A DNA stretch of 64,000 nucleotides, taken from the NCBI GenBank assembly GCA_004022145.1, contig RCNU01000002.1; one strand, 5' to 3'. Below the pieces are notes generated by a model. That model was not told where the DNA came from. It made no database searches and was given only the letters and a program-made list of their open reading frames with translations. The DNA comes from Paecilomyces variotii. Taxonomy: Eukaryota. The position numbers and the translations under genes are program-made. Below, in pieces: positions 1 through 64,000 of this stretch; the first letter of the stretch is position 1; every line of letters begins with the position of its first letter.

Positions 1-404
1 GCGAATTCCTTTCTCTTTTAATCTATTGATTGCATAGCTTCATATATCACAGCTTCACCCTGTTGTGTCCCACAGTCCACTTCCACTCTGGCAGGACATG
101 GAGATATCTCGGAGACGCCCTAGGAGCTCCACCAAAAAGAAGGGCTGGTGGATCCCCTCGGTCGGAGGCTTTATCGTTAGGCTATTTAATCAAAAGCTGA
201 AGTTCTCCCTATCTAACCTCGGCATCACCCGTCACCACCACACGGGGATCGTAGTAATCAATTAATTCACTACCTAACTAACTAACTGGAGACCAGGTCA
301 AAGCACTGTCCGAGGAAGCTGGGATCCAGAAGGGTGCAAAACTTCCTTTGCCCTGTTGATCACCACTGTCCTCACCTACAGTCAACCTTCGTATTAACGG
401 AACA

Positions 405-1712
405 ATGGCCTGGTTCACTGAAAACACCTCGTCTTTCCTGTCCGATACCCTTGCCAACCAGCAGACCCGTCTGCCCTTTTTCGCAGTAACGGGCGCGTCG
501 TTTGCCCTGGGTGTATACTTGCACAGCCTCTTGTCGCGGAAAGACGATACGCCTCGCATCCTCGCCTCCCCGCTAAGCACGCTGGTGCCTTCGTTGACAG
601 ATGCCGATAAGGCGAAACTGCCCATCCCTCTCGATGTGCTGCCAGGTGCGCGCGACGTCCTCACACCATATGGTTCGATTCGAGTGTATGAATGGGGCCC
701 GGAACATGGAGAGAAAGTCGTGTTCGTCCATGGTATCACGACCCCGTGTCTGGCAGTAGGTGGAATTGCGCATGAACTGGCAGACAAGGGATGTCGAGTG
801 ATGCTGTTCGATCTGTATGTCGTCCTTTAATCCTCAACATCGTCTACCCATATCATCGTCAATTTCCCGCGGAAAGCACCTGCTAACAAGTCCAGTTTCG
901 GTCGCGGCTATTCCGACTCCCCTGGAGACATCCCGCAAGACACGCGCCTCTTCAGCACACAGATCATGCTGGCGCTTTCTTCTTCTCCCATCTCATGGAC
1001 TGGAAATGGCTCCAAGTTCCACTTGGTCGGATACTCCCTGGGTGGTGGAATCGCAGCCGCCTTCGCATCCTACTTCCCCCAGCTCCTGGCGTCTGTGATT
1101 CTTCTGGCGCCCGCAGGCTTGCTCCGCGACACCCATATAAGCTTGCAGTCGCGTCTGCTCTACGAGACCAGCATTATTCCCGAGAACATCCTCGCGTACC
1201 TAGTTGGCCGACGCCTCAAGTCGGGTCCTCTGATCAAGCCCAAGCCACGGAGCCAAATTAAGTCTTCTGGGGGAGAGGAGGTTAAGGACAGCAAATTGAG
1301 TGCTGAAGACGCCCTTACGGAAGAGCTCCAACTCGATGCGCCGCAGCGTCTGTCGAGAGCCTATCCGAACATCACCGTCCCCGCCGCGGTCAACTGGCAG
1401 GTGCACACTCATCAGGGTTTTGTCCAGTCGTTCATGTCCAGCATGCGACACGGACCGATTCTCAAATCGAGACAGTTGAAGACATGGCAGCGGCTGGGTA
1501 AAGCCCTTTCCGATCATTCCGGATTGAAAATCCTTATCCTCTGCGGCGACCATGATAATATCATCATCAGGGACGAGCTCGTGGAAGACGCGACAGCAGT
1601 GCTGGGCAAGGAGAGTGTAGAGTTTGGTTTCTTCGATGCGGGACATGAGTTCCCCAGTACGAAACCAGAGGAGGTGGCTGAAAGGATCCTGTCGTTCTGG
1701 GGCAAGGTGTGA
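405..1712 (+). CDS. Alpha/beta-fold hydrolase with N-terminal hydrophobic anchor; 2 exons (intron 815-895)
   Basis: FVHGITTP oxyanion motif, GYSLGG nucleophile elbow and C-terminal D...GH. Removing the GTATGT...CTAAC...CAG intron restores DLFGRGYSD. Confidence 0.9.
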
Positions 1713-3051
1713 GTTCCAGCCTAGGACTCCATCCTTGGTTACGATTTCCTTCATTCATCCCCCGTCTTGATTCTTCCGCGGTTCCATTTCAACTTAGCGC
1801 TATGCATTACGGTTCATTATTATTGTCATGCCTTGTGTTCTTTCCCATGTACATACACATACACATATAGACCTCTAGAGCAACAACTTCTGCACATGTA
1901 TATACACAGTACACAAATATACATAGAGTAGACATTACATACCACATATTATATCTCTATACAGACATACACAACTCCTTTACCTATTCATGAACTACAC
2001 ATACATAAATCACAGCAACCAAAACCAGTCAACCAAGAAGATCCAAGTTACCTAAGTACTCAAACCTCAGGCACAAACCTTGTACAGTACATACAAACCA
2101 CCATCCACATCACCACGTGTTCACGTAGCATGTACATGTACAATGTACATGTAGAGTACAATACATGCATATATGCAAGTCAACTTCAAGCCGCTGTACA
2201 TATTACTTGCAGTACATATTACCCGGGAAAAAAAAAAAAAAAACTTAATCTGGCATTCCCGTCTTCACCGCCGCATAACAACAACTTTCATACCCAACCT
2301 CAGCTCCGAGAAGGTCCCTGAATCTCAGTTCCCTCGCGAAACCCTGCATTTGGGATCGTATCGTATACTGGTCGATCTGGTTAACAACGCAGCAACTTGG
2401 TTCGATTTGAAACTTTGCGGGTGGTTCGCAGATAGATGAACCACGTTGATGCTGGGGGGGTTTGGTTTGTTTTCTCCGGTTTCTCCGGTTTCTCCTACAG
2501 GGTGGGCAGTGTGGTTGTGGGCTATAGGCGTTTTCTATGGGTATATAGAATTGAGAACGGCGGTGAAGGAATTTTGAGGGAAACAGGGGGGGGTTGCTAC
2601 GTCACGAGGAGGCTCACAAGAGCCGCTTGTTTTTTCAGACGAAATGCTTGCTGATATGTCCCAAGGGGAGACGGAACTGTTTGATCGACATTTGTAATAT
2701 GTGTAATTGTTCAATGCAGTTCTTTCTTGATGCCCAATATCTCTTAGGAGAACATGATGGACTCCGATGTTCATCCCACACCGGAGTTGCTGATCAACCA
2801 AAATGAGACCCTAACACCGCGCTTCCAAACCATGTGCCCTGTCGAGATGATATCTAACCGTCATGAAGATGAACCAAAAGGTATATGAGAAAAGTAAAAA
2901 AAGAAAAATCAATAATGATACAAGGTGTCAAGGAAGAAAAGAAAAGGTCGAAATGTGGAATCGGAACTTGAGCCCCTCCCCCGCACTAGATAGACCGCCC
3001 CCTGCTTTGGCGGCCCCCAGAACGAGTCTTTGGTAACTCGAGCACGACAGC

Positions 3052-3386
3052 TCACCGCCGGCTTGGGAATAGGCTGTTCACGTTGTTGATTTGCCTCTGC
3101 AGCTCTGCGCTGTGCTGTGCGCGGTTTGACATTGCGGCTTTGGCATAGTATGGGCCGTTGCCGGTGTTAACATATTCATCTTTTGTCACTGGCGGGACAT
3201 GACGGAGGGCATCTGCGGTGAGGCGTCCTTGGCCATGGTTGTTTCCATGAGCCGCTGCATTGTTTGTTCTACCAGGATGGAAAGCGGCCGTCAGTTGCAG
3301 GCAAAGGAAAGCAGGCACAGTGACAATCCTGGGACGAAAACCAGAGAGCCATACCCAGAAAAAGCTTGGCCGGGATTTGAAGACAT
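3052..3386 (-). CDS. Small hypothetical protein, 82 aa; 2 exons (intron 3354-3269)
   Basis: MSSNPGQAFSG joins TNNAAAHGNNHGQG...FPSRR* in frame across a canonical GTATGG...CTGAC...TAG intron. No recognised family. Confidence 0.6.
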
Positions 3387-4422
3387 AGTTAGGCACGCAA
3401 TGTGAAGGGCAGAGATAGATGGCCCCAGAGCAACGAGCCGATCAAGTCGGATATAGCGATGCAAGAGAAAGATAACGAACTCCAATCACGCTGGGAAGAA
3501 AGAGAGAGGATGTTATATAGCGTGTTATATAGCGTTGTGAGATCGATTGACACCTTCACGAGTGCAAGTAGTATACCCAAAGAGGGAGGCAGTAGGGGGA
3601 GCCAGATGTCAAGAAGGAAAGGGACCCGGCCATGTTCGAAGAACATTATATACTCAGGCACAAATGCTAGCTCCGGTCTATGGGAAAATGAAATCGAGTC
3701 GAGGCATCCGCAGGCAACTAGTAGAAGGGAAGGGTGAGAAGGAAAAAAGGATTATAAGAAAGTGCACCTCGACCGACACCGGGGCTCATCACCACGACAG
3801 CGGATCAGATTTGTTTGGCCAGCTCAGTTGGTTCCTGCAGACATCAATCCACCAGCCACAATGGCACCCCAGTTAGATGAGCCTGGAGACAATAAGGTAT
3901 GTCATTCTGCGTTGAAAAAGATGGTCATTGGATGTAATTGGATCGTTCCCCAGGCACCAGCACCCTCGGAGAAGGATATGGAGCGGATGGATGCACGGCC
4001 ACAGTGAAGCTCCTGTAAGTCGTATTTGCCACATAAGATTTATGCCCGTCAGGCGGAAAAGTCGAAACATCCAGGGAATAGAGGGGTGCAGGTGTCTGTC
4101 TGGGTCTGCGCCTCAACTCTCAAGACCCTCAGGGCCCTGGTGGATACCAGAAACCATTTCGACTCGAATGGATCGTCAATTCCTAAGGTAATTTCTCCCG
4201 CCTCACTCCAAGGCAAACAGCTATGCCCTGAAGATGGTGAACATTCGGCGAGTACGGGGTTTGGACGGGTGCGATAATGATTCCGCTCCGAGTCCAGACT
4301 TTGACGACCCCGGGCGATAAGCGTCAATTCGTCGGGAGAGATGTGGAAAACGAATGCGCAGGTTGCGGGGATAGGTATGCCTTGTGATCAGCCTAGTAAA
4401 GAGGGACACCTACTCCGTAGAA

Positions 4423-4458
4423 GATCATTTGGTCCAGACCGATCATTTGGTCCAGACC
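4423..4458. repeat. Perfect 18-bp tandem duplication (GATCATTTGGTCCAGACC x2)
   Basis: Read directly from the sequence. Confidence 0.9.
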
Positions 4459-5624
4459 GTACCGGCCCATCTGATCTTTCATTCCCTCATCGTCGAATAT
4501 AACAAGCTACGCAATCCAAGGTGCTCGTGTCTGTGTCGTTAACGGTTGCCGCTATCCCCGAGACGTCATCATACTTGCTGCTAGGCCAACAAGAGAAAGC
4601 GTTCGAGCAGAGGCGGACGATCCTCATAATCATGCTCTCTCTAAGTATCTGTCACGGGGTCCCCTTACAACTTCAAGATGGAGCACATCCAAGAGGATTT
4701 TGTATGTCTAGGAGAGCGTGTCCTCTTGTATTCTTCGATTGCGTCGTGACAATGTTCAGTTGGTGGGAGTAAACATGCTTACGGCAGGGTGGCCTGAGCT
4801 CTTCGTTTCGAAGATCCTTCTTCCCTAGCTGTGACACCCCAATGTATTCGCAACAATTGACCACACAAGGGAAGAGTTCTCCGAGGTTTGAATCTAGACC
4901 TGGAACAAAGTCGGATGGTCGAAGAACATCTCGGGGTCACACAGTGATCCGTCCTCACATCGGCTAGGTCTGTGTAATTTGCGTCATCAGTTTGAGAGTC
5001 GACAGAAAGCTATCAGGAGAAACGATAGCCAATTAAACAACCTGTGCTTGGCCACCTAGACAATCGGTTTCTGTAAAACACCGATTTAGGGATTGTTGAG
5101 ATCCGATGCGCGCCGGGACCTAATGTTCGGGGAGATTGGAGAAACGCCTTGTGGGACGTGGGTTCACTTAATGTTCCGGACCGCGCAGATCCTACAAGTA
5201 GCATGCATCCTGTTAGGCACCGGGGACCTGGTACCTGATTTCGCGTGACCCCTAGGTTGAGGTCACCTAATGAAATGGCCTGTTTCAACTGTCCTAGTAG
5301 GAACAAGAGATGCCCCTGGTAAGAGACCGGAGCTTCATTCGTACTCCATCTGGGTGAGAAGGATATGAACTGCGCCTCGTGCAGGGTATGAGGGTGCTAG
5401 CTGTCTAGTCAAATCGTCGGCTATCGAAAACACATGAAGCACGGACTGGGGGTTGTTGATGAATGGATCCATGATGATGATGATGATGATGGCTGCCTAC
5501 CTAGGTTAGACACCGAGTTTGCAGTTCTAATCAATTGAGTATATGAAACTGTACTGTTTATCATTCATCAAGAGAGATCCCCATTCAACGAGCAGCCAAT
5601 CATAACCTGTTCACATCTTCTCCA

Positions 5625-5695
5625 GCATCATTGGTCTAGTGGTAGAATTCGTCGTTGCCATCGACGAGGCCCGTGTTCGATTCACGGATGATGCA
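5625..5695 (+). tRNA. tRNA-Gly (GCC), intronless
   Basis: GCATCAT/ATGATGC ends of the acceptor stem, D-arm TGGTCTAGTGGTAGA, anticodon stem CGTCG/CGACG around TTGCCAT, T-loop GTTCGATTC, and a downstream T6 run (Pol III terminator). Confidence 0.97.
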
Positions 5696-6309
5696 ATAGA
5701 ACCACCAATTTGCTTTTTTGCTTCTGCCGCTCTTTGTTTTTGAACCCGGGAAGATCAATTCCAGCATTGACACAGCCAGGGTGACTTTGTAGCGATATGC
5801 TGTGGCTTAGATAGCTCACAAAGAGCTATGATTGAAGTGCTGACAGCGTGTCTGCCTCCCGAGTTCCGACTGTTTTGTTTTGATTTTGTGTGGCTTTGTG
5901 CCTTGCTGCCTGGATCTGTCCTTCTCCACGTGACGATATATCCGCTGTGTCTTGGCGTCGGAGATCCCACTTATCCAACCGGAAAACAACCTCCAGTTCA
6001 GACCGTAAAGATACCTCCGCTGGTAGTGTAGTATCCTTCAGTCATCTATCAAAATAGTCACAGGTCCCCTGATACGTTTCTTCCCCTGTTGAGTGGTGAC
6101 CAAGGCGCACAATGGTCTTACAGCGGAGCGGGGCAGCTTGAGCGGGATCCAAATATATATTGTGAAGAGGTAAGCCTCTCTCAGATGCACAGCTTCCTAA
6201 ACAACAAGGACAGAAATGGGCTACAAAGTACTTGGAAACTGATGGTTGCAATATTCTTCTCGCTAAATCTTACCTGTCTTATTAGCCACCAACGAGGAAA
6301 CTTCATATC

Positions 6310-7436
6310 ATGACGAATCAGACCTTGCCTCTGAATGCTATACAGCAAAAGATATGGGAGGGGAGACTCCCCCTGGAAATAGTCCTTTCTCCACCGGAGT
6401 GTCGAACGTACGACCAGGCTGATTCATATCTCGTAATAACATTCCAGTTCCTAGAGAGTGTTGCAGTTATGCTCATATCTTTGCTACAGATATCGTACCC
6501 ACGACTGTCATATCTCCCCTCCTTGTTACCTAGGTTGCATGCATTTTTCTCGACCTCACTGATAGAACCTGATACGAAGGCCCATGAAGGCTGGTTCTCA
6601 TTCGAGGGAGTGCCTCTAAAGTGGCATTATCCAGTCGGGCTTCTCTATGATCTCTATGCTGGTGCCGATCCACCTTCGAAGGCCGGCGGAGATGAGCACC
6701 CATCTCACCCTGGAGACGACGAAAACAATCGACCGCTTCCATGGCGGCTGACTGTGCATTTCAGCGACTGGCCTCATGAAGATCTTGTCAGGCTCGATCC
6801 GGATGGGATAGTCATGCACGACGCTTTCATTAACAGTGTCAAGGAGGCCGACTTCCTTCGAAATGGAAATGCCAAGGGAATCATGAGTCTCTCCAAAGAA
6901 GACTCGTCCGGTCTTTGGAAAGCCGTGCAAGAGAGTAAGTGCTTATATACGTTCCCTTTGTTTTGGCGATCCTCTACCTATCATAATATAAATACATTCC
7001 GGCTTGTTCAAGACGATAAAGTAGCATTCTAACCCCCCAGACAGATGACTTATCTTCCTATCAACGGATATCCAGCATTCTACTTCCGCCTTCATCCCAG
7101 CCATTCCGCAATGTCCCAATTCGAATATTCCTCCCTCTCCCACCTGACTCTGGATCCCCATCGCTCAAAGTCCTCCAGTCACCCCTCCCGCCAATAGCAA
7201 CGGCGTCCACATCCAGCAACCCGCGCAGTTCCATCATCGGCACCCAAACTCAGACAATCGGTACAGCACTACATTCTCTTCTTCCCAATTTATTTCCTAG
7301 CCGGAGGATTCCCGTGCTCGCGAAACCGGTTCTCCATGGTGCGGTCGTGCCGATGTCTGCCCCAATAGAAGAGGTGGTCAGGAGTTCCGCATATGGTGAT
7401 GGATGGGCGGCAATTGTCATTTCAATGGTTGGGTAG
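6310..7436 (+). CDS. atg5: Autophagy protein Atg5; 3 exons (introns 6433-6489, 6935-7044)
   Basis: [45 protein letters not shown] and [10 protein letters not shown] are Atg5 hallmarks; the splice sites restore the frame. Confidence 0.95.
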
Positions 7437-8212
7437 GTCGATTAATGAACCAAGACTTGTTTGTGCATATGAATGTCTATTTTCTTTCTCTTCTTCTAGA
7501 CACGCAGCATACTATGCCGCATTTAAAGCTTTCATATTCCATATTTTTTTTTGGATTCCCGACTATGTGAGCTCTGTGCATATTGCCTTTGGATGGAAGG
7601 ATCATCTGGATCATAGCGGAGGATGCGATTGACTTGGATGGGTTAACTAGTCATCCTTCCGTCTCATAGAGCCCTGTTTGTTACAGCCTAGCAGGGAGGT
7701 AGAACCAAGAGATGACACCGATAACCTGGTCTGGCCAGTAGGCATGTGAATATAACCGCTGTGGCTGAATCTGGGCGCTTACTTTCCCTGTTCCGTCCCT
7801 TGACTACTGGACAAGGGGGAGATGAAGATCCTTCAAGGCGAGAAATTACAGTTCTCCTATTCCCTTTTGTCTTACAGGAGGAATGTGTTTGAAGATTCAT
7901 AACTCTGCTGATATTCAGTCGCACCCTGGCGTTCATAATTCGGTATTGCTACCGTCTGGTAATATATCTAGATAAAGACCAGTTTCCCTCCAAGATACAA
8001 GAATACATATGTAGTAAACCAAAAGAGCGCTCAGGGAGGGAGGCCCGCCAGTCCCAATTTTACCCGGAAATAAGTGGCTGTGTAATGGAAAGTGTCAGAT
8101 ATGGAATCAATGATAAAACAAATATGTTCAGTTGCAGATCAGATATAATGAGATTCGTGAGGGTATATTGGTATCGTATCGTCGTAACAACGTAAATAAG
8201 GAAAAATAAGAA

Positions 8213-10749
8213 TCAAACATTGTTGCCATTGACCTGGATGGAGTCACCGTCTTCCTTTCCACGTTTGAGAGCCTTGGCCAGCATGAGCTCTCGCATCCAG
8301 TCGATCCGCTCATCTCTTGTCTTCACTGCGAAGTGGTGAGATTTGCCGTTAGTGAAGATCGCCTTGCGATCCACCGTGGCAGTGTTGTTGGTGGAAGGAA
8401 TCAGGGAGAAAGCAAACGCGGCTTCATCGATCGTGTTTTCCCTACGTTTCAACACGGTCTTCTTGAAAGCAGCGGTCAGCTTGGAGCTGGATGCAAGCGA
8501 GGAGCAAGCAACAGCATAGTCGTCCACGTCGATATACTCTAGGGCTTTGGAGTCACGCCGAGAGGCCCGCTCATCGGCATACATGGAGAGCTGAGTGCCC
8601 TTCAGTACGAAGTGGTGGTCTTCCCACTCGTGGCGCAGGAGACGCGTCGTCTTGCGCTTCTTCATCCAGCCGCTATGGGTGACATCGTTGGCATTGCGTG
8701 GAGCATATGTGAATGGGCTTCTACCATGATTCGTTGCTCGAGGAGTACGGCTGAGATCTTCTGGGGTCTCGATGGGGTCATACACATCGGTTTCATCCAG
8801 ACGGTCGAGGGTGGGGACATTCTGGGAAGTATTCCTGCGATGGTTGTCAACCTTAGTTGACGATGGTCGCTGAATAGGATCATGTCTGGGCATGAAGTCA
8901 GAGCCGAAACGCATGTCGGGCGGCACAGACTGAGACTCCTGGCGGGGTATAGGGCCAATAGGCACAGCAGTGATGGGGACGTCCATCTCTGAGAATGGAG
9001 TACCCTGCCGATATACAGACTCCTGACGGTAGTACTCTGAAGGCGACATCATCGAGCCATAGGTAGGTTGGTTATGAGAGACTGGAGTGGCTCCCTGAGG
9101 TGAGAATGGACGTCTCTTGTGCAATACGGAAGGGGTAATAGTGCGTTGTGCTGAGAGCGTCGCAGAGAAGCTCCCAGGTGCCGGGTTTCCGTTCATTGAT
9201 GGGATCCTCAGTTTCGGAAGATTACGCAGGTTCTCAGTCAGAGTGACATTTGTCTTGACGGAATCTGGCGAGTCTGCAACTGGAGACGCAAACGCTTCTT
9301 CAGGGGGGCTCGCAGGGTTGTTGACTGGTTGCAGTCGGTTCAGATGCTGAAAGTTGAGGAACTGGCGCACATTCTCCTGGGGATCCCGCTTTTGGACTTC
9401 ACTGAGCTTCTGCTCTGATATTTGGAACTCAGGAGTGTTAGGCCCAAGCACATCGGACGATGCGACAATAGACGGTGACATATCCGACTTGCTTTGGCGG
9501 ACGAGGTTCGGTGCTGTAGCGGGATTCCCTGGGTCACCAGTGAGGATGCTGCCGCCAGAGAGAGACTCGAGAGACTCAATAGGTAGGTCTTGAGCCAGAC
9601 GAGCGAGCTTGCGCTGCTGCCTCTGCCATTTGGGACAGTCTCTGCCCTTAGAGCAGCTGTGAATCTTCGGGAGTAACTGCTCAATGGCAACTATAGACGC
9701 CGACTCACCAGGGCGCACATCCTCCGTGTTGCGACGGTGGTGACGATGCTTTCGTCGGCGCTCCCTGGTTGGAGTGTCGGCATTCTTGTCGTCCGACGAC
9801 GGGGAACCGTTGTACTCTTGGCGTGGAGGTGTAGAGGAGTGGTGAGATGCAGGCTGAGAACTGCTCCTCGACGACTCTGGCGGGGACTGTCGCGAGACGC
9901 TGTTTTCCTGGGCCTCGCCATTTCGGAGCTGTTGGATAGAGTTCATCAGACGGCGTCTCTTACCGAATGAATGGATCTCTAGTTCTTTCAGGTCCTCCGC
10001 TTGAAGCTCAAGCAGAATTGCACCAGAGATGTCATTGATGAAGAACTTTTCAACAATGCTCTCATCGAAGTCGGAGTCCTGCAGCCATTTCACAACGTCT
10101 GTGGGAGTCCAGCTCCCAACATCCGTTTCATGTGATTCAATCGCAGGTTGCGATATCGTGGGTTGCCTGGAATACTCATTCCGCAGTGATATTTGATTCC
10201 GGGCTGCTTCGACTGCTGATGTAGACGGCCCAAGACCAACGGCAGGGCTGACTGGGGAGGAGTCCTCGAGGATAAAGTCTACCTCGAAAGATGACTTGAT
10301 ATCCGAGCCATCCAGCGAAGATCGGAAGAGATGTGGCCCGACCGGGCCCATGACGGGCTTTTCATCAAAGTGGAACTGAAACTGATCTAGTCCTGTGGAA
10401 CCGGGAGTCTGGACCTCCTCTGTAGACACAGTTGAGATACTCTTTGTTGCCAGCTGGAAAGGGCCCCGTTAGTCTAGATTTCCAGTGACAAGGTGATTTG
10501 CTGGAACTTACACTTCCCCGTGGGGAATCAGCAGCGTAGAGCTCGACGTAGTCTTCATCATAGTCAGTGTCGAAAATCTCCGTTACGTTGGAGAGAGGTC
10601 GTTGTGGCGTCGAACTCCTGGGGTTCATAAATGAGCCTATATCGCCAGTTTGCAGTACTTGCAAGCTCGACCGGTGTCCTGGTTCGACAGCCTGTATCAA
10701 TGTTAGGAAGGCCAGCATGTTCAGACAAGGACGTAGATATGCATACCAT
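8213..10749 (-). CDS. SAM- and PH-domain protein (Boi1-like polarity protein); 3 exons (introns 10746-10692, 10511-10454), first exon only ATG
   Basis: SAM domain (WTPTDVVKWL...NDISGAILLEL...LEIHSFGKRRRL) and C-terminal PH domain (HSGWMKKRK...WEDHHFVLKG...RIDWMRELM). The canonical introns join in frame. Confidence 0.88.
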
Positions 10750-13700
10750 TTTGCGTGTCACGACCAGGGGGCCGTAGTAGAAGGTCTATCCCAAACAAAC
10801 AATGTGAGGGTAATCTTTTGCGCTAGCAATGAAGATGACAGGAGCCGTCCGTGGCGATACTTGCTTCAACAGGATGGAAGAGTAAAGGGAACAAGAGACT
10901 TTACACTTTGAAATATACACTCGAGGGAAACTATACATGAGCGATGGAAAGCAGAGTTTTAAAAGCACGATGTGGGGTAAAACGGCTGAGGAAACAGAGG
11001 GTGGATTTTGCACGTTATATGTACATACATGGCTTTCCAGGTCTCTTCTGAATATTGGGATAGCGCGGTAACTTCCATAAGCTAGGACGCCTAGGACTCT
11101 GCAGATTCGACAAGATTGTGACGAATTGCGGTAGTACTGTGAGGCTTGCATTAAGCGGATGAAACGAACCCAGCGATGGATGAGATTGCAGAGCTCTTCT
11201 TGTCTACCCTTGTCTGCTCCACGCTGGTTGGCGTATCATTTTCGAGATTTAATTATGGCTCTCTCGGCACGGAGCGGCGGGAGGATCCTACATGCTTCTG
11301 CAAGCTCGTTGGATGGACTTCGAGAATTTCCGCCTGTCGCTGGGCGCGTTACTGAGCATTGAAGGAGGTTGTGATGCGGGCGGATAGAGAATGGTCCTGA
11401 CAGGTCAGACGGCGTGCAGCTAAAAGCGCCCAGCACGCCCGTCGACCGTTCAGAGAGCCAGTCTACGCGCCGAGTCCAGCATCCCTGAAGCGCTAACGGC
11501 CTCAGCGTGCAGCAGAAAAAGAAAATGAAGACTCTGAATGATCAACGACTGGACAGACAGCGGTATTCTAGTGCAGTAGCTCGAGTGACGAGCAGAATCA
11601 CCCCGACTGGCGATCGATACCTCTCCGCCAGTCTGCTCGTTGCGATAGGGTCACGCTCAGTAACCACCCGATTTGGCCGCAATGTCGATAAATATAGCTA
11701 ACTTGGGAAGAATTGATCTCCATTTTCCTGCATGCATGCCGTTAATAATAATATCTCTCAGAATAGCATAATTCGATCTCCAGTCAAACCTGCCAGCCAC
11801 CAGTCATTCACTGAATAAGCATCTATGCATACTTCCTTAACTTAGTGGACTCATTATCTCCTTCCAAGATGCTATGCATCAGCGGTGACGAATGAAAGGC
11901 TGCAAAGAGAGGACTCTTCAGAAGCGAAAATTCAAGGTTACGCTATCCAGTGCCATCATGTCATCTTTCGTTCTGGAGTGGTCGATGGCAGGCAGAGTCA
12001 AATGTCACCTGTAGGAACTTTGCTAGTGTGGTGCTGAGCGATATCGCAACCCCAGAGAGAAGCAATTAATACAGTGCGTTCCAAAAATTGCAACAAGCGA
12101 TCGAGAATCAACTGATCTCTGTGTCTGCATCAATTCCGCTTGGGATCGGCAAGAATCATGGCGATACTCGACTGTGCCGATTGCCGCCCGATATCTAGTG
12201 TCCGTCGTGAAGGAAGATCCTCTCCACGAGGACATGCTTCCTTTCCATGGGTCCGCAGCAGATGAATAGGGCGAAACAATTGCAGCCTGTAAAGATAAAG
12301 GCGACTGTAGCATCGAAGTTCGTCTCGGATTTGGCCGTGGGGATCGGCAGTTGCTAGCAAAGTAGCGTCTTGTTGCCGCCCAGGGTCACGGGGGATCTCA
12401 ATAGCAGCCCGATCTGGTAGTCACATGGCTGGGAAATCAACCCGGTTTTTCTCTACGTACGCAGCCCGATGGTGCAAATGTTCTTCGCAAAGATGGCCTT
12501 GATAGGGGAATCCAGCAATAAAAGAAGCCTGATCGAAGGAGCCAGTCAGGGTCTTTTTCGCCTCACATTTATGCACCTCTAGTCGTTTTGGGTTGGTTTG
12601 AACGAGCAATTTTCACCCTTCTGCTCAATTGATTTGTTCAATAATGACTAACTACCCTGCAGAAAAACCTCATCAATATTATAATTACATGGCCCAAGCT
12701 TCCATTAGTCGCCCATCATAAGATCACCGCTGCGCCACTTTCCGCTGATTCTGGGCAGCATCGATACTAGTCCCTATCAGTGCGGGGTTGTCCTTGTCTT
12801 ATGATGTCTACGGAGTATATAACCAGGAATAATCTTCCAGCCGAGGTAGACGCCTCTGGAGCTGGGACCTCTAGGCGTCAGATGAGTGCATGTCACTTCA
12901 GCGCGAGCAAGGTACCAGCAGCGAATCCAAATGTTACTGTTCGAGGGAATTGGACAGTGCGTGCCATGCGGAGGAGCCGGTGGTGACATCGGAGGGGGAC
13001 AAAAGTACAACTTGGGCACCAGCCATTTTCCACGAAGGGCATATGCTGGGGTTCGTCCAGTTACTTTTCATACTATGGTCGTTCGTCTTTCTTCACCGCT
13101 CCTATCAGTCTGATTTTGATGGCTGGGAACCGGTGATCCAGTAATTAGATATTGAGATCACCTGGAAAGATAGTATTTGTGCTTTTCGTTATGTTGCGAA
13201 GCAGGTTTCAGCCCTTCACGGTCATCCAAACAGTAAGTCGCTGTCTGGGAGAAAAGTATGGTGGAGAAATAGAAACAACTAGGTATCGCATACGCACTCG
13301 TAAGTTCTAATATCGAGGGCCGATCCGATCTACGGAGGGGTTTTTATCGATCATCACGATCGGCATAATGCATACTCTGCGGCACAAATCTACTCTGTAA
13401 GTAGACTACTCTTGTAAATTAATGAACATTATTTTATCCATTCCTTGAAGCTATCATCGGACATTATTCATGCACTGTCCTCTATCAAGTCTATATAGTT
13501 GGCTATGAAATCCCAGTTGTGAATATTCCGGCCGCGTTCCGCTCTATACTACGCGCGAATCATTATTCTGGTTACCATATCAGCAGAATCGATGAAATTT
13601 AACACGTTCTTGACACCTTGGGCAATGATTTATTTTCGTTTAATATCCTATATTACCGCCCTCCTATTTCGGAAGCGGGGTTCGACACCCAATATCCCCC

Positions 13701-15042
13701 TCATCTCCTCATCTCCTAGAAATTAGAACTGGTCATATGTCTACCAGTGCTATGTACAGTACTTACTAAATGCTGGTACGTACTTTCAGAGATACCTCTA
13801 TCCGCACCATAGAATCCGTGCAACCTAATTCCCTCCGCTGACAATTTATTATTACTTAGTTAGATAGTGCTAACTATCAAACTACTAACCTACCCACACT
13901 AAGCAGAAAAACCGAAGAGAAAAAGAAAAAGCAAAATACAAACCAAACCCCTCCTTAGATCTGACGAACTCATTGACCGGACTATTCCGAGATTCGCGAA
14001 CTAAGTTAAAAAGGTTTTCTTTCCAAGAATGCATAGTTAAAGCTTTGGTTCTGGTGGAGTAACTGAACTACTAACAGTATTAATTAATGCGCTTGAACTG
14101 AATGGAGTTAGTTGTACTGTAAGTAAGTCCATCAGCGGGACGGGTAAGTATGTTCCGTAGCCGGGAGGTCCGCAGTTCGTACCATGGATTTTAACGAGTT
14201 TTACGAGTCGCTGTGGATAGGTAACTATGTACTATACAGAGTGCGGACAGTAGTTATCAGGAAATATCATCTGCTGCCAAGAAACGCCACGGGTGATTCT
14301 GCAGAAAATTAAGTGGAAGTTGAATTGATGCGACTGTTTTGTGTCATGTTGTAATATTGTGTGAGGTGTGTTTTAGACTATGCCTCCTTTGTTGGAAGCG
14401 GGTCCTTTGATATCGGGTTACTCCGTATATATGTGGCAGTTCTGGCTCTTGATGTCTTTAGGTTTTTGCAATAATGGATATAAAATCCTGACATCTATTT
14501 AGTTTGCAGCGCACACTCCTTCGCAGACCTTATTAATTGACACATCCTGTCTTGTCTATGTTCAATCACGGGGCGCTACGACGTATTCCAGTAAGTCTAG
14601 ATGGGACCGAGATACCCAATGATGGCTATATTCTCCCGTCGAAGGAAGAGAGATACATACCATGTCAAAGTCCTTCTTGGTGAAGTCGCAAGTGAGGCTT
14701 GATGTTCTGGATGGTCTCGACTCCTCTTCTACAAGGTAGACATCCTTGCATCAACATCAACAGATACGAGTAAAGTTTAGTGGCCAGGGTGCCGTAGCCA
14801 AAACTTTTCCGCATTAGGAATGTGAGATGAAACATTGGATGATATATCATGTCCCTTTGCCTGAGGCACTCCGCCATGTCATTATCCAGCGGTCGAGACT
14901 TTATTAAAGAGCGGGCTGCGAACGGGGAGTCAGTTGTTAATCCGTCTGTGGTGCACCGTACCATGGATGCGCTACACTTAAATGCCAACATTGGAGGCTT
15001 TTCTGTCTTGACAGTAAACCTCCTAGATAGCGGGAAGTAGTA

Positions 15043-15479
15043 ACGTAATTCCCTACCAACCGGATCACCCGCCCAAGCGGATCAGTGCCGTATTACATAT
15101 AAAATAGCCCTTTTTTAAACCAAAATATCTCAACAATCAAGTATCTAAAGGTTATCAGAACGGATATATACAAAATATATATTATTAAGATTATATATGT
15201 CTAATTTTATCTGCTTAAGTCTTGCCATTATCTAGATATCTTAAATAGAATATAATTATAAAAATTATAACGGTAATTTATATTATCTAAATAATAAGCA
15301 ATTTTTAGAGCCTAAAATCTTAGTATATAAAAGTTTACTATAATAGAAAGCAATATACTAAGTATTATATGCGCTAGATATATGATTGTTGAGAAATCTT
15401 GGTTTTAAAAGACATCGTTCTGTATGTTATATGCCACTGATCCGCTTGGGCGGGTGATCCGGTCGGTAGGGAATTACGT
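15043..15479. mobile_element. Non-autonomous Tc1/mariner-pogo (Fot1/Tan1-type, Vader-like) MITE, 437 bp, with TA target-site duplication
   Basis: 45-bp TIRs ACGTAATTCCCTACC(A/G)ACCGGATCACCCGCCCAAGCGGATCAGTG with 1 mismatch, extending imperfectly to 97 bp. TA at 15041-42 and 15480-81. AT-rich non-coding interior. Confidence 0.93.
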
Positions 15480-17862
15480 TACCGGTTCCATGATCCTGTT
15501 TCTATTGTTGAGAACGTCGCTAATCTCTAGTCCTGGGGGAATGGGGAAACAAAAGGACAGAAATGTCAGTGCGCCAGTACTCTAGACTTCAGACGATTTC
15601 CCTCTATGAAGATGTTTGCCTCGACGAAGAGGACGAATGTAGGATACACGCCTAAAAGCGTCATTACTTTCCATCTCCTTGTTCATCACTAAATTGAGAT
15701 CTCCATAGATCGCCTCATCTTGAACGATTAATTAATTACTTACCAACCGGCCCATGCCGGAACAATGCGATGCTACTCCTTCCCCCATGGGAACGAGCCG
15801 GGGGGGAAGTCGATAATACGGTTGCTGCAGCCGAGGAGTCCAGTCAATCTGAAATTGTTGCTAATTATGTCCATTTTTCTTTCCTCACGAAAGGGTGGTC
15901 GGGGATTGGCTGGTAGGCCATAAAGAGTGTTAACTGCAGATGGTTATTATTAGCAAAATGCACCCAATGCAGATAGAATTAGGGCTGTCGAGCCATCTGC
16001 AGCCCAGGTACCAACCAAAAAAGGGAAATTAACAGCATTTGACATGGGCGGTTAAATGCTGCTAATTAAGGAGCATCGGCCATCTTATCACATCGTCCGA
16101 GCGTCTTTTTCACGCGAGTTTGGCTGTTGTTTTCCCCCCCGCCTCGAGCCTGCACGGACGGGACTAAATTAGCCTATCTGTATGATGTACTGTACCAAGC
16201 CGGCAAGGTTAAGCAGGTTAATTACATTAATTCAAATCAAATTAAATCAACTAGACTAAACTAAACTAAACTAAAAGTCATCCATCACACTTCAGTTCCG
16301 TTGGCTGCGGGCTTCCCGTGCTGCATGGCATGGGGCGCTCCCACGGACCACGCCGTTCTGGATATCATCCAATCCAGCCTGGAGAAGATGGAAGCTTGGC
16401 ATGCACTTGGATCTCACGCTATGCTCATAATCTCCTCGTGCAAAAAGCCCTGGTTCTTTCTACAAAACGAGTTTCCACTCTCGTGCTTTCGACTTGCTGT
16501 TATTGGGCATTCCTGCCAAACGAGGTCCTCCAGTACTCGTTCCCTCCAGCCCCCGGATGGAGTCGGGGATGCACGATAGGCGGAATCTAGAGTGACCTCC
16601 GTCCTTGTCGACTAACTAGAACCGCTAAGTTAGTCAACTGTTCCATTCAAGATCGGACATCGTTCTGTGCGCAATAATACTAGATGGCCCTCTTCTTCTC
16701 CGAACCGATGTCGCCCCAAGAGTGGAGAGAGATGAAAAGATCCACCGGATCCAGATAGGAGAGCCGCTGCACATTTGCTTCTCTATCTACTCCGTACCGG
16801 CCAAGTCCCTCGCTAGTGAGATCTTCAGCCTTGTGCCTCCCATACTGGGTTAATACCCAGGCTGGCAGATCGGCAATCTCGTAGAGATGAGACCCTGTAT
16901 CAGGGGGTAGTGGACAATTATGGCTACTGCTTTCTGGCGTCATCAAACAGTAGTAAATTTGCGGCACAGTCATAGCAGAGAATACCCCATGTCGGACGAT
17001 TTCAGAAGCAGAATCTCCTAAACATCGCTTCTCTCTTTGCGCGTGACGTTGACAATACTTCTTCTGACCGTGGGATCGATGCAGGGGCAGCTAAACTGCA
17101 ACTAAACTCCTAGCTTCCTTGGGCCTTGTCCAACTGATAAACAGGGTGTGAAGATGTACATACACTTTGGAGCTCGCACCTATCATATCCTCCATTTTAC
17201 CCGGCCACACGAGAAACGAAAGGGTTCGTCGCCGCCGTCTGGAAGTCGTCGAGCCATCCACGTCCAGCGGTTGTTGATCCTTGCCCGGCGCTATCCTGCA
17301 TGTCCTCCCCCCTGTTCATTCAATCGGCACGATCGAGTCTGTATTCTTGAGGTTCACCCAAATTTAGGCTGCTAAGCCGGTCCCTTGACACCTGCTAGAT
17401 CGTCCCGTAGCGCCATTTTGTTTTTAGACCTCCTTTCTGCGGCTTTCTGGTGAGGTTGGATCCAATTACAGATCTCCCCGCTAGCATCCCATCGACTCGT
17501 GGACTCCACAAAGGTCGTCTAAAGGGCGAAAATAGAAACAGTTCTGTCGCTTGTTCAGTCGAAGCACCGACTTTTAAACTCATCATGTCCAAGATCTGGA
17601 GAATAATGAAGCGTGTAGAGCCGCACAGGTTTTGTTGTGCTTCCTCTCCCGCCTCTCCCCGTCCTGTCTCTTCCCTGGATAGCCAAAGCTGCCGGTCCAG
17701 CTTTGCAATTGCGGTCTGAATAGTCTGGAATAGCTAGCTGGTCTTGCAACTGTTCCGGCCCGTCAACAGTTCCCTGGAGGAGATTCTGAGGGCTACTGGT
17801 TTTATTGAATTTATTGTTATTTCTTTTTTTGCTTGATGTGCATGCGCCCTGAAACTGTCAAT

Positions 17863-20029
17863 ATGGGCAGCACCAAGAAGCCGACGTCGACCTCGTCAAA
17901 GAAATCCGCTGCACCGAAGAAAGAGTCCAATCCTTCCAAGCCCCGTTCTTCAGACAGCAAGAAGGCTGATTCGGAAAATAAGTCCGATGCCAGCCTTCAC
18001 AAGCGTTCGCGTTCAGGTAAGACAACGCCTTCCTCTCTCCTTGGGCCGAATTCCCTATTGATCCTTAATGCGCCTGCCAGTGTTAGGGTGTTATACCTGC
18101 CGATTGCGAAGAAAGAAGTGCGACGAAAGACATCCATCTTGCTCAGCCTGCATCAACCTGTGCGTAAAATGCGAGTATACGCGGCCGTCGTGGTGGGGAA
18201 CCCCCGAAGAGCGGAGTATGCAGAAGGAAAAGGTGAAGAACAAGATCCGACAGACTAAGATGAACGAGAAGCTGGTGTCCAAGAGAGGTAGGCTGGCCCT
18301 CTCCTCTGATGCTGGCTATCCTGATGTCCAACACTATATGGCAGATCGCGCGCGCAGTTACTCGAATGGATCTCCACTGTTTTCTGGATACGATTTCAAT
18401 AATCCTACCTTGTGCGAGCCTTACGATCCGTTCGCTCCACATCTTTCGACACGGGCCTTCATGCAGGGACCTTATATACACGATGCTTATGAAGTCGACA
18501 TTAAAACAGAACGGCAGATGTTTGTCAACGACGTGCCTATATGCCATGAATCCTCGACGTCAACCTTTAATACATACACGCCGCCATATCTACATGCGAC
18601 GCTTCCCGAATTTCCAGAAGAAAATTGGCTCCTTGCGCAGAGTCAGCCTGCACCATTTCTGGAATTGGACCCGGCATTGTATGAAGCGACAAACTCTCAC
18701 TCTTACTCGTTTTGGCAGACGAACGTTCCTGTAGAGGAGCGCGATCGACCGCTCTTAAACCACTTCCTCGAGAACGTGCTTCGACTGATCTTTCCCATCT
18801 TAGAAGTTCACCAGCGCGGCCCGTCGCGAACAAAGGCGATTATTCATTCACTAGAGACAAACAAGTCTTACCTTCATTGCTGTCTCAGCGTTGCTGCGAT
18901 CCATATGAAGACAACCACAGCTCTCGAGAGCGAGGACATCGATCATGATATTATGCGCCATCGCTATGAGGCAGTATCAGAGCTGTGCCAAGCGTTGGGA
19001 AAGGATACGGACCATGAACAGATTCTGGAAGCCACACTAGCAATGATCTTCTTCCACTGCTCGGTAGGGTCTGTCGATGATTATCTCCCTGATATCCCGT
19101 GGAGCGACCACTTCCAGGCCGTGTCCAATCTAGTGGACAGGCTGGACCTTCCGGGTGCAATGCTCAGCTGCAGTCCCCATATGCAACCGCCATTCAACAT
19201 GACGTTGACTGCGTGGATCGATATCCTGGGCTCTACAATGCTGGGGAAGACACCTCAGTTCGCACATATGTACCGGGAGAAGCATCTGAGTAGTTCTTCC
19301 TCCGGTCTCCGCGAACTGATGGGATGCGATGATCGTGTCATGTATCTGATCTCAGAAATCGCCTGCCTTGAAGCCTTAAGAGCAGAGGGACGCGTTGACG
19401 ATATATCTGTCTGTTCCCATGTCCAAGCCTTGGGACAGCAGCTCGACTTCACGGAACCGTACGACCGGACTCTGGAGCTCCCCTATTCAGCGACCGGTGG
19501 TGCGATTCGCCCAGACCAGCTGACCAAAAACATGACCGCTGTTTTCCGCATTGCTGCTCGTATCTACCTCTGCAGTCTGGTTCCAGGGTTTGATCGGCAC
19601 CAGCAGAGCAATCTGGGCCTCATTTCAGCCTTTGCAGATGCCCTTCAATATGTTCCTGCGGGCCCTGACGGGTATGATCGTTCATTGGTCTGGCCACTGC
19701 TCATTGCTGGGACCTTTTCGGTTCCTTCTAGTCCTCTGCGCAGCGTATTGAACGAGCGCGTTATTCTGATGGGCGAACACGCAGATTTGGGTAGTTTCGG
19801 TCGCATGTGGCTTCTGCTACAGGAGGTCTGGCGTCTTGCAGATGATCCCATACTCCTTGCACCTCTCGACACCCAGAGTGAAGTACCGTCACTAGAAGCA
19901 CAGCCGTTTTTGAAAGAGGAAAGGTCGCCTACACCTGTTACAGGGCTGTCTGGCATCGAGCCTAGAAATCAACAAGTCCACTGGCGAGATGTTATGCAAC
20001 GTAACGGATGGCGCTTCCTCCTTATATGA
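17863..20029 (+). CDS. Zn(II)2Cys6 transcription factor, Pro1/NosA/RosA family (sexual development regulator); intron 18017-18086
   Basis: [35 protein letters not shown] cluster, a fungal TF C-terminal domain and a [15 protein letters not shown] end typical of Pro1. The paralogue (nosA or rosA) is not resolved. Confidence 0.92.
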
Positions 20030-21964
20030 GCTTTTTTTTTTTTTTTCTTTCTTCCGCACTTCAAGGAGTATTGGAAAGGACACTATTTCGGGGATATCTT
20101 ACCTGGGGTTTCCTTTCAGGATGATACCATGGCGCAATTACTCAAGGATCAGAGGATATACCACATTTGTCTGAAGAGACAAGGGACCGGCAAAAGACAG
20201 GGATTTTGTACAGTTGATCCGGATATAAATATTAAATCGCAGTATGTTATCTTATTCCTCATAATACTCATCACAATCAATTAGTTGATATTGATAATAT
20301 CCTAGTAGGATACAGCTGCTCTCCCGGGTGCGACACGTCCAGCTGTTAAACGACGAGGCCCAGCACATGTAGGTGTCGGACTCCCTTCACTGCAGAAATT
20401 TCGAAGCTGATGTCCATCTACTTATAGCACCACATCGGTATCGATAATGCCGTATGAGATGGCTACCCTTCCGCTAGAACGTACATTCGACAAGCACATT
20501 CTACCACCGCACCCTCAACTCCCAGTCCGTCTAGCTGTCAACTTTGGAAGGGTAACAGCATCCTGCGACGCATAATACATGACATCCCCACAAAAATACA
20601 GCAGTGTTTCGCAATTTACTCAATACCGCCGGCGGTCAAGGCACTTTAACTAATACTTCGACGAGGTCTTCCAGGAGAGGATACGACACCTACCACAAAT
20701 GCTGGCCATTTGTTACGCACCATCACTTTAATTTTTTCTAATATAATCACAAGCGTGAGAGGGAGAGAGTTCTGAAAACTATTCCATGACGATATATATA
20801 TTCATGTCGAAGAGGGAAAACACAAGGAGATCAAGTTCTTGATGCGTTATTGTGAGATACTTGGGTATATATCCGGTAGCTTTTTTATCTACCAGAGACG
20901 AATCTTCTACATATTATTTTTCCTTTTGGGTCTTAGTTATGCATGCATACTTGGGAGTTCGAGTTATGCAGGAATCGGTGTTTTCCGCAGTCGGTTTGGG
21001 TCATTCGTTAGGTCTGGGACGGAGACAAGACCACAATGATGTATACAATGTTAGGTGCATAGCATAGAGTAGATAGCAGGGAAAGATCATTCACTCACTC
21101 ATCATAAGAACTTCCTATGGAAACCTATCTTCCATGAAAAAAAGAGCAATTACTTAACTACACCTCTTGGCTGTCGTAATTGTCGGACGGGTATCTCATC
21201 TCAACCATCCCCCCGCCGCAACCCCTGATTGTCTATGGTAGAGCATGACTGAACTCATGAACCCTTCCCAGTCCTCGTAATACTTTTATCTTTTCCATGG
21301 TGCTCTATGATGTCTACAGTATCCACCAGACACAACTAATGCGGAGAAATGAGGTATGAGTAGCCAAATCTGGGCCCCAAGTGATCGCAATGAATGGGGA
21401 CCTTGTAAGTATGTGCTTACATAATCGCATACTTATTGCTAGTTACAGCATTTCGATTCGAGTATGAACAGAAAGCTGTTCTAATTGCTACCTAGATATC
21501 GTTGTTAATTCGAATTCTTTATGGAAATTTAGTCAGGCGTATATATTCAGATAATATCTACATGGCTGAGAGAATCATCTTCTCCTCGGATCGACCCGAC
21601 GCAGACGGTCATGTTTCGCCTCCCATGTCATCATCCTGATGCATCCCTCTCCACCCGAATGTACCATAGAGTTAGGAACAACAGTATGAAGTCAGTGGTG
21701 CTAGCGCTAGAGCCCTGTATTTTTTTTGTTCTCCACATAATAATTCCTTGCTTCTTGATTCTATACCGTGAGATAGGTATATATAAATCGCAAGTTCGTC
21801 CAGAGAACAGGGGTCTTCTTCTGTTCAGCAGGAAAGCATACCTACTTACTTATTTGAGGATATATACGACTATAAGTTTACGTTGAGATATTTCTTCGAC
21901 TACTCCACGAACGAAGTCTTTCATCTAACAATCTTGAGAACGAACATCATAGATATTATTCAAG

Positions 21965-22399
21965 ATGTCTTCTCCTCACCAGGGCGGTTCCCTCTCCGAC
22001 TTCGCCCAGTCCGGCACCTCCATCCCTAACGACGCCGGTATCCAAAATACTCTACCTTCCGTCGCTCGTCCCGACCAGCAGCGTCATCACCATCAGTTCG
22101 AATATGAAGGCCAGGACCAGCCTTCCCTGGCTATGGCGGCGGACAATCCGCGCGACATGCCCCGCAGCACTCGCGACATGCACGCCTCTGGCGAAGTCAC
22201 CACTGGAACGGGCGATGCGCTTCCTGCAGAGATCGAGTCGAAGCGTCTACACTATGGCGGTCATGACCCCGGTGCGAAGGGTGATCCGAGGAACTTGAAG
22301 CATGCGGTGCAGAACCGTAGTCAGTTTGATAAGTTCGCTGGTGAGGACCCAGATGCAGATGCGGCGAATCAGGAGCATGAGTGGAGGAACAGGGAGTGA
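21965..22399 (+). CDS. Small hydrophilic hypothetical protein (144 aa)
   Basis: Good start context (CAAGATG), coding-like GC bias, upstream TATATAAA near 21780; D/Q/G-rich. Confidence 0.75.
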   Translation: MSSPHQGGSLSDFAQSGTSIPNDAGIQNTLPSVARPDQQRHHHQFEYEGQDQPSLAMAADNPRDMPRSTRDMHASGEVTTGTGDALPAEIESKRLHYGGHDPGAKGDPRNLKHAVQNRSQFDKFAGEDPDADAANQEHEWRNRE

Positions 22400-22649
22400 A
22401 TCGTTTTTCTCCTTGTTTCTTATATATTTTGGTAAGTTCCAGTTAGGAATGGTGATGGATTTGGACCATTTGTATTATTAGGATGATTCGTGAGGGCATT
22501 GTGTATGATTAGTCTGGAAATTCCCAACGAGATATTGATTGACGACTGATCTCTTTTGGCTTCTTTGGCTCCGATGTAGAATTTGACGTAGTTTATCTTG
22601 AAGCTATGGTAATATTATATTAACGACGAGGTTAGGACGTGGCTTGAAT

Positions 22650-24226
22650 TCATGTGAATCGCACGGACGGAGCTACCAGTCCCTGGTAGATTTCATCAAG
22701 AACATCTCTCTTTCGCTTGCGTTCTTCCAATTCTGCTTCCTCCTTTTCCTCGTCTGGCTCACCTTCAGGTACCCTTGATGCCCAGGCTCTGATCGTTCCG
22801 TCTCCATGTGCAGAAAACATTTCGAGACCCTCTCCTGATGCTCCATTCCCGCGCCAGGCGAGAGCATTGATCCTAGCAGCGCTCAGTGCGTTCGATCCGC
22901 CACGCTGTCGATGGCGCTCAGCTGAAATAAGACCAGGGACTTTGAGCCGTTTGACGAAGTTCCCTTCTCGTAGTCCGAACATGAATATTTCCCCTCGGTC
23001 ATCTTGGTCGTTAAAGTTGGGCCACAGCAGCGTTTCCTGTCCCGAGCCCATGATACTTTGTGGGAGAATGAGTGGTGCTCTCTCTGCGAGATGTGACGAG
23101 ACACTGTTGCGGACCCGCGGTCCAAAATGAACTAGAGTATTCGCGCCTGTGTATGCATCCCAGACACGGATTCGGGCATCTTGACCGGTTGTCACCAGGT
23201 GACTGCCATTCGACGTCCAGCGCACTCCAGTCACTGCGCCATTGTGGGCACGAGCATGGCGTGAGAACGGCTGTCGGGGTTGGTATGAAGACGGGGCCGA
23301 CCTAGGGGCGACAACGCCAACAGCATCATCCATGTCAAGAGTAGCTATAGCTGAGTTATGTCCGCCACGACGGACATCGAAGATTATCACTCGGTTGTCC
23401 GTTGATGCGGAGGCTAGTATATGCGGGTCGTGAGGCGCCCAGCACACAGACAGAACCGAGGAGGTATGCCCCGGTAAGGCATGAGTAGACAAGCCAGAGC
23501 GGAGATCCAAGAGCCGTACAGACTTCTCGGACGTTCCTACGGCGATGAGAAGAGTTGATGACGGATGAGCAGAAAATGAATGAGAGTACGGAGTCGCATG
23601 CAAGGTAAATGTATGCACTGGCGTGATCGCGGTCGGCTCCAGTGCTGACAGCTTCAGCGTACTGTCATGCGCAGTAGTCAAAATCGTCGACGGAACTGGA
23701 TCAAACGGATAAATCGACAAGGATGTTATAGCATGCGTATGTGCAGATTCATGGGAGGATCTGGTGTGGTCAGCACCCAGAGACCGATCACTTCCCGGAA
23801 AGGGAAACTAACTTATCCATAGAAGCAATGGACTGGTGCAGATGGTCCAATTCTGCTCCTCTGCTCTCGAGGTCCCAAAGATGAATCGATGGGTCTGCAC
23901 CGCCGGATACCATGCTACATAGACTTAGCTAGCGTATCATAGCAATATTGGGTGTGTGAGACGTACTATCGTCCGTCATACTGATCAATTGCCAGCACAT
24001 TTACACCCGCTACATGAGCAGACACATCCTCGATAGTAGGAACTCGAATGACGCGTTCTGCCCCATCATTGGCAACGCTGTTTGCCCTTAGAACAGTACG
24101 CTGGCGACTATTGAACCGGATACCGGGAGCGGGCTCAAGAAGGTGTGCCAGTCGCGATGTCTGAGCAACATGGAAGGCTGAGGGACTAATAGACCCTAGC
24201 TGCCTGTTTAATATATATGAATTCAT
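22650..24226 (-). CDS. WD40 protein, CSA/ERCC8/Rad28 family (transcription-coupled repair); introns 23966-23915 and 23812-23761
   Basis: GVNVLAIDQYDGRYMVSGGAD, LLDLRSG...H.LPGH...VLSVCWAP and AHNGAVTGVRWT...LVTTGQD match CSA. Confidence 0.9.
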
Positions 24227-24499
24227 GCATCAGGAATATACCAGCACGAGTATAGCGCCGTTATATGACTCTGAGTTTAAACCATTCAAGGTGCAGGACG
24301 CTCTGGTTTCATCCCTGTTCTCGACATCATATCGCGGAAGTAATGGACGTTCTTAGGAACGGCACGCCGGAGCCGGACAAAGATATATTCCGTTATCGGC
24401 ATTCTTATCGTTTTTATCTTCATCTTCAACACCATCACACTTTCAGAAGGCCTGGCCTTCTAAAGATTGAAATGACAATTTCATAAACGCTCAGTCGGG

Positions 24500-25260
24500 A
24501 TGTCTCAGGGAAAGTCCTTGGCGTTAAGCCAAGGCACCTTCCTACAGCCTCCTTCGGAAGATGAGGGAGACGTGCGGGAACCGTCGTTGGAGAGACAGAA
24601 ACGACACGCTAATCTCTACGATGCCATTGCAGGTTCGTCCATCATGCTATATTTTTCTCGAACTTGACTAATTGTTCAGGACGCGTGGCCGCGGGTGGAT
24701 TCGTGTCTACATCGCAGAGGGTTGCAAGATACCGCGACCGAACATCTTCCAGCACTACTGCAGTACGACCGGAAGAAGTCTTATTTCGACGCCAGAGCGC
24801 CCCTATTCGTTACGAAGAAAACGATTTCTACTTCGCACACGAGGATCTTCCACCGGACTGTTCCCTTCCGGATTCTGAAATGCTGCAAGCAATACACTCT
24901 TACTGCTCGGATTTCTACGACAGAGCAACACTGGATCGAGGCCAGGATGATTTTCGAAGTATGGACGAAACTGCATTGATTGCTATGGGTGTGTTGCTCG
25001 AGGAAATGGCGGCTGAGTCTCTTGGGGAAACGGGAGACCTGGTCCTCGTGGAAGGTGAAATGGTTTCGGAGAACGAAGGCCAGTCAAGTCTCTTATCACG
25101 AGTGAGAACTGGTCGAAAGAGGAGGAGTACAGGCGTCAGCACGATAGGTGCAAGTTCTGGGGAGCAGCTGCCCAGCGTGCTCAAGAAGCAGAGGAAGAGG
25201 CGCAAGCTTACCCGCACAGTGTCTGCTGCTAATACAACCACAGGAGAGGAGGAAGGGTGA
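24500..25260 (+). CDS. Rrn10-like protein (RNA Pol I upstream activation factor subunit candidate); intron 24633-24679
   Basis: NLYDAIAGRV, PEEVL, LPDSEMLQAIHSY and MDETALIAMGVLLEE resemble yeast Rrn10 motifs (recalled, not searched); basic tail. Confidence 0.65.
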
Positions 25261-26042
25261 AGGGACGAGGGAACTAGTTATCATGGCTGATGATTAATTC
25301 TAGCCATCTTTTCGCTAGGGCGCATTGCCTTACTAGTGACACAAATCTTGGCTGTGTGTCGGACTTCACTGCTCGCGCCATGACATGATTATTGGCGTCA
25401 CATCGCCAGCAGCTCTCTACGCCGTCGAGTACCTGGGCTAGCCGCGTGCCACGCAATGCTTGAACCTGGTGCAGATGTGGCCAACTTGGACTAATACGTA
25501 TCTGCGTAAAATGAGAAAGCCGTGAGGATCAACCGATGAGGCCACAGGAGGCAAAAGAAGTATTAGAGATGCCGGTGGCCTAAGGTCAAGTCCTTGTCGA
25601 TCTCGGTATGCAAGGAAGAACAAAGGGCTTTCGCTTTCTTCGTGTCTATCAGTACATTCGAAATTGAAAAGTAAGCTCATCAAATAATGATGATAAAAAT
25701 TCTACCCTCTAAGCCTTCTGTCACATAAGCTGGTTACGTCTACATTGTATGAGTGCACTACTGCATCCTTTGCTCGAGTACAACTCTCGTAGCCAGATTT
25801 CCCAGGCTGCAGCCCCTCTCTACAACGGCATCCATCCATCAATTATTGTTGTCTAGCTTAGACCGTTGAACATGACCGCAGTCATATCTTGTTCTTTCGT
25901 CAACCTTCTCTAATTCAACTTTCAACAACTTTCGCAATTTAACACGAAGTCGACTTGACATCGAGAAGGACGCTCGAATCACAGTGACTGAGACGCACCT
26001 TACTTCCTTCTCTCTTTCTCACCTACCCAGGGTCGTCGCATC

Positions 26043-26781
26043 ATGGTACTGTATATACATATCTCAATCATACCCTATCCCCTCATCAAATTATCTACAA
26101 ACTCTAACACCTTCATAGCCTCCCAAAGGTCTCTCCCCAGCAGCAAAACAGCAACAAATCATCTCTCATCTCCGCTCCACACGTACATGCCACACGCTCA
26201 AGGACCTAGAAAAGATGCTCCCATCTGTAGCCTCCATCAACGGCATGCAAGTGAAAGACTATATCCAATCTCTCACAGACGAGGGTCAGCTACGCGTTGA
26301 GAAGATCGGGAGCGGGAATTGGTACTGGATTTTTCCGAGCGAGGAGAAGAGAGAGAAGCAACGGGTTCGAGACGCGTTGCTTAAGGAGGTGAGCAGGGCT
26401 GAGAAAGGCGTGAATGAGCTTGAAGCGCAGGTGGATAAGGTCAGGAAGGAAAGGGAGATGGATCGTGACGCGGATAGAGAGGATCCTAATAAGAGAGAAG
26501 AGTTGGAGGAGAGGCTTGGGGAGTTAGAGAGGGAGCTGAAGAAATTGAATGAGAGAGAGCAGATGGTGCTCAAAGATGGAGCGGGGAGTGTCAAAAAGAT
26601 GAGAGAGGATGTCGGTAATTGGAAGCAGGGTGCGAGTCTGTGGACGGATAATATCTATATTCTCGAAGCGTATTTGGAGAAGTTGGCTGGTGGAGATCGG
26701 GAGGTCGTTGAGGCTGTCAAGAGGGAGTGTTATGAAGATGAATATATTGAGGGAGAAGGGCTAAGAGAGCTTGAGTTGTGA
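26043..26781 (+). CDS. mnd1: Meiotic nuclear division protein Mnd1; first exon only ATG (intron 26046-26118)
   Basis: HTLKDLEKMLP, VKDYIQSLTDEGQLRVEKIGSGNWYW, a coiled coil and LWTDNIYIL. Confidence 0.93.
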
Positions 26782-29244
26782 GCTCTGTGGCGGAGTATTT
26801 ATCATAGTTGTTCTGATGTAGGAACGTAGACGATGGCTGAATATTGATATCGTTCAAGTCAGTCATTTTCTTCTCTATGGTCCCAATCGGCTGGAACGTT
26901 AGATATCGCTGTCATTAAAAGCGTTTCACCTAGGCCTGATGCATGTAATAACAAGGTTGGCGTCCACGAGAAACAGTATACAGGAGTTCTTACACGTATG
27001 TATATGAGATTCTGATCTAGTCTCAACAATCATCGATATAACTATGTGCAACGTATCTTTAGAGTATTTGATATAGACGGCAGTGCAGCGATCTGCGTGT
27101 CAATCGATCAATCGGATACACTCCGCGTGGATCCTGTCATGAGCCGGAAATGATCGCCCTTTGGCATGTCTATCTACCATAGATGCTCCGTATCATGTCT
27201 CACGCAGGATAATCGGCGGAAAGCTACATTGCGGTCTTGTAATCGTTGGATATACAAACGGCAGCCCGGATCTGGACGCTGACAGACAAACAGACCGACA
27301 GATAGGACGCCTAAGAAACGACACGCGTCTCCTGTCACTATTGTTGTTAGTTTCCCGCCTATGGATGATTTTAGTTAGTTAACCATACTTTCGATTCTCG
27401 AAGCGTTTACGTCCTGGGAGGACATGCAAGCAATTGGCATATGGAATAGGAGCGACCCTTGCTACCATCAGCCAACGCTGCGATTGTATGGTATGGAAAC
27501 ATGCTAGCTATTCCCCATCAGTTATCTAGTAGGGGGCTGTGCCGTCGGGCATCGGGTCGATGAAGTCTCTTACCCCACTTGGCGAAAAAAATAAAAAAGC
27601 TTAGGAAGCTTCTTTCATGCGCGTCCTCCATACACAACGTGAGAATTCTTCGACCCGCTCCAGTTAAGACTCAGCCAGATCTTCCGGGGTCGGACGTGCG
27701 GAGTGATGTTTTTGGAAAAGCCCAACGACAGGGTTTTCTTTTTGGCAACAAAGATTGTGATGTGTTTAGGATTTCCATTTCCCAGCCAAACGGACCAGTG
27801 TGCAAGACATGGGCATCCTATCGGGGAAGGATATGAGAGTTCTCTTACAATCTCGGTTCCTCCGCCAGCCATAGATAGGCTTTTGAGAATCAGAAATGCT
27901 GCTTGCGAGCGGTCTGGCAGGTCTGTGGGACGCGCGGACGAGTGTATCCGCTTCATAACAGGACGGTCTCCATGTCCATGACGTGGCTGATATTACCATA
28001 GAAAATAGGCGTGGGGTCCAGTAGCATTCAGAGGCTCCTAAACACAAGAATAGTCAAACAAAGGATCGAATTTCCGCTGGAGCAAGACTGAGTAAATAAT
28101 AATCGGGTATTCTGCGAGTAACTATCCAGCGCTGACTGTGTGGCTGGTTGGTAGTGGAAAATACTGTCGGCCCGACAGCAACCTCGTTGGTGGTGAAGAC
28201 GCCAGGAAGGATAGACGGAGCACAAATTAGTTACGCTGCAAGAGACGAAAGGGGAGAGCAGTAGGATCGTAGTCACACTTGGGATCTATGATTATTAGCC
28301 TTGTGTGAGACAGAGAAGAGTTGAGAAGGAGATGGAGATGACCTAACTAACTGTAGTGATTTTCATCCCCGTGGATGAAGCAATGCTTGGTGTAATAATA
28401 TACCTATTCTTAATGACAACCAAGACCAGGGCTAGAAAAGCCTCTCAGAACGGAGTGCAGTCATCAATCAGATAATTAGTTAACCGTGCCATCCCGTTAG
28501 TTTCGCCATGGCAGAAGCTTGACCGACGCCCTGGCGAACAGGAGGAGCGAGAAGGATCTCCGGCGTCCGCCTTATCGCCAACTCGCTCCATCTGCCCCCA
28601 TCTCTCCCTCCCACTCTCTCTCCTCTCTCCTGCCGTTCCCGACGCCTCCAGCTTTTCTTCTCGTGCCTGGATCTTCTATTGACAGTCTTGGCTTACCGTC
28701 ACGGTCTCTTCGAAAGCCTTCCTCAGACATAGCCACCAAATCGTGCCCTCTCGATCGATTGCCATCGTCCTGCAACCTCCCGAATCTCCTCCCATCATCG
28801 TCATTCGCGCCCCGGACAACACCGTCGCAGGCTACCCAAGACATCCATTCCGTACCGACATCACGACAGTCAGAATCACTGGCATACCTGATAGCAGTCA
28901 TATTGCTGACTCGTATCTGCTGCTGATCTTGACCCGGCCTTGGAACGATGCCGTTCTCCGCGCTGCGACTTACAACTCCGTCCTACACCTGATCGGTTCG
29001 CGCACTGTGTCTTTGCGGCTGGCTGGACCTGTATCCTCCTTTTCAGACTGCGCTATACTTCGTCGCCGGCGTGTTTATGCTGCTGTTGGTCCCCATTGAC
29101 TTTGCTGTTGCGTGGAGATACCCGGGGATCGTCAAGCACGCGCTGGTCGCGGGCGTTGTATCCTACCAAACGTCCGCTCGATCCCAATCTCACGACGCTG
29201 GCCTGCTGTATTTTATGGAGTTGCAGGTGGCATAATAGTTTGTC

Positions 29245-31583
29245 ATGTCTGTCGATCCCTTACCTCGCCAGTCTCAAGCCTCCCCGCTCTCGCGAAACCG
29301 TTCGATTCTGTCCAGGTTCACGACGCACTTCGGTCAGCGGAACCGCAACATCTCAGATTTCTACGTACAACCGGACGACCCCTGGAAGACATACTTCCCT
29401 GGAGACACGATAAAGGGGACGGTGGTGCTCACGGTCATCAAGCCCGTGAGAATCACTCACCTGGTGATATGTCTACACGGGTATGTTAAGGTGTTCAAGA
29501 ACACGATTGCTCCCGGTGAAAAGATTCCAGACTCTGGATTTCTCGGTACCGGAAGAGGACGTAGAGGTTCGGAGTACTTGGGGAACGGGTTCGCGACGCT
29601 TTTTGAGGACGAAGTGGTCCTTTGCGGGGATGGCCGTCTCAAGGAGGGGATATACAAATTTCAGTTCGAAATGGAATTCCCTCCTCACGCTCTCCCCAGT
29701 AGCATTAACGTAAGTCTCCCTGATTGGCAGTATCTTGTTGTGTTCGAGAGCTTGTTCAGTGCTGATGCATCTCCTCAAAATAGTTCGAACGCGGCACTAT
29801 TACCTACATGCTCACGGCTACCTTGACGCGACCAAGTACGATTTCTCCTGTTATGTCGTGCCACAAGAGAGTGAATATGCTCGAGAATATTGACATCGCG
29901 CCTTTTCCTGCACCAAAGCCCCGGTTAGTCAGTCTAGAGCCGGTCTCCAGGCGGTCAAGAACCAAGTCCAAAGGCCGGAGTCAGTCACTGTCAACAGATC
30001 AGGCTCGGGAACAGCGGTCACCAGATCAGTCATCTAGTCTGGCTGTGGCTCACGACCACAGGCCTCCTGTAAGCCCTGCCCCGAGCGATGTCAGCTCATC
30101 GAGTCGCCTCAGCCATAGCAGTCAGAGTTTCCAAGTCGTCAGTGATCCTAGTTCGGTAAATGGCACCGGGAAGCGCAGCAGCGATATCCGCAGTGTCGCA
30201 ACGTCAGCATCGGACAAGACGATTACGGCAACGGCAGAAGTACTACGCGCTGGAGCACTCCCAGGTGATACGCTACCCATCAAAATCACTATCAACCACA
30301 GTAAGCAGATACGAAGCCCACATGGCATTATTATCACCCTCTACCGGCAGGGCCGCATTGACATGCACCCTGCCATCCCCGTCGGCCAGCCTGAGGAAGG
30401 CAAGAAACCGATCTACGAGGATGTCTATCCCAAGTCCCGCACTGGCCTGGGTGGGTTGAGTTTTGGTACTACACGCTCAAGCAGCGTCTTCCGCAAGGAC
30501 CTGTCTCAGGCATTCGCACCACTAATTGTGGATCCTGCTACGATGACTGCACAGATGAAGATGTCAATCAGAGTCCCGGAAGATACGTTTCCTACCATAA
30601 CTCGAGTCCCAGGAGCCATGATCAGCTTTCGATATTACATCGAAGTCGTCATGGATCTACGCGGGAAGTTGGCAGCTTCAGATCGCTTCCTCCCGCGGCT
30701 CAATATGGTCTCCGGAGGAAAAAGCTTCTCTTCAAGCGGACATGTTGTTAATGTTCCTGATAACAATTCAAACAGCGTTACAGCCAATTGGGCAGGAAAC
30801 ATCATGGACACAGATCAGATTCGACGCGAAAAGGGAGTCGTGGCACTCGTTTTTGAGGTTGTGGTCGGAACGCGAGACTCGGGTAGACATCAGCGTCACC
30901 TAGCCGACGAGGAGTTGAACGCAATGCCCACGAGTGACGAAGACCGACAAGAATACGATAATGACGCCACCCCCGAGGAAGAGTATGCGCAGCAAAATTA
31001 CTACTCGAATGGCGATTATCAGTCACACCAGGAAGATTACTGGGCCGACTATCCGACCGACAATGTCGAGCAGCCTTTCCAGTCCCCGGACCATATGGTT
31101 ATCCCACCGCCAACACAACCAGAAGAGCCTGTCGATGAGAAGACTAGACTTCGACGAATGGAGGAAATGCTTCTACCAAGCCAACCTCCGGGCGACGCTG
31201 CAGCTGGTCCCTCCACGGTGCCCGCACAAGCTCCAACTGCTCCTGACCTTCCTGATGAAGATGAGCTATACGACTACAACCCTCATCTGCCCGGACAGGC
31301 AGTACCCCCTCCACCCACTTTGTCCGTTGATACCGTCGTTCCCGGTCCAGATTTGGCAGCCCTCAGCGGATCAGGTGCCTCTCATCCTCCGACTGAGGAT
31401 AAGCGCGAACTTGAACGGCAACGACTAATGGCCCAGGCAAGTGCACCAGAAGCAACGGCCGAGGATAGTCGGCCCGGTCCTTCTACTGAGGCTGCTCCCA
31501 GCGCTCCTGATCTCGACGAGGAGGACAATATCTTGAATGCGGATGTCGGTACTGATGAGTCTCTACCACAATATCGTCGGTGA
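29245..31583 (+). CDS. palF: Arrestin-like pH-response regulator PalF/Rim8; intron 29710-29783
   Basis: Arrestin N and C domains (RITHLVICLHG, LPSSINFERGTITY, LYRQGRID, FRKDLSQ), PxAP motifs and C-terminal ESLPQYRR. Confidence 0.95.
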
Positions 31584-32715
31584 ATGGGAGAAGTTTGCAT
31601 GCATTTTCCTGTGTTGTGGCGTTCCATTGTCGCATTTAAATATATTGCATTGGGTTGTTTTTGACTATACATGCGGAGATACCATATTTTTTGTTTCGTT
31701 AGGTCGGGAGTCACCGCTCCCGCACCGGATTGGGTCTGGTCCTGGGCGTTGACAGCAGAAAAAGCAGGAAGATTAATGTTCTCTAGGAGTGACACGCGGC
31801 GTTATATCTTTGGGTCTTTGGGTTTGTCATATACCATATATACCAATCTCACTTATCATCTCGGCCGTTATTGTCGATATAGGATGGCGTGTGTTATAGT
31901 TGGCGAGTTAATAGCACATTCAATGGAGAATCTGCCCGGCTTCGTCAATGATGATGAAGCCGGCAACAAATTTATTGATACATGTCGAAATAAATTCAGA
32001 TAAAGGAATTCCTATCCATAAGTGCCGTTTCCCTTCTTGTGTATTTCATAGAGAACGACCCAGAAGGGTCCGCACCCCGCCTTTCAAGTACAGTACTTGA
32101 CGGATTCTTGTCGAACTTGGCGAAGGCCAGATAAGATGAGATGCACGTATCTGATCTTCTGTTAGAGCTTGTCGTATATTGGAATGTAAACTGTCTTACC
32201 GCCCACGGACTTTTCCAGAAGCGTTAAAAAAGTGTATCTTAGCTCATCTTTTGCCTGAATTTTAGTAATCGTCTGCCGTCATTGATGCTTATCTTTGGCG
32301 CCCATCTTTGGCGCTCTTCGAATCTGGTGGTAATTATTACAGTGGATTGTAATTTGTTTGGCTCGTCTTCGCCAAGCGTCGTCTAACTATTACCAAGTTC
32401 GGACTAACCAGCGCTACGAACTTTCGCCCAGCAGAACACCCGAGGGCACTCCCGCGCGATCAAACCCCCCCAAAGCCTCTCCGCGAGAGCAGGGTTCTCG
32501 TCTCTGTTAAGGACACTCAGCTGTCTTCGTATCCGGTCCTTATCGTCGAACGATTCTTCCACTTTTCACAGCATCTGACTGTTGTTCCTGGTGCTTCCTA
32601 ACAGTGACAAGTGCCGGGGATCACATCATAACTACGCCGATTGTGTTCAGCCCCATTACATCAAAAACGGACCAAGTTTGAAAGGCCACGCGACGATTTC
32701 TTTACGCTGTCCGTC

Positions 32716-33673
32716 ATGGCGCTCAAGAGCGGGTCGTTCGCGACCTTTTTGATCGTTTGCCGTATGTCCACTGCATTTCATTTCATATTCTGGCGTGGTG
32801 TTTCATGCTCGTTTTTGAATCGTTCCTCTTGTTGCGGTCTTATCTGTTCTTGAGATCACTCTCCGCTATGCTTCGCCATGATGTCTCTTCTTCATTGCAT
32901 CTGGGATCTTCGACCTCTGCGTTCGTTCGACCGGATGTGCCAGTGTGGATAAATGCATGGAAGAGAGATTTGCGAAGATATAGCGGGTCAATGTGCAAGA
33001 AGAACTCAGATAAAGACAGATAAAAGACAACGCCGCATCTTTACAACCATGGACTGGATCGAAGCTAACTCTCAGACAAAAATAAACAGCAACATGCTTC
33101 TTCCTGGGCATCATCTTCTCATTATTCCCATACGACTACCCTCTCCTCTGGTCAACAGCTCCAACTCCCGGCTCGCATTACGACTACCTAGAAGCACACC
33201 TGCGGTTCTTGCACGCCTCTCCGCCGCTGATCCCGCGCATTCTCCACATCGTCATCTTCTTGGGTCTGGCTGGTCTGGTCGCGAAACTGTATAAGCCCTC
33301 GGAAGCCAACATGCTCTTCGACGGCGCCAGTCTGGTCCTGTATATGTGTGGTATCACCGTCTACATCGCCAATATCGTCAAGGGTCTCCGTCTCGTCACT
33401 GGTGGTCAGTACGGCTCAGAAGTTGGTGATTCCAACCTGGAGGAAGGAGAGCAGATCCTCGGCCGTGAGGACAGTCTGAAGGTTCTCGCCGCGAGCAATA
33501 CCATTCTGGCCCTGGTCCTGGTGGGCGTTTTGGTCTTGCAGGCTGGTCAGTGGTACGCTGAGCGAAAGGATGCGCAGGAGTACGAGAGCCTGAACCGTAA
33601 GACAGAGGAGAGGAAGGAGGCACAAGCCGGGAAAGTGTCGCGGCAGTCGAGCGTGTCGAAGAAGAAGCAGTAG
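32716..33673 (+). CDS. shr3: ER membrane chaperone Shr3 (amino-acid permease packaging); intron 32762-33089
   Basis: SFATFLIVCPTCFFLG across the intron, KLYKPSEANMLFDGASLVLY and VLAASNTILALVLVGVLVLQAGQWYA. Confidence 0.93.
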
Positions 33674-33888
33674 ATCAGAGCTGATTTGGCATTCGTCCCT
33701 TTTCTGCTGTATTTGTTCTTCTTTTGGATGCTGTGTTCTATTGGCAAGCGTGTGACGATAGATGATGTTGACTACTACGTCTCAGTAGTAGAAGATGGTT
33801 TAATTGCTGGTTGGAAAGATAAAAATATGAAAGTTGAAATAGATCCGCTCCTTTTCAGCTATTATTTTTTTTCTTTCTCTCTTTCTTT

Positions 33889-33911
33889 CCCCCCCCCCCC
33901 CCCCCCCCCCC
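33889..33911. repeat. Poly(C) tract of about 23 nt between convergent 3' ends
   Basis: Read directly from the sequence. Confidence 0.85.
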
Positions 33912-34473
33912 TTTACGGATGGCATTGTCGAAAAGAACGTGTATAATACATCAAAAAGGGGGAAAGGGTGTTGTTTTTCTTTCTTGAATATGTAGCAACG
34001 GCTGCGAGTTATACAAATACCAGGGAAACCTGCGCATCACTCTTCTTTTGAGATGAGGACATCATTCTCTTCTCCGCCTGATTAGGTTGAGATATTTTGC
34101 TCTCCCCCAGTCCAAAAAAAAAGGAAAGGATAAAATGCAATATCACGAATATTTCCGTACACACATATACATTCTCTCTGTGAGGCAGAAAGTAACAAAA
34201 AAAATTGGTATATTTCTCATTCATCGCTAGAAGGGGGAATCTCTAAGAGACATAACATGCGGGCCAAGCAAAGACAGGTTCCTGGGCCGGCGTCCTGAGA
34301 TACTCAAGGGTAGTAGTAGAAGAGTAGATGCAAGCTACTACTCCCTTGGAAAGAACTCATGGCTTTTGTTTTCATGATTAAGCATTGAAGGGTCGTTTCT
34401 GGCGTAAAATAGGTGAGATGGGGAGGAGAACATGGACAGTTTTTTTTCTTTTCTTTTCTTTTGTTTTGTTCGC

Positions 34474-35654
34474 TCACACCCCTTTTGGTGCTACGTAACG
34501 CAGGGTCTCCTCGGGTGCAAACGAAAAGGGACTTCGAGGGATGTCGGGTGATCGCGGACTAAGCGCTTTGGCGAACAGTTCGTTGTCAGAATCAGCGCTT
34601 GAGGTACGAGCGATGGTGTCCATTGACCCGAAGAGGTTCTGTGCAGAATTCTGCTGAGCTTGGACCGATGCAGGAGGGTGGTGGACGACGGCTTTTCGGG
34701 GAGGTTCTGAGACAGGAGTGTTGCGGAAGGAATTGTAGGAAGATACGGCAACATCGGGCGATTGGGGCGAAAGGAGATGTGCTCCATCATCGACACTGTT
34801 CGGAGTATCCATTGCTCCTGCTGTTGCCAGTTGTAAGCACGCGTGTTCTTCGACATGATTTACTATGTATGAAGAGCGATGGATCACTCACCTGCAGCTC
34901 TCTTAGCCAGATCCTTTTCACTCGTCTCTAGCTTCAGTCCTTTGAGTTTGTCTGCCAGTTTCCTGCCACTTGTCGGAGACACGGGAGTCGTTGGTCCCAT
35001 CGGATAGGAAGTAGTTGAGACAGACAGGCTCGTGTTCAGGGATTCTGTCTGCGGTCGTGCAGTAACCCCAAAGTTCGACTCGATCCATTCCTTCTCCTGG
35101 ATAGCCATGTGCAAGGCCACTCCCTCAGCATTGTTCAGACACTCTTCCCGGATCTCCTTCTCCAATACTTGCAAACGCTTCTTCGCCCATATGGTATGCA
35201 ACACTCCTTTCTTTCCAGCAGTGCGTGCCGTAGCTCCCAGTTCGGCCGGGAAGATTGCCGGTAGCGGGTTCAGCTGAAGTGAATCATTTTTCTTTGCTGT
35301 CGTTGCAGAATTTGGAGGAGGCTCATAGGTCAATGTGATCACTGGCGGAATTGTCACGCCCGGAGGGAGAAGAAAGTAGAAACGACGCGTGTGCTCGCTG
35401 GTTTGTTCATCGGCAGGCAGAACAGTCGTTTTGCCTTCCCAGGAAACATGCCAGGAGCCAGAAGGAGATCGGGTCAGGTCGTCATTTTCCCATTCCACCA
35501 TAAGAATCTTAGTTCCCTCATTTCCCTTGCCAGCTTCGAACTCGAAACGCGCAAGCGCCGTGATGGAGAGACTGCCGTTGGGTGCGCGCGGTGTCTCCAG
35601 AGAAGCCAAGTCCGTGGTGGGAGAGAACGCAGGGGCGCTCTGCGTCTGAGACAT
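34474..35654 (-). CDS. Hypothetical fungal protein; 2 exons (intron about 34891-34821)
   Basis: Two long ORFs joined by a GTGAGT...CAG intron; globular N-part (LARFEFE..KGNEGTKILMVEW) and an SPRSPD..RSPFS tail. Confidence 0.8.
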
Positions 35655-36843
35655 CTCTATACACTCCTCAGGATCCAGGACGACTCGGGGGGGCGTGTGG
35701 GAGAAAGAGACAAAGGGCTTAGTCTAGTCTAAGGGAGAGAGAAGCGCATTGTCTCGTCTCCAGGGCCGGCAGTGGATCACGGGATTATGCGCGGACAGTA
35801 AGAAGTTCTACCATAGTAACCATACTTACTTTGACTGAGATCCATCCGTCCTGCCGCATATCGTCTCCTTTCTCGTCCTGCGAATCACCACCGCTGATGT
35901 GCTCGATCCCTGTGACAGGCTGACTATTTTTAGACGTGATGTGGCCTTCCGGGTGCGTCTCCGATTCAAGAGCCGTCAACATCTCCTGGGCCCTGGCGCC
36001 TTGTCAGAACCTACACCTGTCCCTCCATTGGGTAGGAGATACGACAGCGGCCTTACTTGATCCTTTGCTGTACTCTACTAATATTGAGACTTCCTATAGC
36101 ATTATCTCGAAGGCAACCAGGGCGGAAATCTCATTGCTAGAAGAATAATATCGGTGGCTGGAAAACCCCCAAACGTGGACCAGCATAATCAGACCCCGCA
36201 TTGGAGTGTTTAGAACTGCTTTCTAAGAAACACCCGGCCACGAGGCTATGAGCTGCCTGCTGGCGTGAAGATCGGCGCACTGCCACGGACATTTCAGCCT
36301 AAGCATCTTAGCATCGAAAAAAGCGTTCTTGGCGCTGATGGAAACAGGCCGTGAGAATGAGGGGCACAAAACGGACAAAGTAGATAGAAGCAGCTCGTCC
36401 TAATCGGTCCGTCCAGATTCGAGGAATCATTACGAAGTTTCAATACGCCCTAAAGCAGAGACTCTTAAACCCATTATCAGACCAGGCATCGGGGAGTTGC
36501 GCGGGATACAAGAAAGCCAGATCGTAGGTTGTTGAAAGCCAGGGCCCAAATGATATTTTCTGTGTCACTGACGGATCGTTAATAATCATATCTCACTCAT
36601 CAACTTTCTCTATAACTACATAGTCTGTAAGTCAGAGGAAATAATGACGCTTTTTTGGCGACAATTGTTTCCACTCACGTGATATACGGCTTACCACTTT
36701 CTGACCCGATCTATCTACAATTCTCTTCACCTTGCTACCACTCTTCGCGAGATAAAAACCACATCTACTGAGCCCTTTATCATATCTTGCCTCTTGTATA
36801 AGGAAAATTACAAGGCCAAATTGACACTAGACTGTTCCTCTCT

Positions 36844-37231
36844 ATGGCTTCTACACTTCACACTGTAGCTGGGTCCACTTTACCTAATTACACAGTACTA
36901 TTTTGCTAATATATGATCTTAGATCTCACCACCAAATGGATGGACAACAGACACCTATTATCTGGCTATTGACTTTCTTTGGGAAAGTGAAAACGGTGAC
37001 GGTCACAGATTGGCCCAAAAATACGGCTTAAATTCACCACAACCAATCATGTGCACCACTCCGGAGACAGGCGAGGGTCTATATATGTTTGAGTCTAACA
37101 ACAGATTTTATATCTGGAATCAAATGGATGGAGATATCTGGGAGATTACCAAGTCTCAGGATTTTGACAAGATCCTGGAGACAATGTGCCAAAAGGGTCT
37201 TGAGCCATTGAAATTAAAAAACATTTCATAG
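36844..37231 (+). CDS. Small hypothetical protein, about 109 aa; 2 exons (intron 36865-36922)
   Basis: MASTLHT spliced to ISPPNGWTTD...YGLNSPQPIM...FYIWNQMDGDIWEI. CTAAT branch point and TAG acceptor; the donor GTAGCT is weak. Confidence 0.6.
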
Positions 37232-38784
37232 TCTTCAGGGAAGGCTGTGGACTCTTTTTTTGCTTTTTGACCTTCAGAAATTCATTTTATAATCTGACTA
37301 TGGCATACTCCTCGCTCACTAGATACGAAAAAGCATTTCCTTCAATGGAGACGACAAAGTGTTGACATTAATTGGACTGGTGATAGTACTTCTGTAGCTT
37401 CTGCAATCTGTAGTATGAATATGGTCAACCGTAGTCACTAAAGAGAACAGTAGTGCCTTCTATTTAAATTATCATATTGAAGACTTCGATGATAAGTCAA
37501 CAAATCACAACCGGTAATCCTCCTTCTTACGGTATACCTAGGTAGTTGACTATTTATTGCCCGCGCCACGAGAAAAGCCTCCTCGCGGTGGAAAAAGGTG
37601 GGAAATTAACCTTATCTGGTACGTGGGGTAACCTGCATCATGATTCTGATATGAAGGCCTAAACGATCCAGTGCACTCGATCCTCCCTCCTGACTTTGCG
37701 CAGTGCATCGTATTGTTCTTCCCCGGGCGGCCCCAAGCCTACATTTATTTTCCTTTGCGGATACATGCTGCCACGCTGACTTGGCAGATTATGGTTTGAC
37801 CAGTTCTCTGAGCCGTTGATCGGGAGACTATCCAATAATACAGCTAACCAAGTTCACGAAGTACCTAACAGTGTGGTTCTTCTGTGATAGATCGTTCCAA
37901 AGGCCAAATTACACTTTGCAGGCTAGCTACTGCGGCGGCTCATTCGATATGGTTTCCGAGAAAACGCTTCTTTCAAAGGGATACCGAGCATTAGACCTGG
38001 ACTATACGCGATTTTTTTTTTTTTTCAAGCCCAGCTTTACATTCTGTACAGGAAAGGTTCTGAAGGACCTGTAAAGCATACCAAATCCCTATTTTCAATG
38101 ACTATATCCGCCCGTGGTGAGGGCTTTAAGAGTAACTAGCATGCTGACATTATTTGTTCGCGCTTTGACCAATATTTGAGTCTGAGCTAAGTAAGTACAT
38201 AGATTATTTCTTGAATCTGCGGCTCATGCAGTCATCTACAGAGATAGGTCCTCCATTGCATAATTGCCGAATGATAGCCTGGTATTATTGCGGATCTTAT
38301 TTGCTACATGCGTGGATATGCGCCCAAATTTGGGCTCGGAAATAATTAGACTGTATCCATCCCAATCCCCTGTCATGCATTACGGATGTAGTCTAGGAGT
38401 TACATTTTCCAGGTATAGCGGATACTAACGGCCAATTGTCGACAGCATGCAGGAGGCTAACAAAAAACGGCGCTGCGCAGGGCCATGAATCACTGGCTTT
38501 TCCGGGCACACCGCGATAGTTCCCATACTTGAGAAGATCCTGCGCTAGTGTAGAACAAAGAATTGGGAAACCCACCATCCTGCTCGATTCAAATCTTATG
38601 TTGGAAGGCCATAACGTAAGACAGGTCTAAATTCCCTGGAAGAACCAAGGAGAAACTGCTTCTATCAAGAATCCAGCTTTCGGATCTTTTTATAGAGAAT
38701 AAATAAATTACATCTGTTCTACCCCTCAGCCTGTATCCTTTGTCATCTCAATTTCTCCGAAAACGGGTACAAAAGTCCCAAGAG

Positions 38785-39756
38785 ATGGCCGCACCGTTCT
38801 ACGGACCGGTTGAGGTTGATCTAGCCGCAACAGACAACGATTCCGCCTACGGTGAAGAACTATCCTCCTATACCGAATCACTGAGGTCAACTGTTCTGAG
38901 TTATCGCCAAGAAAATGGAAGATTATATCAAGGATACGGTGATGGCACTTATCTGATGCCCATTGACGAGCCCGAACTGTGCCGATTGGATCTAATGCAT
39001 GAAATGATGCTGGAACTTATGGGCAGGAGACTATACCACGCTCCCATCGGTGAAACACCGCGGGATATCCTGGATCTTGGCACGGGAACTGGTATCTGGG
39101 CGATTGATATCGCCGATAAATTTCCCTCTGCTGTGGTTACCGGGGTCGATCTTAGTCCATCGCAGCCGGCCTTCGTCCCACCAAATCTCCGTTTCATCGT
39201 GGAGGATATAGAAGACGAGTGGGAACACAGTCGTCTCTTCGATTTTATCCACGCACGCTACCTCGCGTTGTCTATCAAGGACTTCCCTGCACTTATACAC
39301 CGATGCTATAACCACACTGCGCCGGGAGGATGGGTCGAGTTTCACGATTGGTCTTTCAACCAGATCTCTCAAGACGGGAGCACGAACGGTACTGCACTGG
39401 AGCAGTACTACAGAGTCACAACTGAGGCCTATGCAAAGGCTGGATATACCGTCAGTCCAGGGCCGCAATTAGAGCAATGGTTTTACCAGGCTGGTTTCCA
39501 AGATATCCATGTCCAGAAATATGTAATCCCCATGGGCACATGGCCAAAGAATGAGCACTTGAAGAGCATAGGTGCTTGGAACGCCTTTCAAGCACAATCA
39601 GGATTTGAGGCCGCTGCTATAGCAGTTATGACTCGGTTCGAATCATGGGGTCCCGCCCAGGTGAAGGACCTCGTCCAGAGGACTTTGGACGATGTGCGGA
39701 ATCGGTCCATCCATGCGATCTTCGACTTTTACGTAGTCTGGGGCCGGAAACCGTGA
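38785..39756 (+). CDS. SAM-dependent methyltransferase, LaeA-like/TAM family; intronless
   Basis: ENGRLY, RLDLMH, ILDLGTGTGIWAID, GVDLSP.QP..VPPN..F.V.D.E..W, FDFIHAR, PGGWVE and VWGRKP. Confidence 0.93.
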   Translation: MAAPFYGPVEVDLAATDNDSAYGEELSSYTESLRSTVLSYRQENGRLYQGYGDGTYLMPIDEPELCRLDLMHEMMLELMGRRLYHAPIGETPRDILDLGTGTGIWAIDIADKFPSAVVTGVDLSPSQPAFVPPNLRFIVEDIEDEWEHSRLFDFIHARYLALSIKDFPALIHRCYNHTAPGGWVEFHDWSFNQISQDGSTNGTALEQYYRVTTEAYAKAGYTVSPGPQLEQWFYQAGFQDIHVQKYVIPMGTWPKNEHLKSIGAWNAFQAQSGFEAAAIAVMTRFESWGPAQVKDLVQRTLDDVRNRSIHAIFDFYVVWGRKP

Positions 39757-40076
39757 TGAAAATGTCTCGAGCAGATGGATCATATGAGCGTCAGATGTTT
39801 TATGCAAAGACGGACCACAAGGGAGTTTGTTGAATTGGAGGATACCCATTTCGATCGTGAGTTAGTGGTTTAAATAGTTCTTTTGTCGATGTATATAGTG
39901 GTGGTTATAACAAGTACCTAAGAATAATAATAACATACTATTCTACCTTATTCGGACATCGCATCCGCGGGCGGTGTGGTTGCCGATGCTGCCAAGCTTC
40001 GCTTTCTATGGCCGGACAGAAGCTCCCTTCAACCTTCGCAAGTAATAAGCAAACGACACGACATCAGCTAGGAATC

Positions 40077-40710
40077 ATGGGCCGCATAATCATATCCAGA
40101 GGGCTCAAAGCTGTATCGCCCGCTCGCGGGTTCTTCTCTACATCACTTCTACGAATGCAGCCCGTTCTTCTTCCCCAATCCTCACAATTCCGCTGTACCA
40201 TGAGCACGTCCGCGACGCAGCAACCGATCTACGCGCAGGGGGAGGAGGAGAACAGGCTGAATCCAGAACTGAGCAAGCTCTTTGAGTCGGGATGGGAGCT
40301 AGATGAGAATAAGATGGGCCTCAAGAAGACGTATCATTTCAAGACCTATACGAAAGTGCTGGTACGAGGGCATCGCATCCGTCAAACGAGTTTAATTCCC
40401 CTTCTAACTAGGTGCGGTGCTACAGGATTTCGTCCAAATGGTCGGAATAGCGAGTAAATCGAAGAATCATCATTCTCTTATGCAATTGGTAAGATATCCA
40501 TCACAGGAAATAGGACAGTGAAGAGGATTGGGTTTCTGACAGGATTCTATGATGTAGGGACATGGACATGTTTCGGTGCATTGGACGACTCATAATCCTC
40601 GCGGTTTGACGGCTAAAGATATCGACATGGCGCAATATTGTGATAACCAGGGAGGACTCATAAAGACCGTTGATAGAGGAGAAGCCGCAAAGTGCGGCCC
40701 GAAGCCATAA
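40077..40710 (+). CDS. Pterin-4-alpha-carbinolamine dehydratase family protein, probably mitochondrial; introns 40362-40425 and 40489-40557 (alternative start 40008)
   Basis: KTYHFKTY, KNHHS and VHWTTHNPRGLT.KDI.MA..CD motifs; Arg/Ser-rich N-terminal presequence. Confidence 0.88.
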
Positions 40711-40876
40711 ACTGAGGCGTGTAACGGTACTGGACTGGGCACATGAGGACAGTCATTCATTTGTCGAGGAGATGTGCGCGTTATGCGGCAAACTTGTCTC
40801 ATGGATCGGAACGGAGAAGCTGAGAAGTCGAGACGAACAGGTTATCACAAAACGCAGTACACGATATAGCCGCGTT

Positions 40877-41401
40877 TTAGTGCTTCCAGACCATTCCCAG
40901 TCTCTGGAAGTAAGAGAATAACGACCCCTTCGGCACGTATCCTCCATACATACATTGCCACCGCGCAGCAAAGGTCCCCTCGATCGGCCCCAGCTCCGCA
41001 AAACCTAGCGCCTCCAGGCACCACGGTGTCAGAATGACCATGATTCCTAGAGCAATGACTGCGCAGTACACCGGATGCTCGCGAGCAAAGCCCATCGCTT
41101 CGTATGTGGCTTTGTCGAAGGCTTCTTTTACAGCCGTGCCCATGGATGCTCCAGCTTTCAGAACTTTTATCAGGCTGCTCAAAAGGGCTTCTGAGACGCA
41201 ACTGTTCCAGCCTTCAGTGCGGACTATCTCGTCGAGTTCTTTCTTCGTGTAGATATCGACTGACTCGGCGTCGAGGAGGACGGTGAGGACATCGTCTGCA
41301 ATTTTCTGAATCTGAGCCATCTCCTCTCCTAAGTCGCAGTCGTATGCTCCGCCTGATAGGCAGATGAGGAGTGTATCTTTGAGATCTTTGATGATGTCCA
41401 T
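40877..41401 (-). CDS. Hypothetical membrane protein with a C-terminal Gly/Ala motif resembling the IFI6/IFI27 (ISG12) family
   Basis: Hydrophobic helix followed by ALGF...GP..GT.AA.WQ..YGG.VP.GS.FS..Q.LGM; start taken at MDIIKDLK. Confidence 0.7.
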   Translation of the reverse strand: MDIIKDLKDTLLICLSGGAYDCDLGEEMAQIQKIADDVLTVLLDAESVDIYTKKELDEIVRTEGWNSCVSEALLSSLIKVLKAGASMGTAVKEAFDKATYEAMGFAREHPVYCAVIALGIMVILTPWCLEALGFAELGPIEGTFAARWQCMYGGYVPKGSLFSYFQRLGMVWKH

Positions 41402-41827
41402 GGTAACGAATATGAACCAGACGCGTATATTTATTTTCGCAAAGCGGGAAGTATTTGAGCATAAGAGAATGCAAACTGTTCGTAATCTGCACTCCACGGG
41501 ACCTCCCCTCTCCTTATACTTCTGCCCTGGCGGAATTCGCCTCAGAGACCCCAGGCCATGATTACTCTCAGCGGCAATCTCCGTCTGCATAGTGGGATGT
41601 TATGCAAATAACGCAAATACTGTAGCGCAGCGGTAAGAGAGCGAGAGAAAATGATGTTATTTTTGGGTGGACTTTTGCCTATTCTTTTAGCTTTAATTAT
41701 AATGCAGCCGTTCTACACAACGATGGTAACTACACACACATTGCTAGAACTCTCCAAGTTATTTCATAGATCAAATAGCCACTTCACCATTCTCCTTCTT
41801 GCAAGCTCATAATAGATCTTCTTCTTC

Positions 41828-42545
41828 TCATTTCCGCGACGTAGGCCCAGCTTCCCACTGCTCAGCTTCCTGACACCCGCTGAAATAACTCGGCCGATTC
41901 TTCAACCAACATTCGATTTCAGGCTTGTACAATTCAAGACTATATCATGAGATCAATCAATAAATATATAATTCACAACAGCCACTTAAAAATTTTGGGA
42001 ATTCCCTCCCCAGAAGCGACACCTGGATATATCCACTTACCCGTTCTCAATCAACACCGGCCTAATCACAATCGTTCGTCCCTCGTCCGCCAACGGGACA
42101 GTGTACAATGTACACCCGCAGCGCTTACAGAAGTACTTTTCCTTTGGGAATCCGCTCCCTGTCTCGGTGATTGTGTACGTCGTGACGAGAGATTCGGGGT
42201 CGTTGATACTGAACCGGGAGGATTGGTAGCGTGCTGTCTGTGCAGAGGTCAGCGCATTATACTTAAGACATTATATTCGAGTATTGAATGTTGTTTAGAT
42301 ATAAACTCTATAGTGGAAGTAGATAGGATAGAATCAGAACCACTCAAGGCTCAGATCCAACCTTGCCGTAAAATAAAGCTCCGTAGCAAAGGCCTGGAAG
42401 AAACTAAACTCACGATCTGACATGGTCCTCCAGCGCCAAGTGCGCAATCGCTGCAGTAGCAGCAAAACACAATCTTAGGTTCTCCTTCTACGGTGAAAGA
42501 GACGCCTTTGCAGAGGCATGTGCCTGTCCGGGTGGCTGTTGACAT
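41828..42545 (-). CDS. GFA/CENP-V (Mss4-like) zinc-binding protein; introns 42413-42238 and 42040-41940
   Basis: GTCLCKGV, CCYCSDC, YFCKRCGCTLY and KPEIECWLKNRPSY assembled across canonical introns. Confidence 0.88.
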
Positions 42546-44152
42546 GGTAACTTGCACTGTATAATGAGTCAGTCCCAATGTGGAATTCTGTTCAGGAACT
42601 GGCTGTTGTGGTACCAGTTCTTTATATATTTTTGGTCATCCCGGAGAGATATAAGATGAGTTTTGTTCTCTGGCGATGCATGGGTCAAAAGCTCAAGTGT
42701 CCAATTTGACTGACTCACACTCTCACCGGTACTCATTAAAGGCAAGCTTACAACACAACACCACCTTTGCAGAAAATCAAATTTTAAGATAATTCGTCCC
42801 CTATGTATACCTTGGAAAAAGATGCGGATATATTCCCTAAACGAGACAGTATTGCTTGTATCTAGATTGTATATCTATTTTGTTTTCAGTTTCTCGTTTC
42901 TAATTCGGGAAATATGGATAAGTGCCCGGGCCGTGGTCGTAACGATAGCCTCTCAACTGAGAGGCTGGGAGAGAAAGGATGGCTATACCATTTCCCTTCA
43001 TAGTGGTCTGATGCGTTCAGCTGTCTATATTAAGTAAATTCAAAATGGAATGAATGATGATTCATCTTCTTAAAGATTTATATTAGGTCTGTTGGATTAG
43101 TCGCTGTAGATACACGCAACTGGCACCAAAGTTTATTTTTGAATGACAAGTCATCTTAGAATGGGAGTATAATGGAAAATATACCGCCACGATGAGGAGA
43201 TTCTCCCATTGCAGCTCAACGAGAACTAACCTAAGAGATATAAACTATTATTCCCCTAGACCATACCCATGAATAGAAATGAAATATTTCACATCAAGTA
43301 ATCACCCGGCTCTCTCGTAATAACCATCCCAGAGTAACGTACTGTACATACATAACAGGACGATAAACCTGAAATAAGACAGGTCCGTATTAACCAGGAA
43401 GAAACAATATAACACGGCCAGCCCATGACACCTACTACTGCAAGCTTATTCGATGCGAGTCGGCCTGTGAAGAAACATGGAAGCAAGGATGTGATATATT
43501 CCGGGGAGCGTGCATCTGCACTGCAGGTGCATACGTTATCGTTCAGGAACGGGTTGCTTTTTATAGAAAGCATGTGTCTCTACAGGGGCAGCTGAGCTCG
43601 AAGATTGGTCTACGTGTGGTCAATTGGACCGGGGGTTCCTATCGATTCACACCAACATAAGAACCCTTGGTGTTGAGAATGAGCTATATCGCACAAGTTG
43701 TACGGGAATAGGCGTTTAAAGCTGCGGATAGGTAGCTATGATTGGCGAGCACTTATCGTCATATAGCCAACTGGATAGTAAACAGGAGTTTTCAGCTGGT
43801 ATTGAGTCATTTCCGAACTTTGTATGTGATCGTTACATAGCTGGGAACTTGGCAATCTGTATCAGAGCGGCAAGGGAATTTCGTGGCACATCCTGTCCCA
43901 TTCTACTAGCTTGATAGTTTCGTAGCACGACAGTAGGTAGCCAAGGATCCCGGGCCGTATCGATTAGGAATCTTGACTCTTCCATGCCGCGCAATTGCCT
44001 TACATTGGCTTCTGAAACTTTCATGTTACTCCCGCATATCCCAAGGCGGCAAAGCAAAGGACGAGCTCCTCTTAGTCATTAAACGAATCATAACCATTAC
44101 GGGAGCCCCAACATGGTAAGAGGACAAAAAAACAATCTTACTTCCTCCTCAG

Positions 44153-45048
44153 TTACCACTGCCAGCGTGAAGTATCTTTATCCCAGTCACTATCACGTTC
44201 ATCCGTAGAGGGGTCCGGCTTGGCGAGATCGAAATCCGCAATCCAGTTGGCACCGAAGATAATAGGACGTTCGGGATTACCGGCCTTCTCAAAGGGTCCG
44301 ATAAAATAGCTATATAGAGTAAATTAGTCAGTTCATCACCTTGTCGTTGGGATAATATAGCAATAACGTACAGTGTTTGCGTCTCCTGGTGCCAAACTAG
44401 GCTACTTGCCCCGCACACACGGGGGAACCATCCGTTCTCATGCAGCTTACTACATAGTCGACAATGATTATATCCAGTATCGAAAACAGAAGAAACGTTA
44501 ACTTACGGTAGAGCCTCAAGAAAAGCTAAGCGAACCTGCTCCCTTTCGTGGACTTCGAGAGCCCAAAATGGGTCAGCGCCATTGCCGTCTCCGAGGCGCA
44601 GCCCTGGGACGATCTCCCACACAAGCCAGATAATGAACCCACCCGGAACTAGCCCCGAGCGATCCTGTTTATCAGTCTTGTATCCGAGAAGCTTTGGTGT
44701 GTGACTCGAGCCCTTTTCAGTGAGGTCCCGGTAGGCGATCAATTCTGGGGGGTTGTATGTTGTGGCTTGTCGGCTTCTGGTATCCGCATCATCCATTTCA
44801 GTCTTCCGATGGGCAACTTGAATGTAAATGCGCATGAAAGCTTTCTTAGTCCGGGCTTTGGGATCGCAGCATAGGTATTTGGCCGAGGCGAAAGAACGGA
44901 AGCCATACTCATGGTTTTCCTCCTCGTTAACCTGATAGTCATGCTCGTTCAACTGCTCAAGGATCTTCCACCGGGAAGGGACGGGTTGGTCAAGGGTAAT
45001 GATAGTTCCAGGGTTAGGGTCCTTACGAAACCAGTATGAGGACGACAT
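44153..45048 (-). CDS. Fungal protein kinase-like (probable pseudokinase); introns 44506-44450 and 44371-44310
   Basis: AFMRIYIQV, ELIAYRDL, TPKLLGY, VPGGFIIWLVWEIVPGLRL, KLHENGW, SSLVW and YFIGPF follow the kinase-fold order, but the HxD and DFG residues are missing. Confidence 0.75.
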
Positions 45049-46986
45049 TGGAGTTGCTTTGGATGCTTTGGAGATGGGTTTCTTGATGCTCACTGAAGCT
45101 CATGTGGGGACTGGCAGCTATAGCGCCTTGCGCTAGCCGTATTGGGAGGATAACTGAATTATTGCCTAGAATTCCTGGCCGACATTATTATTATCTATTA
45201 TTATATTCAAGATGGACCTTGACAGGTCAAGACCCATGGTGCTCATCGCCCTCAGGCGCCACTTCTCAAGAGAACGCATGGTGCCCGGAAAGGTCTCTCG
45301 GCAGATGTTCCTCATTTGTCACCTGATGGAAACTAGAGAAACCATTCAGCGCTTCCTGGAGGGATCTTGTACTGCACGTTCGAATGAACTGTGTCGCCAT
45401 GATAACTTCCAAAAATAACCCCTCGCATGAAACCCCATGGAAGCAGTCGGGTTGGATTATTATTAGGAGGTCACACACCCGCCGGCCCCTCCCTTAAATT
45501 TAAAAGCCCATCTAGCTTCGGGGAACACTCTGTCGGGATGACGGTTGGGCGTGAGCTTTGATCCCGCTCCCAGATCTGCGCCAAACACCAGTCCAGCACA
45601 TCTGAGGCCAATCATTCAGCGCGACAAGGCGATCCGGTGCGCGGCCGCGCAGATGGAGAACGCCGCCAATACAGGCTGGGAAAGGCGCCGGCGCTTAACG
45701 ATAGACCAAACAACGCGCCTTTGCGGGATGATTGGAGGGAGAGGATGGAGCTTGGTGGCATCGTGTTTTTGCATTCAGCAGGCGTGATTCGACAGCAGCA
45801 ACGGGAAGACAGGCGCTTCGAGGATGCAGAGTGGTGAAATCCTGCGTGATGCATTTTAGGTGCGTGAGAGAGAGAGAGGGAGGAGGAAGTGGGAGGAACA
45901 CGAGAGACTGTCGGGGTGTTGGTGACTGCCCTGTTACAGTACAATACGTATTTCAGTACCGGTACCGAATAACATACTCGAAGTACTAGGTGATGGACGG
46001 ACGACCAACATAGACCACAACGTCAAGCCAGTCAAATAAGCGTGCATGCGCACAGAGCCCTTAGAGATCATGTCCAGTCAGGGGAAACATACTATATTTC
46101 TATTTTCAATAAGCTCCGGTCGATAGCGCTACCAGAAATCTCACATATCCCTCGTACTCAGCATACCGATGTAACGGTACGGAACCATCCCGAGATACAG
46201 CTCGGTAACAATGACCCCGGCCTTTCGATTCTTCACAACGCGACGATCGCATGAGATAAAGTGAGAAGCATACAGGGACCGTTACTCCAATGAGGGCTCT
46301 TTCCATCCCTGCTCATTCTCTGGCCCGCTCCAGGCATCACGGAGGCTGGCGGGTTGGACCGCTGTCACCGAAGACAGTGCTATTGTTGAACAAGGTTTTC
46401 TATGGCTGTATACCATATACAGTATGGAATAGTAACTTTAGGGTCTATTGAAATCATTATTTGTATTGATATTGGCGCCGAATCCACCGGCAGTGGCTCG
46501 AATCCGAAGGACTCCTAGCGTTCTCTGGAGCTCAATCAGCACTAGATACACGATATCGCGTATTGCGGCCAGATGCGATTGCCCACCTTTTTGCCAATAA
46601 CTGCCTCCCGTAATTGCTCTTCTTATGAGCAACAGTCCCTGTGCAATGGCATCGAGTATAACCCAGTCACAGTAGGGTCCCTAGAGAGACAAACATAATA
46701 ACAAAGGAAAGTATATAAGTCCTGTAGAAAGCAGAGGCTGCAAGAAGAAAAAAAAAAGTTAAGGATAGGCCCCATGTCTAATACCCAAAGCCCACAAGGA
46801 CAAAATTATCAAGACATGAAAAACAAACGCACTTCATAAACGCCTTTTTGCTCCGTACGTATTCGTGGTATCGTAAAGCGGCTGGGGAGCTCAGAAACCA
46901 TAACGATTCATGGTAAGGCTGTTTCTCCGAATATTCAAGAAACAAACGCGGACGCCATAGTAAGAGCACCGCATAATCTGAGCCGT

Positions 46987-47607
46987 TCACGAGTCGTCCG
47001 TCTTTCGCCTCTTCCCCTTAGGAGGAGGTTCAAGTGGCGTCCGCTTAAGGGTCATAGTCCGAGTGACCACCTGTCGGACACTGACAGGCTTCCCGCCTGC
47101 ACTTGTCGGGGTTTCAAAATATCGAAGCTTCCACTCCGATGGTGAAAATGGTGATCTGAGTGAAGTCGTACTCCTTGGAGTCTCTGTCACTGGAGAGCAG
47201 GCTGCCGATCCCGGAATCCGCAGACGCCGCAGTGTTTCTCTCTTACTTGCTGGCTGTGCCTGCGGGAATGGGCAAGGTGGCGGCAACGAAGATGCTGATT
47301 TAATCGTCTCTTTTGCCGGGAACGAGGTACTTGTTGCACTGGAAGGCTGCGATGTTGACGAGGTGACAGACTTTTCCGGTACAAGCTTTGAGAAACTGAC
47401 TGAAGGGCTCCGCGGACTGGTAAACACGGGAGTAAGTGCCTTCAGGAACTCCGTGTACGCAAGCGGAGGAGTGATCGGGGTCGAATTACACTCCTCTCCT
47501 TTGACTTTTGCTGAGGGCTCTGAGCTAGAGCTACTGTGAATCTCAGACGGAAAGGTTGCGCTCTTCGGCGTCTTGAGAGGATGGAGAACGGGTTTAGTCT
47601 GCCCCAT
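46987..47607 (-). CDS. Ser/Pro-rich hypothetical protein
   Basis: Single ORF with PITPPLAYTEFLKALTP and SVRQVVTRT...KRTPLEPPPKGKRRK (NLS-like). Confidence 0.75.
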   Translation of the reverse strand: MGQTKPVLHPLKTPKSATFPSEIHSSSSSEPSAKVKGEECNSTPITPPLAYTEFLKALTPVFTSPRSPSVSFSKLVPEKSVTSSTSQPSSATSTSFPAKETIKSASSLPPPCPFPQAQPASKRETLRRLRIPGSAACSPVTETPRSTTSLRSPFSPSEWKLRYFETPTSAGGKPVSVRQVVTRTMTLKRTPLEPPPKGKRRKTDDS

Positions 47608-49773
47608 GGTGTCTCTGGACGGCGGTACGGCAGAGAGCTTCACAGGTAATTGCTCTCAAGTTCAGGATCCGGAGAACAAGCGAGAGGTGCTCTTCTAGAT
47701 CAAAATCCCGATCAGATAGTTGAGGCAGGCCCGGTGGGCTGGCTAAAGACTCCCGATGGCGAAGACAGCAGGAAGCCGGGTGAAGTGAGGGAGGAGATCG
47801 GCTTTAAAGCAGAGCTAGAGCGACCAAAGCCTTGGAGCAAGCTTCGTGCTCTACTGTCACAGGGTGTCCTTGAGCCTGTCTAGTGGCGAATAACTAGCCA
47901 GTAGTGGGGGAACAATGGACGTTGTAAAAAGAAGAATCAATCCAGTGACAAGTCGACAGTCTCGTATGGAAACCCCCGTAATTATACGGGTTATGGTGTT
48001 CCGGACGGTAAAGTTACCGATCTGTGTATGCTCCTTGTCAGCCTCGGAGTCGCCGTTTGATAAAGAAGCGCCCGCCCCAAATGGCGTCGCATTGCGGCGC
48101 AGGCAGTCGATTACTCACCGCAGATTAAACAATGAAAGTGGCAGTTTGCCGCGTTGGTTATCTCCTTTGTCGTTTTGTTCCGACCGTGTTGGGCGGCAGC
48201 AGTGATTTGGGACGACTGGCGTGGCTTAGACTATTGGAAAAGAAGAATCCTAGAAGTTGAGACCAGACCTCTGAACCAGCAGATGGTAAGAAGGATAGAG
48301 AATATCCGATAAATGATGAGGGTTACGAGATCTCAGAGAATTAGAATCACCTGGTCTTACCATCATGTTTATAGCTCCTCGCAGCTCGACCGTATTCCTT
48401 AACGTATACTCCCCTAAATGAATGTTGATTTATCGCGCGCTATCTGTAGCAAGCCTCCTCGAGCGTACTTTACGAATCGCCTCTTGAAGCTTCCCAAGAC
48501 GAATATGATCTCGATCCTCTAACCCCAGATCGATTACCTTGCAGCTTCTTCCAGGCTTCTGGTTCGCTGCGCACGCGCTGTTTGCTCAACCCGGCGGCTC
48601 GCCCACTGACCTTAGACCCCATATCGGGGCAAAAGGGTCGAACTTGTGGCCCTTGTCTCCCAAGTAACCGGAGTCGCAGATTATAGCTTCAAGTGCCAAC
48701 ACCTACTGAGCGCCGAGGAAATACGGTGCAATCCGGCGAGGTTGTAAGCGGCTGTGACCAGAACCAACAGTGCCGGGACTGTCGATAAGATACAAAACTG
48801 TGGGTATAGTTTCGATCATTCACTTAGGAATCCCAAATCTCTCCATAGTTATCCCTTGTATCTCTATAGTTGACGGCGTGTTGAAACATTTTGCGTTGTG
48901 CAGAAGCTCCCACTTTTCGACACCGTCTGATCTATGAAGAGATTCATCCGTACGATTGGTTTTTGCTCAACTGCATGAGCGTTTACTTGTTTCCTGTTTG
49001 GTTCTCAAGATCTCACATTGGGTCCTTCAGCTCATCTGCCTAGCCGCCTGTTTCAAGCGAATTCGTCCAGTAAATTCCCACCTCTACGCGCCCGAGCATA
49101 GATGCTCGTGCGTCCAATCAAGAACAGATTAACTTGTTGACGATTTCAATCTGGCACTTTCCTGCAGGGTCTATCCGATGAAACAATAGATCTCTTTCGG
49201 ATGTCGCAGATCTGCCTTGTGAAGAAAGGTCAGATAGAGAGATGGTGATTGAACGCAGGACGGCGTGGAAGGACTCCGCCATTAACTGCCTCTGTAGGGA
49301 GGCTCCAAGGTTGCCTTGAAACCGTGAAATCTACTTAAGGAAGGAGGTTCAGAAGGAACAACTTTCGAAAAGTAGGCGAGCAAAGGGCACGAAATGTAAA
49401 ATGAAGTACTGGACGGGATCCGACTGAAGTGTTCTCCAAAAAGCGGTAGGCGTAGTACTCTAGAGAGACGTCCGTATACTACGACGGGTAATCTCGATGA
49501 TATATTATAGGATGAGCTACTAGAAATAGAGTGGGTAGTGAATTGAGTAATGTTCTCAATTGTTTAAACGAATGTATCAGACATTATGTAGTAATAATAA
49601 GGCTCATCGTTATTCAACCTGTTCCAGCTAACAATACAAAAAGGGGAACGTGTGGTGAATCGAAAAGAACGTTATGCCAGACCGGACCCAGACACGATGA
49701 CAACCTGGTAGTAATTGATTACGCCGATTAAGTGAAATTAAACACGGCTGGCATAAGATCACCAGCTTTGTGT

Positions 49774-50580
49774 TCACAGAGCGACAGCAATGGCGCCGAA
49801 GACACCAGCAACAAGAGACAGCGCAATTCCAGCACCAGAGAAAACGGAGCCAGCGCCACCAGTGAAAGGAGTGACAGTGCTTCCAGGAGCAGAAGGCTTG
49901 GGAGGAATGGGGTGCACACCAGTGCCGACAGGAGCAACACCAGCAGGGACCGTAGGAGCCGGGCTGGAAGGAACCAGAGGAGCAGGCTGGTTAGGAACCA
50001 CGGAGATGATAGAGCTCTCAGGCGCAGCCGGAGCCGGAGGAGCGGGAGCAGTCCAAGCAGGGGGAGCGGGAACAGTCTCTGCGGGAGGAGCAGGAGCAGT
50101 CCATGCCGGGGGAGCGGGAGCAGTCTCGATAGGCACAGTGCAGGTCTCAGTGATCGGAGTAGGACCGCAAGTGTGGCAGCTCTTCACGGTAGAAGTGAAG
50201 CCAGAAGGCATGTGGTGAAGAGGACGAGGGGCCGTGCAAGGGCAGGCCTCAGTGATTGTGTAGGTCTTCGAGATAACACCGGTAGGGCAGAGGTCCTTGA
50301 AGACAGTGGTGTACACAGTCTGCTCAGGAGGAGCGGGAGCAGGAGTCCAGACCGGAGGACTAGGAGTAGGAGTCCAGGCTGGAGGAGTAGGACGGTGGTG
50401 CTCGCACTCGTCGCAGTAAGTCTGAGTCTCCGTGCGAGTCACGACGGAGGCAGAGACGGGAGTGCTGCACGAAGCCACCTGCTCGAAGGAAATGGCGATG
50501 GCAGGGTTTCCGTTGTTGACCTGCGCCTTGACGGCAGCGGCCATGAGGCCCAGAGAGATGGCACTGTAGACAGACTTCAT
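49774..50580 (-). CDS. Secreted, probably GPI-anchored Pro/Thr-rich cell-wall protein
   Basis: N-terminal signal peptide, Cys-spaced core (YCDEC, LCPTG, ACPC, SCHTCG), PP(A/V)WT repeats, and FTGGA omega region followed by a hydrophobic tail. Confidence 0.88.
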   Translation of the reverse strand: MKSVYSAISLGLMAAAVKAQVNNGNPAIAISFEQVASCSTPVSASVVTRTETQTYCDECEHHRPTPPAWTPTPSPPVWTPAPAPPEQTVYTTVFKDLCPTGVISKTYTITEACPCTAPRPLHHMPSGFTSTVKSCHTCGPTPITETCTVPIETAPAPPAWTAPAPPAETVPAPPAWTAPAPPAPAAPESSIISVVPNQPAPLVPSSPAPTVPAGVAPVGTGVHPIPPKPSAPGSTVTPFTGGAGSVFSGAGIALSLVAGVFGAIAVAL

Positions 50581-52287
50581 TTTGCTGGATTGTTGGGTGT
50601 CGGCTGACGGTTAGTATCGTTCTGGGACCGCGGCGAGAAGAATTAAAGAGGTCAAAAGAGTGACTTTAAGAGGAACCAAAAAAGGTAAAATGAATGAAAG
50701 ACTGCTGGATTGTCGACTGCTGGTTGATGAGAATAAGCAAGACTTCGGGGAGTCATCGAGCTGCTTTATCTCTTTCCTGTAAGCCCGTGCGGTGTTGTTG
50801 TCACGTCGTTGGAATGCTTGGGTGTATACAGAATCACAACACATACTTCCCCAAATGGAAGGACTAGCTTGGAGAGAATGCCATCAAGAATGGACTAGCC
50901 GACTGCTCTTGGAGCATTCAGAACGGGTGTTCCTGAGCGCATTCTACCGCAAGTCTTGCCGAATGGTCAGACAGCCTCTTTGGCCACATTCTTCGTCTTC
51001 ACGAAGCAGGATCACAATGGCGGCTGGTATGGACAGTACAACATGCTCGCACGAGGAATCTTATTCATAGCTCAGTCATGGCCCCTTTGCGACAGGAGTA
51101 TGTGACGTAAAGCAACCACTGCTTACGATTGAACCGTCCAGGCCTGGGCTCAGGTACCGAGCAATACCCCAAATCTGCTCTTTGAGATATTATGTATGGG
51201 GTAAGAGATGTGAACCCCTTGCGGAGAATGACCACCGAGTGGCCGTGGAGGTCCCTACGACATTATTGACACAGCTTTTTCTCGTACAAATTCGTAACCA
51301 ATGATATTTGAAATCTATCCAGACAGAGTTATTCTGGGAAGCAAGCTATGTAAATCGAGCCTTACCGGCTACATTATACCGGTGTGACCAGGATATGTAT
51401 CCCGTCATCGACATTCCCTCCTCATCGCCCTCACTGAAGAGGACCCAACGAAGAGGAAACTTCCTATCGGGGAATACGTTCATCTCCAGAACCATACGAT
51501 CTGAAAAGATCATGGCAACACATCGTCGTAGAGTTATGAGCTGAACGATGGTCGTGGCAGGTTCTGTTGGTTTTTTGATCTGGAGAAGAAAAGAAAAAAA
51601 TCCCAAATCGAGTTCTGCGGTTGGAGTTTTTATGGCCGGCTCTGAGTGGGTCACGTGTAGCGCGACGGGATTATGTTCTTCCGCCGGCATCTCCGGATCA
51701 ACTACTATTATTATTGTTGTAGAGAGAAAAAGGATACGGCTGCATTATTATTTATTTTACTCCTGGACTGTCACGTAAACATGATGCTTATTATTGTATG
51801 TTCATCGCTATTAACGCGAGAGACGGTGTTGTTCTATACTATGCTACACTGGTTATCGGATAGGTAACCACGATCAAGACTCGGACCAGGAGTCGACTCT
51901 CGTCGCCGGCCATGCCCATATACCCCAAGGTTACTGCTGCTGGAGACAGCTCACTCATTTTCAATTCTTCAGAATCGTCTGGCTCTGATGAGCATTCCAG
52001 TGTTGAGCTGTGATTTTGATAATGGCAGATTCGCGCTCACAGATCACAAACGCAGTGGGTATCACAAAGTGCGAGCTCTTGTCGCTGACGGACGCATCTC
52101 GCTCCGGGATGGAGTGCCTTCTCATGTCTGGTCTCCGGGCACGCAGATGTGCTAGTCACCGGGAGGAGCTGATCGTCAAGAGGATATAAATATAATCGAA
52201 GAATAACTAACCCCGTTGTTAGGTGCTGACCATAAGAGGGAATTCTAGGATATCCGTTCACTCACCTGTACGAAGCATCGTTTATGT

Positions 52288-52830
52288 TCATGTGTGGCTA
52301 CCAATTGCAGCCTGTCTGTGGTTTGACCTCCACACGCCTCCGCCAACAGCTGCGGTTATGCCAACTGCAATACCAATCATGCCCCCCACGATCAGCAATG
52401 CTAGGAACACCTTGACAGCCAATCTCTGCTCCTTAGTCATGGCGTCAAACCAACCGCAATGTCTCTTGTCTTCTTTAGCCCATATCTTGGACGCTCGGTT
52501 GAGATCCACGGACTGTTTATAAGCAGAACGCCCACCGCTCTCAAGGTCCTGCGAGGAATATTCACGGCTGATGATCTTCACATCAGCCTTGAGGTGCTCT
52601 TCTGAAGGCTTCGTGTCCGCATGGCTGTAGAAGGGAGAGTACGGTTTTGCTCCGACCCTCGGGTCGAAATCGGGCATCTCATCGGCTGATTCAGAGTTGG
52701 GGCTGTGTGTATTGGCGGGAGGTAATGTCTGCGCGACTGGAGGAATGGCGATTGTGTCCTCGCCATTGTTGGTCTCGTTTGTACTCCGGATAACGCGCGC
52801 ACCGACGACTGGTTTCTCTGAATGAGACAT
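52288..52830 (-). CDS. Hypothetical single-pass membrane protein
   Basis: 180-aa ORF with GAKPYSPFYSH and one C-terminal TM helix followed by VGGGVW. Confidence 0.75.
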   Translation of the reverse strand: MSHSEKPVVGARVIRSTNETNNGEDTIAIPPVAQTLPPANTHSPNSESADEMPDFDPRVGAKPYSPFYSHADTKPSEEHLKADVKIISREYSSQDLESGGRSAYKQSVDLNRASKIWAKEDKRHCGWFDAMTKEQRLAVKVFLALLIVGGMIGIAVGITAAVGGGVWRSNHRQAAIGSHT

Positions 52831-55800
52831 GGTGAAGAATACAGGAAAGGTAGGGAATGAGGGGACAGCGCAACCCTAGGCAGCTGTCGGTCGAGATCAA
52901 CCGCGTCGATGATCGCACGGTATTATCTTGCTGCGATATGTGCAGGAAGTGAAGGAGACGCCCGCGCCCAGGTACAAGACCGTCTCGACGACGAGGAATA
53001 ATATGTTTTTGCGGTAGGGATATGGTGGTGTAGAAACGACGGGAGTGAAGGGTTGAGACGACTAAGAGAAATAGAACGCGTTGTCGTCGCTTCCGTCTAT
53101 CACCGCAGACCTCGATTGTCACAACAAGAAGTCGCGGGTCTAGAACAGCGTCACTGTACGAGAAGAGCCGTCTCGAGACGTCCGGCGGATGATATCACAA
53201 GGTTTCTCCGACTGCGCAATATGGCATTCCTGGAGGTTCGGACACACGGATATGATCAAGCTGTCTCACTCACAACTCCGCATTCCAAGTGCCTTGACAA
53301 ATCACGGTTATCGGGCACCTCAGTTTCGGTGACGCTGGATAATACTCGACTCGTTCCAATGGTCTCAACTGTCGACGCACAAGATGATAGAAAAACTGGA
53401 GTACGGGGTACACAAGAAGAGTCGGACGTTGCCAGGTCGGGGCCCCATTATCTTTATCTATCTGCGATACGCGCAAAACACCTCCTTAAGCTCGGTCCCG
53501 CAGCGTGGGATTAGAGACCTTGTCGATTCTACTCTACTGAGCGCTATGAGCGCTAAGGCTGCAAGCTATGGATTAATCCTGGTCCACCGTCGAGCATCTG
53601 CACATCCTTCAACTGCTCCAAGGTTCTTGCCGCTGTCTCGAAAAGGGGTGCACGTATGCAGCGCTACTGGCATCGAGTACGGAGTACAAGTGGTCGCTCC
53701 AGGGTTCTAACAGGCCGGCAGCATCAAGAACTCTAGTTTTTTCGCGGTCTCCGACAGTTTGCGCACTGTCCTGTATCTAAGGCCCGCTAAGGCTCTCAGG
53801 TTCAGACGGTCGTCTACTCCGTAGACAGGTTCCCATCTTGGCTTGCAATCCCAATTAAAATTATCAATATGACAGGCCGCGACCATGGCCTGACATAAGG
53901 ACATTTCGAAAAACTGATTAGGAAACAGTTCTGGACCCCGCCGATTCTCAGATCTACGCACTAAAGACCGACGGCGTGCGTGAATCTCTATGGGCGGCAG
54001 AAGACATCGCGTGGTACACGTCAGTTACACGGGACAAGGGAATAGGAGGTGGCAACCGATCTGGAAGTGGATGAGCGAGAGATTACCTCTTGCCAATCTA
54101 TCGGGCCCAGATGTCAATCAGCGATGCTGTGCTTTTCGGGTGCCATATGCTGGTCATGATATGGGCATATTATTATCATGCGAATGTCCAATCCAAAGGA
54201 GATCTCTCCGTTTTGCGCTTTGTCGCCCCTCCTGCGAGGGTCCTGGACTCAGGACAGATACAATGACGGCCCTCTCCCCAGAACCGATAATTGACTAGTG
54301 GCATATCTAGACTTGAGATGGTTACTGCTCTTTGTGTGTCCACAATTTTTATCTCGCGGAAGGGAGATCCATGTTCCACTGGCGCGGTCTAAAACAGGGG
54401 CAAGTTGATGTTATAGGCGGACTCTAAATTAGACAGATAGGGGGTTCAGCTTGGCACTGCCCCAAAAGTTTGGAACCATGGAGCGGTCAATGTAAGGGGC
54501 CGTCGCTCTCTCTGGGCGGATATCAATCAAGTATCGTGTTCATCACAGCGAGCAAAAAAGAGCCGACCTTGGCGCCATACACAGGATACCTCGCGCAAGC
54601 TTTGGTCTTCGCTGTACTTATGAAGCTTCTCATGATGCAACCCGGGTAGATAACGACCCGGCAACAACATCCAAGACATACTACCGACTATTTCTTGTAG
54701 GCTGAGAATATCGACCACTTCGTGTCTCGTGCGCGTTTACAAGTCAATGGTCAGCGTCCAAGTCGGAACTCCATTCTAACGCAACCCGACTGCGAGATCT
54801 GCGACACGTGTTGTTGCGGAGCGATGTGTTTTATTAATATTCCATAGTGCCAGGGATTATTATGGACCTCCCTACCGTGTCGCCTTAGCACAGATCATGC
54901 TGGTATCCGGTGAGTTATAAACTTGTTTTCTGGACGAGTTCTCGGGCAGGTAATAATGCTGGTCGAGCCTATGCAGCTACCCCGGCGATATTCAAACTTG
55001 GCTTTTATAGCCCCCCCGTTAGACTAAACGTCAATAACGGTGTGAGTTTCACAGCAACCAACCACTCCTCTCGCTGTTCCTCGTGCGGATTATATTCGAA
55101 TTTTGGTCAAAGCTCTAGTGAATACGAGTACGCGCAGGGAGCTAAACAAAGCTAAGTAACCCGATTAAAAACCGAGATAGGTAGGCACTGGTAAACATGC
55201 GCCATAGCGCTGTAGGTTCCTAGTTCCCAGGTCGTCCATATTCCCGAAAGCGAGCTCGCTGTCGACGGTCGGACAGATGGCGTTTTTTGGTTTTTTTTTT
55301 TTTTTTGGCATTTGGTTTGTTCGAAATTGTGGGGAGAAACTCCGCGGCGGAGTTTTTTAGTTTATTCGAGAATAAGGTTAGAGTAGTATACTTAGATAGG
55401 CTAAGAGAGGGCCCCTGCCTGGTTTCGATTGTGTCCGGTTGATCTCAGTGTATGCTCTAGAACAGACAAACAACGCGTATTTAGATAGATAATTTCCTGA
55501 AGATGGACGAGTTAATAAGTGTTTCTTCGTATGTATGTAGTAACTAATCGGTTGAATGGTCTTGTGGTAAGTGTTACTGTAATTTCTCACGAAGCGGAGC
55601 AGTAATCTGTGTGCATACTCTAGAATATATATTTCGGAACTGTAGACAATATCCATTGCTCCCATATTGTAAATAACTCCACGCCACAACATACAGCGAA
55701 CAACTGTTGAATCAAACGATCCCAATTACCATAGCTGACTACCTATACTGTAACTGAAATAACTTTCTACACACCTTGATCTGGTGGATGGAAAAAAACG

Positions 55801-57177
55801 TCTCCAGACAGACAAATATCGATCGCGTAACATCAAAATGCTAACTGTGCAAGGACGAGTACATCTTCGCAACGAAAACTACAAGGAACAAGAAATCTAC
55901 CAACGAGGAAATACTATTCGATCTATAGTTTCTAAACGAAAAGGGTTACGAGGAAACGCGCCCATTGCGCTACTTACGGGCTAGGTGTATATCTATCGGG
56001 ATTACGAGTGAGTAATTTAGACCGGAGGCAAGACGTAGCATCTTAGCACAGGACTTAACCGCAGCATATCAAACACAAGAGAAGAGACTATGCAAATTTC
56101 CATATCTTCTAGTTGGAATACTGCAAGTTCATTCATGAGTGCGTATAGTAACTAGTACATGCGACGTGAGTAGCCAATTACAACTACAACTACAACTACC
56201 TCTATCCCGATCTCTATCGGTTGTTCCAAAGAAAGGGCAGTACTGAGATGGATACTGTATTGATCTAGGTGGAAGGAGATACTAAATGTGAGGAATCGAC
56301 TTGGATAGAAGGCGATGCTACTACGATGTCGCTACCCCTGGTCCTCGCACTGTACTTTCCTGGCTATCCGGAACAATATCTCAGTCATGAATACTCGAAT
56401 GGGCAAAGGAACTCTAATTGTTAATAGTGAGTAGATACTTCGAATCATCGATATGGAATAACACATCATATGTACTCTTGATATCTGTGCGATCAAAAGG
56501 CGCGGCGAGATGAAGATCGAATTTGTAATAGTAGCCATCCTTATCCTGTGTAGCAGACCAGCTCCATATTCCTATTTATATCTCTGCGACACGACAAATC
56601 CTCTAGATCACGAACTCACTCCTGCGTTTACGTGAGTCTTCAAAGGGATATAAAATACCTTGGGGCACGCGAATACGCGTCGCAGGTACGCACTCTATCG
56701 ACTCGAGTAGCTTTTATTACGTATATCCCTTGCATACCTCTTCATATGCGCTATCCGTGAAAGATAATCTCAGGTGACAGCATCATGGATACAATGATAT
56801 AATTATATGTGTACGACACAGATGAATGCAACTTGAAGCGATAGGGCTTATGGCATTGTGTGGGTTAATCAAAGTAAGAGATGTGCATGAATTGTTGTTA
56901 CGCAATGAGGACGACGACGATGATGTATTTGGAATCTACGATATGTTTGCGTATTCCGCTGATGTGCGTGTACCTGGCATTCAATATGATATAAATCGTG
57001 AATTATAAATAGAATGTCCTGATGTGAAATGGACTTCTATCTACTGCAATGCTGTGGAATGTGCATGATTCGTGACTGTTCATCGTCCTCATCTCCTCGA
57101 GTACCTACGTGTCGCGCCGCGCGAGGAATGCCTGGCACCCCTTCCTGGCTTCTACTTGACGCGCCGCCGCGTCGAGG

Positions 57178-58443
57178 CTAGTTTTGATCATCAACGAGAA
57201 AATATTCCCTTTTAATCCCACTTCGATCGCACATAGAGCGGAAGATGCCATCTCGCTTCTCCCAGAGTTTCAGAGGTTCGTCCATCTCTGCGATACGACC
57301 CTGGTCCATCACACAGATGCGATCGTACCCGATGATCGTGCGTAGCCTATGCGCGATGCACAGAAGTGTTTTACCTTTAAAACCGTAGGCCATTGTCCGT
57401 TGGATTTTCTGATCGGTTTCAAAGTCCACGGATGATGTGGCCTCATCGCAGACGATGATCCGAGAATCACGGACTAGGGCTCGCGCAAGAGCCATGAGCT
57501 GTCGCGCTTGGAATCTTTCACACTTTCTAGCAGTTCATTCTTGGTGGCCTCCAGGGTCTTATTGTCACCCTCAGGATGTGCCGTCTGTTCTGACTCCTCG
57601 ATGGCTTTCCCGCCAGCCTTTGCACGGCCAGATAACTTCATTGCTTTAGTGAAGATCATATTGATCAAAACAGCCCTTGCTTGTCCGCCAACCGTCATTC
57701 CATGATAAAGGTACTGATTCATGGACAAGCTAGTGACAACCAACCCAACATAGCGGTGATACCGATAGTCATACCAATGCCACGACCTACTGAGGGGGCT
57801 GGGCCATGACCTAGTTTAGAATAATAAGCATCCGTAGCAAATGCAATCAGATAACGTGTCGTATATGGTGCAAAGATTTGTAGGAGAGCAGCGAGGAGGT
57901 TGCCGACTCCGCCGATCCAAAATTCGACTTTGAAAGTCTCATAGACAGCCCAGAGTAAGGGATAAGTGTCACCACGCTCCAAACGTCGTCGGAACGAGAC
58001 ATCGAGCTTCTCTGCTAGTACACCTACGGATCTATCCGGGTTGACGGTCCATATATCCTGGATTTCGAGATGTCGGAGATAGCCAACCTGACAGGAAGAT
58101 CTCAGCTATGCTCCTCTGAAATAGAAACAGAAGGAAAATCCATACTCACATTCATCAATGGCCACATCCATTGGAAAGTTATGATGCTAAGAAAGTTGGC
58201 CCCATATTCCCTAGATACCGTCCGCTCAGATGGAAGTGGAGGTATCTTCTGAAGCCTCAAAGGGTTCAGCAGCGGATACCATTTGCAACCCTGTTTCGCT
58301 GGTTTGGCATCACTTGGATCTTGAGTACTATCACTTGTGCCTGACTGGGAAGCGGTTATGGGCTCCAGATTTTCCTTGTCAACCTGCAATGTCTCATCCA
58401 GCTCGTCTGTCGCCCGAACAGACCGTTGAAGTGTACCCACCAT
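57178..58443 (-). pseudogene. ABCC/Yor1-like ABC transporter pseudogene with a large internal deletion and a frameshift
   Basis: Intact lasso/TMD1 start (ANFLSIITFQWMWPLM, intron 58149-58088, GYLRHLEIQDIW) and a frameshift at about 57745. It then joins out of frame at about 57505 to the NBD2 end (RQLMALARAL, CDEATSSVD, IAHRL). Confidence 0.9.
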
Positions 58444-60122
58444 GGCTGTAGTTGTCGGCTGTCCTATGGTAGTTTCCTACCGGAACGCTTTTGCGCTTTT
58501 GGTCCTTTGGCCTGCGTGTGTGTATGGGTACGCAAAAAGACCAGAAAGCGACAGCTGCCAGCGTAGACAAGGGGTACACCATGGGGATGACAGCCATCCT
58601 TAAAAGCAGGCCGTCTCGTCTATTAAGCCTGGCAGATATTCTACGTCGGGGGTTGGCGTTGTCACTGACATCCGATAGGCAGGTCCAGGCTCACCCAATC
58701 GTATTTTTCTCTTTTCAACTAGTCATCGGTGGCTTTATCGTCCGATTGGGAGTGGCTATCAGGGAGAGCTGCGAGTCAAGTCAAGCAAACGAGATCCGTT
58801 GACCGAAGCCAGCCACGATTCGAGAAGCGGGAGGCCTAAAGATCTTGCGACGATCGTCGACATCAAAATCAGCATTTAGGGCAAAAGAAACAATTACCCG
58901 GAAGTCAGTCAGACTGTGCAGATCACACCGACAAACCCCCCCGTTCGCTGTACCATGCGGGATGCCCGCATTCGGGAGATAGGGAAACCTGCAACATTGA
59001 CATTCCTTTGCAGTCTGCATGTACAGTAAAAGAGAGCCCCACATAGACTCCTCTGTCGATACTTTTGACAAGTCTGGCTCGCAATTCTCGCTGCTTAACG
59101 ATGCATTTGGCGTAGCTCAATTGGGGTGAACAGTGACTCGGGGCTCGCTTCGCTATGTATCTGGTCAAGTAACGCAGTCCAAGCGGATTCCTGTTTAGCA
59201 GTCAGCGCCTACTCTAAGCTTTGGACTTAAGATGAGACCGAGAACTTGATGCCCTAGACGCTTGCGCGAGCATTTGTATCTGATCGATTTCCACGACTGT
59301 AACCACGACGTGCATGAGATTGTTCTGTTAGCGCATGAAGAACCCAACGTGTATTGCACGCGAGGCCGGTGCATAATGTTCTTTTACCAGAGGCCAGATA
59401 CCGGTTCTCCGACGGGTCCTCATCTTTGATGCTTATTGCAGCGGGGTTGTTAGTGACTTGATGATGCTTGATCCTGCGCGCTGGTGAGTAGCTAGCACGC
59501 TTACGTCGACACAAGACTCGAGGCTTTATCCTGTATGAGACTAATGAGGGGATTATGCATCACCGTGACCTGATATTCAATGAGTTTCCAGCTAGAAACT
59601 TGTCTCTTTGTGGTAATTAGCACCGTCGAAACATGAGTGTCGGATATGTTGATGTGTGTTTAGTGCCAGTCCCGAAGTGAGCCCGCATCCCGAGAGAAGA
59701 AGAGATGCACGCCAAGCACATCAGAATCAGAAGCGCTGACGACGCCCTACGAAATACCCCTGCCATGAGCGTATTTATGAGATAGTATTCGCAGACTAAT
59801 CAAGTTTGATGTTTCACTACACATATTTTCCGGCTGCAGCCTGCGGACCATCTTTTTGTTTTTCACACCGCTGGTTTCTATATCAACTTGCTCTATAGCT
59901 CTGGGGTCAGACTCTAACCATGCTTGTAAAAACATGACCTGTATTCACTATTGATTACCTCAAGACTACGTTGACAACAGACAATCGGTGACAGCAGGTC
60001 AGTAACATTGATGATTATATATGATACATCCCGGATGAGCGATGTCTACTGGGTTATTTTGTGTGGTAACAGATGTTGAGTCTTGGAGATGACACAAACG
60101 TCCACAAATAGGGGTATAGCCC

Positions 60123-61646
60123 TTACGCCTCGACGGTGATCTTGACCTTCTTCTCGGGGGGCGGAATGACTTTGTCTTCTGCCTCACCCTTCAGGTTGGG
60201 AAGCTCTTTGACAGCTTGCTCAATGATGCTTAAGGCGGTCTTGATCTCTTCCTCAGTAATAACCAACGGGGGTGCCAGGCGGATGATGTTCTGGTGAGTC
60301 GGTTTGGCCTGGCAAAAATTAGTAACGAACTTCCAAGAGTTGATCGGCGAGTTGCGAGAGAAAAGACTTACCAGCAAACCCTTCTCCTTCATCAACATGC
60401 ACAGATCCCATGCAGTGTGTCCACCAGTCTGGCTTTCATCGATAACGATGGCGTTGAGCAGACCCTTTCCGCGGATAGTCTGGATCACCGGGCTCTGCAG
60501 TGCCTTCAGTCCGTCGCGGAAGAGCTGTCCAAGCCTCTCTGCGTTTTCAACCATGTTCTCGTCTCTGACGATCTCGAGAGCTCGAATGGCAACAGCACAT
60601 CCGAGAGGGTTACCGCCGTACGTTGAACCGTGCGTGCCGGGCTCGACCGTAAGCATGACATCCTTGCGGCCAAGGACACACGAGACTGGGTACATGCCGC
60701 CTGAGATGGCCTTGCCCAGCAGAACGAGGTCAGGCTTGATGCCACTCCATTCATGGCAGAGGAGCTTTCCAGTACGGGCAATTCCGGTCTGGATCTCGTC
60801 ACAGATCAAGAGGGCATTGTACTCGTCACACAGCTTCCTGGCTTCCTTCAGATAGTCTTCATCCGGCACGACAATACCAGCTTCACCCTGGATCGGTTCC
60901 ACCAAGAATGCTGCAAGGTTCGAACCGGCCTTCTCGAAGGCTTCTCGGAGAACAGCCTTGTCATTGAAAGTGATAGGCTTATCCGTACCAGGAATCGTGG
61001 AACCGATGTTGGGAAGGTAGGGGCCGTAGTTGTCGCGCGATTCGGGATCAGACGACATGGAGATCGCTGCGAACTAGCAGAGCATCAGTATACCCACCAG
61101 TGTACGTTTATCTGCTCTTGGATGATATCTTACCGTTCGCCCGTGGAAGTTGTCTGCTGCACTCAGCACCACCGCCTGGTTCTCTGGGATCCCCTTCACC
61201 TTGTAACCCCACTTTCTGGCGATCTTGATACCAGTCTCGACAGCTTCAGCCCCCGTGTTCATCGGCATGACCATGTCGAATCCGAAGAACTTGGTGACGA
61301 ATTCCGCAAACTTGGGGAAGACGTCATTGTAGAAAGCTCGCGAGCTCAGCGTGAGCTTGGAAGCCTGATCTGTCAGAGCCTTGACGAGCTCGGGGTGGCA
61401 GTGACCCTGGTTCACAGCAGAGTAGGCTGACAGGAAATCGAGGTAGTGACGGCCCTCTGGATCCCATACGGACGTGCCAGAGGCGCGAGCGAAGACGACT
61501 GGAAGGGGGTGGTAGTTGTGAGCTGCATACTCCTTCTCCGCCGTAATGGCAGCTTCCGTGGAGGCAGCATGGTAGTTGGAGGCCTTGTCCGAGGCGGTGG
61601 ATTTGAGGCCAGCCGGCTGCGACCCAGACGTTGCAATTGGAGACAT
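60123..61646 (-). CDS. car2: Ornithine aminotransferase (PLP class III); introns 61133-61074 and 60371-60309
   Basis: [46 protein letters not shown] and [10 protein letters not shown]. Confidence 0.97.
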
Positions 61647-62245
61647 GCTGGCGGCAGCACAGGTCGGTGATGATAAGATCTGGTCGATTGAGGTTATACT
61701 CGAGATGAAAGGCGGATAGTGATGATCGTCCCACGTCAGCGGGGAAGTAGAGTAGTTTGGAGACAGAATAATGATCTCAGTCAGGAGGATAGGAAGAAAA
61801 GAACGGAACGGTCACCCCGACGCGCAGAAGTGGACTGTTGTCCATTCCGCTGGACGGCGAAAAGTCTTTTCATGGCGTCCATATCGACTAGACCTCTAAG
61901 TGCAGGTCTATCCGCGATGCCTCCAGACTGTAATCCTCGGAGGGGCCGCACCGGTTATGATCCACCGCTAACGAGAAGCCTTGACACATTCGCGGAGATG
62001 GTTTCCAATTGCGCCTCGTGCTATTCGTCGCCTGAGAACCTGATCCAGAGTCCTTGTATTCCAAGTCTCAGTAGTGAGGCCAACCAGAATAATAATAACA
62101 TAACTGGACCTTGACCGCGTGTCCGTTCATACACGACGTTAGCGCCGCCACCCCGTGTTGTTGCTGGTGTCGATCTCCGCGGCCAACCTTTGCATTCCGC
62201 TCTGGATTTGTGTCCTCATTGGAATCGCTATGAGCGCGCGAGATC

Positions 62246-64000
62246 ATGTCGACAGCCTCGTCTGAGCTGTCGCAGTCTTCTAGCGACACGGATAGTCGCG
62301 AAGGACATCCAGTCGCCCGGCGGATCCAGCGCCAGGGGATTCAGGAACGGCTCGACACTGCAGCGCCGCAGAATATTCTCTTGTCCCTGATCGCATTTCG
62401 CATCCTCAATGCCCTGTGCGTGCGCACGTTTTTCCAGCCGGATGAATTCTTCCAGTCTCTGGAGCCTGCATGGCAGCTCGCGTTTGGCAAGGACAGTGGT
62501 GCATGGATAACATGGGTAATTAGTTGAACGTTGGTTGAGACGGTGCATCGCTAATAGGAGCTTGCCAAAGGAATGGACGCACCATCTGCGGTCCTCGATT
62601 CATCCGATATTATTCGCAGCTGTATATTATGTCGCCGATATCCTGTCATGGTGCCTGCGTCTCTCACCGTTGACGCGTGCGGAGGTGCTAGTCGTTGCGC
62701 CAAAGATCACGCAAGCGATCATCGCGGCCGTGGGGGATTATTACACTTGGAAACTAGCGGGCAAGGTTTATGGACAAGGTAGCAATGAGGCATGGGCAGT
62801 GGTATGTGGACAATGCCGGTTGTGATGCGAAGGTCTATACTGACGGTCTGCAGCGGATGCTTACCGTCGTAAGCCCATGGCAGTGGTTTTGCTCTACGAG
62901 GACTTTCTCCAATTGTCTCGAAACAACCTTGACGGTCGTCGCATTGTACTTTTGGCCATGGAGATGGACTATTGCGCCTCAGAATAACAAGAGTGAGGAT
63001 GAGGACGACGATGACCTCATTACCAACAGTGACATGAACGAAGAGCCAGAGGAGCGCAATGAGTCTGGGAGGTATGTGGTCCACATGAATATAAGTAATT
63101 CATCTATCCTCTGACGGTTCTTATAGTCTGCGCAAGTGCCTGCTCCTTGCTGCCCTCGCATGTGTGCTGCGGCCCACGAATATCATCATCTGGATAACGC
63201 TTGCTGGCTTCATGCTATCCAAGGCTACCAGGGGAGAATGCTTGATCATTGCCAGAGAGGCTACCATTTGGGGGTAAGTTGCGGAAACCATCATTTCTCA
63301 CCGATTCTGACGGTAGTAGATCTTGCGTCTTGGGCTTCTCAATTTTTGTCGACTCTCTTTACTACGGAACGTGGACCTTTCCTCCCCTCAAATTTCTATA
63401 TTTCAACATAGCTCAATCACTGGCTGTGTTCTACGGTCGGAACGATTGGCATTACTACATATCACAGGGATTTCCTTTGCTTCTTATAACGGCGTTGCCT
63501 TTCGGACTGGTCGGACTATACCAGGCTGTCTTTCCTTGTACTCGTCCGCACCAGGAACACGCGGCAGCATCGATCAAGCGCCAGCTGGGCTGGGTTTGTA
63601 TCATCATGCCATCTGTCCTGTCCCTCATTTCACATAAGGAAGTCCGGTTCATCTACCCTCTGCTTCCGTGTTTACACATTCTGACGGCACCTCCATTTCT
63701 GGACTGCTTCCTGCCTGCGATCGCGAGCTCGTCCGCGGCGCACACGCCTCGCAGGCTTATCCTTCTTTTCCTTTTACTGGTGAATGTGACTATTGCGCTC
63801 TATACTACACTCACGCACGCTTCTGGTGTCATTGATGTTCTTTCGTATCTCCGTGGTGAGCACGAAGCGCACTACCAGGCTCAGACGCAACCCCCGCAGT
63901 CATCCCTGACCCCTGTTCTTCCTTCGAGTTCACCAAACATGACAGTAGGATTCCTCATGCCCTGTCATAGCACCCCCTGGCGATCAAATCTGGTCTTTCC
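62246..64000 (+). CDS. gpi10: GPI mannosyltransferase 3 (Gpi10/PIG-B), 3'-truncated by the window; introns about 62516-62570, 62802-62853, 63072-63125, 63274-63319
   Basis: [46 protein letters not shown] and [12 protein letters not shown]. Confidence 0.95.

Follow-up and report, generated by a model that had tools for sequence, protein, structure and literature searches.

In long introns of yeast, pairing between a donor-proximal and a branch-proximal segment brings the branch point effectively closer to the donor; it can promote splicing, and such pairing can be needed for efficient splicing (PMC2536676, PMC12350175). In the latter report, a zipper stem is defined as a helix of at least 6 bp that begins 10 nt or more from the donor and leaves linkers of 42–85 nt in total, and the 6-bp criterion goes together with in vivo probing support and an effect on splicing (PMC12350175). 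Inverted repeats are known from another group of fungal introns. The introner-like elements and the (stw)introns of the Hypoxylaceae are longer than regular introns and contain inverted repeats or stable predicted hairpins; they are multicopy, whole introns at new positions, with repeats that extend to the splice sites (PMC8469720, PMC3609843). The symmetrical sister (stw)introns of the Hypoxylaceae carry terminal inverted repeats of 45–55 nt with ~73% identity, which lie ~100 nt apart in a 207-nt example (PMC8469720). A third related group comprises the MITEs and fold-back relics that are found within introns.

Intron 1 of the shr3 gene of Paecilomyces variotii, located in the middle of a 64,000-nt stretch of genomic DNA (the window), held an imperfect inverted repeat of ~212 nt (32821–33032). 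The finding belongs to two known kinds, intronic fold-back insertions and intron stems of the zipper type. In the reading preferred here, to which a probability of about one half is assigned, the repeat is a passenger that collapses on itself, and its fold would keep the enlarged intron spliceable. The coordinates of the gene, the intron and the repeat are given in Table 1. Among the matches listed in the full-text literature on shr3 and introns, no description of this element was found, and the main text of the genome paper contains none of the terms 'intron', 'MITE', 'inverted repeat' and 'small RNA' (PMC6300479).

Table 1. Positions of the shr3 features and of the parts of the intronic repeat, numbered along the window
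Feature	Position	Strand	Description and basis
shr3 exon 1	32716–32761	+	ATG; 15 codons, then base 1 of the Pro16 codon; direct reading, RNA-contig junction
shr3 intron 1	32762–33089	+	328 nt, phase 1, GTATGT..CAG; RNA-contig joint 32761/33090, motif scan
Left arm of repeat, pyrimidine-rich	32821–32900	+	Self-reverse-complement alignment; long-range pairing probability mostly 0.5–1.0
Central spacer, apical region of rod	32901–32952	+	52 nt, small terminal hairpin; fold and self-alignment
Right arm of repeat, purine-rich	32953–33032	+	Self-reverse-complement alignment; pairing probabilities
Tandem 10/11-nt duplication in right arm	33007–33027	+	Direct reading
Branch-point element GCTAAC	33064–33069	+	Branch A at 33068, 21 nt 5' of the 3' splice site; motif scan
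shr3 exon 2	33090–33673	+	With TAG stop; Pfam PF08229, ORF list
shr3 3' UTR to poly(A) addition site	33674–33843	+	Loose ends of RNA contigs

The translation of exon 2 (33092–33670) matched the Pfam family SHR3_chaperone (PF08229) with an E value of 4.8e-70 and a score of 234.8 bits, compared with a gathering cut-off of 25. The spliced product of 209 residues had the same length as a protein named shr3 of Paecilomyces variotii (P0001), which was 100% identical to the exon-2 product over the match. The closest relative protein seen for the shr3 product shared 91% identity (P0002). Judged from its sequence, the host gene encodes a Shr3-type ER chaperone for amino-acid permeases.

The splicing of intron 1 was followed in contigs from RNA libraries. 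A joint from 32761 to 33090, which skips 328 nt with GT..AG borders, was present in contigs of runs X3 and X18, and in run X17 a contig starting at 33090 was preceded by a loose end equal to the final 10 nt of exon 1. These contigs establish the intron with the borders that the initial annotation had given it (32762–33089, 328 nt). Loose ends of 22 A residues followed position 33843 in X17 and X18. The 328-nt joint was the only joint seen in the RNA contigs, and a motif scan of the whole intron gave a single match to the donor consensus GTRHGY (GTATGT, 32762) and a single match to the branch-point consensus RCTRAY. Contigs crossing the whole unspliced intron were present alongside the spliced junction in X3 and X18, so splicing may be inefficient; alternatively, these paths may represent DNA or pre-mRNA. 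RNA amounts cannot be read from the contigs, in which DNA or nascent RNA would look just like retained intron. X3 was only guessed to be RNA, and X15, an RNA library, contained an unspliced, DNA-like contig of 11.7 kb. X17 had no contig over the intron and X15 had no spliced contig, and an uncovered part proves nothing.

Strain differences among the runs were found at 7 places in the 5' UTR and promoter (32446–32633) and at 4 places in exon 2 and the 3' UTR (33400–33694), of which 3 were coding, all at third codon positions. Inside the intron no strain variants were listed in X15 or X18, compared with 11 in the flanks; these counts are too few, and the runs possibly mix strains, to give evidence of constraint.

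For comparison with other fungi, metagenome contigs were scanned with an alignment of 20 Shr3 proteins, which gave 80 fungal loci with many duplicates. Both exons were located by a script in 72 of the 80 loci, and the other 8 lacked one exon in the fetched DNA or fell below the score cut-offs. A GT..AG intron was present at the same phase-1 Pro16 codon in 67 of the 72 loci; the remaining 5 were intronless and look like transcript-derived or intron-less copies. By this comparison, the position of the intron is ancient. The 48 distinct orthologous introns were 48–121 nt long with a median of 59.5 nt. Against these orthologues the shr3 intron is several times longer, a contrast that the initial annotation had drawn with most introns of the window. 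The product of one locus (L009) was 99% identical (222/224) to a protein named Thermoascus aurantiacus shr3, a species of the same family as Paecilomyces in the NCBI taxonomy, and its intron was 82 nt long. This locus, the one used for the protein comparison, and three others (L009–L012) agreed fully in exon-1 peptide, in splice motifs and in an intron length of 82 nt.

When the shr3 intron was compared with the 80 fungal loci, only the exons and splice sites aligned, and the interior of the intron was similar to none of them. Copies of the intron were likewise not found in these loci, where only chance matches at an E value of 3.5 appeared, and the repeat was not found in any of the 48 distinct orthologous introns. 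The fetched orthologous introns thus showed no conservation of the structure and had no alignable interior. Removal of the repeat from the intron leaves 328 - 212 = 116 nt (59 + 57), a length that falls among those of the orthologues. It is most economical to suppose that a short, old intron gained ~212 nt after the lineage had diverged from Thermoascus.

The composition of the intron flipped sharply at its midpoint, with pyrimidines at 63–71% before position 32926 and 37–39% after it. The nested complementary blocks listed in the initial annotation were all present in the DNA. The outer pairs were TGCGG at 32833 with CCGCA at 33033, GTCTTATCTG at 32837 with CAGATAAAGAC at 33007, and TTCTTG at 32847 with CAAGAA at 32996. 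The inner pairs were CCGCTAT at 32863 with ATAGCGG at 32980 and CTTCGC at 32871 with GCGAAG at 32972, and the innermost were TCTCTTC at 32884 with GAAGAGA at 32960 and TGCAT at 32896 with ATGCA at 32953. The ACA at 33043 and the CTAAC at 33065 were also confirmed by direct reading.

In the alignment of the two arms, 61 of 71 positions were Watson-Crick pairs, with 10 small gaps. Aligned locally with its own reverse complement under Watson-Crick pairing only, the intron scored 84, whereas dinucleotide shuffles scored 34.6 +/- 7.4 (z 6.7; 0 of 500 reached the score). The excess was retained when shuffling was confined within halves of the intron (z 5.4, 0/500) or within 82-nt blocks (z 5.3, 0/500). 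Among 777 sliding segments of 328 nt across the 64 kb, the shr3 intron was the third-best self-complementary locus. When G-U pairs were allowed, the excess over the composition-keeping block shuffles fell to z 1.5–1.8, and 30 and 41 of 500 shuffles reached the score. In the rod predicted for the plus strand, 4 of the 60 long-range pairs were G-U, compared with 2 of 57 in that of the minus strand. The signal is an inverted repeat at the DNA level. Since it is a Watson-Crick signal without an excess of G-U pairs on the sense strand, there is nothing to single out the sense RNA as the target of selection.

All 10 mismatches in the arm alignment opposed purine to purine or pyrimidine to pyrimidine, and none was G-T or A-C, a count that depends on the placement of the gaps. 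Neutral decay of a perfect repeat would not be expected to give such a pattern, with the same reservation about the gaps. The left arm was also 74% complementary over 19 nt (32863–32881) to the region of the start codon (32714–32732); this was judged to be at chance level for a region of 451 nt, and it would offer an alternative pairing partner.

RNAfold of 32825–33045 gave a single bulged rod, as had been proposed, with a minimum free energy (MFE) of -68.7 kcal/mol. The energy of 200 shuffles was -58.4 +/- 4.4 kcal/mol, which corresponds to a z of -2.33 with 3 of 200 as good, and the same segment on the minus strand gave an MFE z of -1.57. The whole intron had an MFE of -88.4 compared with -83.2 +/- 5.5 for shuffles (z -0.94, 20 of 100 as good); its minus strand gave a z of +0.32, and block shuffles gave z values of -1.1 to -1.3. 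The energy was thus barely better than that of shuffled sequence for the segment 32825–33045 and no better for the whole intron, which leaves the evidence weaker than the initial annotation implied. Together with the lack of conservation in the fetched orthologous introns, this partly agrees with what the initial annotation had named as refuting. Folding energy is a poor witness in this case, and the self-alignment of the repeat is the better one.

The fold-back persisted in silico in a pre-mRNA context of 551 nt, where the core helix 32863–32876/32972–32986 was paired with a probability of ~1.0. The outer stem 32837–32851 was predicted to be paired at 0.84–1.0 in two alternative registers, which arise because of the tandem 10/11-nt duplication in the right arm. 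Residues 32842–32846 paired with 33017–33021 at a probability of ~0.5, and their total long-range pairing was 0.97–1.0. Within the branch element, 33066–33069 including the branch A were predicted to be unpaired with a probability of 0.95–1.0, and 33064–33065 were mostly paired (unpaired probability 0.05–0.08). The donor was predicted to be partly accessible, with its first two bases mostly paired (unpaired probabilities 0.06 and 0.13).

The structural branch-point distance was computed after Rogic et al., a measure that discriminates weakly, as shuffled sequences also fold end to end. The donor-to-branch graph distance was 7 in the MFE structure and averaged 8.2 in a sample of 300 structures, compared with a linear distance of 297. 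Introns with shuffled interiors had structural distances of 16–17, and 5 and 4 of 100 were as short as the native intron. Any RNA of 300 nt folded alone has its ends close together, so the short structural distance between donor and branch point is weak support.

When the rod was compared with the yeast zipper stems (RPS17B/RP51B), the arrangement was alike in the described features. In both cases, an unusually long intron holds complementary segments, one following the donor and the other preceding the branch point. The repeat arms started 59 nt after the first base of the intron and ended 31–36 nt before the branch element, which agrees with the position of a zipper stem. However, the linkers were 84–95 nt in total when measured from 32821/33032 and ~104 nt when measured from the high-probability helix at 32837, compared with the limit of 42–85 nt reported for zipper stems, so that they lie at the edge of that range or beyond it. 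Furthermore, a zipper stem is a short helix, whereas the shr3 rod is an inverted repeat with ~80-nt arms whose pairing is predicted in silico. The host also differs, as it is a filamentous fungus with short introns, and the rod is a recent, lineage-specific addition. The zipper-stem rule is a yeast rule, and nothing shows that filamentous fungi follow it. The resemblance of the shr3 rod to zipper stems would thus be one of function, by analogy, and not a clean membership.

The repeat resembled MITEs and fold-back relics in introns in its length of 212 nt, its near whole-length inverted repeat, its lack of coding sequence and its restriction to one lineage. Terminal inverted repeats on a short non-coding element, a trait of MITEs, were present (61/71 Watson-Crick). 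Unlike in MITEs, no target-site duplication was recognised and no second copy was present in the 64 kb. A search with blastn at word size 7 gave only chance matches of 11–21 nt within the window, and by eye the possible repeat boundaries showed only partial repeats of 3–4 nt (TCT/TCT, or TCTT with an offset). An origin from a mobile element is therefore unproven.

Two further intron classes were considered and rejected. An introner-like element in the strict sense does not fit, because the position of the intron is ancestral (67/72 loci) and the repeat lies inside the intron, with 59 nt left on the donor side and 57 nt on the acceptor side. A stwintron, in which one intron is nested in another, is excluded as far as motifs go, because only one GTRHGY and one RCTRAY were present, and the 328-nt joint was the sole joint in the RNA contigs. 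The hairpin also resembled mirtron-like and fungal milRNA precursors in being a long hairpin in a spliced intron, and differed from such loci in having neither a family match nor conservation.

The analysis shows the repeat and its excess over chance, the junction in the RNA contigs, the constant position of the intron and the shortness of its orthologues, and from these we infer an origin by insertion, the kind of element and a fold that keeps splicing workable. In the preferred reading of a self-collapsing passenger, the ancestral short intron 1 of shr3 would have gained the imperfect inverted repeat in the Paecilomyces lineage, either from a small fold-back or MITE-like mobile element or by local inverted duplication. 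Pairing of both arms into the bulged rod would loop the extra sequence out of the pre-mRNA, which would bring the separation of donor and branch point back to roughly the ancestral distance given by the 116 nt of non-repeat intron, so that the spliceosome could still cut the intron accurately. The rod would then be a tolerated passenger that acts like a yeast zipper stem and not a separate RNA gene. Of the four origins offered in the initial annotation, the decayed fold-back element fits best, since the repeat exists at the DNA level, is missing in the orthologues and explains the excess length. The proposed splicing-related structure is plausible only in the passive sense of looping-out, and its regulatory part is borne out by no test. 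The organism can be transformed and crossed according to its genome paper (PMC6300479), so the looping-out idea is testable with mutants.

The same repeat could be a neutral DNA relic, either a decayed MITE or fold-back element or a palindrome generated by replication, whose RNA fold is irrelevant because the spliceosome copes with an intron of 328 nt. This reading is rather unlikely, yet several results agree with it. The complementarity is of the Watson-Crick type at the DNA level without a sense-strand excess of G-U pairs, the whole-intron MFE is not better than that of shuffles, shuffled introns also bring the donor and branch point close together, and the repeat is missing from the orthologues. 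It is opposed by the rod that was predicted with high probability in the pre-mRNA context and by the orthologue-like 116 nt that are given back when the repeat is removed. Chance complementarity between a pyrimidine-rich first half and a purine-rich second half is another reading, and the sharp switch at the midpoint and the G-U-tolerant block shuffles, which often came close, point in that direction. Nevertheless, the Watson-Crick-only score was reached by none of 500 shuffles even with the composition kept in halves or in 82-nt blocks, and this control makes pure chance unlikely, to a degree that leaves the explanation highly improbable. A regulatory device is doubtful, in which the rod would slow or gate splicing and thereby produce an intron-retaining mRNA that tunes the output of Shr3. 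Reading from the ATG into the intron reached a stop at 32851–32853, after 45 codons, and the unspliced contigs beside the spliced junction in X3 and X18 and the predicted pairing of the first two donor bases are consistent with such a device. However, these contigs carry no RNA levels and may derive from DNA or nascent RNA, the nature of X3 as RNA was a guess and the RNA library X15 held the DNA-like contig, no dependence on conditions is known, and the fetched orthologues are without such an element.

Readings in which the hairpin is itself processed into an RNA product are likewise improbable. As a Dicer substrate, the rod would be a precursor of a milRNA or hairpin siRNA released from the spliced intron. 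Long and largely Watson-Crick, the rod over 32815–33040 has 60 long-range pairs at -69.8 kcal/mol, and it sits in a transcribed and spliced intron; typical small-RNA precursors, however, are much shorter and less bulged, no Rfam miRNA match near threshold was found in the intron, and there was no conservation, which makes this reading very improbable. The Rfam search of 32000–34000 at E values up to 10 gave nothing credible, the best match being a fragment of NEAT1_2 at 20.6 bits compared with a gathering score of 60, so the intron region has no family match. An intron-hosted snoRNA, which would be of the H/ACA type through the ACA at 33043, 6 nt past the rod, or of the C/D type through one relaxed C-box-like heptamer at 32878, is already largely refuted. 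Folded separately, the two halves of the intron gave weak structures (-0.15 to -0.17 kcal/nt), so the hairpin-hinge-hairpin of an H/ACA RNA is missing, and neither RUGAUGA nor CUGA occurs anywhere in the intron, which excludes a C/D snoRNA as far as motifs go. The element is also lineage-specific and without an Rfam match, and the initial proposal of an intronic ncRNA is not supported for the snoRNA type, given the lack of a family match, of C/D boxes and of a two-hairpin fold.

A domesticated, lineage-specific regulatory RNA, which would act as a splicing switch through early-stop intron retention or as a Dicer-processed milRNA hairpin, is improbable as a whole. If it were true, the regulatory rod would set the levels of Shr3 and so the ER export of amino-acid permeases, and an inserted fold-back would have turned into a control element of nutrient uptake. 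Under the preferred reading of a passenger that collapses on itself, an ancient, short, position-conserved fungal intron has been nearly tripled by a self-complementary insertion and is yet accurately spliced. If the fold keeps splicing workable, the yeast zipper-stem idea would extend to filamentous fungi with intron definition, and a filter would be suggested in which only self-collapsing insertions survive in short introns. If the fold is irrelevant to splicing, the repeat would be an ordinary insertion relic.

The window contained other self-complementary loci. A 457-bp AT-rich stretch (15033–15489; GC 31%) was a fold-back that was self-complementary over its whole length at 350 of 431 positions. 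Its gapless arms measured 72 nt (88%) and 36 nt (86%), and no long ORFs were present around it. This MITE-like or fold-back element has no sequence relation to the repeat in the shr3 intron, from which it lies 17 kb away, and is the stronger of the two; such elements therefore occur in the genome of Paecilomyces variotii. In addition, a GC-rich (61%) palindromic stretch at 11327–11518, self-complementary at 142 of 171 positions, outscored the shr3 intron in the sliding-segment scan.

Immediately upstream of shr3, a 591-residue ORF on the plus strand (29808–31583) contained an Arrestin_C domain with an E value of 6.5e-09. Arrestin-like adaptors direct the endocytosis of permeases, so a putative permease-trafficking adaptor adjoins the gene of a permease chaperone. 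Further away, a 738-residue ORF on the minus strand (8213–10429) contained SAM and PH domains. At gathering score, Rfam matched nothing in the window but a tRNA gene on the plus strand (5625–5695).
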